Shown here one piece after another: positions 1-64,000 of a stretch of 64,000 bases of DNA. The notes under the pieces are model-generated. The model did not search any database. It worked only from the letters and a program-made list of their open reading frames with translations, and had not been told where the DNA came from. A program made the position numbers and the translations under genes. This DNA is from Mobula hypostoma (Eukaryota). The first letter of the stretch is position 1. Every line of letters begins with the position of its first letter. The stretch is taken from contig NC_086097.1 of the NCBI RefSeq assembly GCF_963921235.1, positions 171,060,001 to 171,124,000 on the forward strand, read 5' to 3'.

Positions 1-679
1 AAAATCTATGATTTTCTAGGAGGCTTCTTATTACTTTGACTGTGGTTTTGTTCTTTAACATTTTAGATAATTTCAGTAGAATGTCTCTGTGATTCACTAT
101 GACTATAGCACAGAGACCACTGAATTAAAGTCAGTTCAGCACACAGGAAATCTGAGCATTACAATTTCACTACTTAGGCAGTAAACAGGACCAAATGGCA
201 TCATAACTGCAGACAGGCTGTTTGAACAGCCTCAGGGTGTACAATCCAACATGCAAGTTACTCACAACTTACATGGAAAGAATGGAGTTGTGTTTTTTAT
301 GGCTCACAATATTCTTGAGATGAAGGACCATGTTATGAATGTGTAAGCATCAAAGTTGGCTGTGAGGCATTGAGAGAAATCTATCATGTTGACAGTGGTT
401 GGCTCTGGGACCAAGCACACATGGCTTGGTTGCTCCACTAAAAGATAGTCACTTCACAGGATTACTTCAGACCACAAACATTTCATGCAGCAAAAAGTTA
501 TAAACTAAACACAAATAATCAGAGAACAGAGGAAGTAGTATGTTGCCTTACTGAAGAGTGAAGGAGTTCTTCAGATATGAAGCCTCTTGACAAGCACTTG
601 AGTCTTTCAGGCACAGAAGACTATGGATCAAATGATTTAATGGGACCAGTATATGGGCTACATGGACATAATGGGCTGA

Positions 680-1145
680 AAGGCATCCATCATCAAGGAT
701 TCTTGCCATCCGGGACATGCTCTCTTCTCGCGGCTACCATTGGGAAGGAGATACAGGAGCCTTAGGTCCCACACCACCAGGTTCAGGCAAGTTATTATCC
801 TTCAACCATAGGCTCCTAAATCAGCATGGATAATTTCACTCATTGCAACACTGAACTGATTCCACAACCTATCACCTCACTTTCAAGGACTTTGCAACTT
901 ATGTTCTCAAAATTTATTTATTTATTTGTCTGTTTATTTGCTTATTTCTTTATTTATGTATTTTTTTGTATTTGCACAATTCGTCTTCCTTTGCACATGG
1001 GATGTTTATCAGTCTTTGCAGTTTTTCATTGATTCAGTTGTATTTCTTTATTCTAGTATGAATGTCTGCAACAGAATGAGTCTCTGGGTAGAAGTACATG
1101 GTGGCATAAATGTACTTTGATAATTAAATTTATTTTGAACTTTGA
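680..1145 (+). mobile_element. Rex/Babar-like LINE 3' fragment with AT-rich 3' UTR
   Basis: Start (GCATCCATCATCAAGGA...CCATCCGGGACATGCTCTCTTCTC) matches the ORF end 'ASIIKDPxHP' seen in copies at 11285 and 56830; ends in TTTGAAC TTTGAA tail repeats. Confidence 0.6.
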
Positions 1146-1469
1146 ATTTTCGAGAAGGGGTATACGGTAACAGTAGGCAAACACAAATACCGAGACCAGT
1201 GCTACAGAGAAAGCGCAATGATCGAACAAAACACAAAGACTCTACCTAATATTAATGCTGGCACAGAGTGTGCATTTGTGTAATGAGTTACAATACTGGG
1301 AAGCAATAGAATTTTAATTTCTCATTGCCAATCAACAACCAATGGAAAGAAATAAATATTCACATAACAGCAGAATGTTGCATCATGGGTTAAGTTACAG
1401 TCATAGATGCAAACCCCCTACCCTTGGGAGAGAGTACACATAGTTTCAAATCCTACCCAGAGTGGTCCT

Positions 1470-2005
1470 GAAGGGTTTGGGCAAATAGAGCGCATGTTAT
1501 ATTGCAAAGTACAACAAGGGGAAAGATTTAAAAGGGACATAAGTTGCAACTTCTCCATTCAGAATGTGGTCCGTAGCTGGAATGAACTGTCAGAGAAAGT
1601 GGTTGAGGCAGGTACATTGAGAATATTGAGACAGGAACATGGACAGGAATGACTCAGAGGGATCTGAGTGAAATGCTGGCAAATAGGACTAACAAATAAT
1701 CTGTTGGAATAACTCAGTGGATTGATCAGCATATTTGTGAGGGAAATGAATTCTCAGTGTTTCAGGTTGAGACCCTGTCAGGCCTCAAACAACCAACGTT
1801 CAAAAGAAGACAAACTGTGCAAATAGAAAAAAAACTTACCTCCCACAGATGCAGCCAGACTCCTTGATTTCCTCCAGCAGTTTGTCTGTGTCCTATATTC
1901 TAGTATCTGTAGTCTATCAGGCAAGGCTAGCTTAAGTTGGAATCTTGGTCAGCATGGACCTGTTGGGCAGTAGAGCCTGCTTCGGTGCTGAATGACTATG
2001 GCTCT
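1470..2005 (+). mobile_element. CR1 LINE 3' fragment interrupted by a PLE terminal-repeat fold-back (about 1690-1915)
   Basis: Translation GERFKRDI...VVRSWNELSEKVVEAG matches the C-terminus of the CR1 ORF at 35745-36656. Confidence 0.6.
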
Positions 2006-2189
2006 CTGTGAAATTACCAATACTTGCAGCTAACTACACTGCAGAAAGAGCACTCACATAGAGATTCTTAGTAGGTGATGGATGCACACTTCTGCAGATG
2101 ATCATTTTTTTTTATCAGATCTTTAGAACTTGCTCAGCAATAATGCAGGACATGCCCATGAAAATGGCCAATTGGCAATCTCACTGGCT

Positions 2190-3325
2190 CTCACAGCTAC
2201 CTTGACTTCCCGCCCCTATCACTTGTAAAAATGTCATTGCCTTTTCTCAGTTCCTCTGTCTCTGCCACATCTGTTCCCAGGATGACCCTTTCTTTTCCAG
2301 AACATCAGAGATGTCCTCCTTCTTCAAAGAACAGGGTTTCTCTTCCTCTGTCATTGATGATGCCCTCACCTGCATCTCCTCCATTCTCTGGATATCCACG
2401 CTCACCCCATCTTCACGCCACCTTAACAGGAATAGAGTTCTTCTTGTCCTTACCTACCACGAGCCTGCACATCCAACGCATTAGTCTCTGCAACTTCCAT
2501 CATGTTCAACAGGATTATACCACCAAACACATTTGTACTCCCCCACTGTTTCCTTTCTGCAGGGATTGCTCCCTCTGATTCCCTTGTCCAGTCATCCCTC
2601 CCCCACTGATCACACTCCTGGCATTTATCTCTGTAAGCATAAGCAGTGCTACACCTGTCCATTCACCTCTTCCCTCACCTCTATTCAGGGTCCCAAACAG
2701 TCCTTCACCTATGCATTTGTCGGGGTCATCTATCGTATCCGATGCTTTTGGTGTGACCTCCTCCACCTCGGTGAGACCCACCGTAGATTGGGGTGCTGCT
2801 TTGTCGAGCATCTTCACTCCATCTTCAGCAAGCAGGATTTCCCAGTGGCCATTCATTTAGATGTCCTCTACTGCCACAATGAGGCCTCTCTCTGCATAGA
2901 GGAGCAACATCTCATTTTCCATCTGGGTAGCCTTCAACGTGACACCAGGAACATCAATTCCTCTAACTTCGGGCAATTTCCTTCCCTTTCTCTCTTTTTT
3001 CATTTCCCACTGTGGTTCCCCTCTTACCTCTTCCCCACTCCTCACCTGCCTATCCCTCCTCCTTCCCTTTTTTCCATGGCGCTCCCTCCACGCTTATCAA
3101 ATTCCTTTTTCTCCAGCCCTTTACCTTTCCCACCTACCAGCTTCTCACTTCATCCCCCAACACCCCACTCACCTGGCTGCCCCTTTTCCCTTCTGGCTTT
3201 TACTCTTTCTCCTCTCCCCACTTTCTTATTCTGGGTTCTTCCCCATTCCTTTCCAGTCCTAATGAAGGGTCTCGTCAACTGTTTATTCTCTTCCATAGCT
3301 TCTCCAGTATTTTGTGTAGGTTGCT
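2190..3325 (+). pseudogene. Degenerate Penelope-like element (RT thumb + GIY-YIG remnant + pyrimidine-rich tail)
   Basis: ORF 2533-3327 reads CYTCPFTSSLTSIQGPKQSF...GVIYRIRCFWCDLLHLGETHRRLG, homologous to the open copy at 39779-41062; frameshifted. Confidence 0.85.
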
Positions 3326-3760
3326 AGGTTAGCTGGCCACTCTGAATTGCCCCTGGCATGTAGGTGAGTAGTGAAATTTCTGAGTGGGGGCAGGAAGCTA
3401 TTGATGGGAGCAGGAGGAAAATTAAATGGGTTAGTGTGAAGATTGGCCTGTTTCTGTGCTGTATCTCTCTGCAAAGGCACAGGTACAAAATAAGAGGGAA
3501 GACAGTTAAAAGAGACCTGAGAGGTGACTACTTTACACAGAGGACAGTGGGTACCTGGAATGAGCTGCCAGGGGAAGTGTCAGAAGCGGGTATGATTGCA
3601 GTGTTTAAGAGGCATTTGGATAGACATATGGAGGGGAAGGACTCAGAGGGATATGAGCCGAATGCAGGCAACTGGGTCTAACAAGAAGGACGCTGTAGTC
3701 AGTATGGATCCTTTGGGCCGAAGACCCCTTTTCCAGACTGCATTACTTTGACTCAATGAG
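3325..3760 (+). mobile_element. SINE tail followed by a CR1 LINE 3' fragment
   Basis: RGDYFTQRTVGTWNELPGEVSEAG...FKRHLDRHM is the CR1 ORF2 end. Confidence 0.65.
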
Positions 3761-4409
3761 CATTCATTCTCTTCTCTGTGATCACTGGATAGTTTGGAAC
3801 CAAAGCCTGTACAGGGACTTTATAGATAATTCAGAAGTATAGAGGAGAGACAAACTAACCAGGGTTGCATAAGCCGGAGAAACATATTGTGACTACAGCT
3901 AGATTAAGAGGCAGTTGTGTACCCACCAGACTAAGTGGCTTTATTTACAGTGTAACTTTTTCTCAAATGAAGCATTCAGCACAGCGCATGAATTGCAAAA
4001 CATCTTTCACATCAGCCTATGCGATGACTGGTCCTATTGTAAGGCTTAATAATTCACTGCATTTCAGTCTCAGAAGCTCCTCCAGTCAGCAGCACTGTCA
4101 GCGTTATGTTAATGAATTTCAGTTTGCCGGGGAATGTGAAGGCAATGTCAATAGCTTCTACTTCAACAGCCTCAGTGCACCTGAACCCAGTCAATGCAAC
4201 ATCAGTCTTCTGTGGAGTGAACAAGTGGTAAGCACCTGGCCCAGATGGTGTCCCTGGCCATATCTTTAGATCCTTTGTGGATCAGCTGGTGGGGTTATTT
4301 GCAAACATCATTAACAGCTCCCGATTTCAATATGAGGTTCCTACTTGCTTTAAGAAGGCCACTTTCATCTAGTACGTCAGAAAACAAGGTAAATTGCTTA
4401 AGTGAATAC

Positions 4410-4429
4410 AGGAGAGATGCAGGATATCT

Positions 4430-4490
<61 letters not shown>

Positions 4491-5335
4491 ACCCACAAAA
4501 AAGGCTGGAGGAATTCAGCAGGTCAGGCAGCATTTACTGAGGGAGGGAGGGAAACACAAAATGCTGGAGGAACTCAGAAGATCAGGCAGCACCTATGGAG
4601 AGGAATAAACAGTTGATGTTTCAGGCCGAGATCCTCCATCAGCTCTCAGCCCAAACCACTGACTGTTTATTCATTTACATAGATGCTGCCTGACCTGCTG
4701 AGTTCTTGCTGCATTTTGAGTGCCTTGCCCTGGATTTCCAGCATCTGCAGAATCACGTGTGTTTATAATTTACAGAGGCAAAAAGATAATCAATGTTTCA
4801 GGCTGAGACCCTTCATCAGGACTGGAAATTTTTGGAAACCACTTCCCTCTGCTTTTATCACCCCATTCCCCTGTTTCATCTTGTGCTTGTAGCCTCTTAA
4901 TCCCTTCCCCCTTCCCCCCTCCCCCCTCCCCCCCACACCCTACCCCCACGCCCCACCCCCACGCTCTCGACAGCACGTCTTCTTCACATCCCTCCCTCTG
5001 ATTCCCTGCATCTTTCCCTTTTTTCCACTGTCTATTGTTCTCTCCTGTCAGATTCCTTCATCTTCAGCTGTTGCCTATTCCATCTCTCACCACTGTTTTT
5101 CCCCCTCACCTGGACTCTCCCATCATTCACCACCTCCTGCTCCTCCCTCTCCTTCTATCATTTCCTTCTGGCTTCTGCCCTCTTTCTTTCCCTGCCTGAT
5201 GAAGGATCTCAGCCTGAAACATCGACTGCTTCTGCCTGACTTACTGAGTTCCTCCAGCCCTTTGTATGTATGTATTTCTCTCCATGTATGCTGCATAGCT
5301 TGCTAAGTTCCTCCAGCATTTTGTGTGTGTTGTGC
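4410..5335. mobile_element. Cluster of PLE terminal-repeat fragments in both orientations (fold-backs), with hammerhead-like motifs
   Basis: Repeated ATGCTGGAGGAACTCAGCAGGTCAGGCAGCATC and its complement; CTGATGAAGGATCTCAGCCTGAAACATCGACTG at about 5197-5229; complementary copy at about 4793-4825. Confidence 0.75.
4433..4488. repeat. (AC)n microsatellite
   Basis: About 28 AC units, directly visible. Confidence 0.98.
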
Positions 5336-5339
5336 GTTA

Positions 5340-6395
5340 ATGGCACCGTCCAGTGGCTCTGCCATCTACCATCAGGAAGTGCTTCAAGAGGCCAGTTATA
5401 GCACACATCAACTCCAGTCTCTCTGACAACCTTGACCCACTACAATTCACCAACTGCTGAAACAGGTCTATGGGAAACACCATCTCCCTGGACCTGAACT
5501 CATCCCTGGAGCAATTGGACAGTAAAGACACCCATGATTGATTATTACTTATTGACTATAGCTCCACCTCCAATTCCAAGCAAATTCTGATACCTGGGCT
5601 CGTCACCTCTCTCTGCCACTGGATCCTTGACTTTCTAACCAGCAGAGTGCCATCAGTGAGGATTGACAGGAACACCCTCACCACAATTATTCTCAACGCA
5701 GGTTGTGTACTAAGCTCCCTAATGTACTCCCTGTGCTCTCATGACTTTACAGCCAGATTCTAATCTAATTCCATCTACAATTTGCAGTTGACACCACCAT
5801 AGTGGGCCAAATCTCAAGTAATAAGAGTAAAAGAAAGAGGCGAGCTTAGTGACATATTGTCAATGCAACAACCTTTCCCCCAATGTCAACAAATTAAAAG
5901 AGTTGGTCTTTACCTTCAGAAAGGGGGCAAGTGCACGTTCTCCTGTTGGTAGCAATGGTATTGAATTTAAGAGGGTTGAGAGCTTCAGATACCTTGGACA
6001 GAACATCATTAATAGCCTGTCCTGGTCCAACCACATAGATGTCATGGCCAAGAAAGCTCACCATTGCCACTACTGCCTCAGGAGACTAAAGGAATTTGAC
6101 ATGACTCTTTTAACATTCACCAATTTTTATTGATGCACCATAGAAAAGATGCTATCCAGAAGCAGCTTGGCTTGGTATGGCAACTGCTCTACTTGTGACC
6201 TCAGGAAACTATAGAGTTGTGGACACAGCTCAGCGCATCTCTAAAACCAGCCTCCCTTCCATGGATTCTGTCTACACTTCTCACTAGCTCAGCAAGGTAG
6301 CCTGCATAATCAATGACTTGATCTACCTCAACCATCTCTCTTCTCTGCTCTCCCATCTGAGGAGCATCAGATACAAAAGCCTGAAAGCACATTCA
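5340..6395 (+). pseudogene. Rex/Babar-like LINE reverse transcriptase, degenerate
   Basis: NNLSPNVNKLKELVFTFRK...VESFRYLG...LSWSNHIDVMAKKAHHCHYCLRRLK; stops and frameshifts. Confidence 0.8.
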
Positions 6396-6650
6396 AAGAC
6401 TGAAAGATTCAAAGTACATTTATTATCAAAGTATGTATAAAGAATACAACACTGAGATTTATCTTCCCACAGGCAGCTATGAAACAAAGAAACACCATGG
6501 AACCCGATCAAAGAAAATATCAAACACCAAACAGGTAAAAAAAAACAAATTGCACCAACGGCAAAAAGTGAATAGCAAACTTCCGGAGTCCAGGGGTACT
6601 CAGTTGAGTTCAGCTCAGCTCAGCGCCACTCCAATAGCTTACTGCAGGCC
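6395..6650 (-). mobile_element. Rex/Babar-related 3' tail fragment
   Basis: AAGATTCAAAGTACATTTATT start resembles the minus-strand tails at 17152 and 18945. Confidence 0.5.
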
Positions 6651-7349
6651 ACAGAGGCAATCTTTGCCAAAACACATTTTTCCTGTGCCTGTGTAGCTTT
6701 CTGAGTGTTCTGGTTGCTTCTCATGTCTCAATGATGTACAGGCTTGTAGGTCAACTGCAACTCTCCTGTAGCTGGTAATTGATGGGCTTATATTAGGGAA
6801 CAACTGAAACAAAGAGACTGAAGGGAATGGTTTGCATGTAAGCATAAACTTAATGGGCTGAATGGCCTCCTCAATGCCATAAGAAAATATAAGGTTGAAT
6901 TTAAGGGAGTGCTTTGTCTGAAGGTCAGGAGGCTGAAGCTACTCTTCTTTTTGATTTACTTTATTTTAATGTCCTTAATTGTTCCTTACTTGGAGGCAGT
7001 TAAAATTCATGAACATCGATCAGTCCAGTTTGATCCTGTTCCTCTTAAGATTTGCTGAAATCTTTTAATTTATTTAAAGTATTTAAATATCAGATATCAA
7101 AATATCTTTTAAATGTTGTTTTAGTCTGAGAGGATTTGTTTGGAATATGAAGAGAATAAAGGTGGATTACTGTACGCTTAGTTCAAGTGGTTGGCAAAGA
7201 CGATGTGGTTGTTTCCAGGTTGTGTGTTTCCCTTTCATTCACTGTATGTGAGGTCTGCTGAGAGTTTCATCTGCACGAGTGGTACCACCTGTCCACAGAC
7301 CCTGCAGTGATGGAAAAGCATGGAGTGGCAAAGCCGTTTAATCATAGGA

Positions 7350-7510
7350 TTGCCCCTCAGAACTCTGGGCCAAAAATGCAGAAACATGAGTTCAAATACC
7401 ACCTTAGCAAATGCAGAATTGAAATTTAAGTAATTAAATAAATGATTATTTTAGCAAGAGATAGCTCCAGTAATGGTAACTATGATGCATTACAGGAAAA
7501 ATCTGGAGGC
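7350..7510 (+). mobile_element. Old tRNA-derived SINE fragment (same family as 57800-58030)
   Basis: B-box-like GAGTTCAAATACCACC followed by GAATTGAAATTTAAGTAATTAAATAAAT. Confidence 0.4.
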
Positions 7511-8219
7511 TTTTAAAAGGTTTACCAGGAATGTAGGCACAAGGGACTACAGATGCTGGAATCTGGAGCAACACAAAAGGAACTGCAGGAATTCAGCGAG
7601 TCAGACAGCATCTGTGGAGGGAAGTGGATAGTTATTGTTTTGTGCTGGGACCCTGATCCAAAATGGCGAATGTCCATTCCCCATAGATGCTGAGTTCCTC
7701 CACCACCTTTTGTGTTGCTTTAGCTTTGCCAGGATGCTGCCTGGATTAGAGGTTATTAATTATATGGAGAATTTGGTCTGGAGCATCAGAAGTTGAGGGG
7801 ATACCTGACAGAGGTTTATAAAATTATTAGAGGTGAGAGAGCAGTCAGGGTCAGGCATCCATAGGTGCCAGCATTGCTGGTGTCCACATCCTGTAAACTA
7901 GTAGGTAATGAACATCTCTGGAACTAGCATTCAGCTGTGTACTAACAATCTTAGATGTCATTCTGCACATCTGGGCTCCTCTGTGAACATAAAAAAATAT
8001 GCTGCCGATGCTGGAAATATTAAAAAAAATCAAAAGCTGCTGAAGATATTCAGCAGATCAGACCATATGTATGGGAAGAGAAAACCTCCTGTTCCACACA
8101 CCCTACAGCTCAATACGCTTCTTTTATTTCCTTCCTGGCTTTGACAAAGGGGTTCTGACTTCAAACGTTGATCTTGTTTCTTTTCCCACCGATGCGGTCT
8201 GAACTGCTGGGTGTTTTCA

Positions 8220-9040
8220 TAAGATCAGAAGACTGAAGGAGCATAATTAGGTCATTCAGTCCACTGTGTGCTCTGCCATTCAATCATGACTGATTTATTT
8301 TCCTTTCAATTCCATTCTCCTGCCTTGTCTCTGTAACTTTTGACATCCTTACTAATCAAGAACCTATCAACATCTGTTTTAGATATAAACAATGACAACC
8401 TTCAGCACTACCTGTGGCAATATATTCCACTGATTCACCAACCTCTAGCTAAAGGAATTCCTAAAGGAACATCCTTCCTTTGAGACTTCCATGAGACTGT
8501 ACCCTCTGGTCCTAGACTCTCCCACAATTGGAAACATCCTTTTTACGTCCACTCTATCTAGATATTTCAATATCAATCAGGTTTCAATGAGATCCCTCAA
8601 ATGCTTCTCATACATTAATCCTTTCATTCCCAGGATCATTCTTGTAAACTTGAAGACTCTCTTCAATGCCAGTACATTGGGGGCCCAAAACTTCTTACAA
8701 TACTCCAAGCATTCCCAGCATTAAATCCTTGCTATTATATCCTACTCCTCTCCAAATGTATGCTAACATTACTTTTGCCTTTTTTGAAATAAGTGACTCA
8801 GTCTGCAACTTTACCTTTAGAGAATTTTGCACTAGGAATCCTAAGTCCCTTTACACTTTCAATTTCTGAATTTGCTCCCTGTGAGGAGAATAGTCTATGT
8901 CTTTATTCCTTCGACCAAAGTACATGACCATAGACTACATTACACTGAATTCCATCTGCCATTTCTTTGCCCATTCTCCTAATCATTTTGAGTCATTCTG
9001 TAGGCTCACTGCTTCCTCCACCTATCTTTCTCCTCCACCT
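8220..9040 (-). mobile_element. CR1 LINE 3' portion, degenerate
   Basis: Reverse complement aligns by eye with the CR1 3' region at 62100-62935. Confidence 0.75.
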
Positions 9041-10004
9041 ACGTTTCAGGAATTTTCTGCCTTTGTTTCAGTCTCTTCTGTGTATTAACACAGCCATGGA
9101 ACAAATAATGGACTTTGAGAAGATTGCTGGAAATTCATGCCTTCCATTAATTGTTACCAAATGTTTTGAGTATGGAGGGACATAGGATAGTATAGAAAAG
9201 GGGTGATAAAGTAAAAGATCAGCCTGATCTTACTGAATAGTCTGGTAAGCAATGGCTTGCATATGCTTTTACCTCTCATACTTTCTTGTTTATCATGGAT
9301 TTATTCCAAAAATTGAGTCATAAATTGCACAAAAGTGTGTCCCCATGTGATATATGTCAGTCAGAATATTAACACTCCTAGAAGATTTTTCATATATTAT
9401 TTTTAAGGTTAGGAATAGTTTAACATTTTTTAAATTAAGTGTCTGCATTAACATTAAAAGAATGGGAAGGTGTTCCTCAAATGGCCAGGTCCTTGCTTAT
9501 ATTGGAGAAGCCATTAACTGGGGCCCAGATGCTTGTCCACCTGTTGAGTTTATTTTCTAATGGAGAAAAATTGCCTTGGACACATCATTTTCAAATATGG
9601 TAAATCTCAGTAAGTCTGCAAGTAAGGACTATATTAAATGATGAATGACCCAATGTAGATTATTTGTCAATCTGTCAGGCAGAACCAGAGCGGTAAATCT
9701 TTTAAATCTCTGGATAAACTTCAGCTGGAGGCTATGTGCTATTGACTGTTTATAATGGATGTCAGGGGAGTAGAGAGAAGGGGTGGTAGATCAGAAGGGT
9801 GCCAGGGATGAAGGACTTCAGTTCTGTAGAGAAACTGAAGAAAGCTCACCTTGGACAGAGATTGAGAGGGGTGTTAGGGTTTTGCATACAGTTCTAGCTG
9901 CAACATTACTATTTACTGAGCGTCATGCAAACAAGGAATTTCATCACACACAGGTATATATGCAATAAATTAATTCAATATAAATTTCACTTTAGGAATG
10001 ATTG

Positions 10005-10400
10005 AGTGAACTCGGCCTTTTTTTCTTTGGAGCGATGGAGGATGAGAGTTGACCTGATAGAGGTGAAGATGATGAGAGGCATTGATCATGTGGATAGTCA
10101 GAAGCTTTATCACAGGACTGAAATGGCTCGCATGAGAGGGCACAGTTTTAAGGTGCTTGGAAGTAGGTACAGAGCAGATGTCGGGTAAGTTTTTAAAAAG
10201 AAATATGCAGAGAGTGGTGAGTGTGTGGAATGGGCCGCCGGCAACAATGGTGGAGGCGGAAACAATAGGGTATTTTAAGAGACTCCTGGGCAGGTATATG
10301 GAGCTCAAAAAAATAGAGGACTATGGGTAACCCTAGATAATTTCTAAGGTAAGGACATGTTCGGCACAGCTTTGTGGGCCGGACGGCCTGTATTGTGCGT
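10005..10400 (+). mobile_element. CR1 LINE 3' end, relatively young
   Basis: FSLERWRMRVDLIEVKMMRGID...RGHSFKV; tail TTTTCTATGTTCTAT. Confidence 0.8.
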
Positions 10401-10689
10401 AGGTTTTCTATGTTCTATTGTGTAGAAGAGGTGATTCCAGGGATGAGGTATTTTAGTTATGCAGATGTCATAAAAACTAGGTTTGTTCTTGGAATGACAT
10501 TGTCGCAAGGAGATCTGGTCATGAGGTCTACTCCACTTGTGGAGTGGGTCAAGGAAAAGGTGATAATGGATGTGATTAGCAACAGTGTCACTCCAGTTTT
10601 CTATTAGAAACTAGAGATTGGGATGTTCTCAAAGACACTTTGAGAAAGTTGTGTGCAAGAAATTGCAGAGAGTTGAGGACAAAATCCAA

Positions 10690-11700
10690 CACATCTGCTG
10701 TATATTCTGTTCACATCTGACTGCATGGCCAAACAACCAAGTAGTCTCATTATCAAGTTCACTGATGACATGACAGTGGTGGGGATCATCACCAACAAAA
10801 ATGAGACGGCCTACAGGGAGGAGGTGGAAGAACCTAAGGCCTGCTGCCAGGCAAATAACCTCTTTTTCAATGTCAACAAGAGTAGAGAGATGGTTATCGA
10901 TTTCAAGTGAACTTGCACCACTCACACCTCTCCTTGAGTTGGAGCTTAGCAGTAGAAACTGCGAACAGGTTCAAACTTCTGGGAGTTCCCATCTCACACA
11001 TACTCTCATGGTCCCAGAACACATTCTACACAATGAAAAAAGCTCACCAATGCCTCTATTTTTTGAGGAGGCTGAAGAGAGCTGGACTATGCACATCAAA
11101 ACTCATGTCCTTCTACAAATATGTAGTAGAGAGCATCCTATCATGCTGCATCACTTCTTGACTTGGAAACTGCACTGTGGCAAAAAGCAAGGATCTACAG
11201 TGGGTGGTAAAAACTGCCCAACATATCACCAACATCAGCCTACCCACCATCAAGGAGATATATGTAGAAAGGTGCTGGAATAAGGCCAGCAATATCATGA
11301 AGGATCCCACACACCCACCTTGCTCATGGACTGTTTGTCCCACTCCCATCAGGGAGGAGGCTATATAACATCCACACCAGAACCACTAGACTCAAAAACA
11401 GTTACTTTTCCCAAGCAGTAAGGCTGATCAACACCTCCACCCACTAACCCACCCCACTCCACCCCTCCCACCATCACCACTTTATCATTTCCTATCAGAG
11501 TCTCCTCATGTATGGGCACTCCTTTGCCTAGCAACGTTTTAGGGATGTATTATATACATATATCTTATGTATTTTTAATCATTGTATATATTTTGCTGTT
11601 TTCTTTATCTTATTGTGTTGTTTTTTGTGCTGCATTGGACCTGGAGTAACAATTATTTTGTTCTCCTTTACACCTGTGTACTGGAAATGACTTTAAACAT
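10690..11700 (+). pseudogene. Rex/Babar-like LINE RT 3' part and UTR
   Basis: IIKFTDDMTVVG (YADD-equivalent motif), NNLFFNVNKSREMVIDF, KKAHQCLYFLRRLKRAG. Confidence 0.85.
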
Positions 11701-11848
11701 TTGTGATCTTGATCACAGAAACAAGCCTCCCTGCCATGGGTTCAATCTATACTTCTCACTGCCTCAGTAATGCTGGCAATATACTCAAAGACCCCACTCA
11801 CCCCAGACATTCTCTCTTCTTACTTTCCCATCAGAAAGATAGTACAAA

Positions 11849-12173
11849 TGTCAGGCCTGGCCAGGTGTCCACCTTCCAGTCTCCACCCAGCTAACAAGAG
11901 TCATCTGCCACTTGTCTCCAACCCATTATCTCCAGCCGATTCAAACCCAGCTGTCATCCGCAGCCCTAGTTCACTTATTTGAACCAGCTAGCCTCAACCA
12001 GTTGTTCCCAGCCTTCAGTTACCTTGTTACCTACGGGTTTTGTATCTGTTCCATCTTGTTTTGTGGCCCCTCATGGCTTGTTATTTTGCAGTTGATAATT
12101 AAAGTTATGCCTCACCACTAAATCGTCTCTGCTGCTCTGCTTTTGAGTCAAGCCTCCCGTACATTTCCTGACA
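11849..12173 (+). repeat. 5' LTR (325 bp)
   Basis: TGTCAGG...TTTCCTGACA; homologous to 15785-16099. Confidence 0.9.
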
Positions 12174-13397
12174 GGATAAGTGAACCATTGATTTACCCAC
12201 GAGCACATGATCCAGGAGCAGTAGGAAACCATTGACCATCTGCTCACCACTCTCATCCAACTCTCTCGTTCAGTACAATAAAACTGCGACCGTCAACCTC
12301 TGAACCGTGGATTCCGGTACCTTCACACCGGATGCTGCAACTTCCTGTCCCAGTGTGTCTTACACTTTGACCTCCAGCCACCTCTGTGTTCTATAGACTG
12401 AACCAAGTTTGCCTTCGTTATCTGTCTTTTGACTGGTGAAGCTCTGACCTGAGCCGCTGCTAAATTGGACGATAAAACTACTATTTGCAATAAATATAAG
12501 ATAATTCTCAGCTGGCCTATTACTATCACAGTCTCTCAGAGCACTTGAAAGACCAGATGTCTACACAGGAGATGCCCACTAAGCTGGAAAGCCTCATCAC
12601 TCTGATCCTCTGAATTACCCTCCAGATAATCAGCCAGAGCCACAATTCTGCTCCTAGAAGGATTTCAGGCTGCAGGCCCCTTATCATCAACATCTTCAGA
12701 ACCCATGCAGTTAGGAAAAACTTCCTTAACCCTCCAAGAGTATCAGCTGAGAAAAAAAAAATTGTGTGTTTACTGCAAAGCCACAGTTCACCCGTGCATC
12801 AAATGGCCATTGTGTCCCGGAAGCAGCACAACCAGATAAAAATGAGGGGCGTTCTATCTGTTAAACTCCCTCTGTTCCTCTTTTCAGCACGATAGTCTAA
12901 GTCGCTCTCACTATCCTCCAAACCCTGAGGCTTTACACACACAGGAGGATCTGGTAGATTCCGGCACAGCAGGGAACTCATTGGGCTGGACTCCGTTTGT
13001 GCAGCTTGTACTCCCTCCTAAGCCTATTTCTCACCTCTTTGCATCATGGCCATTGACAAAGATCCGCTGGGGTCTGGGATAGTCAGAGCATACACGTGAG
13101 CATTGGAGGGCAACTTCTGTCCACCCAGTTCCTCCTGATTGACTAACCCAATACTCATCTTGGGTTATCCTTAGCTCTCCTCTCAAAACCCTCACTTTAC
13201 CTGGTTATCCGGCTCACTGCTGAGTGAACCCCCACCTGCCTACAATCTCAGTTAGCCTCCCCCCTTGAAACCCCCTTCAGTAAAAGGGAGGTCGCACCTT
13301 GCTTCCTCAAAGACCACACGACTGCGTGATTGACTTCTTCCAGGGCACCACCTTTCCCTGAGGTTCTCCCTCTCCCCCTCCCCCCGAGCCCCAAATC

Positions 13398-15775
13398 ATG
13401 AATGATTATATTGCTGAAGCACTACAACATGGCTTCAATCACCTATCCCAGTCCCCAGCTGCTGCAGTTTTATCCTTTGTCAAAAAGCATGAAGGGAATC
13501 TTCGGCCCTGCATTGACCACTGTGGACTTAACAAAATCACCATCAAGAGCTGCTACCCTCTTCCCTTGATAGATAGCTCACTCGAACACTCCACAGGGCC
13601 CATATCTTCATGAAACTGGATCTATGGAGCACATACAACTTGATCCACATTTGCTAGGGGACGAGTGGAAGATGGTGTTCATAATTTGCCACTATGAATA
13701 CTGGGTCTTGCCTTTCAGACTGTCCAATAGTCCAGCCATTTTCCAAGCCTTCAGCAATGAAATTCTCCAAGACATGCTACACAGGTATGTGTTCATTTAC
13801 TGGATAACATCCTCATCTTCTCCAAGAACCCCAAGCCCATGTCTGTCACTTTGGTCAATCCTTCAGCACCTCCTCAAAAACCAACTGCACTGCAAGTTAG
13901 AAAAATGTCACTTCCACATCCCAGTTATCTCTTTCCTGTGTTATGTCCTTTCAGCCCAAGACATCAGCTATGGACACGGAGGACGAGCGTGCCATTGTTG
14001 AATGGCTCCAACTGTGCTCCCTCAAACAGCTGCAATTTTTCTCCAAGTTATACCTTGGGTTCATCAGAAACTAAAGCTCCTCTCACCACCCTCACTAAGT
14101 CACCTACCTCACAGATAGCCTGCTCTGTTGCCACAGACCACACTTTCAAGGAGCTCAAGTGATGCTTCACCACTGCTCCCATCCTCCGCTACCTGAAACT
14201 CATTGGACTTTTTGTGGTAGAGGTGGACGGATCTGACGTGAGTGCCGGGTCTTTCCTTTCCCAATAAGGATTGGATGAAAAGACACACCCTTGTGCCTTC
14301 TTCTCGCGCAAGTTGAACTCTACACCGTACCGATACAAAGTAGCAGATGGAGCTACTCGCAATCAAGTGGGCCCTGGAGGAATAGAGACATTGGCTGGTG
14401 GGGAACATTGGCCTCGTCCAGATCTGGACTGGCTACCAGAATTTCATATCCATTCAACAGACCTGCAAATTCAACCCATGTTGGATTCTCTAGGCCTTAT
14501 TCTTCAAGCAAGTCAACTTCATCATCTCCTATTGATCCCGATCCAAGAACACTAAGGCAGACACAAAGTCATTATAGTACGACCAAACTGAAAATGAAAT
14601 CGATCCTCAGCCCATCATTTCATTTTCTCAGATCCAGCCCCATTCGTTGGGGACCTTGAGAACTAGATCTGCCAGGCCCTACAGCACAAGCCTGCTCTGG
14701 CAGACACGCTGGACAACCACATACTTGCCAGTGACTGTGCAGTCTGAGCAACTCCAGTAGTTCCACTCCTCAGCCCTCTCTGAACATTTAGGCACATGAT
14801 GGCCTCTGGATTTTCTGCAACACCTGTTCTGGTGGCCGACTACGATCGCAGTTTGTTGCTGTCCCTGCTGGACCCTCGATGCTCATGGTCCCATATCACC
14901 ATGGGGTTGCCTCCTTCTGATGGGCCCTGGTGATCACGACAGTGATGGACTGGTTCTTCAATGTGGCCCATTTCATTGCTCTCCACAAACTTCTGTCAGC
15001 CATTGAGATAGCAGACCTGTTTCCCCAACATGTAGGTCACCTCCACAGCTTCCCCCAGGACATTGTTCTGGACTGAGGCCTACAATTCATTTCCCACTTC
15101 TAATGAGCCTTCTGCTCCCTCCTCCCCACCTCAGTGAGTTTGGCCCAAGGCTATCATCTGCAGGCCTATGGTCAGTCAATCACAAAGTGGAGAAGTTTCT
15201 ACAATGCTTCGCTTCCTCAAACCTTTCCACATGGAAGAAGTTTAGCTCTGAGCTGAGCTGTTCCACGATCTACACACCTCTTCTGCCACAGGTATGTCAC
15301 CCATTGAAGTGCTTCATGGCTACCAATCCCCATTATTCCTCACAGAGGAACAAGTGGTGGAAGTTCAGTCTACCAGGACCGGGTCCTGGTTCGCTGCTGA
15401 AGAGGAAAGGAGGGCCATCCTAGGTACTTGCTGCATCTAGCCAGACTTCTCCAGCCTGGGGAGCATATCTGGCTGTCCACCTGAGATCTGTGCCTGTGTA
15501 CTGACTTCCACAAGTTCATTGGTCCCTTCAAGATTACCCATCACATCAATGCAGTCAGTTATTGTCTCCAGCTGCCATTGTCCCTTAGTGTCACACCTAC
15601 CTTCTACATATCCTGCCTCAAATCCATTGTCCATGGAACACTCAACTCACCTGAGTCTAAACCTCTAACGCCCAAGATGGTGGAAGGCAATCCAGTGTAC
15701 TCGATTTGCCAGTGGACAGATTCATGTCAGCATGAATGGTGTATGCAGTACCTGGCCATGGCCTGGCCATAGAAG
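13398..15775 (+). pseudogene. Gypsy pol remnant (RT-RNase H-integrase-chromodomain), many frameshifts and stops
   Basis: SPAAAVLSFVKKHEGNLRPCIDHCGLNKITIK..YPLPLI; HYEYWVLPFRLSNSPAIFQ; HPCAFFSRKL; VYSI...MQYL..W. Confidence 0.9.
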
Positions 15776-15784
15776 AGCGTTTCC

Positions 15785-16099
15785 TGTCTAGACTGCACAA
15801 GCAGGCTCTTCCCAGTCTCCACCCAGCTAACAAGAGTCACCTGCCACTCATTTCCAACTCAGCACCTGCAGCCTATTTAAACCCAACTCTCCTCCACAGT
15901 CCTTGTTCATTCATTTGAACCAGCCAGCCTTAACCAATTGCTCTTATCCTTCAATTACCTTGTTGCCTGTGAGGTAAGTATCTGATCCCTCTTGTTTTGT
16001 GGCTCCTGTGGCTTGTTATTTTGCAGTTGATTATTGTAGTTATTACTCCTGCTAAATCTGCTCTGCTTTTGGGTCAAGCATGCTCCACATTTCCTGACA
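15785..16099 (+). repeat. 3' LTR (315 bp)
   Basis: TGTCTAG...TTTCCTGACA followed by the ACAAA TSD. Confidence 0.9.
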
Positions 16100-16638
16100 A
16101 CAAAAGCCTGAAAACAAGTACCACCAAGCTCATGGACAGCTTCTGTCCCACTATTGTAAGGCTATTAAATAGTTGCCTTGTGCAATAAAATGGCTTTGAC
16201 CTCACTATCATGACCTTAATCTTATTGTCTGCCTGCACTGCATTTCTCTGTAGGCTGCATTTTGTTATTGTTTTATCCTGCACTACCTTGATGCACTGTA
16301 GGAATGAACTAATCTGTGTAAAAGGCATGCAAAACAAAAATTTTCACTCTATTTCAGTTCACTCAAACTCCACAGAACACTACCTCACATAGTTTTGACT
16401 TGTTACAAAGTGGTCATTCAATTCTTAATTGTTATTTATGAAAATGACAAAAATTCATTCTAAACATCACTTAAGGCTTCTCAACAGCAGCCATCATTAC
16501 AGTAAACATTCAATCAGCCAATGCGAACGCTATACATACACACTGAGCCTATCACAGCCAATCACATATTAGTTCATGCTCTGCCTTTCCAATGAGTGTA
16601 ATCGTTCTTGCCAATTTATTCCATTTTTCTCACCCATA

Positions 16639-16983
16639 ATGTCTAGAAAACGGCCTGCAACTTCCAGTGAGTGTAGTACATCTAAGATGTCCAGGAAAAG
16701 CATTAACATAGATGTGAAACTGCAAGTGATACGGCGTTTGGAAGCTGGTGAGCATCAGATTGACGTTGGTGCCTTTTTGAAATTTGCAATGTTCATTGAT
16801 AATGACCCTGACTGGGAGCGAAGCAATAAGGCAAAGAGAGGTGTGCTCGACAGGATTTCCTGCTATCGAGAGCTGCTTCATGAGAGGAAACTAAAGCAAA
16901 GGCAGTCAAATATCGACGCCTACTTGAAGAAGAAGCCAAAGGTAGAGGAGGACCCACAGCCTGGACCCTCCTCTAAGCTGTAA
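16639..16983 (+). CDS. 114-aa mini-ORF: Tigger-type N-terminal HTH (psq/CENP-B-N-like) fused in frame to the transposase C-terminal tail; no DDE domain
   Basis: MSRKRP...RKSINIDVKLQVIRRLEAGE then DNDPDWERSNKAKRGV..ISCYRELLHERK..RQSNIDAYLKK; expression unknown. Confidence 0.55.
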   Translation: MSRKRPATSSECSTSKMSRKSINIDVKLQVIRRLEAGEHQIDVGAFLKFAMFIDNDPDWERSNKAKRGVLDRISCYRELLHERKLKQRQSNIDAYLKKKPKVEEDPQPGPSSKL

Positions 16984-17151
16984 CCACCGCCTGCTTCCCC
17001 CGCTGCCGCTGCGATGTGTTGATCCTCCATTGATGTACAGGTTAGGCCTATTTGCGAGTAGTGTTTGTTACTCAACAAATTACTGTGTATACGTGAAATA
17101 ATATATCATACATCTCAGGTTTGTTTTTTTAAAAAAATCAGGCACACATGT

Positions 17152-17925
17152 CCAAAGGTTTCAAAGGTACATTTAATGTCAGTGAAATGTATACAATATA
17201 CATCTTGAAATGCCTTTTCTTCGCAACCATCCAAGAAAACAGAGGGGTGCGCCAAAGAATGAATGACAGTTAAGTGTTAGAACCCCAAAGTCCCCACCAG
17301 CTCCCCTCCCTCCTGCATGTAAGCGGCAGCAAGCCACAATCCCCCCCTCCCTCTACGGGCAAAAAAAGCATCGGCACTCGCCACCGAGCACTTAAGCATG
17401 CAGCAAAGACACAGACTTGCAGTAACCCCAAAGACTTCGTGTTTCACCCGGTATTCGACATACCTAATAATGGAGAAAGAGGTGTCTCCATTTTCACAGC
17501 GGACGGGGAGACATAACAAACAACTCATTGGTTTACGATGTTAGAAGTTCATTACATCACTTTTTTTTCGAGCTCTGTGCCCAAAGACCTGGGCAAACAG
17601 CTGTACATATACCGACTCCCCCGATGACACACAGGTCTCCTGCCGTGACTCCGACCTTCGATCTGCCTGTCTTCAGAGCCCTGACATCCTAGGCCTCCAA
17701 AGCTGAGTCAGACTCTTAGGCTGAGCCCTTGGCGTGCCGGACAACAATGGCTGGTTATGAAACCCCAAGAGCGGGTCCCATTCCCATAAAGAACCGTAGT
17801 CAGTGTGTAACTCCAGGTTAGCATCTTCAAAAGAACCCTGGAAGGAAAAAAAATATTAAAGATGGAAACAGAGCTGTTTCCGAAGATGCAAGTGAAGGAG
17901 TCACTGTTTTTAACGCCATCACTCT
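17152..17925 (-). mobile_element. Non-autonomous non-LTR element (about 0.8 kb, Rex/Babar-like tail), copy 1
   Basis: Collinear with 18945-19760; (TTTGAA(A)CC)-type 3' tail; 5' end contains GATGGCG. Confidence 0.7.
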
Positions 17926-18944
17926 GCTCAGCCTTCCATTTGCGTAATGTTATAATGACCCTGCATAGCGCTGAGTTACATAGTGCTCCACCTCCGAGGA
18001 ACACATCCTCAGCATTAAGCGGGGGCTGGGTGTGCATGTATGTGACAATAATAAATTTGTTTACCAACATCGCACCAAATCCCAACAAGTCCCTAGAGAA
18101 GGAGAGAAGGAAAATTTGGGATGGTGTTGGTTGTTGGGACCATTCAGAAATTCAGTGTAAACAGAAAGGAATTCTCCTCCGCATGTGCCTGTTCCATCAA
18201 CTACCTCTTGTGGAAGGTTCTGTCGTAGCCACAATGACCTCATTTGCAATCCTAAGTAACTGGAGAGGAAGCAGGTAATCCTATATCCCAAGGAATCATT
18301 TAGGAAGAACATGTGCAGAGAAAACCACACACAATTTCACATAATCAGGTTATTGGAAATTAATCTTGTTCCACCATTTCAGAATCGGAATCTTCTGCTT
18401 GAAGATTCGTGCAATCAATGATTGGATTCAAATATGCTCAATGACTCTTGTAGCAAGTTCAGAATTTCAAATACTCTCTGGGTGAGAAAGTTTTTCCTGA
18501 GCTTCCCATTGGATTTATTAGCAACCACCTTATTTTCCTGGCCCCCAGCTGTGGATTCACCTTAAAATGTTTCTGTCAAATCTGTCAATCCTGTTTTCTA
18601 ATTGCCCCTCAGACTTTTTCTGTTTTTTCATTCTACCCTGACACATCTAACTTCCCAACACAGGTGCTGTTCTAATCAGTCTTTTTTTGCCTTGTTCGTT
18701 GTCCATGAAATCAGCCAGTCCCCTTCTCACTTTCCCAGGTGGTACTGTCAGGTTTCACTCATTACTCTAGTAAAGGAGTGACCCTTAACTTGGGCTTATT
18801 TTTACCCAGGCACTAGCTGGCACTGTTTAAAATTTCCTTCAGAACAAAAGAATGTTTAATTTAAGACTCTGCCTGGCTCTCTTCAATGAAGCTATTAAAT
18901 CGTGCAGGGTCATTTTATCAAGTTTCTTTCAGTAATCTTAATTC

Positions 18945-19760
18945 AAAGGTTCAAGGTTCAAAGGTCATGTTTAATGTCAGAGAAATGTGTACAATGTACA
19001 TCCTGAAATACTTGTTCTTCGCAAAATATCCACAAAAACAGAGAAGTGCCCTAAAGAATGAACGACAGTTAAATGTTAGAACCTCAAAGTCCCCCCCCCA
19101 CGTAAGCAGCAGTGAGCAACGATCCCCTCTCCCCTGATCAGCAAAAATAAATGCGCACCGGTACAATCACCGAGCCCAAGCGTGTGCTAAGCGATAGCAA
19201 AGATACAGACCTTGCAATTACCCCAAAAGCTTCGCATTTCATCCGAATTCGACAACCCACAGGTTCTCTCTCTCTTGAATTCGACAACCCACAGGCAAGG
19301 GAGAGGTAGGTGTCCCACAGCGAGCGGGAGACATAACAACAATCCGCTGGTTTACCATCTTAAAAGTCGTTTTGTTGCTTTTTTTGAGCTCTGTGTCCGA
19401 AGATCGCAAAGACCTCAGGTTTTCAGGCCCACAGCGAAAGATTTTCCGGCCTCCCTGACGGCACATGAGTCTCCGGCTGTGACACTGACTCTTGATCACA
19501 GCCCCGAGCTCTTAGGCTTCTGAACACGATCAAGATTCTCAGGCCAAACCCCTGGCATGTTGAATAGCGGCCAGCCGTGGAACCTCGAGAAAGGTTCCCA
19601 TTCCCACAAAGAAACGAAGCCTGCGTGTAACTCCAGGTCAGAGTCTTCAAAAGAGCCCTGAAAGGAAAAAAATAAAGATATTAGAGGTAGAAATAGCGCT
19701 GTTTCCAAAGGTGCAAGTAAAGGAGTTGCCATTAGGTGCCATCATTCCCCCTAAGCTTCA
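18945..19760 (-). mobile_element. Non-autonomous non-LTR element, copy 2
   Basis: Collinear with 17152-17925. Confidence 0.7.
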
Positions 19761-19949
19761 GGGTACAAATCAGCATGGGATTGGACACCATTTAAGATAG
19801 ACTATTAAAACACAGCAGGTCTTAAATGTATCAAGAAATACCTCTGATGCAAGGAATGTCACTTTGGGCAGAAAGAGGAGACTATTCTTCATTCAAAGGG
19901 TGGTGAATCTTTTGAAATGGAACATAGAGCAATATAGCACTGAAAATGA

Positions 19950-20240
19950 AGTGCCGTAGTGTAGTGGTTACTACAACGCCCCAGGAATTGAGAGTTCAAT
20001 CCGGACCTTCTCTATAAGGAGTCCCTGTGGAATGTGGGGATTTTCTCCGGGTCCTCCTGTTTCCTCCCACAGTCCAAAGATATACTGGGTAGGAAAATTG
20101 ATCATTGTAAATTGCCCTTTGATTAGGTTATGGTTAAAATGGGATCGTCTGGGGTTTCCAGGCGGTGTGGCTCAAAGGATCAGAAGGACCCTATTCCGCT
20201 GTGAATCTCTAAATACAGTATAGTAAAATAAAATAAAATT
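19950..20240 (+). mobile_element. tRNA-derived SINE (V-SINE-like core)
   Basis: A-box-like TAGTGTAGTGG, B-box GAGTTCAATCC, core GGATTTTCTCCGGGTCCTCCTGTTTCCTCCCACAGTCCAAAGA, (TAAAA)n tail. Confidence 0.7.
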
Positions 20241-20908
20241 GCCCTTTGGCCCATGGCATTTTGCCAAACTAATTAAACTAACGACACTTTAATCCTAGCT
20301 GCCTTCTCATGATCTATATCCCTCCATTCTTTGTATATTTATGTCTTTATCTAGGAGCCTCTTACATGCCTTTGTCATATGTACCTCCATCATCCACTCT
20401 GGCAGTTCATTCTAGGCATCTATTACCAGCTAAAGAAATACTCAGTACATCTCCTTTGAACTTGCCCCCCATCACATAATGTATTAGCCCAAGTGTATTA
20501 GATATTTCAACCCTGAAAACAGATTCTCACTGTGCCTCTCCTAATTTTATAAACCTCTATCAAGCCTGCTCAAACTACGTCAGCTTTACTTTAGCCAACT
20601 CTGCTTATAGCTCATACCCTAATCCAGACAACATTGAGGTAAACATCTCTTGCACTGTCTTCCAAATAATGGAATTAGAACAGGAAAATTATGTTGAGGT
20701 AAACAATCAGCTGTGATCTTATTGACTGGCAAAGGGGGCCAAAAGTGTCTCTCCTGCTCCTGTTATGTTAGTAATGGTATTGGCTCGTTATTTTTAAGTG
20801 TGCTGATATACAATGGAAAGCTTTTGTCCGCATGTCAGATCAAGCTGTACCATAAGTAGCTCAAGGTAGTAAAAAAAATATAAAATATGGTGTTGCAGTT
20901 ACAGAGGA

Positions 20909-23454
20909 AGTGCAGTGCAGTTAGTCAAATCAAGTTCAGTGCAGTCGGACAAATCAAGTGCAGTGCAGTCAGACAAATCAAGTTCAGTGCAGTCGGACAA
21001 ATCAATTTCAGTGCAGTCAGACAAATCAAGTGCAGTGCAGTCAGACAAATCAAGTTCAGTGAAGTCGGACAAATCAAGTGCAGTGAAGTTGGACAAATCA
21101 AGTGCAGTGCAGTCAGATAAATCAAGTGCAGTGCAGTCAGATAAATCAAGTGCAGTGAAGTCGGACAAATCAAGTGCAGTGCAGTCAGATAAATCAAGTG
21201 CAGTGCAGTCAGACAAATCAAGTGCAGTGAAGTCAGACAAATCAATTTCAGTGCAGTCAGACAAATCAAGTGCAGTGAAGTCAGACAAATCAAGTGCAGT
21301 GAAGTCAGACAAATCAATTTCAGTGCAGTCAGACAAATCAAGTGCAGTGCAGTCAGACAAATCTAGTGCAGTGCAGTCAGACAAATCTAGTACAGTGAAG
21401 TCAGACAAATCTAGTACAGTGAAGTCGGACAAATCAAGTTCAGTGAAGTCAGACAAATCAAGTGCAGTGCAGTCAGGGAAATCAATTTCAGTGCAGTCAG
21501 ACAAATCTAGTGCAGTGAAGTCAGACAAATCAAGTGCAGTGAAGTCAGACAAATCAATTTCAGTGCAGTCAGACAAATCAAGTGCAGTCCAGTCAGACAA
21601 ATCTAGTGCAGTGCAGTCAGACAAATCTAGTACAGTGAAGTCAGACAAATCTAGTACAGTGAAGTCGGACAAATCAAGTTCAGTGAAGTCAGACAAATCA
21701 AGTGCAGTGCAGTCAGGGAAATCAATTTCAGTGCAGTCAGACAAATCTAGTGCAGTGAAGTCAGACAAATCAAGTGCAGTGAAGTCAGACAAATCAATTT
21801 CGGTGCAGTCAGGCAAATCAAGTGTAGTGAAGTCAGACAAATCAATTTCAGTGCAGTCAGACAAATCGTGCAGTGCAGTCAGACAAATCAAGTGCAGTGC
21901 AGTCAGACAAATCTAGTGCAGTGCAGTCAGACAAATCAAGTGCAGTGAAGTCAGACAAATCAATTTCAGTGCAGTCAGACAAATCATGTGCAGTGCAGTC
22001 AGACAAATCAAGTGCAGTGCAGTCAGACAAATCTAGTGCAGTGAAGTCAGACAAATCAAGTGCAGTGAAGTCAGACAAATCAATTTCGGTGCAGTCAGGC
22101 AAATCAAGTGTAGTGAAGTCAGACAAATCAATTTCAGTGCAGTCAGACAAATCGTGCAGTGCAGTCAGACAAATCAAGTGCAGTGCAGTCAGACAAATCT
22201 AGTGCAGTGCAGTCAGACAAATCAAGTGCAGTGAAGTCAGACAAATCAATTTCAGTGCAGTCAGACAAATCATGTGCAGTGCAGTCAGACAAATCAAGTG
22301 CAGGGCAGTCAGACAAATCTAGTGCAGTGAAGTCAGACAAATCAAGTGCAGTGAAGTCAGACAAATCAATTTCGGTGCAGTCAGGCAAATCAAGTGTAGT
22401 GAAGTCAGACAAATCAATTTCAGTGCAGTCAGACAAATCATGTGCAGTGCAGTCAGACAAATCAAGTGCAGTGCAGTCAGACAAATCAAGTGCAGTGCAG
22501 TCAGACAAATCAAGTGCAGTGAAGTCAGACAAATCAAGTGCAGTGAAGTCAGACAAATCAATTTCAGTGCAGTCAGACAAATCAAGTGCAGTGCAGTCAG
22601 ACAAATCAAGTGCAGTGCAGTCAGACAAATCAAGTGCAGTGCAGTCAGACAAATCAAGTGCAGTGAAGTCAGACAAATCAAGTGCAGTGAAGTCAGACAA
22701 ATCAATTTCGGTGCAGTCAGGCAAATCAAGTGTAGTGAAGTCAGACAAATCAATTTCAGTGCAGTCAGACAAATCAAGTGCAGTGCAGTCAGACAAATCA
22801 AGTGCAGTGCAGTCAGACAAATCTAGTGCAGTGCAGTCGGACAAATCTAGTGCAGTACAGTCAGGCAAATCAAGTGCAGTGCAGTCAGACAAATCAAGTG
22901 CAGTGAAGTCGGACAAATCAATTTCAGTGCAGTCAGACAAATCAAGTGCAGTGCAGTCAGACAAATCAAGTGCAGTGCAGTCAGACAAATCTAGTGCAGT
23001 GCAGTCGGACAAATCTAGTGCAGTACAGTCATGCAAATCAAGTGCAGTGAAGTCAGATAAATCAAGTGCAGTGAAGTCAGGCAAATCAATTTCAGTGCAG
23101 TCAGACAAATCAAGTGCAGTGCAGTCAGACAAATCTAGTGCAGTGCAGTCAGACAAATCTAGTGCAGTGCAGTCGGACAAATCTAGTGCAGTACAGTCAG
23201 GCAAATCAAGTGCAGTGAAGTCAGATAAATCAAGTGCAGTGAAGTCAGGCAAATCAAGTGCAGTGAAGTCAGATAAATCAAGTGCAGTGCAGTCAGGCAA
23301 ATCAAGTGCAGTGCAGTCGGACAAATCAAATGCAGTGCAGTCGGGCAAATCAAATGCAGTGTAGTCAGGCAAAACAACTGCAGTGAAGTCAGACAAATCT
23401 AGTGCAGTGAAGTCGGACAAATCAAGTGCAGTGAAGTTAGACAAATCAAGTGCA
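20909..23454. repeat. 24-bp minisatellite, about 105 units, consensus AGTGCAGTGCAGTCAGACAAATCA, with higher-order repeats
   Basis: Directly visible tandem array; 240-bp and 286-bp super-periods. Confidence 0.98.
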
Positions 23455-23594
23455 AGAACCACGACAAAGATCCGAAAGAAAGCAGGAAGTAATACGTATT
23501 TTATTCTGTTGCACCATAAATAGTTTTAATTCAAATTGATGATAACTGAAATAGATTTTAGCAGAAATTTAAAGTGTAAGGATCAGTGTAATTT

Positions 23595-24030
23595 ATAGAA
23601 TCACAGATTTACAGCACAGAAACAGGCCCTTTGAACCGTCTAATCTGTGCCGACCTGGTCTCTGCCTACATCGACCTACACCTGGCCACAGCCCTCCATA
23701 CCTCTCTGATCCGTGTACTTATCCAAGCTTCTCTTAAGTTTCACAACTGAACACACATAAACAACTTCCACTGGCATCTTGTTCCACACTCGTACCACCC
23801 CTCAGATTCCTCTTAAATATTTCCCATTTCACGCTGCAGCTATGATCTCTAATTTTAGTCTCACACAACCTGTAAGGAAAAAGCCTGCAAGCATCCACCC
23901 TATCCATGGCCTCATAATTGTACACCTCTATAAGATCTCCCCTCATTCTCCTGCACTCCAGGGAATGAAGTCCGAACCTATGAAACTTTTCCCTATAACT
24001 CAGGTGCTAAAGTCCAGGCAACATCCTTGT
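23595..24030 (-). mobile_element. CR1 LINE 3' end
   Basis: MRGDLIEVY...DRVDACRLFP on the minus strand. Confidence 0.75.
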
Positions 24031-24507
24031 TTTATCACACCTAGGGTGTTACGTCTCTATCCTACTCGAAAAACAGAATCTCCACTACTTAATGCTTAAA
24101 TAACAATGGATTTTGTGTTTCATTATTCGATCTTGATGCTTCAGAACACCGTTGAGAAAATTCACTAGAAGGACTGCAGCAGAGGAGAGTGTGGCTCATG
24201 GCCATTTTTTCATGTGGTACTTTATGGGAGGGTATTAAATTCTGGTTTTGATTCCAAGAGAAGGGGCCAGGAAATCCATGCAGAATCACAAAACAATTAC
24301 AGCTAATGAGGAACACATTCTGCCCATGTGTCCTAATCTGCTCAATGTAAGAGCAATTTAGCCGCTCCCAATTCCTGTCTTCTCCCCATTGCTTACAAAT
24401 TATTTTCATTCAGATATTGTCCCTTTACAAGCTCCAGTTGAGTTTGTCTCCACTGGCTGTGCATCCAAATCTAAACTATGAACAGTATAACCAAGTTTCT
24501 CCCAATC

Positions 24508-25895
24508 ACAAACAAGAGAAAATCTGCAGATGCTAGAAATCCAAGCAACACACACAGAATGCTGGAGGAACTCAGCAGGTTAGGCAGCATCTATGGAAGA
24601 GTACAGTCGACGCTTTGGGCCGAGACCCTTCATTAAAACTGGAGAAAAAGACGAGGAGTCAGAGTAAGAAAGTTAGAGGAGGGAAGAAAGAACCACAAGG
24701 TGATAGGTGAAATTGGGAGGGGGTAGGGGTGAATTAAAGTTCTGGAAGTTGATTGGTGAAAGAGATCCAGGGCGGGAGAAGGGGAAATCTGATAGGAAAG
24801 GACAGGAGGCCTTGGAAGATAGAAAAGGGGGATGAGCACCAGAGGGAAGTGATAGGCAAACAAGGAGATAAGGTGAGAGAGGGAAATGGGAATGAGGAAT
24901 GCTGAAGAAGGGGGAGGGGGTCCTTACTGGAAGTTTGAGAAATCGATGTTCATGCCATAAGGTGTTGCTCTTCCAACTTGAGTGTGGTCTCATCGCGACA
25001 GTAGAGGAGGCCATGGACTGTGATGTTGGAATGGAAATGGCAAGTGGAATTTAAATGGGTGGCCACTGGGAGATCCCACTTTTCTGGCAGAAGCAGAATA
25101 AGTGCTCAGCGACGCGGTCTCCCAATATGTGTTGGGGATCACTGATACAGCGAGAGCAACGGACAGAGTATATGACCCCAACAGGCTCACAGGTGAAGTG
25201 TCGCCTCACCTGGAAGCACTGTTTGGGGCCCTGAGTGATAGTGAGGGAGGAGGTGTAGGGACAGGTGTAGCACTTGTTCTGCTTGCAAGGATAAGTGTCA
25301 GAAGGGAGATCAGTGGAGGGGGGGGAGTAAATGGATGAGGGGGTTGAATAGAGAGCGATCCCTGTGGAATGCAGAAAGTGGGGGAGGGGGAGGGAAAGAT
25401 GTGCTTGATGGTGGGATCCCACAGGAGATGGCGGAAGTTACGGAGGATTATGTACTGGATATAGAGGCTGGTGGGGTGGTAGGTGAGGACAAGAGGAATC
25501 CTATCCTTGGTGGGGTGGCGGACGATGGGGTGAAGGCAGATTTGCACGAAATGGAAGAGATGTGGGTGAGGACAGCATTGATGGTGGAGGAAGGGAAGCC
25601 TCTTTCCTTGAAGAAGGAGGACATCTCCTTCTTTCCAAAATGAATGCCTCATTCTGACAGCAGATGCAGTGGAGATGGAGGAATTGAGAGAAGGGGATAT
25701 TTTACATGTAACAGAGTGGGGAGAGGTATAGTCCAGGTAGCTGTGAGAATCAGCGGATTTATGATGGACACCAGTAGATAAGCTGTCTCCAAAGATAGAG
25801 GAAGGGAGATGGAGAAAGGGGAGGGAGGTGGTGGAAATGTACCAGGTAAATTTGAGGGCAGGGTAGAAATTGGAGGCAAAGTTGATGAAGTCATG
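24508..25895 (-). pseudogene. Degenerate Penelope-like element with terminal repeat
   Basis: YPCKQNKCYTCPYTSSLTITQGPKQCFQVRRHFTCEPVGVIYSVRCSRC; hammerhead-like motif remnant at about 24604-24640. Confidence 0.88.
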
Positions 25896-26059
25896 TGGGT
25901 GTCGTCATGTCAGTTTTTGCCAATTATCTTCATTCAATACTCCTTGTTTTTTGACCTTTTTCATCAATGTGATCAGTATTCCTCTGCCTAACTTTAATAT
26001 ATTTTGATTCCTCACAATTGTCTCTGCTACAAGAAAGTAACCTAAGTTCTTCATATCTG

Positions 26060-27325
26060 TAAATATTTTTATGAAAGTTGATGGTTCTGGATGGTGAGAA
26101 AGGTTGTCTAAAACAGGATGTAGATCATTTGGAAAGTTGGCCAGACCATTGCAGATGAATTTAATCCCATTAATTGTGAAGTGATACATTTTTGGAAATC
26201 AAATAAGGTCAGATTTAAACAGTATATGGTAGGGCACTCGAATCTGAATCAGCATCAGAACCAGAATCCGTTTTATTATCACTGGCAAATGACATAAATG
26301 TGTTGTTTTTCAGTAGCAGTACAGTGGAATACATAAAAATTACTGTCATTTAGAATAAGAAATATATGAAAAATAAATGAATTGTGCAAAATGAGAGCAA
26401 AATAGTGATGAGGTATTCATGGATTCAGGGACCTTTCAGGAATCTGATGATGGAGGGGAAGAAGCTGAAAATATTGAGTGTGCATCTATAGGTTCCTGTA
26501 TCTCTTCCAGGATGATAGTAATGAGAAGAGAACATGTCCTGGATGGAGAGGATCTATCAAGGACATCGATGAACAGAAGTACCTTGGTATTCAAGAATAA
26601 CATAGGTAGATAGAGTGGTGAAGAAGGCATATAGCATACTTGCCTTCATTGGTTAGGGCAAACAGTTAAAAAAGTTGGGACAATGTGTTGTGAATTTACA
26701 AAACCCTGTTTAGACAACACTTGGAGATGCAGCTGTGTGCATTTCTGGTCATCACACTGTGGAAAGGATATGATTGTGCCGGACTATATGCCGAGGAAAT
26801 CCACTGGGATGATGTCTGGAATGGAAGACCTTAATTATGAGTAAAGACTGGATTGTTTGAGTCTGTTTTTCCAGAATGAAGAAGGCTGAGAGATGAGCTG
26901 ATAGAGCTATGTAAAATTATATGGGCATTAATGGGGTTGAATATTTTTCCATGGTAGAGGTAGTAATAATAGCAGGGCATCGATTTAAGGTGAAAAAGAA
27001 AATATTTCAGAGGGAAAAAAGAACTTGAGGTGAAAGTTTTTACATAGACATGTTTAATATCTGGAACAACATACATCAAAGTTGCTGGTGAACGCAGCAG
27101 GCCAGGCAGCATCTATAGGAAGAAGCGCAGTCGACGTTTCAGGCCGAGACCCTTCGTTAATATCTGGAGCTCTGCTGGAGGAGGTGATGAAGTCAAGAAC
27201 AGTTGCACTGTTTAAGAGTTATTTAGACAGGCTCTGAAATAGGCAAGAGTGTGGACCTAAAGTGGGAAAATTGGATGGCATGGATCTGTGGACTGCTCTA
27301 TACTCGATGACTCTATTGTTCTATG
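26060..27325 (+). mobile_element. Degenerate CR1 RT region with nested Rex-like tail (about 26240-26570) and a young 91-bp PLE insert
   Basis: CR1 motifs (WQMNLIP.NCEVIHFG; CVHFWSSH) recognisable across the nested pieces. Confidence 0.65.
27066..27156 (-). mobile_element. 91-bp young PLE 3'-terminal insertion with 12-bp TSD
   Basis: TTAATATCTGGA at 27054-27065 and 27157-27168; insert nearly identical to the reverse complement of 41368-41456. Confidence 0.92.
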
Positions 27326-28932
27326 ACCTTTCTGCACTTTCTCCAAAACTACCACATCTTCCCAATGTTTGTCACCTAGAACTGGCCACAACAATGTGAC
27401 TAAAACTTCTGTCTTATAAGGGTTTTCGCAGGGTTTTCCTGCTCATGTAGTCTGCCCTTCGATTTATAAAACACAGGATACTGATTGCTTTTAAACTTCT
27501 CTCTCAACCTTCTCAACTTAAAAAAACTATGCATATAACTTGCAGATCTCACTGTTGTGCCCCTTTTATAACTTCATGAGGCTCACAAACAGCTTCTACA
27601 TTTATATGACTATTGGTTAGTTCCATTGTACAATATATTGGACTCCTGACCTCACAACCTACCTTGTTATGATCTTGCACTTTAATGTTTACTTGCTCTG
27701 CTCTTTCTCTGTGGCTCTTAAACTTTATTCTGTCTCGTTATTGTCTTGCCTTGCTCTATCTCAATGCACTGTACGATGATCCAATTTGTATGAACCATAT
27801 GCAAGACATGTTTCCATTTCAAAGTTCAAAATTCAAAATAAATGTATTAACAAAGTACATATACGTCACCAAATACAACCCTGAGATTTACTTTCTTGCC
27901 TTCTTTCACAAAGAATGCAAGAAAGACAAGATAATCAATAAAAGAGGACACCCAACAGGATGGACAACCAATGTGCAAAAGACAACAAATAGTGTAAATT
28001 CCCCCCAAAAAAAGAAAAAATAATAATAAATAAATAACAGTGATAATAATAAACCAATTCCGCCTTCTAGTTTTCTACAGTTGCTTCCTTGGTGGTAGAT
28101 GTCACAGGTTTGGGAGATATTCCTGACTAACATCAGAGAGTTAGTTTAGAGAGCATAGGTTTAAGGTGAGAGGAGAACAAAATTTAAAGGGGATTGGTGG
28201 GGGGTTGAGGGGGGGTGATCAACAGCCTCATACATAAGGTGGTGCGTACATGGACTAAGCTGCAAGGTGAAATGTTTGAGGTAGGTACAATAACAACAGT
28301 TAAAGACATTCAGAAAGGTAAAAGAGAGATATGGGTAAAATGTCGGGATTCGCTAAGGGAGACATTTTGATCTGCATAGAGGAGTTGGACCGAAGGGCCT
28401 GGAGAGTACTGTTCTCCATGAGTGACTGCAATGATTAGGGGACATAATGCTAACAGAGGAACTGACTGCAAATTGCATAGGATTTGTATGCTAAATCTTA
28501 CTGTAAAATATACCCTCAATAATGATGAAACTTGTTACAAATGCCCTGGATATAAATTCAGAAGTTGAGCATCTCTGGATCTTCTTGATCGATTTACGTT
28601 ACTCTGCCATTTGGTTTGGATACATGGCATATTTCCTGGGCCTTTCCTTAATTATTATGCTCCACTTGCACATTAATTGGCCATTAAATTTGCTTTAGAA
28701 CATAAGTGTGTGTACTTTACAATCTAAGAACCCTTTCAACGTCACAATGGTTGTTAAAGTAAAGCTGCACATCAGCCCTTCCCTCGAAGGAAATGATATT
28801 AACTGTTCATTCACTCTTGCTAATTTCTTCACAAGTATTGCAAATTTATTGCGTTCATTAATTTATTGTTACTAATTTCAATCTGTTGTTGACTCTTACA
28901 ATCCAATCTTTGGATTCTTCTCTATGGTGCAT

Positions 28933-29592
28933 TTAGATTAGATTATGAGGACACTCAGTTCTCGTTTATTGTCATCTAGAAATGCATGCATGCATTAAGA
29001 AATGATACAATGTTCCTCCAGAGTGATATCACAAAAAAACCAAAGACTAACACTGACAAGACCACATAATTATAACATATAGTTACAGCAGTGCAAAGCA
29101 ATACCATAATTTGATAAAGAGCAGACCATGGGAACGGTAAAAAAAAAGTCTCAAAGTTCCGATCGACTCCCGATAGTCCCCGATAGCAGACGGCAGAAGG
29201 GAGAAACTCTCTCTGTCATAAACCTCCAAGCACCGACAACCATCGATGCATTGGAAGCACCGACCACAGCCGACTCTGAGTCCATCCGAAAACTTTGAGC
29301 CTCTGACCAGCCCTTCGACACCAAGCACCAAGGACCATCTCTGCTGAGCACTTCGACCCTGGCCCTGGCCACCAAGCAACAGGCAAAGCCGAGGATTCGG
29401 GGCCTTCCCCTCCGGAGATTCTGGATCACACAGTAACAGCTGCAGCGTAAAAGGCATTTCAGATGTTCCTCCATTCTCTCACGTCTGTCTCCATCAAATC
29501 AGAATTGTGCACAACACCCTACTTGACAGATTACAGATATCATTCACCGGAGTGGCCGCACAAGTTGAATCGCGCCGCCATCTTCTCCTCCT
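28933..29592 (-). mobile_element. CpG-rich non-autonomous non-LTR element, (ATCTA)n tail, 5' AAGATGGCGGCG
   Basis: Same layout as the 17152 and 18945 elements; retained CpGs suggest youth. Confidence 0.65.
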
Positions 29593-30074
29593 TTCAGAAC
29601 CTGATTTTATTCTAGTTCACTCAGTCATCATCTTTCCTCTCTTCCTTTCATAAATTTAATTGACCCAAGGAAATGTGCGGAGAGCAGGGGACTGGATTGC
29701 AGGTAGTGCTGCTGCCTCAGAGCTCCAGTGACGTGAAGTTGATTGTGATCATGGAGAGCTTGCACATTAGTGTCATGGAGTCTGGAACTGGAAACTGGAA
29801 TTGGTTTATTTTTGTCACACGTACTGAAGTTTAGTAACAATCTTGACCTGCATACTGTTCATACAGATCAATTCATTACACAGTGCATTGAGGTGGTATG
29901 AAATAAAACAGTTACCATCTGCCCTCCCCACTTCGCTTCCTTAATTCCATGCCCCACCTTCCTATCCTATCAGATTCCATCATCACCAGCCCTTTGTTAC
30001 TATATCTACTCTTCCCTCCTCCATTTCCTCATCACTTTGATCCACCTATCGTGCCAGCCTGCTTTGCTGCTTCT

Positions 30075-30500
30075 CACAGGAATTCAGAAAAATGAGAAGA
30101 GATCTTATAGAAACACATAAAGTTTATGAGAGGAACAGATAAGAAAGAGGCAGGACTGTTGTTTTAAATTGTAGGTAAGAATAGAACTAGGGGACATAGC
30201 CTCAGGATTAGGAAGAATTGGATGAATTGAGAAGAAACTGCTTTTCCCAGAGAGTAGTGCATCCTTTACCTAGGGAGGTAGGAAAGTCTCCCTTATTAAA
30301 TATAGTTAAGATGCAGTTAGATTTATACATAGCAGGGAAATTAAGGGTTATGGGGGAAAAGGCAGATGTTGTTGTGGAGTTGAAAAAAAGGTGGAGATGA
30401 ATTCACAGCCAGACCTATTTTGATCTTGTTGAATGGTGGAGCAGCCTCAACAGGCCAAATGGCCTATTCCTGCTCCTGTTTCTTAAGTACTTATATTCTC
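30075..30500 (+). mobile_element. CR1 LINE 3' fragment
   Basis: EFRKMRRDLIET...RTRGHSLRI...RNCFSQRVV. Confidence 0.7.
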
Positions 30501-33500
30501 ATGCCAACTCTGCCATGGACGGTGCCAAGCCAAGACAGGAAAGGAGGAGGGCTAGGCATGAGACTAGCAAATGATCCTGTTAAAACCCTGTGATACAGAA
30601 ATTCAGGCTGAAACTCTAAAGTCCTCATCCCGGGGAGATGATGGACACACCACGAGATGGGTTACACCTGGAGGCAATGTGAAATCTGTCACAGGAGAAC
30701 ACTGGTGGGCTACTTCTGGAGCCCAAGCCTCAGTAAGGGTGATGGGGCTTAAGTATGTTCTTATGTTCCCTCTTCCTTCCTCATTTATACCGTTCCTCAC
30801 CTAGACCTACCTATTAATTGCCAGCTCTTGCTCTACCCCTTTTTGCACCTCTTTATACTGGCTATCTCCCCTCTATCTTTTAGTTCAGATGAAGGGTCTC
30901 AACCCCAAATGGTTACTGTCCATTTCCCTCCAGAGATGCTGCCGGACTTGCTGAATTCCCCTCGCACCTTCTTTGTTGCTCCAGATCCAGGTCTCTGCAG
31001 TCTTTTGTGTTTCCTCTTGATGTTCTGTTTTACTCTTGTATTCAGAAGCCAATTCTTTTCAGTGAGTTGGCTGCTGTAAATGACCCAGGAGCAGGTGGGT
31101 TGAAAGAGAACCAGTGGAGAGCTCAGGAGTGTGCGAGGGAGAATAGGTAAACGGAAGATATGGGGGAATGGGATTGATGGGACTACTCAAGAATCAAGAA
31201 TCCGGTTTGTTATCACTGACATTTGTCAGGATATTCATTGTTTTGTATCAACAATAGAGAGCAAGGCATAAATCATTTCTAAAAATAAATCTTAAAAAGT
31301 GAAAAAGAGGAGTAGCGAGGTCGTGTTCCTGGGTTCACAGAGCGTTCAGAAATTTGATGGCAGAGAGGAAAAAGATGTTCCTAAAATATTGATTGTGGGT
31401 TTTCAGGCTCCTTTACCTCCTCCCTGATGGTAGCAATCTGAAGAGAGTTAGCATTGAATTGATGGCTTGAATGGTCTTGTGTGTTGAGAGGAAGTATGAA
31501 TATTGTAAATACGTTTGGTTGGTCCTATTATTCACAGAGCTTTCCAAGGCCTACAGCTTGTATGTTCCACCCAGTTTATGATATTGGCAAATTCAATAAG
31601 TCTACATTTGGTTCTTTTATCCAGATCAATGATGAGTACTGTGAATGCCCATTGAAAGCTGATGAATGCATCATGTTGTTAGTTTAGCTCCCTGAGCCTT
31701 TAATATCCTTGAGTTCAAACATGCTGCCTCATGGAGATATGCTTAACCAAGTATTAAACAAACATCAATGATAACATTACCCCTCCAGCAAGAGTATACA
31801 GAGATGTTGCAAAGCATTGAAATCAATCCCACAAGAATTTTCTTTGTCACATTGCAAGTTGTCAGATTTATTATGAAGAATATAATGTTTAAGTGTAAAA
31901 CTAATGTAACAGGCTAGAACCTTGAAATTACAGGGAAGGCTTCCACACGTAGGTAGAGATATTTTTTTAAACCTTGTATCCATCTTCATTGCTTTCTCTG
32001 GAGACTTTCTGGCAGAGTACAGGGAGCATTTGTTGCTCTTCCATCTCAGCTCACTAATGCCTCGTTCAGACATTGCCAGGATTTCTTGGCTCTTGATCTC
32101 ACAACAGCTTTGGTGCGGTCAATGAGCTGAATTTGTTGACTTAACAATGAAGAGAGTCAGGTCCATTTATTTCTTGTATTTCCCTCATTTTATGTTTGTG
32201 CTTGAAATATTTCTCCCACAGTCCTCTACTTATAGATTAATTCAGTAATACACCATGGAAACAACCCCTTTGGACCAAATCCTCCATGCCGGCCACGGTG
32301 CCCACCAAGATGTTCCCATTTGCCTGCCTTTAGTCCATATCCCTCACATCCCCTCATATCCATGTGCTTATCCAATTGGCTTCCACCATCTTCTTGACCT
32401 CAGCAACCTTGGCTTCAAATATTACCCACATCTCCTCTTTCAGTCCTTTGTCAATTATTGCAAATCTTCAGCCTCTGGATTCCTTCTGAGAGGAAAGAGT
32501 CCCATTTTGACTTTGACCAGTTCTGTTCCTTCCACTGCTGCCACACTTGTTGCAAGCCATGGTTTCCACAAGTCATTCCTTTGTGACTGTCACCTGTGAC
32601 ACAGCAGAGCAGATGAACTCTTGATCTCTCGATCTACCTCATCATGGCCCCTGATCCTTACTTGTGTGCCTGCACTGCACTTTCTCTCTAACTGCAGCAC
32701 AGTATTCTGCATTCTTTTTTATTTTCCTTTTGCAATATCTTGACATACTGAATGATCTCTTCGATGCCATGCAAACAAAAGCTTTTGAAGATATCTTGGA
32801 ACATGAAAACATATAATAAAACCAATTACCCATTTTACAAGAGAATCCCTCTCCTCCACACACTACCATGAACAGGTATCTTGCAGTGTATTTGGAATAT
32901 ATTTGATTTTAGTTTTATGCTTTCTTTCAATGTACGAGAACAATCTGACAGCAGAAACCATTCAACCAATTGACTCAGTGCCAGCTCTTTCTGCAAACAA
33001 GTTAGTCTTGTTCACCAGTCCTTTCCATAGTGAAGTTTATTTTTCTTCAAGTGTCTAAGAAGGCTTTGAAAGCTTTCTTGTTTCCACCATATACCAGCAG
33101 TTCAGATGTAGGCTCTCAACCTGAAATGTTGGTGCAGGTGCTGGTACACCCATGGAATCCCTCCAGCAGATTGTTTGTTGCTCTACATTCCAGCATCTGC
33201 AGTCACTTGTGCCCATACTTACAGGTGCTTTGTTCCAGGACAGAACCAGTCTCCGGCTTGAAAAAAAATCTCTATATCTCCTCTGTCTTGCTTCTTATAC
33301 CTGGCCCTTGAACTCTTCAACAATACTTTTACTGCTTCCACAGGAAGGAGAACCACCTTTGAAAAAATCTCCTTTCACAAGTCTAGTGGATATAGTCAGT
33401 CAACAAAGCATTTGGTCACTAACACAGAAACATTTTACTGTGTGTCTTCTATTCATGGGCCCAGTGTATCTGCAACTAGAACTATTTATTCATCTGCAGG

Positions 33501-33779
33501 TCAGCCAATTAAACAGCAAAGGAGTCATAGAGTAAAAGCAGCATGGAAACAGGCCCTTCGGCCCAACAGTTTCATGCTGACTACAGCATATTCCCTGCTT
33601 ATCCAAGTTGCCTGTGCTTGGCACATAGCTCACAGGCTGTTCCCTTCTGTGCACCTATCCAAATGCCTCTTGAAGTTGTATACACCTGGACATAGAACAC
33701 AGGGGTAAGATGGTGCTTGCTGCAATTGGGATATTGTTCAGCATTATGTCCATGTCAACAATGCATGTTCACTTCCCTA

Positions 33780-34095
33780 TTCCTTACAGAGTAGAAATGG
33801 GCCATTTCCCATGGAGTATATGCTGGCTGACAGAGAAATTCTGTTCTCCCACTGGTTTTAACTGTGCCCTTATCTCCCTCTGTTATCTACCACCCACCCA
33901 CCAAAAGAAATGTACTGTGGACGTTTAACCTAGTGACTCTCAAGCCTTTGGAACATGTAGGAAAATAGAGCAGCTAAGGGAAACCCATGTGGCCACAGAG
34001 AGAACATGAAAACTTCACACAGACAGCATCCAAGGTTGGGATTAAACCCAGATTATTGGAGTACTGAGGCAGCAGCTTTACAAGCTGTGCATTGT
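33780..34095 (-). mobile_element. tRNA-derived SINE (V-SINE-like), degenerate
   Basis: Complement of the SINE head and core seen at 19950 and 46885. Confidence 0.55.
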
Positions 34096-35676
34096 CCTGC
34101 TCTTGCTACACACACACATACATGTGCATACAAACAAACAGACATACATACATATGTGCCTGTGCTCACAGACCGACAGACAGACGGACACACACATATA
34201 CTGTGTGGAGCCGATACACAAAACTCAGGGAGTTTTGGGAAGCCTACTCGTCATGTTTCAAGGTGTTACTTACTGTTGGTGGCCAAGAAAAGGTCCACTT
34301 CACTCAACAGTTACATGGAGTTTAAAAGAATGAGGAGTGAACTTACTAAAATAGTTAAGATCCTGATGGGGACAGTCTTAAACAAGGGGATAGAATTACA
34401 AAATTAGGGGGTAGTCACTCAGCTGTGTAGGAACTTCTTTACCGAGAGGGTGAGCACTGTTGCTAACTGCAGTCTAGATAAGGAGTTTTGACCAGAAATA
34501 TTGCATGTCCATTACCCTCCATAGATTCTGCTCACTCATGAAGTTCCTCCAGCAGTTTGTTTGTTGATCCAGATTCCAACATCTGCAGACTCTTGTTTGT
34601 TCCAGAGGGTGTTGAATCTCTGGAATTCTCTACCTTGGATGGCTGCGAAGGTACTTAAGAAATAAAATGAACTTTTGAAAGATTTGGGAATCAAGCTCTT
34701 TGGCGAGCTAGCAGAAAAGAGGAGATAAGGCCTGAGATAGATCAGTTATAATCATGTTGAAAGGCAGGGCAGGCGTGAGGGTCAAAGTGCCTACTTCTGC
34801 ATCTATATTGTGGTCTTCTTGAGGCAGTTCCTCTTATAAATACTACAAATGGTGTAGAAGGATGACCTGTGATGGATCATGCAAGGTCTATGATATCTAT
34901 CATCTATCATCAAAGATCCCATCATTTGGGCCATACCATCTTCTTGCCATTGGGCAGGAGATACAGAAAACTGAAGTCCAACACTGTAAAATTCAAGAAC
35001 ATTGGGTCGCTGGTGTTCAGTTAACACATCCCTATCAGAGCTCCAGTGATGGGTTCGGTTCCTGCTGCTGTCTGTAAGGAGGTTGTGTCATCTCACTATG
35101 ACTGTGTGGGTTTTCTCTAGGTGTTCCCACATTCCAAAGACATACGATTTTATTGGTTAGTTGGTGACATGGGTGCAGTTGGGTGGCACGGGCTCATTGG
35201 GCTGGAAGAGAATGTTATTGTGCTGCACCTCCAAATAAAAGAAAATAAAAATACAGTTCTTAAACTAATTGGCACAATCCTATTCACTCCCTTGGTACAG
35301 CAACGCGAGAACCATTTCAGATTTTTTTTTGATTTAACTGTGATTTCTTCAAATAAATTGTGTAAAGTTTATCTTTAATTTATGGTTTTCTTGTGAATGC
35401 TGCTTATCTGATGCTATGTGCCTGTGATACTGTTGCAAATAAGTTTTTCATTGCACCTGTGCATACATCTAATTGTGTAGATCACAATAAACTTGACTTT
35501 GACTTAATTTGTTCTTGTGTTTTTATTACAGCTCTCAGGAGAGCATGCTCATTAATTCCATTCCATTCCCTGCTATTTATTTCCTTGTAATTCTTGCAAA
35601 CATGCCCATCAACTGCTCTTTTATTCCTCTTGCTACTCACCTACATACCAGGGGGTGACTTATAATGGCCAAGTGA

Positions 35677-36657
35677 CCATAGAAAAACTACAGCACAGAA
35701 ACAGGCCTTTTGGCCCTTCTTGGCTGTGCCGAACCATTTTCTGCCTAGTCCCACTGAGCTGCACACGGACCATATCTCTCCATACACCTCCCATCCATGT
35801 ATCTGTCCAATTTATTCTTAAATGTTAAAAAAGAACCTGCATTTACCACCTCGTCTGGCAGCTCATTCCATACTCCCACCACTCTCTGTGTGAAGAAGCC
35901 CTCCCTAATGTTCCCTTTAAACTTTTCCCCCCTCACCTTTAACCCATGTCCTCTGGTTTTTTTCTCCCCTTGCCTCAGTGGAAAAAGCCTGCTTGCATTC
36001 ACTCTATCTATACCCATCATAATTTTATATACCTCTATCAAATCTCCCCTCATTCTTCTACGCTCCAGGGAATAAAGTCCTAACCTATTCAACCTTTCTC
36101 TGTAACTGAGTTTCTCAAGTCTTGGCAACATCCTTGTAAACCTTCTCTGCACTCTTTCAACCTTACTTATATCCTTCCTGTAATTTGGTGACCAAAACTG
36201 AACACAATACTCCAGATTCGGCCTCACCAATGCCTTATATAACTTCATCATAACATTACTTTGATTAATAAAGGCCAATGTACCAAAAGCTCTCTTTACG
36301 ACCCTATCTACCTGTGATGCCACTTTTAGGGAATTTTGTATCTGTATTCCCAGATTCCTCTGTTCTACTGCACTCCTCAGTGCCTTACCATTAACCCTGT
36401 ATGTTCTACCTTGGTTTGTCCTTCCAACATGGAATACCTCACACTTGTCTGTATTAAACTCCATCTGCCGTTTTTCAGCCCATTTTTCCAGCTGGTCCAA
36501 GTCCCTCTGCAGGCTCTGAAAACCTTCCTCACTGTCTACTACACCTCCAATCTTTGTATCATCAGCAAATTTGCTGATCCAATTTACCACATTATCATCC
36601 AGATCATTGATATAGATGACAAATAACAATGGACCCAGCACTGATCCCTGTGGCACA
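35677..36657 (-). mobile_element. Young 5'-truncated CR1 LINE inserted into a SINE
   Basis: Uninterrupted 303-codon frame plus 3' tail; SINE halves at about 35580-35676 and 36660-36825. Confidence 0.92.
35745..36656 (-). CDS. CR1 ORF2 reverse transcriptase C-terminal part (truncated, not a functional gene)
   Basis: VPQGSVLGPLLFVIYINDL...SKFADDTKIGG...LVRPNLEYCVQFWSP. Confidence 0.85.
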   Translation of the reverse strand: MPQGSVLGPLLFVIYINDLDDNVVNWISKFADDTKIGGVVDSEEGFQSLQRDLDQLEKWAEKRQMEFNTDKCEVFHVGRTNQGRTYRVNGKALRSAVEQRNLGIQIQNSLKVASQVDRVVKRAFGTLAFINQSNVMMKLYKALVRPNLEYCVQFWSPNYRKDISKVERVQRRFTRMLPRLEKLSYRERLNRLGLYSLERRRMRGDLIEVYKIMMGIDRVNASRLFPLRQGEKKTRGHGLKVRGEKFKGNIREGFFTQRVVGVWNELPDEVVNAGSFLTFKNKLDRYMDGRCMERYGPCAAQWD

Positions 36658-36849
36658 GGGACCTACCAATGTGTATAGCTTCAGGATGTGGGAGGAAATC
36701 AGAGGAATTCCATGGGGTCACAGGGAGAATGCTCAGGCTCCACATGGTCAACACCAGAGCTCACATCAAACCCCAGTTACTGAAGCTGTAAGGCAGCAGT
36801 ACTAACTTTTCTGCCACTGTGCAGCCCTGACACCAACCAACTCCATTTG

Positions 36850-37155
36850 GGACAAAGAACAGGGTCAGGTCCTTCAGCCCACAATGTGTTCACTGAACGC
36901 AATGGCAAATTAATCTAAATCTCTTCTGCCTGTGTGTGGTCCACATCGCTCCATTCCCTACATGATAATGTGTCTAACAGACTCTTAAATGGCACTCCTG
37001 CCTGCTTCCACCACCACTCCTGGCACCCCATTCCAAGCACCCACCATTCTCTGGGTAAGTCAGCTTATCCCTCACACCCCCTTTAAACCTTTCCGTTTCT
37101 TATCTTGGATGCTTGTCATCTAGTACTTGACATTTCTACCATGAAAAAGAGATTT
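36850..37155 (-). mobile_element. CR1 3' fragment
   Basis: Similar to 20240-20660 and 50330-50710. Confidence 0.55.
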
Positions 37156-37174
37156 AAAATGAGGTGACCTTTTG

Positions 37175-37590
37175 GTGTAGGTTTATTATCGTCACATGTA
37201 CCAACATAGCTTGAAAAAGTTGAAACAGTGGCAATACAGAAAAAAAGTTTAAAAAAACTACTGAGAGAGTGCAGTGCAGGCAAACGATAAAGGGGAAGAA
37301 CATAATGAGGTAAATTGTGAGGTCAAGAGTAAAGAGGACCATTCCAGAATCTGATACCAGTGGGATAGAAGCTATCCTTGAGACTGGTGATAGGTACTTC
37401 CAGGCTCTTCTATCTTTCTGAGCAATGGGAAAGAGGAGAAGAGACAATGTCCAGGGTGTATAGGGTCTTCAATGATGCTGCCTGCTTTACTGAGACAGCA
37501 TGAAATATGGACAGTGTCCATAGAGGGGAGGCTCTTTCCTTTGATGTGCTGAGCTCAGTTCTCAATTCTCTACAGTTTCTTTGATCAATA
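37175..37590 (-). mobile_element. Rex/Babar-like 3' fragment
   Basis: KQAASLKTLYTLDI and UTR shared with other copies. Confidence 0.6.
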
Positions 37591-39324
37591 AACAATTTAA
37601 TTTTTAGATCAAAGCAGAAAAAAATTACCCAATCTGTATAAATGTTTCACATTGTTTTTTTTAACTGTTTACTGTGCTGTGCATTCAGTACATCCCATTT
37701 GCAGTGCGTATGTAAAGCAAATGATTTGCGTGCCTGTGTTTTATATAACTGCTATTCTGCCTTCCCCCATCCAGCTCACTTCAGTGATTCCATGACTTAA
37801 GTCTTTCCATAATAGTTTAAGCAGTTGAGTTTAACTGCTGCTGTGGGTCAGTATTATGAATGGATTTATGACACAGGCTCATCATCTGATTTTGTTTATA
37901 CTCATACTTATGATGAACGTTTCCATTATCTCATCAGCTGGGGGACTAGAGCGCAAAGACCTTCCTCATGCAGTGAAGCAGTCATCATACTTTACTGCTT
38001 TGTTCTTTTGCCAGCAGGAAACACAGCCCTCTGCTCCCTCCACCACCCACCCCCACAACGAAACACCTGCCAAAACTGCACAATGAACTACTGCAGACAT
38101 GAGAGATTGCAGATGTTGGAATCTGGGGCCAGAGAAAAAAGTGCTGGAGGAACTCTGTGGATTAGGTAGATTCTGTGGAGGGCCCACCAATCTTCTACCA
38201 ACATTTCCCCTTCTCCCTCATCTGCTTGTGACCACTCCTCACCTGTCAAGGTCTTGCTTCTCCTTCCTCATCCTTTATACTGCCAGTGTCTCCTCTATAT
38301 TTTCCAGATGGATCGTCTTGACTCAAAATGTGTTTTATCTATTTTTCTACAGAGATACTGCCTGACCCACTGATTTCTTCCAGCATCTTGTTTTTAAAAC
38401 AACTATCACTGGGTTGTGGGCACATTAGACTAAGTTTTGAAAAAAATACTAAATGTGTAATGTCACACACCACTGATCTCACTATCTTCTGTATCTGGAA
38501 GGTTTTACCTGACTGCAACAATGTCAGTCAGAATGCTCTCCACTGTACATCTATAAAAAAAATTGCAGGAGTCCTTGGTAACATACGAAATACAATTTCC
38601 TAATTCCTATTTCTTCTAATTCCCTTCTTGAGTTCTTTTCTAGCTTCTTTATAATCCTCCAGGGTTTCATTTGATTTTTATCTCCTAAACCTTTATAAGA
38701 TTTTGGAAGCAAAAATCAAATGTTAAAGACAAGATGACAATAAATTTTGATCGTAACTGCCATTGATAAAAAGTGCTTTGATTCAAGATTCAAGATTTAA
38801 GACTGTTTAATGTTATTTCCAGTACACTGGTGTAAAGGAGAACATAATAATTGTTACTCCAGATCCAATGCACCACAAAAAAAAACATAATAATAAGAAA
38901 CACACACAATAAATATAAATGGATAAGATAGCTTATATTCATGGATAGACTGTACATCCATAAAGTGACATACATAAGGTGACTCTTTATTTTTGTTATC
39001 CAGCAAATGTAAATGTCTAATTTTCCTTCTCAAGAAGAACTAACAATAGTTCATTTAGCATGACAGAGTACTACAGGAACAGTCACTTCAGATTTCTGAA
39101 TGGCCCATGAACCCATAAATACCACCACACTATTCCTCTTGGCATTATTTAATCATTCACTTACTTGTTTATTGTAACTTATAATTATATTCTATTTTGT
39201 ACTGTACTGCTGCCATGAAATAACAAATTTCACAACATATGTCAGTGAATGATAAACTTGATAAACCTGATTCACTTGTCAGTGTTGGCTGGACAATGGC
39301 CGTTTTTCATGCTGAACTCAGACA

Positions 39325-39545
39325 CTGAGCTGCACTCACCTGCTCTGTCCTGTACTGACCTGCACGGACCTGCACTTGCCTGCTCTGATCTGTTCTCACC
39401 TGCTTTCACCTGCACTGACCAGCACTCACCTGCAGTCATTTATTGATCTGCACTCACCTGCACTGACCAGCACTCACCTGCAGTCATTTATTGATCTGCA
39501 CTCACCTGCACTGACCAGCACTGACTTTCACTGACCTGCACTCAC
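39325..39545. repeat. Degenerate 10-bp tandem repeat (TGCACTCACC/TGCACTGACC) with an exact 48-bp duplication
   Basis: Directly visible. Confidence 0.85.
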
Positions 39546-39778
39546 ACACTGTGGAAGCTCTTCACCTTGTCTGCTAGAGCAAACCCATGCCTTCCTTCAT
39601 CCCTCCTGATTTTCCTCTTGTGCTCTCTTGCATTTCTTATATTCCCAAGTATCTCATTTGTTCCTGCCTGCCTATACCTATTGTGCACCTTTTTCTTTTT
39701 CTCAACCAGAGCCTCAATATGTCTCAAAAACCAAGACTGCCTAAACCTGTTATCCTTTTCTTTTATTTTCTTTTTTGA

Positions 39779-41062
39779 CCTAATCAGTTCCCCTCTACCA
39801 CCACTCTGCTCCGTCTAGCGGAATTAGTCCTTACTCTTAATAATTTCTCCTTTTGCTCCTCCCATTTCCTCCAAACTAAAGGTGTAGCTATGGGCACCCG
39901 TATGGGTCCTAGCTATGCCTGCCTTTTTGTTGGGTTTGTGGAACAATCTATGTTCCGTGCCTATTCTGGTATCTGTCCCCCACTTTTCCTTCGCTACATC
40001 GACAACTGCGTTGGCGCTGCTTCCTGCACGCATGCAGAACTCGTTGACTTTATTAACTTTGCCTCCAACTTTCACCCTGCCCTCAAGTTTACCTGGTCCA
40101 TTTCCAACACCTCCCTCCCCTTTCTAGATCTTTCTGTCCCTGTCTCTGGAGACAGCTTATCCATTGATGTCTACTATAAGCCTACTGACTCACACAGCTA
40201 TCTGGACTATTCCTCTTCTCACCCTGTCTCTTGCAAAAACGCCATCCCCTTCTCGCAATTCCTCCGTCTCTGCCGCATCTGCTCTCAGGATGAGGCTTTT
40301 CATTCTAGGACGAGGGAGATGCCTTCATTTTTTAAAGAAAGGGGCTTCCCTTCCTCCACTATCAACTCTGCTCTTAAACGCATCTCCTCCATTTCACGTA
40401 CATCTGCTCTCACTCCATCCTCCCACCACCCCACTAGGAATAGGGTTCCCCTGGTCCTCACCTACCACCCCACCAGCCTCCGGGTCCAACATATTATTCC
40501 CCATAACTTCCGCCACCTCCAACGGGATCCCACCACTAAGCACATCTTTCCCTCCCCCCCTCTCTCTGCATTCCGCAGGGATCGCTCCCTACACAACTCC
40601 CTTGTCCATTCGTCCCCCCCATCCCTCCCCACTGATCTCCCTCCTGGCGCTTATCCGTGTAAGCGGAACAAGTGCTACACATGGCCTTACACTTCCTCCC
40701 TTACCACCATTCAGGGCCCCAAACAGTCCTTCCAGGTGAGGCATCACTTCACCTGTGAGTCGACTGGGGTGATATACTGCGTCCGGTGCTCCCGATGTGG
40801 CCTTTTATATATTGGTGAGACCCGACGCAGACTGGGAGACCGCTTTGCTGAACATCTACGCTCTGTCCACCAGAGAAAGCAGGATCTCCCAGTGGCCACA
40901 CATTTTAATTCCACATCCCATTCCCATTCTGACATGTCTATCCACGGCCTCCTCTACTGTAAAGATGAAGCCACAATCAGGTTGGAGGAACAACACCTTA
41001 TATTCCGTCTGGGTAGCCTCCAACCTGATGGCATGAACATCGACTTCTCTAACTTCCGCTAA
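39779..41062 (+). CDS. PLE reverse transcriptase (motifs B-E, thumb) + GIY-YIG endonuclease; 5'-truncated; catalytic YIDD reads YIDN
   Basis: QTKGVAMGTRMGPSYA, LRYIDN, LPFLDL, VYYKPTDSHSYL, GVIYCVRCSRCGLLYIGET; frame is open 37 codons upstream of the ATG at 39890. Confidence 0.88.
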   Translation, partial: PNQFPSTTTLLRLAELVLTLNNFSFCSSHFLQTKGVAMGTRMGPSYACLFVGFVEQSMFRAYSGICPPLFLRYIDNCVGAASCTHAELVDFINFASNFHPALKFTWSISNTSLPFLDLSVPVSGDSLSIDVYYKPTDSHSYLDYSSSHPVSCKNAIPFSQFLRLCRICSQDEAFHSRTREMPSFFKERGFPSSTINSALKRISSISRTSALTPSSHHPTRNRVPLVLTYHPTSLRVQHIIPHNFRHLQRDPTTKHIFPSPPLSAFRRDRSLHNSLVHSSPPSLPTDLPPGAYPCKRNKCYTWPYTSSLTTIQGPKQSFQVRHHFTCESTGVIYCVRCSRCGLLYIGETRRRLGDRFAEHLRSVHQRKQDLPVATHFNSTSHSHSDMSIHGLLYCKDEATIRLEEQHLIFRLGSLQPDGMNIDFSNFR

Positions 41063-41358
41063 GGCCCCACCTCCCCCTTGTACCCCATCTGTTACTCTTT
41101 TTATGCACACATTCTTTCTCTCACTCTCCTTTTTCTCCCTCTGTCCCTCTGAATATACCTCTTGCCCATCCTCTGGGTCAACCCCCCCCCCTTGTCTTTC
41201 TTCCCGGACCTCCTGTCCCATGATCCTCTCGTATCCCCTTTTGCCTATCACCTGTCCAGCTCTCGGCTCTATCCCTCCCCCTCCTGTCTTCTCCTATCAT
41301 TTTGCATCTCCCCCTCCCCCTCCAGCTTTCAAATCCCTTACTCACTCTTCCTTCAGTT

Positions 41359-41394
41359 AGTCCTGATGAAGGGTCTCGGCCTGAAACGTCGACT
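41359..41394 (+). ncRNA. Minimal type I hammerhead ribozyme-like motif in the PLE terminal repeat
   Basis: AGTC-CTGATGA-AGG(GTCTCGG)CCT-GAAA-C-GTC-GACT: both core boxes, stem I and stem II present; helix III reduced to the palindrome ACGT. Confidence 0.7.
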
Positions 41395-41715
41395 GCGCCT
41401 CTTCCTATAGATGCTGCTTGGCCTGCTGCGTTCACCAGCAACTTTGATGTATGTTGATCCTTTTCTTTTATTCTGACAGGTACATACAAACTTCGTTTGT
41501 TCAAAATTTTACTTCTGAAGGCCTCCCATTGTCAGAATATACCTGCCCCAATCCACAAGTGCCAGATTCTTTCTGATACCATTTCTGCTTCACCACTTCT
41601 TGGGAACCTTGCAAACAATGAAATATTTTGGGAGTGTGGAAATTTTTGGGAGTGTGTAATGTGGGAAACACTGCAACAAACATATGTTTAGCAAGTTCAT
41701 ATGTACAGCATTGTG

Positions 41716-42032
41716 GGCATGTGGCCAAGTGGTTAAGGCATTCGACTAGTGATCTGAAGGTCATGAGTTCGAACCCCAGCTGAGGCAGCATGTTGTGTCC
41801 TTGAGCAAGGCACTTAACCACACAGTGCTCTGCGACGACACTGGTGCCAAACTGTATCGGCCCTTGCCCTTCCCTTGGACAACATCGGTGTCATGGAGAG
41901 GGGAGACTTGCAGCATGGGCAACTGCCAGTCTTCCATACAACCTTGCCCAGGCCTGCGCCCTGGAGAGGGAAGACTTTCCAGGCACAGATCCGTGGTCTC
42001 GCAAGACTAACGGTTGCCTTTACTTTTACTTT
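41716..42032 (+). mobile_element. Full-length tRNA-derived SINE with 16-bp TSD
   Basis: A box TGGCCAAGTGG, B box GTTCGAACCC, (TTTAC/TTTTAC)n tail; TATGTACAGCATTGTG at 41700-41715 and 42033-42048. Confidence 0.92.
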
Positions 42033-42744
42033 TATGTACAGCATTGTGAGGAGGAACTACCAAACTCAAGGACAGCTTCTATCCCACTGTCATACTCTTT
42101 AACGGAATCCGTGTATGATAAGATGGACTCTTGGCCTCACAATCTCACAATCTACCTCATTATGTTCTTGCCCTTTATCGTTTACCTACTCTGCAATTTT
42201 ATAGTAGCTTTTTCACTTTATTCTGCATTGTTGTTGATTTTAGCTTATTCTAGCTCAATACAGCTTGTAATGATTTGATATACACAAACAGTATGTAAGA
42301 ACAGCTTTACACTGTTTCATGGTACATGTGGCAATAATAAACAATAACTATATCAATACCAATGAACAGCGATTGAAGTGCAAGAAAAGCAGAGAATGTT
42401 AAAAAATAATCATTAGGTCAGGCAGTATCTGTGTAGCGAGAAATAGAGTTAATCTTTCAGGGAATATGGCAAACTCTATTAGCAGGGAAGTTGTGACAGG
42501 GCTGTTGGTAATTAATAAAGAGGGGTGGGCCGAGACAACAACACTTTCTCTGGCAGTGCATTCCAGCTACTCACCACTCTCTGGATGAAAAGAGTTCCCT
42601 TGCATTCCTCTCTAAAACTCAATGAGAACAAAAAACAACTAAGTCCTTTTTCATGCTTATGCTGTTGCTATCCTGAGTTAATAACTAGAATTGTACGCAT
42701 TAGTTCAAGAACCAAATGCTTGAAAAGAAATAGGTATATCAAAT

Positions 42745-43220
42745 CATGGAGAACATAGACAGGATGAGTGGTCTTTTTTCCAGGATTGGGGAATCAAAGT
42801 CTAGAGGCCACAGTTTTAAGGTTAGGGGTGAATTATTTATTAAGAATTTGAGTGCAACATTTGGAGCTCAGAAAAATAGAGGGCTATGGGTAACTCTAGG
42901 TCATTTCTAAGATAAGGACACGTTCGACACAGCTTTGTGGACCGAAGGGCCTGTATTGTGCTGTAGGTTTTCTATGTTCCTATGTTTAACATTTTTGTGT
43001 GATAGACACATGGAACCAGCTGCCAGAGGAAGTGGTTGGGGCAGGTATATTAGTTAAACTTAAAGGTGTTTGTGGACAGGTAGATGGATGACTAGAATTT
43101 GGACGGATATGGGCCAATCGCTGTGAAGTGGGCTTAGCATGAATAGACACCTTGGTTGGCATGGACAAGTATGGACCAAAGGGCCCTCTTCTGTCTTGTA
43201 CAATTCTATGACTCTATGCA
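42745..43220 (+). mobile_element. CR1 3' fragment with a nested shorter, younger CR1 tail (about 42862-42987)
   Basis: Nested piece matches 10299-10400. Confidence 0.65.
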
Positions 43221-45331
43221 TATGTACATTTTCAATCCGCCAACGTAACTTCTAGAGGCGTCTGCTCTGAACCTTGTGTTACACTTACACCGATGTTTAT
43301 GCCTTTCATATTTTCTCACATTTCTAAAGTTCAGCATGATTAAATCACTGGATCTCTACACTCTCTCTGAGGAAGCATGAACAGAAGGCGATGTGATAGT
43401 GGCAGCAAATGCTTTTTTGCTGCATCCAATTTTCATCAAACATCATTTTTGTTGCTGAAGAAACAGACGTGGTTAATCCTTGGCTAATTTGATCTGGCCC
43501 AGTCCCAGTACAACTGTCTCTCTAACCTTCAGCATACTACCTTCAGAATTGCCTCTTCCAGAAGACCATAGGTGCTCAGATGCTGCGTATGTTCTGAGAA
43601 GAAAATCATTTGTTTATGCAGAACATTTCATCACCCTCCTCTTTCAGTCAACCAGTCAAGAAATTGAGAACTTTTGTATAAATTATAGCAGTTTTTCTTG
43701 TGAATGTTTATCGTATACTATTTGCTTGTTTTTTGCCTGTTTTTTTTTCTTCTGTATGTTGTTTATCTTATGCTATGTGCCTGTGATGAGTAAATTTTCT
43801 CATTGCACCTGTGTATATGACATTAATCTCAACTTTTAATTTAGAATTAATTTCATAGAATCGTGTCACATGGATTGTTGTCACATATTAATGAAGGAAT
43901 TGTCATAAACTTCCTGCAATCAGCAGATGGGATAGATAGATATGGAGAATGCATGCAGGCTTTTTCAAATTGGAAGAGACTAGAACTAAATGTCATAGGT
44001 TTAGGGTGAAAGGTGAAATATTTAAGGAGAATCTGAGTAGAACTTCACTCAGAGGATGGTGTAAGTGTGGAACAGTAGAAGTGATTTATGTGGGTTCAGT
44101 TGTAATATTTAAGAGAAGTTTGGATATGTACTGAACATGGATGAGAAGGGTATAGGAGGGCTGTGATCCAGGTGCAGGTAGTTGGGACAAGGCGGAAGAC
44201 CAGGTTAGCATGGACTAGGTGGACTGAAGGTGCTGTTATATTCTATGAAACTATAGTCCCACAAACAGCAATTACTAGATAATCCACGTATGCTCATTGT
44301 GAAAAAGGTTTGGATTTTAGCAGAATCAAAGAGTGCGGAGTCAGAGTGGAAAAGCGGATTTCACATCAAAGAGTTATCATAGACTTCATGAGTGATGGGT
44401 CTGTGTTCCCTTTACCTGCATGTAAGATAAGTTAAGAGAATACCATAAACTGTCAGCAGGTTAGTCTGCATCTGTAAAGAGAGAATTGCAGAGGTAGCAC
44501 TTGGGAGAGAGAAAAGCAGAGTAAATGCTTAAATGCTGGAGGAAATTTCAAATGTCTGCCAAATTTTCTGTGAAGATTTTAGTTGTAGAGTTGTACAACA
44601 TGGAAATGTGGAAGTAGTCTCTTTGGCCAATTGTCCATGCATTCGTTTACACATTCTCCAATAAACTATTTTACTTTTCCTACATTCCCATCAACTCCCT
44701 TCAGGTTTTATAATTAACCTATCTACACTCCAAGCAATTTACAGTTTAACTTACAAAATAAAACATCTTTTGAATGATTCTTCTATCCTTTAATACACTT
44801 AACTGACTCTCTCTAAAAAGGGTGTACATTTTGCTCTCATAGAATCACATAGCATGAAAACAGACCCTTTGGTTTAACTGGCTATGCCAACCAAGATGCC
44901 CTATCCAATCTATCTCAATTGCCAGTGTTTGGCCATCTTCTAAACTTTTTCCTATCCCATATACCTGCCAAGTGTCTTTTTAAAAGTTGTTATTGTACTT
45001 ACCACTTCCTCTGCAGCTCATTCTACTGTGTAAAATGTTGCCCCATAAGTTCCTATTAAATCTCTCACCTCTTATCTTAGTCCTATAGAAAATATTAAGT
45101 ATATTCACCTTACAAAATCAATTCTGTCCAATATCCAAAAATAACTCAGTGTTCCAGAGAAACCTGAAATTTCTCCTTACAATTCTATAGAGTCCTGCAG
45201 GCAAGCTGTGCTCCTTCCGAGACCAATATATTCCTAACTTACAAAAAGACAGCTTGTAGATCACAAGCCAATAAATCTTAGTTCCTGATGAATGTCACTT
45301 GCCAGGAAAAATCTAAAAGTTAATATAAATT

Positions 45332-45695
45332 ACCATAGAACCATAGAAACTACAGCACAGAAACAGGCCCTTTGGCCCTTCTTGGCTGTGCCGAACCATT
45401 TTCTGCCTAGTCCCACTGAACTGCACATGGACCATATCCCTCCATACACCTCCCATCCATGTATCTGTCCAATTTATTCTTAAATGTTAAAAAAGAACCC
45501 GCATTTACCACTTCGTCTGGCAGCTCATTCCATACTCCCACCACTCTCTGTGTGAAGAAGCCCCCCCTAATGTTCCCTTTAAACTTTTCCCCCCTCACCC
45601 TTAACCCATGTCCTCTGGTTTTTTTCTCCCCTTGCCTCAGTGGAAAAAGCCTGCTTGCATTCACTTTATCTATACCCATGATAATTTTATATACC
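45332..45695 (-). mobile_element. Young CR1 3' end, same subfamily as 35677-36657
   Basis: Near-identical to 35677-36035; (TTCTATGG)n tail. Confidence 0.92.
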
Positions 45696-46659
45696 GATAA
45701 TTTTTAATTATCGACTCTTCCACTCTGGTGGTTTCCTGTTCCTTCACATCGTCCCTCAACTGCTGTTGTGACTCCTGCTTTACAACAGTGAATGGCCTTT
45801 AGGCTTTTGAAAGTACTTTGGAAGTGAAGCTAGCCTATTCTATTTTGTAAACCTGTAGAATATCTTACAGCTGGTTCTTGGCCCCTCTTTAGATCAAAAT
45901 GTTTCACCTTTAAGCACTCTGTCCATTTTTGACAGTCTCAGATACAAGATGCAACTACAAAATCATTCACAGACTTTCTAGCAGTCTCACACTTTCTAAG
46001 AAAGATGTTATGCATTTTTGCTTCTAACAGATGTTAGTAGTAAAGATATCTCATGGATTGCAGTGATGTTAGAGAGTTACAAAGTGCCCCTTCACTGGAG
46101 CTTCTTATTGCTTCCCCTGCGGTACTAATGGTTCCAAAACAGCCTGATTTATGACTACATCTGACTTTTACTAAAAAATACTATAAGATGTTCCTTTGAA
46201 TGGGAGCCTAGGGGCAGTTCTTAGATAAGCTAACATTATTCCATTAAAATTCCAAGATGAGTTAAATTGTCCCCATAAGTTCAAGACAAATGAGCTAGTT
46301 CCTGCCTCAGACCCTTATATCACTACTGATCCATTGCAGTGCTCGTTGACAGGATGTACTGTTTGTCTTGACCTCATCCTGTTTGGGGGTTATTCTGTGC
46401 AGCTGGTGCGGCAGAGAACACTCTGGAGTATTGTGCCTATTTCTGTTCTGGTCCCTTGGTGAACAACCTTGCTTTGAGGACAATGGGAGGCAATTGTTCG
46501 AACATATTACATTCAAATATTACATCACATACAATATTGGATAACATGCAAGATGGATTACCACTTTTAGATCAGGCTTTACACTTTACACTGCAAACCA
46601 ACACCAACACCAACAAATACCAATGCCAACAATCATTTTAGTGTGTTAAGGAAACAAAA

Positions 46660-47300
46660 CCATAAGACCATTCAACCCACCAAGTCTGCTCTGCCATTTG
46701 ATCACGACTTATTTATTTTCCCATGGATCTCCATCCTCCTGCCTTATTCCATTAAACTTAGATGTTCTAAGTAATTAAGAACCTCTCAACCAACCCAATA
46801 TATACCTAATGACTTAGTCTCCAAAGCTGTCTGTGATAATTAAATCCACAATTCCATCACCCTGTAGCAGAAGCACCCAGACTTGCAGCATGGTAGTGCT
46901 GTGTAATGCCTTACTACGTTAACAAAATCGGTTCAATTCCCGCTATACTCTTTAAGAAGTCTACATTCTCCCCTGACTGCATGGGTTTCCTCTGGGTGCT
47001 CCAGTTTCCTCCCACGTTCCAAAAGACATATAGGTTAGTAATTTGAGGGCATGCTATGTTGGCGGCAGAAGTGGGCTTATGGGCTGCTCCCAGCACACTA
47101 TGTTGCTCATTCATGCAAACAACACACTTCACCGTATGCACATGCAAGAAATAAAGTTGATCTCTAATATGATATCTTACTTCTGTAAATAAATTCATCT
47201 TCATCTCTGTTCTCAAGGGATATTCTTCTATTCTTAATCTGTGTGCTCTGGTCCTAGACTCTCCCAATATTGGAAACACATTCTCCATGTATACTCCATC
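46660..47300 (-). mobile_element. CR1 3' end with nested tRNA-derived SINE (about 46880-47170, + strand)
   Basis: ENVFPILGESRTRAHRLRI; SINE with GGTTCAATTCCCG B box and V-like core. Confidence 0.7.
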
Positions 47301-47304
47301 TGGG

Positions 47305-48962
47305 ATTTGAAGATGTTGGAGTCCATTATTAAGCTTGGGATTTTGAGGTACCTGGAGGCACATTATAAAATAGGCCAATGTCAGTATGATTTCCTTGAGG
47401 GGAAATCTTGCCTGACATATTTATTGGAATTCTTTGAGGAAATAACAATCAGGATAGGCAAAAGAGAGTCAGTGGATGTTGTTTACTTGGATTTTCAGAA
47501 GGCCTTTGAAAAGGTGCCACACATGAGGCTGCTAAGCAAGATAAAGCCCATGGTACTACAGAAAAGATGCTAGCATGGATAGAATATTGGCTGACTGGCA
47601 GGAGGCAGAAAGTGGGAACAAAGGGGACCTTTCCTGGTTGGCAGTCAGTGGCTAGTGGTGTTCTACAGGGATCAGTGTTGGGACTGCTTGTTTAACGTTA
47701 TATGTCAATGATTTGCATGATGGAGTTGATGGCTTTGTGGTCATATTTGTAGACAATATAAAGATAGGTGGAGTGGCAGATGGCGTTGAGGAAGCAGGGT
47801 GTCTGCAGAAGGACTTAGACAGATTGAGAGAATGAGCAAAGAAGTGACAGATGGAATATAGTGTAGAGAACTGCAGAAGGAGTAAAGGCATAAATTATTT
47901 TCTAAATGGGGACAAAATTCAAAAATCAGAGGTGCAAAGGGACTTGAAGGTCTTTGTGCAGGACTGCCTAAAGCTTAACTTGCAGGTTGAGCCAGTGGTA
48001 AGATGGCAAATGCAATGTTAGCATTCGTTTTGAGAGGATTTCAAATATAAAAGCAAGGATGTAATGCTAAGCCTTTATAAGGCATTGGTCAGAGGGTACG
48101 TGGAATATTGTGAACATTGTTGGGCGCCTTGTCTAAGAAAAGATGTGCTGGCTTTGGAGAAGGTCCAGTGGATGTTTACAAGAATGATTCTGGGAATGAA
48201 AAGGTTTACATATGTTTGATGGCTCTGGGCCTGTACTCACATGAAATTAGAAGAATGAAGGTCGATCACAGTCAGAATCAGGTTTAATATCATTAGCATA
48301 TGTTGTGAATTTTTTGTTTTTGCAGCAGCAATACAATGAAATACATAGAAAAAGACAAAAAATGAATTACAATAAGTATATATATATATATATATTAGTT
48401 AAATTAAACAATTTATGCAAAAATTAAAATTAAAAAGTGATGAAGTAGTGTTTATGGGTTCAATGTCCATTCAGAAATTGGATGGCAAAGGGGAAAACAG
48501 CTGCTTCTGAATCGTTAAGTGTGTGACTTCAGGCTTGTGTTCTTCCTTCCTGATGATAGCAATGAGAACAAGGCATGATCTCATTGAAACTTATCAAATA
48601 TTGAATGACCTAGATAATGGTAATGTGGAGAGAATGTTTACTATAATGGGGTAGTCTAGGCCAGAGGGCACTGCCTCAGGACAGAAGGACATCCATCTAG
48701 AATGGAAATGAGTAGGAATTGCTTTAACCAGAGGGTAGTGAATATGTGGAATTCATTGTCACAGACAGCTGCAGAGACCAAGTCATTGGGTATATTTAAA
48801 GAGGAGGTTGGTCAGATCAAGATTAGTCAAGGCATTAAAAGGTTAAGAGGAGAAAGCAGTGGAGTTTGGGTTGAGAGGGATAATAAAATAGCCATGGTGG
48901 AATGGTGGCGCTCACTCAATGGGCTGAATGGACTAATTCTGCTCCTATGTGTTATGGTCTTA
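47305..48962 (+). pseudogene. Degenerate CR1 ORF2 (RT) and 3' UTR with nested Rex-like tail (about 48270-48578)
   Basis: GKSCLTYLLEFFEEIT...VDVVYLDFQKAFEKVPHMRLL; SGVLQGSVLG. Confidence 0.88.
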
Positions 48963-49094
48963 TTATAGTCTTGCAGATGGTTCAAATTTTAGATGGTAAG
49001 AATCAAATCGAGTTTACTGTCAACACATGCAGAAGTACAAATATACAAACTAGAGCAGAGTGTTGTCTAAAACCAGAAATCTTTGTGTTAATAC

Positions 49095-49705
49095 TTCGCC
49101 AAGCAGTTCCAGTCTCTTCTTGGTCTCATCAATGTAGCAAAGATCACATCAGGAGCACCATGTACAGTAGACGAGGTGGGAGGAGGTGCAAATGAATCTT
49201 TGCCTAATCTAGATGATATTTGGAAAATCTGTTTTGGTTCCTTAATGGCATTCAAGAAAGACGTGTAAGGACAAATGTTACGCGTCTTGCAACTGGAGAG
49301 GGAAGATGTGGGTGGGGAGGGATGAGTGGGCCAGAAGGTCACAGAGGGTATGGTCCCTGTGGAGCTGGAAGGTGGTAGGGAGGAACAGATGTAGCTGGTG
49401 GTGAGATCTTGTTGCAGCTGGCAGAAATGAGAAGCAATGACAGGACAAAGAGAGGAGAGATGAGAGAAGTTTCTATCAATCACAGAAGATGGGAAGCTAT
49501 GCTTCCTGAAAAAGTGGGACATTTCAGATGTCCTGGAAACAGTCTCAACTTGAGTGAAGATGTGGCAGAGATGGAGAAACTGTGAGAAAGGGATGGCATC
49601 CTTACAGGAGGCAGGTTGGGAAGAGGTGTCATCAAAGTAGCTGTGGTACTTGGACAGTTTGTCTCCTGAGATTCCACTACCAGACCCATGTTCAACTTTC
49701 GAAAG
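49095..49705 (-). pseudogene. Highly degenerate PLE fragment
   Basis: MSHFFRKHSFPSSVIDR...ICPYTSFLNAIKEPKQIFQ homologous to the PLE ORF. Confidence 0.7.
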
Positions 49706-51224
49706 GACTCACACAAAAGGTGTTGGTGGGACTCAGCAGGTCAGGCAGCATTTATAGAGACCATCAGCCTTGGAAGCAGTCCAGCAAGTGTGCCTTCTCT
49801 AGGATCTTCACATCCTTCCTAAACTTAGTTGACCCAAACTGAATGCAATAATTTGGCTGTGGCATCATCAAAAGATCAGAGCACAATGTAGACAGAAGCA
49901 CTCAGCAGGTCAGGAACGCCCATGGAAAGATAAGCAGTTTCTCTCTACATAGATGCTGCTTGATATGCTGAGTGTTTCCAGCATTTTCTGTGATCATTTC
50001 AGATTCCCTTTATCCACAGTTTCTTCCAGTTTCATCCAGGCCTATTGACCTAAAAAGTCTTTGCCAGTTTATCACCCATTTAAACCTTCTACGTCCATTC
50101 AACATACCCTTAAACCCTTTCCCCAGCTAAATGATTAAATACATCTCCACATTTGACTTCAGCTAGTTCCTGTGGAAGTGAGTTCCATACTCTAATCCCT
50201 CTGTATAATGAGGCTTCTGAACTCCTAATTGGATTAACTATCTGGTATTTTATGGAAGTAAAAAAAAGATAGGAAACATTGACTGTCAAGGAATCTTGAT
50301 CCTTCCTGTGCTAATCTAACAGCAATCATAGATCATAGAACATAGAACAGTCAACACAGGAGCAGGTCCTTCTGCTCCCAGCATAATGCCAAATTAAACT
50401 GAATCCTTTCTGCCTTTATATGATCCATATCACTCCCTTTTTCAATTAAACATGCCTTTTAAATGTCACTGTCATATCTGCTTCCACCACTTCCCCGGCA
50501 GTCCATTCCAGATACTGTACTTACCGATCTGTGTGAGCCAACCACCTCCTTTAAATTTCCCCCACTCACCTTATGTCCTCTAGTACTTTACATTTCTACT
50601 CTGGCAAAAGATATTCTGACTTCTTAAACCTATCTATGCCTCTCATAATTTTATAAACTTCCATCAGGTCTCTCCTCAGTCTTTGAAGCTCCAGAGAAAA
50701 CAACCCCACTCAGTGTATAAATTAACCTGCTTCAAACTCATTAGATCTCCACAGTAGAGTGCAAATGAGCTCTGATGACTCAACACTTGAATAGGTGAAA
50801 AATAGATGGTCTACAGTGAAACTTTTGAATGATTGAACTGAAAACAGCTTCAAGAATTCTTCAGTTAATAGTGTGTTCCTACAGCAAAGATATTTGCTCC
50901 TTCATCAAGCCATTATACTCAGACCATTAAGTTGTTTGCTCCAGGTTATCACTATCTCATCACTGTTTGGGGAATTAAATTAATAGAATGCATAATATTT
51001 AAGGAATGTTTTACCAGCAACAGATTTGTGCTGGTTTCATGGTCACCGGACTCACAGAATGAATGGCAGGAGGTCACCATGTCACGTTTGAATATTTAAT
51101 TCATTTTGTGGGTGAAAGGAATAAGATCCTTAATTTCTCTCCCCAGTGCACACGGTTGCAAAACTATGGGTGAGCACATTGACTTTACCATTCAACCCGA
51201 AACTGTTTCTTAAATATTGATCAT

Positions 51225-51710
51225 TTGCAAATTTCTATAGGTGGGCCAACGGCAGCATTCTAACTGGTTGCATAGGATTGAAAAAACTGGCAGAAAGTTG
51301 TAAACTCTGCCAGTTCCGTCATGAGCACCTGCCTCCCCAGCATCCAGGACATCTTCAAAAGGTGATGTCTCAAAAAGGCGGCATCCATTTTTAACGATCA
51401 CCTTCACGCAGAATATGCCCTCTTCTCATTGCTAGCATCAAGTGTGGGAGCCTATAGACATAGATTCAATTATTCAACTATTCTTCCCCCCTGCTATCAG
51501 ATTTCTGAATGGACAATAAACCCATGAAGGCTACCTCACCATTTAAAAAAATAGTTTTGCTTTTTTTGCAATACTTATGTAATTTAATTTTTATATATAC
51601 TTACTGTAGTTTATAGTTTATTATTATTATGTATTGTAATCTACTGCTGCCGCAAACCAACAAATTTCACAACATATGCCAGTGATATTAATCCTGAATC
51701 TAATTCTGTT
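51225..51710 (+). mobile_element. Rex/Babar-like 3' fragment
   Basis: LPSIQDIF...KKAASI..DH; UTR shared with other copies. Confidence 0.65.
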
Positions 51711-51864
51711 TCTGTTTGTGACTCCCAGTGTTAGAGTGATGAAGTTACTAATCTAATAAACGGAGAACTTGCTTATTGATTCATAAACACTGGTTCTGAT
51801 CCTGTTGAGGCTGCTGTTGAATTCAAATGCTATACTAGCAGTGAAAATTAGTTTACAAAGCTAA

Positions 51865-53050
51865 AGCAATACACATAAAATGCTGGAGCAGCAGATTAGA
51901 CAGCATCTATGGAAATGTTTAAACAGTTGACGTTTTGGCTGAGGCGCTTCCTTGGAATTGGAAATGAAGGGAGAACAAGCCAAAATAAAAAGGTGAGGAA
52001 GGGGAAGGAGGATAGCAAAAAGGTGATAGATCAGGCCAGGTGTGTAGGACAGGTAAAGGAGGAAGGAACCTGGGGGAGGTGATAGGCAGGTGAGAAGAGG
52101 TAAGTAGCCAGAGTGGGAAATAGAAGAAGAAGGGAGGGGAAAGATTTTTTTTTTCAGGAAAAATCTATATTCATGTTATCAAGTTGGAGGCTAGCCAGAT
52201 GGAATATAAGATGTTGCTCCTCCACCCTGAAGATGGCCTCATTGTGGCACAAAAGGAGGCCATGGACTAACATGCCAAAATGGGAATGGGAATGAGAATT
52301 AAAAAAATTTCCTACCGGGAAGTTCAGCTTTTGCTGGATGAAGCGGAGGTGCTCGACAAACGGTCCCACAATTTACAACAGGTCTCACCAATGTGGAGGA
52401 GGCTGCATTAAGATCATCTTGCACAACAGATGACCCCAGCAGATTTGCAGATGAAGTGTTGGTTCAGACTGTTTGGGGCCCTGAATGGAGATGAGGGAGG
52501 AGGTGAGTGGGCAGGTGTAGTCTTTTGGCCGCTTGCAGGGATAAATGCTGGAAGAGAGATTAGTGGGAAGGACGAATGAACAAGGGAATCACGGAGGGGA
52601 GGGGGTGATCCCTGCAGAAAGTGGAGGGGGAAGGTATAGATGTGTTTGGTGGTTAGATCCCTTTTGAGGTGATGGAAGTTGCAAAGAATAATGTGTTGGA
52701 TGTGGAGGCTCATGGGGTGGTAGGTGAGAACAAGAGGAACTCTATCACTGTTATGGTGGTGGGAAAATGTGTTGAGGACAGATGTTCGGAAAATAGAGGA
52801 GACGCATGTGAGGGCAGCATTAGTGGTGGAGGAAGGGAAACCCCATTCTTTGAAGAAGGAGGACACCTCGGATGTTCTGGAAAGGAAAGCCACATCCTGG
52901 TAACAGATACATTGAAGATGAAGGAACTGAGAAAAGGGAATAGCATTTTTACAGGAAGTACAGTGGGAAGAGGTATAGTCAAGATAACCATGGGAATTGG
53001 TAGGTTTATAAAAGATGTCAGTTGACAGTTTGTCTCCAGAGATAGAGACA
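51865..53050 (-). pseudogene. Degenerate Penelope-like element
   Basis: SRTSEVSSFFKEWGFPSST...RVPLVLTYHPMSLHIQHIIL; GLLLCHNEAIFRVEEQHLIFHLASLQLDNMNIDFS. Confidence 0.88.
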
Positions 53051-54131
53051 GAGGTTAGAAAATTAGATTACAAATCTAGTTTATTCTATTGTGAAAACCT
53101 ACCTAGTTCATTAATATTCTTCTCTGTCCTTAACAGATCTAGCTTTCACATAAAACAAAGACAGAAAGTGCTGAAAGTAAGTCAAACAGCATATGTGGAG
53201 AGAGGAAAAGAGTTAACGTATCAGATCAAAGATCTTTCTTCAGAATGGGAAAAAGAGAGAACATAAACAGAAGAGATTCTGCACACACTGGAAATCTTGG
53301 GCAATGCACATAAATGCTGTGGGGGGGGGGATTCAGCAAGTTTAGCAGCATGTATGAAGGGGAATGAAAAGTTGATGTTTCAGGCTGAGGTTCTTCATCA
53401 GGATTGGAAAGGAAGGGAGCAGAAGCCAGGATAAGAAGGCAGGGTAGGGAAAGGAGTACAAGCTGGCAGCTAATAGATGAAATAGAGAGAAACATGTCAT
53501 GTTAAGGTTGCAGAGAACATGAAGGAAGGATGGATAGGGTAAAGGGAATATATCCAATAGGGTGCTGTGGAGTTAAACTGTCTATGAAGCCATAGAGAAG
53601 TCATGTTATTCAGTGCAGAGATGGGCCTTTCAAAATTACGAGGGGTGTAGATAGGGTGAATGCCAGCAGGCTTTTTCCACTGGGACTACAACCAGAGGTT
53701 GTGGGTTAAGTGTGAAAGATGAAAAGTTTAAGGGGAACATGAGAGGAAGCTTCTTTGCTCAGAGCATTGTGAGAATGTGGAACAGGCTGTCAGTGCAAGT
53801 AGTACATGTGGGCTCGATTTCAGCGTTTAGGAGAACTTTGGATAGTACATGGATGGTAGGGGTATAGAGGGCTATAATCCCGATGCAGCTATCAGGGAGG
53901 AGTTACAAGAGCCTGAAGATCCCCACTTCAAGTTTTAAAAACAGCTCCTTCTCTGTCATCAGATTTCTGAATGGTCCATGAACCCATGAGCATTACCTCA
54001 CTGTTCTTCTATTGCACTATTCATTTTTTGTAACTTACATTAATTTTTAGGTCTTACACTGTATCGCTGCATAAAACAGCAAATTGCATGAAATATGCTG
54101 ATGGTAAAAGACATTCTAGTTCTGATTCTAA

Positions 54132-55135
54132 GGCTACGTCCACGCTACGCTGGATAATTTTGAAAACTAGGCTTTTTCTCTTTGTTTTGACCCTCTGTCC
54201 ACACTAAAATGGCGTTTTCATCCCTTGAAAATGGAGATTTTCAGAAACGGTCTCCAGAGTAAATAAATCTGAAAACGCCTAATATCCGTTGCAGTGTGTA
54301 TGGGGTAACCGGAGCTTTTTAAAACGGCTGTCATGACGTGCCGGAACAGATGGCGGCAGCACGGCATTTCATTGTTTTATTATTATTATTATTACTTTAT
54401 TGTCGCCAAACAGTTGATCCTAGAGCGTACAATCATCACAGCGATATTTGATTCTGTGCTTCGCTGAACCTAACAATTTCAGAACAGCCGGCAACGAGAC
54501 TGAAGCCAGAAGAGTTAGAAATGTTCTCACCAAGTACTTTGACCCATAGCTTACTGAATAAATAAGTATACTCACTTTGCCCTGTTTTCTGTCCTTCCTT
54601 GTATGAAGGTAAGGACAGAAAACACCCTCCGCCACCTCCAGTTTAAATTCCATGTGGAATACTTTGGAGGATCAAGAACCAAGAACCAAGGTGGTTTACC
54701 TTGCAAGTACTTCTCTGACAATAGATGTGTAACAGCCTAATGTAACATTGTATGGAAATACAAGATAACACTGATGCAGACATGTTTTTATACATTTAAC
54801 AAGGTACTTTATTAATGCAGCAGAGTCAGTCAGTTTTTCAATGCTCGTCGTCAGCTGGGTCATACTGTCGGTGAACTCCCTGTTGGTTGCCTCCATACGC
54901 TCCAGTATTTGTTTTTTTTAGTTTTAAGTCCTCCTGTCCTCAAACGCGTACCAAGTATACCATTTCCTCTTCGCTTGTTTTCTGTGTGTCCTGTGCATGC
55001 CCAGTAGGAGGAGATTCGCCCAAATATCCAGCTAATGTGGACAGAGATATTTTGAAAAACGCTTAGTGTGGACGCCTGTCATTTTTACTCGAAACCGGCG
55101 TTTTCAAAGTTATCCGGCGTGGTGTGGACGTAGCC
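54132..55135. mobile_element. Non-autonomous PIF/Harbinger DNA transposon (about 1 kb)
   Basis: About 36-bp TIRs GGCTACGTCCAC...TTTGAAAAC / GTTTTCAAA...GTGGACGTAGCC; TAA TSD at 54129-54131 and 55136-55138. Confidence 0.9.
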
Positions 55136-56479
55136 TAAAAGTTTCAGAACAGTCATCCTGGGAGCTTACAGCTGCCCTACTATTGTTTGGGATGCAGACA
55201 GAAAGAAATAATTAACATTTCAGGTAATTAACTTTACAGAGACACTACCCCTCTTACTTTCTCAACAAGTATTCCTGACCTGCTGAGTTTTCACATAATT
55301 TTCTGCCTTTATTTTGGGGTTGTCGAGATCTGCAATATTGTGCTTATGTACCATAGTCATTGGGACTAAATTCAGGAAATTTAGTTCAGGAAAACTTGCT
55401 GCCTTGTTCGTTAAGTATCATGGATCAGTATATTTAATTCTATCCGCCAATACCTCTACCCAGTCTATTCAATAGCTGTGGAAAGAAAATCTTACATGGT
55501 CAAAGCCCCTCTTAACTAGCCATCTCCATTTCCTCTGAGGGGGGAGGACATCAGTGGACCTGTATGTCTAGGTAGTAGATTAAAAATAGAAAGATGATTT
55601 ATTTATCATCTTTTCGAGTTGAGATAATGCATCATCTAGCTAAAACGTGAACTGCGTTTCCACAAATGCTGCCTTGACTGCTAAATAATTTTAGTATTTT
55701 ATTTTTACTTTAAAAGATGAGCCTTCTGTCTTTAATAAGTTAAAGCAGCTAACATAATCAAAGGCCCCACCCTCCAATCTTCCCCATCCCATCACACAGA
55801 AGACACAAAAGCCTGAAAGGATGTTACCACCAGGCTGAAGGTCAGCTACTATTCCACTGTTATAAGACTAGTACCTTAAGGTGGACTCTTGACCTCACAA
55901 TCTACCTCAGCATGGTCTTGCACCTTATAGTCTGTCTGCACTGCACTTTCCCTGTAGCTGTAACTCATTTTTCTTCAGTAAATGTACTGCTGTAATGAAA
56001 CGGTATGACTGCATGGCATGTAAAACAAATTTGTTTTGTCACTGTAGCTCTGTACGTACAATGGAAGGTAAGCCAATTTACCCATTTACCAGATTTACCA
56101 ATTTCGATGTGTTAAATTATATTACAGTTCAGAGCTATACTGATCGAAGTGATAGGCTAATCAAAGTTGAATCTGGCAAGATACAAAGGCTGCACTTTGT
56201 GATATTGCACAAAAAAAAACTTTATTATTATTTTGTAGCTCACTGACTGGTTCAGCACAGCAAGAGGTCATCGATCCATTGAGCCTAGACCGTTCATTGA
56301 AGGAGCTGTCCAACAGCATTAGCAGTACATAGCAGAGCTGAAGCCTCATGATTCCAGTGACCCAGATCTAATCCTGACCTCCAGTGCCATGTGGACTGTG
56401 CACATTCTCTCTGTGACCATATGGGCTTCCGCCAGGTGTTCTGGTTTCAATCCACATGCCAAAGGTATCCAAATTCTTC

Positions 56480-57145
56480 ATGGGTTATTGGTATTGGTCT
56501 ATTATTGTCACATGTGCCACATTACAGTGAAAAGCTTGGCTTGTATGTAGTTGAAAGATCAAATCCTTACACAGTACTTTGAGCTAGATTAAAGTACAAT
56601 AATAACAAAAAATAAAGTATAAAAGTTACGGAAAAATGCAAATATAGTGCAAGATCGGAATGAGATAGATTGTGAGGCTAAGACTCCATCTTATTATACA
56701 AGAGGTCTATTCAAGAGTGTGATAAGAGTGGAATTGAGACTATCCTTGAGCCAGGTTTATATGCTGTCAGGCTTTTGTATCTTTTCCCTGATAGGAGAGG
56801 GGAGAAGAAAGAATGTCCTGGCTCAGTAGGATCTTTGATTATGCTGGCTGCTTTATTGAGACAGTAAACAGTATAGACAGATTCCACAGAGGGGTGGCTT
56901 GTTCCTGTGATGTGCTGAACTGTGTCTACAACACAGTGCAGTTTCTTGCCATGACATGCAGAATAGTTGAGAGTCGACGGGGACGTGCCAAATTTCTTTA
57001 GCCACCTGAAGAAGTAGAAATGTTGGTGAGCTTTCTTGGCCATGGCATCAATGTGGTTAAACCTGGACAGGCTATTGGTGATGCTCACAAAGAGGAACCT
57101 GAAGCTCTCAACTCTGTTGTCCTCGGCACCGTTGACGCAGACTCT
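56480..57145 (-). pseudogene. Rex/Babar-like LINE RT 3' part
   Basis: VESFRFLFVSITNSLSRFNHIDAMAKKAHQHFYFFRWLKKFG...KAASIIKDPTEPGHSFF. Confidence 0.8.
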
Positions 57146-57789
57146 GATATATGTCTTCCAGACACTCACCCTTCTGTTATTTTAAACAACTTATACTTAG
57201 CTGCTACATCAGAAACATTCATAATTGTTGCTTTTTCAAAACTTGGCACACATCCAAGTGCAATTCTCCAAAAGATATTGCTTCTGTGTTAAATTAATGT
57301 GCTCACAAGACACAAAATGCCAACGGAAGGCAAATTAACACATCAGCAGCCATGCAGTGGGAGATCTGCCTGTTCCCAATGGTGCTGCTTAATGGGGCTG
57401 TCTCAATGAGTGCTCGGATATTTTTCGATTACCAGTCAGAATCATGTGTGTTTAATCTGAAGTGATAAGGAGGAAGATCAAGTCATTGTGGCTGACAAAT
57501 TATACTCTTGGTGTAAACAACCAGAAAAGCAAATCTGCACTTATACACATGACAAGCAATATTTTAGCACACACTGTTAGCAATCAACGTTGGAATGGGG
57601 GTGAAAATAAATGAACTGTGCTTTAAACTACTTTGTTAGCCGGAAGCACATTCTCCTTGGTAAGGAGGGGGAACCCACCACTGAAATAATGGATATTGAG
57701 GCAGGATCATTCGCCGGGATCTTGATGAATGACAGGACAAGCTTGAGGTCTCAGTGTCCTGCTCCTTCTCAATCTCCTACTTCCCTCTG

Positions 57790-58030
57790 AGGCAAAGAAG
57801 GAGTCATTCTGTAAAGATTTGGAGTCACATATAGACCAGGTTGGGTAAGGAGGACAAATTCCCTTAAGGTTTCCACAACAATTTGGTGGGTTTATGGTTA
57901 TCATTCATGTTTTTAAAATCCAGATTGACTTAAAATACTGAATTTTAAATCCCCGGTGACTGTGGTGAGATTCAAGCTGGTTGAATGTTTTTGGTCTTTA
58001 GCTGAACCATCATTGACTTAGCCACTACAC
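57790..58030 (-). mobile_element. Old tRNA-derived SINE
   Basis: Complement resembles 7350-7510. Confidence 0.4.
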
Positions 58031-58499
58031 TCCCATGGATGGTGATGAGCTCAATTAGAGGTGATAAATGAAACTTGAACTTGCCTGAATTAGGGAGAGG
58101 TACTGTGGATTTTGGAAATGTGATTACCCTGAAGTGCTTGGTATTGGAGTACAGTGTGGTGCAGTAGGTAGGTACCATAGTGACCACAGTTTTCAACCCC
58201 GACCTTAGATGCTGCTTGTGTGGAATTTGCATTCTCCCTGTGATTTTCAGAGCGATTCCTCACATGATAGACATGTGCTGGTTGGTACATTAACTGGCGC
58301 TATAAATTGCCATTCATGTGGGTGAGTGATAGGAATATCAGGGGGAACAAATGAATCCAGGGGACAGAGTAGTCTATGGGGAAGTAAGTGCTTGAGTAGT
58401 CAATGGGGAAAGGCTTTGGTTCAACAGATTTTGCTGAGAGCAGGCAGACCCTTGAAGTAAATTTCTTGCAGGTTTGTTTTTCATTTTCTTTTTCTACTA

Positions 58500-58652
58500 C
58501 AGTCGACCTTCACTAATCCAACTACTTGTAATCCGGTTCCTTGGATAATCTGGCACTGATTATGCTTAATGTGATCCTTCTGTAATTCGGCATTTTCACT
58601 AATCCGGCACTCCTCAGGTCCCAATGGTGCCGGATTAGTGAAGGTCGACCTG
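58500..58652. mobile_element. 153-bp Tc1/mariner (Tigger/pogo-type) MITE
   Basis: TIRs CAG(G)TCGACCTTCACTAATCC / GGATTAGTGAAGGTCGACCTG, flanked by TA on both sides. Confidence 0.9.
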
Positions 58653-59130
58653 TAACACATAGCTAGTGCAGGGAGAATGGATTTAGGGTTAGTGTCATGT
58701 GCTTTGTGTGAGATGTTGGAACTCTGGGAGATCTCCAGTCTCCCTGAAAACTACATCTGCACAAAATGGATTGAGCTGCACTTAGAGACCATATCAAGGA
58801 ACTGGAGCTGCAGCTGGATGACCTTTGACTCATACGGGAGAATGAGGGGGTGGTAGATAGGAACTACAGAGCTGTAGTCACCCCTAAGTTGCAGGGGTCA
58901 GGTGGCTGGGTGACTGTCAGGAGAGGGAAAGGTAATAGGCAGCCAGTACAGAGTACTCCTGTGGCCGTTCCCCTCTATAATAAGTATAATAATTTAGAAA
59001 TTGTTAGGGGGTGGGAATTACCTACCAAAGGAAGCTGCAGCAGCTGGGGTCTCTGGCACAGTGCCTGGCGATGTGGCTTAGAAGGGAAGTGGGAGAAGAG
59101 GAGTGCAATATTGATAGAGGGTTCCATAGT

Positions 59131-60225
59131 TTTTTAAAAAAGGATTCATTTACAGGATATGGATATCGCCAGCTAAGCCAACATTTATTTCCCATCCCTA
59201 GTTGCCCTTGAGAAGGTGGTGATGAACTGCCTTCTTGAACCTCTGCAGTCCCTGAGGTGTAGGTACACCCACAGTGCTGTTAGGGAGGGAATTCCATGAT
59301 TTTGACCCAGCAACAATGAAGGAACGGTGATATGTTTCCACGTCAAGATGGTGAGTGACTTGGAGGGGATTTCCAAGTGGTGGTGTTCCCAGGTATCTAC
59401 TGTTCTCGTCCTTCTAGATGGTAGTGGTCTTGGGTCTGGAAGGTGCTGCCTTAGGAACTTTGGTGTGTTGTTGCAGTGCATCTTGTAGATAGTACATGAT
59501 CTGCTGCAACTGTTCATCGATGGTAGAGGGATTGGATGCTTGTGAAAGGAGTAGCAATCGAGTGGGCTGCCTTGTACTGGATGGTGTCAAACTTCTTGAG
59601 TGTTGATGGAGCTGCACTCACCCAGGCGAGCGGCGACTATTCCATTACACTTCTGACCTGAGCCTTGTAGATGGTGGACAGGTTTTGGGGAGTCAGGAGA
59701 TGAGTTATATGCTGCAGGATTCCTACCCTTTGACCTATTCTGGTAGCCACAGTTTTTATATGGCTAGACCCGTTCAGTTTCCTGTCAATGGTAACCCACA
59801 GGAAGTTGATAGTAAGGGATTCAGTGACGGTGACACCACTGAATGTCAAGAGACGATGGTTAGAGCCTCTCTTGTTGTAGATGGTCATTGCCTGGCACTT
59901 GCATGGCTCGAATGTTACTTGCCATTTTGTCAGCCCAAGCCTGGATATTGTCCAGGTCCTGGTGCATTTGGGTATGAACTGCTTCACTATCTGAGGAGTC
60001 ACGAATGGTGCGGAATGTTGTGCAGTCATCTGCGATCATCCCCACTTCTGACCTTGTGATGGAAGGTCATTGATGAAGCAGCTGAAGATAGTTAGTCCTA
60101 GGACACTTCCCTGAGGAACTCCTGCAGTGACGTCTTGAGGATCAGATGATTAACCTCCAACCATCACAACCATCTTCCTTTGTGTCAGGTATGATTCTAA
60201 CCAGTGCAGCATTCTCCCCCATTGA
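59131..60225 (-). pseudogene. Second CR1-group LINE (different family) inserted antisense in ORF1
   Basis: MGMIADDCTTF; KWQVTFEPCKCQAMTI; LSTIYKAQVRSVME. Confidence 0.85.
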
Positions 60226-60689
60226 GTTAGGGGAGCAGAAAAGAGGGTCTGTGGATGTGAAAGAGACACCCGGATGGCATTTTTCCTCCTAGGTGTCAGG
60301 GTCAGGGATGTCTCAGGTAGGTCCTCAGCCTCCTAAAGGGGAGACAGTGAATAGCTGGAAATTATGGTACATATTGATACAAATGTCAGAGTTAGGAAAA
60401 GAGATGCAGTTCTGAAGAGAGAATATTGGGAGTTAGGTAGAAAGCTGAAAAACAGGACCCAAAAGACAGAAAGTTGTAATCTCTAAATTGCTGCTTGTGC
60501 CACACAGCAGTAAGGGTAGGAATATGACAATTTGGCAGATGAATGTGTGACCAAGGAAATGGTGCAGAGGGCAATATTTCAGATTTCTGGATCACAGAGA
60601 TCACAACTTGGGAAGCTATGTCTAGAAAAAAGAGAACGGGTTACACCTGAACTCAAGGAGCACCAATATCCATGCAGGCAGTTTTGACT

Positions 60690-60962
60690 TTGCATTATAC
60701 AACCTTAAGATTTGTCTCTTAACAGGCAGCCTCAAAACAAAAAAAAACAAAAGAACCATTTGAAAAAGAGACCATCAAGCACCCAATGTGCAGAGAAACA
60801 AAAGCAAATCATGCAAACAACAAACGCAAGCAAATAGCGTTCTGTACTGATGTTCCCAAAGAGAGATCCTTCGTTCAGAGCAGACAAGAGTAATCATCAT
60901 GGAACAGCGAGCTGAACTGGCCTGTCCCTCACCTTGGGCCCAAAACCCTGACCTTTTCAGTC
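60690..60962 (-). mobile_element. Rex/Babar-related non-autonomous fragment
   Basis: Resembles 6395-6650; separates CR1 ORF1 from the resumed ORF2. Confidence 0.5.
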
Positions 60963-62990
60963 CCGTGGCTGACAAGGGAAATCAAAGGTAGCATAAAGGA
61001 AACAGGAAGGGCATATAATATAGCAAAAATTATTGGGAAGTTAGATTACGAAGCTTTTAAAAACCAACAGAAGGCAACTAAAAAAGCCATAAGGTGAGAA
61101 AGGATGAAATATGAAGGTAAGCTAGTCAATAATATAAAAGAGGGTACCAAAAATTTTCTTCTGATCTATGAAGAGTAAAAGAGAAATGAGAGCGGAAATT
61201 AGACCACTGAAAGATGACATTGGAGAGGGTGCAAAAGGGGACAAAGAAATGGCAGAACGAATCTAAACTATTTTGTGTCAGTTTTTGCTGCGGAAGACAA
61301 AAGCAGTTTGACAGAAAGTGTCAGGAGCAGAAGTAAGTGTAGTTGCTATCACTAAGGAGAAGGTGCTTGGGCATCTGATAAATCTGAAGGTAGACAAGTC
61401 ACCTGGACCAGAACGACTGCACCTTGGGTTCTGAAAGAGGCAGCTGAAGAGATTGTGGATGCATTAATGGCGATCTTCCAAGAATCACAAGATTCTGGAA
61501 TGAAGACTGGAAAACTAGAAGACCCGAAAATTACAAATGTCATTCCAGATTAAGAAGGGAGAGAGGCAGCAGAAAGGAAATTATAGGCTAGTTAGCCTGA
61601 CCTCAGTGGTTGGAAAGATGTTCATGCCCATTATTAAGAATAAGGTTTCAGGGTACTTGGAGGCATATGCGAAAGTAGGCCAAACTCAGCATGGTTTCAG
61701 GAAATCAGGCCTGACAAATTTGTTGGAATTCTTTGAGAAAGTAAACAGGCAAGATAGAAAGGAGAGTCAGTGGACGTTGTTTATTTGGATTTTCAAATGG
61801 CCTTGGGTAAAGTGCATGAGGGTGGTAACAAGATAAAGACCTATGCTATTATAGGAAAGATACTAGCATGGATAGAAGACCAGCTGACTGGCAGGAGGCA
61901 AAGAGTGGCAATAAAGGGGGCCTTCTTTGGTTTGGTTGACTGCTGGTGATTAGTAGTTTCTGCAGGAGTCAGTGTTGGGACTGCTTCTTTTCACGTTATA
62001 TGTCAATGATTTGAATGACGGAACTTAGTGATTTGTGGCCAACTTTGTGGACGATACTAAGATAGGTGGAGAGGCAGGCAGTATTGAGAAAGAAGGGACT
62101 CTGCAGGAGGACTTAGACAGAATAGGATAGTCGACGAAGTGGCAGATGGAATATAGCACAGGTAAACGTGTGGTCATGAACTTTGGTAGAAGGAATAAAG
62201 GCAAAGACTATTTTCTAAACAGGGAGAAAATCCAAAAATCAGAAGTACAATGGGTCTTTGGAGTCCTTGTGTAGGAATCCCTGAAGGTTAACTTGGAGGC
62301 TGAATTGGTAGCAAGAAAGGCAAATCGGATGTTAGCATTAATTTTGAGAGGACTAGAATATAAAAAGCAAGATATAATGCTGAGTGTTTATAAGACATTG
62401 GTCAGACTGCATTATGTTGTGAGCAGTTGTAGGCCCTAAAAAGGTGTGCTGGCATTGGAGAAGGTCTAGAGGAGGTTCGTGAGAATGGTTCCAGGAACAG
62501 AAGGGTTAACGTATGAGGAACTTTTATTAACTCTTAGCTTGTACATGCTGGAGTTTAGAAAAATGAGCTGGGAACTTATTGAAGCCTCTCCAATTTTGAA
62601 AGGCCGAGACAGAATGGATGTGTCAAGGATGTTTCTGCAGTGGGTGAGTTTAAGAGCACAGGGCACGAAGCGATGTCCATTTAGAACAGCGATAAGTACC
62701 AATTTCTTTAGCCAGAGGCTGGTGAATCTTTGAAATTCATTGCCATGTATGGCTGTGGAGGCCAAGTCATTGGGTATATTTAAAGTGGAGTTTGAAAAGC
62801 AGTGGGCATCAAAAGTTATGGGGAGAAGGCAGGAGAATGGGGTTGAGAGCATTAATGAATCAGCCATGTTTGAATTGCAGAGCAAACTCAATGAGGTGAA
62901 TGGCCTAATTTTGCTCCTGTGCCTTATAGTCTTATAACAAAGCCAAATACAAACGGGAGGAACAACACCTTATATTACATCTGCATAGAC

Positions 62991-63842
62991 TGTTACGTAC
63001 CCCGTAACTGGGTTGCCAAACCAGCAGAAATGGATCACTCAGTTGGAGTCTGGAGTACTAGAACTAAGAAAGTTTTATTAAAGAAACAAGCAACACTAAT
63101 CGAAAGGAAAATAAATGCAACAGTTCAGCAATGATAAACACACATGTGCACAGAATTAAGATAACAGGATCAATCAAGCTCTATCGTTGTCTAGGGGTAA
63201 ATGACCAATTTCAAAGTGACGCAAAGTTCAGTCCAATTTAGTTCAGTTCGCAATAATCGTTGCCGTGGCAATGGACAATGTAGGGGGAAAGAGAGAGAGA
63301 ACAAGAACGAATGATCATTCAAAACGGCTTCCACACACAGACCTGCGATATTGCTCACAAGCAGCTTTCGGGCGAGTCCTTTGTGATGTTATCTGAGATC
63401 ACCGACTGTGACCCCTCCTCCAGATGCAGTTGATCCTCTGCAGTGAACCCGGCACCCAAGCAAGGGTGGACACACACCGGGTTCCCGCTGATCGTACCTT
63501 TCCACCCTGTGCGTCTATGGCTTGGTTCCGCAACAGCCTTCCAAACGACTCCCGCCGACTTGCGGGGGGGGACACCGCTTCCAGGGTCTCGTTACCTCGT
63601 GGTGTCATGTGTGTCTTGCCTTAGCGAACCTGTCCCTTTTTATCCCCCTGCTTGTCCATCACTTCAAATAGTTCAGGGTTCAAAGGGGGAGCCGCTCTAG
63701 ACGGCTCTCTCTCCCGTCCCTTCATTACACATCTCCAAATGCTGTTCCACTGTCTTCCTTATCTCTCTCTCTCCTGAAGACAGGTGGCAGACCAACTGCT
63801 GATCACACAGGACAGCTAACATCTATGTGTATTCTTGTCACA
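62991..63842 (-). mobile_element. Solo LTR (852 bp), 4-bp TSD, inserted in a PLE fragment
   Basis: TG...CA ends; AGAC at 62987-62990 and 63843-63846; minus-strand AATAAA near 63075 and TATA-like GATAAAAAG near 63640; PLE sequence (EEQHLIL...PDDINI) continues on both sides. Confidence 0.88.
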
Positions 63843-64000
63843 AGACAAACCTGATGACATTAACATCAATGTCCCTAACTTCCAGCAATTTCTTTCCTTT
63901 TCCTCCTCTCTCTCTCTATTTCCCCTCTCAGCTCTTCTCTTCTTCTCATTTGCCCATCATCATCCTCCTGCTCCCTTTCTCCTTCCTTTTCTTCTATGGT

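Follow-up and report, generated by a model that had tools for sequence, protein, structure and literature searches.

The window, meaning the whole stretch of 64,000 nucleotides analysed here, carries on its plus strand a 5'-truncated copy of a Penelope-like element, 1689 bp in length (39768-41456) and probably of Neptune type. This copy is bounded by a 16-bp target-site duplication whose left (39752-39767) and right (41457-41472) plus-strand copies are exact repeats of each other, and the duplicated sequence is present exactly twice in the window. The target was an A/T-rich stretch of an older repeat, a LINE-like minus-strand frame (39560-39767 and 41457-41531) that stops and resumes in the letters of the duplication, flanking the insertion. 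We take this older frame to be CR1-like; Pfam gave no name for the flanking frame. The idea that the element landed just ahead of an exon at 41480, in the 3' splice site of a host gene, was rejected: both flanks belong to a single older repeat frame on the minus strand and are at repeat-level depth. In a crude scan for plus-strand exons, no host gene came up nearby.

Four contig runs on 39650-41750 yielded 300,137, 264,686, 18,417 and 13,634 contigs. The 300,137 contigs derived from one DNA run, with 57,183 of them at 99% identity or more, and two runs were guessed to be of RNA type; the contigs show no RNA ends, strand or level. Both flanks of the insertion were at repeat-level depth in these runs, and the unique flank at 41638-41708 was barely covered in the RNA-type runs, a shortfall that points neither way. 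Related contigs had loose ends at 39777 and behind 41456, the latter in 381 (X1), 81 (X10) and 62 (X12) contigs that continued into mixed sequence with an agreement of 0.45-0.5. One X1 contig covered 41431-41735 with no differences, and a contig of 445 nt from organism B matched only from 41457 on, as an empty site would. Repeat-level depth resumed from 41709, where a plus-strand stretch (41717-41787) with a tRNA-like head, scored at 24.5 bits by the Rfam tRNA model (below gathering) and not called as a gene by ARAGORN, is probably a tRNA-derived SINE. Other repeats in the window include non-LTR reverse transcriptase (RT) fragments at 35745-36662 (minus strand) and 47238-47573 (plus strand), with Pfam RVT_1 matches at E 1.9e-12 and 0.00027, and, at 39323-39542, a degenerate tandem array with a 10-base period that includes a perfect higher-order repeat of 48 bp.

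The insertion contains a 427-aa open frame (39779-41062, plus strand) that encodes the C-terminal part of the RT, a Cys linker and a GIY-YIG endonuclease, the latter matched at E 0.00066, under the Pfam cut-off. The catalytic YIDD is YIDN in the window copy (39995-40006), and the last Cys of the CX4CXXC linker is Trp (40682-40684); at position 40684, 98% of X1 depth carries a letter other than that of the window copy. Longer relatives of this frame numbered 107, with a best identity of 53% and annotation as RT and partly as GIY-YIG. In protein alignments the CX4CXXC linker and the CCHH residues were common to the frame and its relatives, and RT is followed by a C-terminal GIY-YIG in a single frame, as expected of Neptune. 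By sequence the carrier appears to be of Neptune type, on linker and CCHH marks that Neptune and Nematis both have.

Downstream of the frame lies a pyrimidine-rich 3' region (41063-41357, plus strand), part of the pseudo-LTR by its sequence, that ends in a pyrimidine tract followed by AG. This region varies by sub-family, with 46-64% identity in three older window copies. The insertion closes with a stretch (41396-41456, plus strand) at the end of which reverse transcription probably started. The 5' repeat is missing because the window copy is 5'-truncated, and this truncation together with YIDN leaves the copy unable to move by itself. Signs of youth were a CpG observed/expected ratio of 0.52 in the frame versus 0.25 in the window, at least nine nearly private changes over the 1689 bp (40 of 230 variant rows listed) and the organism B contig that resembles an empty site. 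In an earlier note on this DNA, a young Penelope-like element was said to end in a hammerhead ribozyme, and the RT/GIY-YIG frame, the 16-bp duplication and the CpG ratio bear this out.

The hammerhead motif is exact at 41359-41394 (36 bases), with the letters and boxes that had been claimed for it, and occurs only once in the 64-kb window when up to three mismatches are allowed. All of its parts lie on the plus strand. The 5' strand of stem I (41358-41362) pairs with the 3' strand (41391-41395); the 4-bp core of 41359-41362 with 41391-41394 was confirmed as proposed and is refined by a possible fifth pair, U.G at 41358/41395, with a pair probability of 0.62 in folding. The core box CUGAUGA (C3 to A9, 41363-41369), with its variable position 7 at 41367, is followed by an unpaired A41370 and by stem II with its 4-nt loop (41371-41382). 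The GAAA box (41383-41386) runs into the palindrome ACGU (41386-41389), which replaces helix III without a loop, again as first described, and C17 is at 41390. From the hammerhead consensus, the cut is predicted to fall after C41390. A second palindrome, GUCGAC at 41388-41393, spans the predicted cut site, and the self-duplex of the 3' part of the motif was calculated at -10.3 kcal/mol versus -1.7 for ACGU alone.

Stem II had been read as 3 bp, and this reading was not upheld. Behind the unpaired A41370, bases 41371-41374 pair with 41379-41382 (G.U, G-C, G-C, U.G), and this 4-bp register had a folding probability of 0.86-0.95 versus 0.03 for the 3-bp register, whose closing A-U pair forms in just one of the 12 motifs aligned below. 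The probable stem II is thus one of 4 bp, set off by a bulged A and starting with G.U, which here and in a copy at 27 kb occupies the G10.1-C11.1 position. The following marks of the minimal hammerhead (min-HHR) class were present: CUGANGA and GAAA boxes, an NUH triplet and type I order; no helix III loop, with complementary 15.2/16.2 (ACGU); an unpaired nucleotide between 9 and 10.1; and a location in the pseudo-LTR, starting 301 nt downstream of the frame stop, with the cut 66 nt before the insertion 3' end. The motif is not a canonical type I hammerhead, as it has neither a helix III loop nor an Rfam hammerhead match; the nine Rfam matches in the window up to E 10 included no hammerhead family. 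A search of solved structures likewise gave no match.

Short boxes of this kind can arise by chance, and the bare two-box pattern was indeed common, with 19 window matches versus 8.67 expected; the missing Rfam match would also fit such an origin. We scanned both strands with a loop-less descriptor that calls for at least 3 bp in both stems and complementary 15.2/16.2. It matched once in the window versus never in 300 dinucleotide shuffles of the window, and allowing one change in the first box gained no extra window match. The motif also scored 45.1 bits with a motif model of which this copy is itself a part, it lies behind a Penelope-like frame, and it has counterparts with covarying stems in related loci. 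A chance arrangement is thus refuted, and we assign it practically no weight.

In the contig runs, the positions before 41359 and behind 41395 had the largest piles of loose ends in all four runs among the 24 loose-end rows listed, with 955, 694, 159 and 104 contigs at the former and 1276, 994, 239 and 153 at the latter. Divergent sub-families match the window copy over just these 36-37 bases, and their similarity to it breaks off at either end of stem I. Variation inside the motif was confined to one row, position 7, among the 40 of 230 variant rows listed, and C was the commoner letter at 41367 in all four runs. The depth bin holding the motif was the deepest in three of the four runs and the second deepest in X10, where depth is not a copy number.

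The contigs also bear on a splice-gated reading for this hyper-amplified vertebrate Neptune family, in which the pyrimidine tract and AG before stem I act as a 3' splice site and the 3' region, from a donor located at the stop codon onward, is an intron in some sub-families. If true, splicing would release the core from inhibition by an upstream hairpin and also extend the frame through the ribozyme. Tract and AG do precede the core in divergent sub-families, GTAA stands at the stop of the 24.9-kb copy, and three contigs of the two RNA-type runs join 41056 to 41359, skipping exactly 302 bases; PMC4209133 offers a precedent in Drosophila virilis. However, one DNA contig of organism B has this joint too, a divergent 3' region would account for it equally well, the window copy has CT at the place of the donor, invertebrate relatives have no AG, and downstream bases are predicted to hide the fold likewise. 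No GT..AG joint was seen among the 15 joints listed. We consider splice gating very unlikely. Separately, one DNA and one RNA-type run contained a 340-base skip from 41022 to 41363, the ends of which share a 7-base word (41024-41030 and 41362-41368); this suggests a microhomology deletion that placed the core beside the endonuclease end.

Other copies of the element were found in the window. One of them, again young and of the main copy's sub-family, is an insertion of about 90 nt on the minus strand at 27067-27156 (97.8% identity over 89 nt) between the halves of a 12-bp duplication (27054-27065 and 27157-27168). It starts inside the core, without CUGA, crosses the cut site and has the same 3' end as the main copy. 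As both young copies run 66 nt past the cut, the RNA that was copied was either uncut or rejoined there, and two young copies cannot separate an uncut template from a cut-and-rejoined circle. An older copy with 73% identity (24545-25893, minus strand) holds a decayed motif at 24605-24640, and decayed motifs of older sub-families, both failing the descriptor, lie at 4786-4825 (minus strand, model E 3.8e-05) and 5191-5229 (plus strand, model E 0.0064). The motif model gave five window matches under E 0.01 including the main copy, and the other four were broken. No intact partner motif was found within the 64-kb window, nor did a master copy, whether tandem or full-length, come to light. For the three older copies in the window, identity of the motif versus the frame end was 83% versus 65%, 69% versus 71% and 67% versus 71%, so that excess conservation of the motif was clear in one of the three only.

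A stretch at 41411-41439, which starts GATGCTGC and contains a 5-bp inverted repeat, is conserved in many older copies, where a spacer of variable length precedes it. In coral-type relatives, a similar word of 8 bases lies some 35 nt upstream of the apparent 3' end. This stretch may mark the protein-binding or priming signal.

Protein searches returned 12 and 63 loci, evidently animal contigs inside genome bins and metagenomes. Close loci (n=24) were defined by at least 45% identity, an endonuclease matched to at least residue 120 and at least 170 nt of following sequence. A same-strand match to the motif model followed the frame in 18 of these 24, with 12 of the 18 outside the model-building set by hand tally, and was absent from the other six. 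The motif mostly lay about 100-130 nt after the frame; many of the loci are near-duplicates from few hosts. The 18 distant loci with sufficient downstream sequence, at about 30-39% identity, all lacked a model match. With the descriptor, 14 same-strand matches were obtained in 201,987 bases of loci versus none in 30 shuffles, and the register with an unpaired A and a 4-bp stem II was used by all 20 descriptor matches in related loci. One motif (L032:4733-4777) has AUAU as an alternative palindrome, and several copies of one coral-type family (L032:2609-2648, L033, L034, L036, L093) carry a core variant CCGACGA, with C at position 4.

The 21 descriptor matches (the window's own and 20 in loci) gave 12 distinct motifs for alignment. 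Under the corrected structure, 86.9% of cells were paired and two-sided changes occurred in eight of nine pairs. The inner three pairs of stem I were kept in all 12 motifs with 3-6 two-sided changes each, the 4-bp stem II register was paired in 100% of cells, and G-C occupied 10.1-11.1 in 11 of the 12. On three of five measures the pair counts surpassed each of 500 shuffles, and they surpassed every slid control; these counts lean upward because the motifs were picked with a descriptor requiring both stems and six of the 12 belong to one coral-type family.

Among 31 loci from a pattern scan of prokaryote genomes, three (L008, L016, L017) passed the loop-less descriptor, and two of these matched the protein. 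Viral contigs gave neither a protein relative nor a pattern match. Animal-type Penelope elements on contigs of GTDB bins (L008, L016, L032-L036, L039-L041) suggest host contamination of those bins. Spread over contigs of one bin labelled Gammaproteobacteria were 14 type I hammerhead-like motifs, nearly identical to one another, each having a fully looped helix III and a 6-bp stem I (L001, L003, L004, L010, L012-L014, L018, L020, L021, L023, L025, L027 and L028, around position 1501), with no Penelope protein match within 1.5 kb. They represent host DNA or else a bacterial ribozyme repeat present in many copies.

Folding was calculated for the motif alone, as a dimer and in context. The double-hammerhead fold had an energy of -12.9 kcal/mol versus -28.1 for the inactive dimer and -19.8 for two inactive monomers, and its weight in the folding ensemble was 0.000; a protein-free dimer is therefore unsupported by the energies. 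Stem I had a probability of 0.00 with at least 20 upstream bases and of 0.14-0.23 with short upstream but at least 20 downstream bases, and the inactive fold paired the core box with the CGUC end. The fold of the motif is thus predicted to be hidden in its native context. Several relatives likewise folded poorly in theirs. As secondary-structure energies omit the tertiary contacts of the core and any protein, and as relatives also fold poorly, these results argue against a protein-free reaction and not against the class.

By these models the window copy most likely does not cut, since it is single, is predicted to be held in inactive hairpins, has G.U at 10.1-11.1 and has a second palindrome across the cut. 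Any suggestion in the earlier note that this copy is likely to cleave is not supported: in addition it is 5'-truncated, and the double-hammerhead fold is not favoured in the calculations. On the opposite reading, the window copy would be active as a monomer or in trans and would cleave host transcripts of the locus. It is the sole motif to pass the descriptor among its relatives in the window, and the family is very abundant in contigs, including the two runs guessed to be of RNA type, so that partners in trans could exist. Against this, a monomer cannot form helix III, stem I was not predicted with native upstream bases, the 64 kb hold no intact partner, and the copy sits in an older repeat and not in a recognised gene. 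Activity of this kind is highly improbable.

Established here are the anatomy of the motif, the element that carries it, the target-site duplication, and a conservation among relatives that includes two-sided changes. We consider it likely that the motif is a pseudo-LTR min-HHR of a Neptune-type element, a passive passenger on a dead, 5'-truncated insertion, and that cleavage in the family is weak and conditional. In the proposed working, tandem or partial-tandem master copies would put the motif twice on one RNA, and the two motifs would swap strands, so that the two ACGU stretches pair to form helix III and both copies contribute to each stem I. The element's own protein would probably help, and weak, conditional cleavage after C17 would trim tandem or read-through transcripts. 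Reverse transcription would begin inside RNA left uncut at this site, some 66 nt downstream of it or further by a short 'tail'.

Alternatively, the motif may be kept for a non-catalytic job, as a structure or binding site beside the start of reverse transcription, with cutting no longer needed in the lineage. Such a role would fit insertions that cross the cut site, a predicted inactive fold that engages the core box with the CGUC end, and G.U at 10.1-11.1 in both young window copies. It would also fit published observations: anole core mutants left in vitro insertion unchanged and no RNA-seq read ends fell at the cut (PMC11167929), and Naiad elements thrive without the motif (10.1101/2021.04.23.441226). 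However, the core letters, the unpaired A and the palindrome were kept relative to invertebrate relatives at about 48% protein identity while the stems changed on both sides, and variation among copies fell on the consensus-free position 7, among the 40 of 230 variant rows listed. We regard a purely non-catalytic role as unlikely.

A further possibility is that both tandem motifs cut, that the unit is ligated to a circle and that reverse transcription of the circle restores the site. A circle accounts for intact insertion sites equally well as an uncut template does; it was proposed in PMC4209133 and has been shown for retrozymes with canonical hammerheads. Yet PMC4209133 reports low activity for minimal motifs, and in the sole reconstituted system uncut RNA was the main substrate (PMC11167929). 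A circular intermediate is quite unlikely, and we retain the weakly cleaving min-HHR with internal initiation on uncut RNA as our reading.

The class itself is known. The loop-less motif is the defining form of the min-HHR class of Cervera and De la Pena 2014 (PMC4209133), in which two copies are reasoned to provide helix III to each other, a single motif gave no cleavage, and dimers and trimers gave low cleavage. The assignment to minimal type I hammerheads of Penelope-like elements with dimer-type activity, and the predicted dimer register through ACGU, which the earlier note had put forward, thus correspond to a published class and model, and its question whether the loop-less variant was new is largely closed. 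The window motif shares with those in PMC4209133 the type I order, the absence of a helix III loop, the palindromic 15.2/16.2, the unpaired base after A9 that is described there, a stem I of 3-5 bp without a tertiary loop, and a pseudo-LTR location in mostly single, truncated copies. It differs from them in its G.U at 10.1-11.1, its short 4-bp stem II and its cut-site palindrome. The G10.1-C11.1 pair is highly conserved but not invariant in min-HHR, and G.U is also seen there in a few of the motifs listed in PMC4209133. The supplement text searched has no shark, skate or Callorhinchus row, and no description of the motif in sharks or rays in particular was found in the literature searched.

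Animal non-LTR retrozymes also have type I hammerheads, dimer-dependent in vertebrates, and are proposed to derive from Penelope pseudo-LTRs (PMC7229834, 10.64898/2026.07.22.740005). Those retrozymes are short tandem repeats with mostly canonical motifs, whereas the window motif is single and sits on a coding fragment, with no tandem array at the locus; the locus is not a non-LTR retrozyme. The retrozyme preprint found retrozymes in one chondrichthyan genome with a minimal descriptor, and its supplements may hold this family (10.64898/2026.07.22.740005).

The closest functional comparison is PAc, a Poseidon element of Anolis carolinensis, whose ribozyme cut only with the element's protein, and for which uncut RNA was the main template and reverse transcription started internally downstream of the cut (PMC11167929). 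Both elements have a pseudo-LTR hammerhead, insertion 3' ends past the cut, an A/T-rich target and an optional tail. The distance from cut to 3' end is 66 nt here versus 85-92 nt in PAc (111-118 minus 26). PAc belongs to the Poseidon clade and has no Cys linker, which the window element has, and its frame begins in the ribozyme, whereas the window ATG at 41366 leads to a stop after 14 codons. This ATG is lost wherever 41367 is C.

The class, the loop-less form, the dimer model and the presence in Neptune elements and vertebrates are already published, and the single locus is one more copy of a described motif. The abundance of the family suits statistics on insertion ends at the cut site and on selection of the core across master lineages. 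In Craig et al. 2021 (10.1101/2021.04.23.441226), a CX2-5CXXC linker and CCHH mark the Neptune and Nematis clades, and the window element resembles the Neptune clade in its RT, such a linker, a C-terminal GIY-YIG with CCHH and a pseudo-LTR hammerhead. It departs from that description in being truncated, in its Asn and Trp at two conserved places, and in its insertion into an A/T-rich older repeat with a clean 16-bp duplication and no microsatellite. The same CG/UC end appears in Fig. S3 of PMC4209133 in a coral Neptune element, fugu, lamprey, Xenopus and snake. The coral motif, from Acropora digitifera, equals those of three of our loci (L049, L064, L095) in core, stems and loop; these three elements are protein relatives of the window element, which gives indirect support for a placement in Neptune over Nematis.
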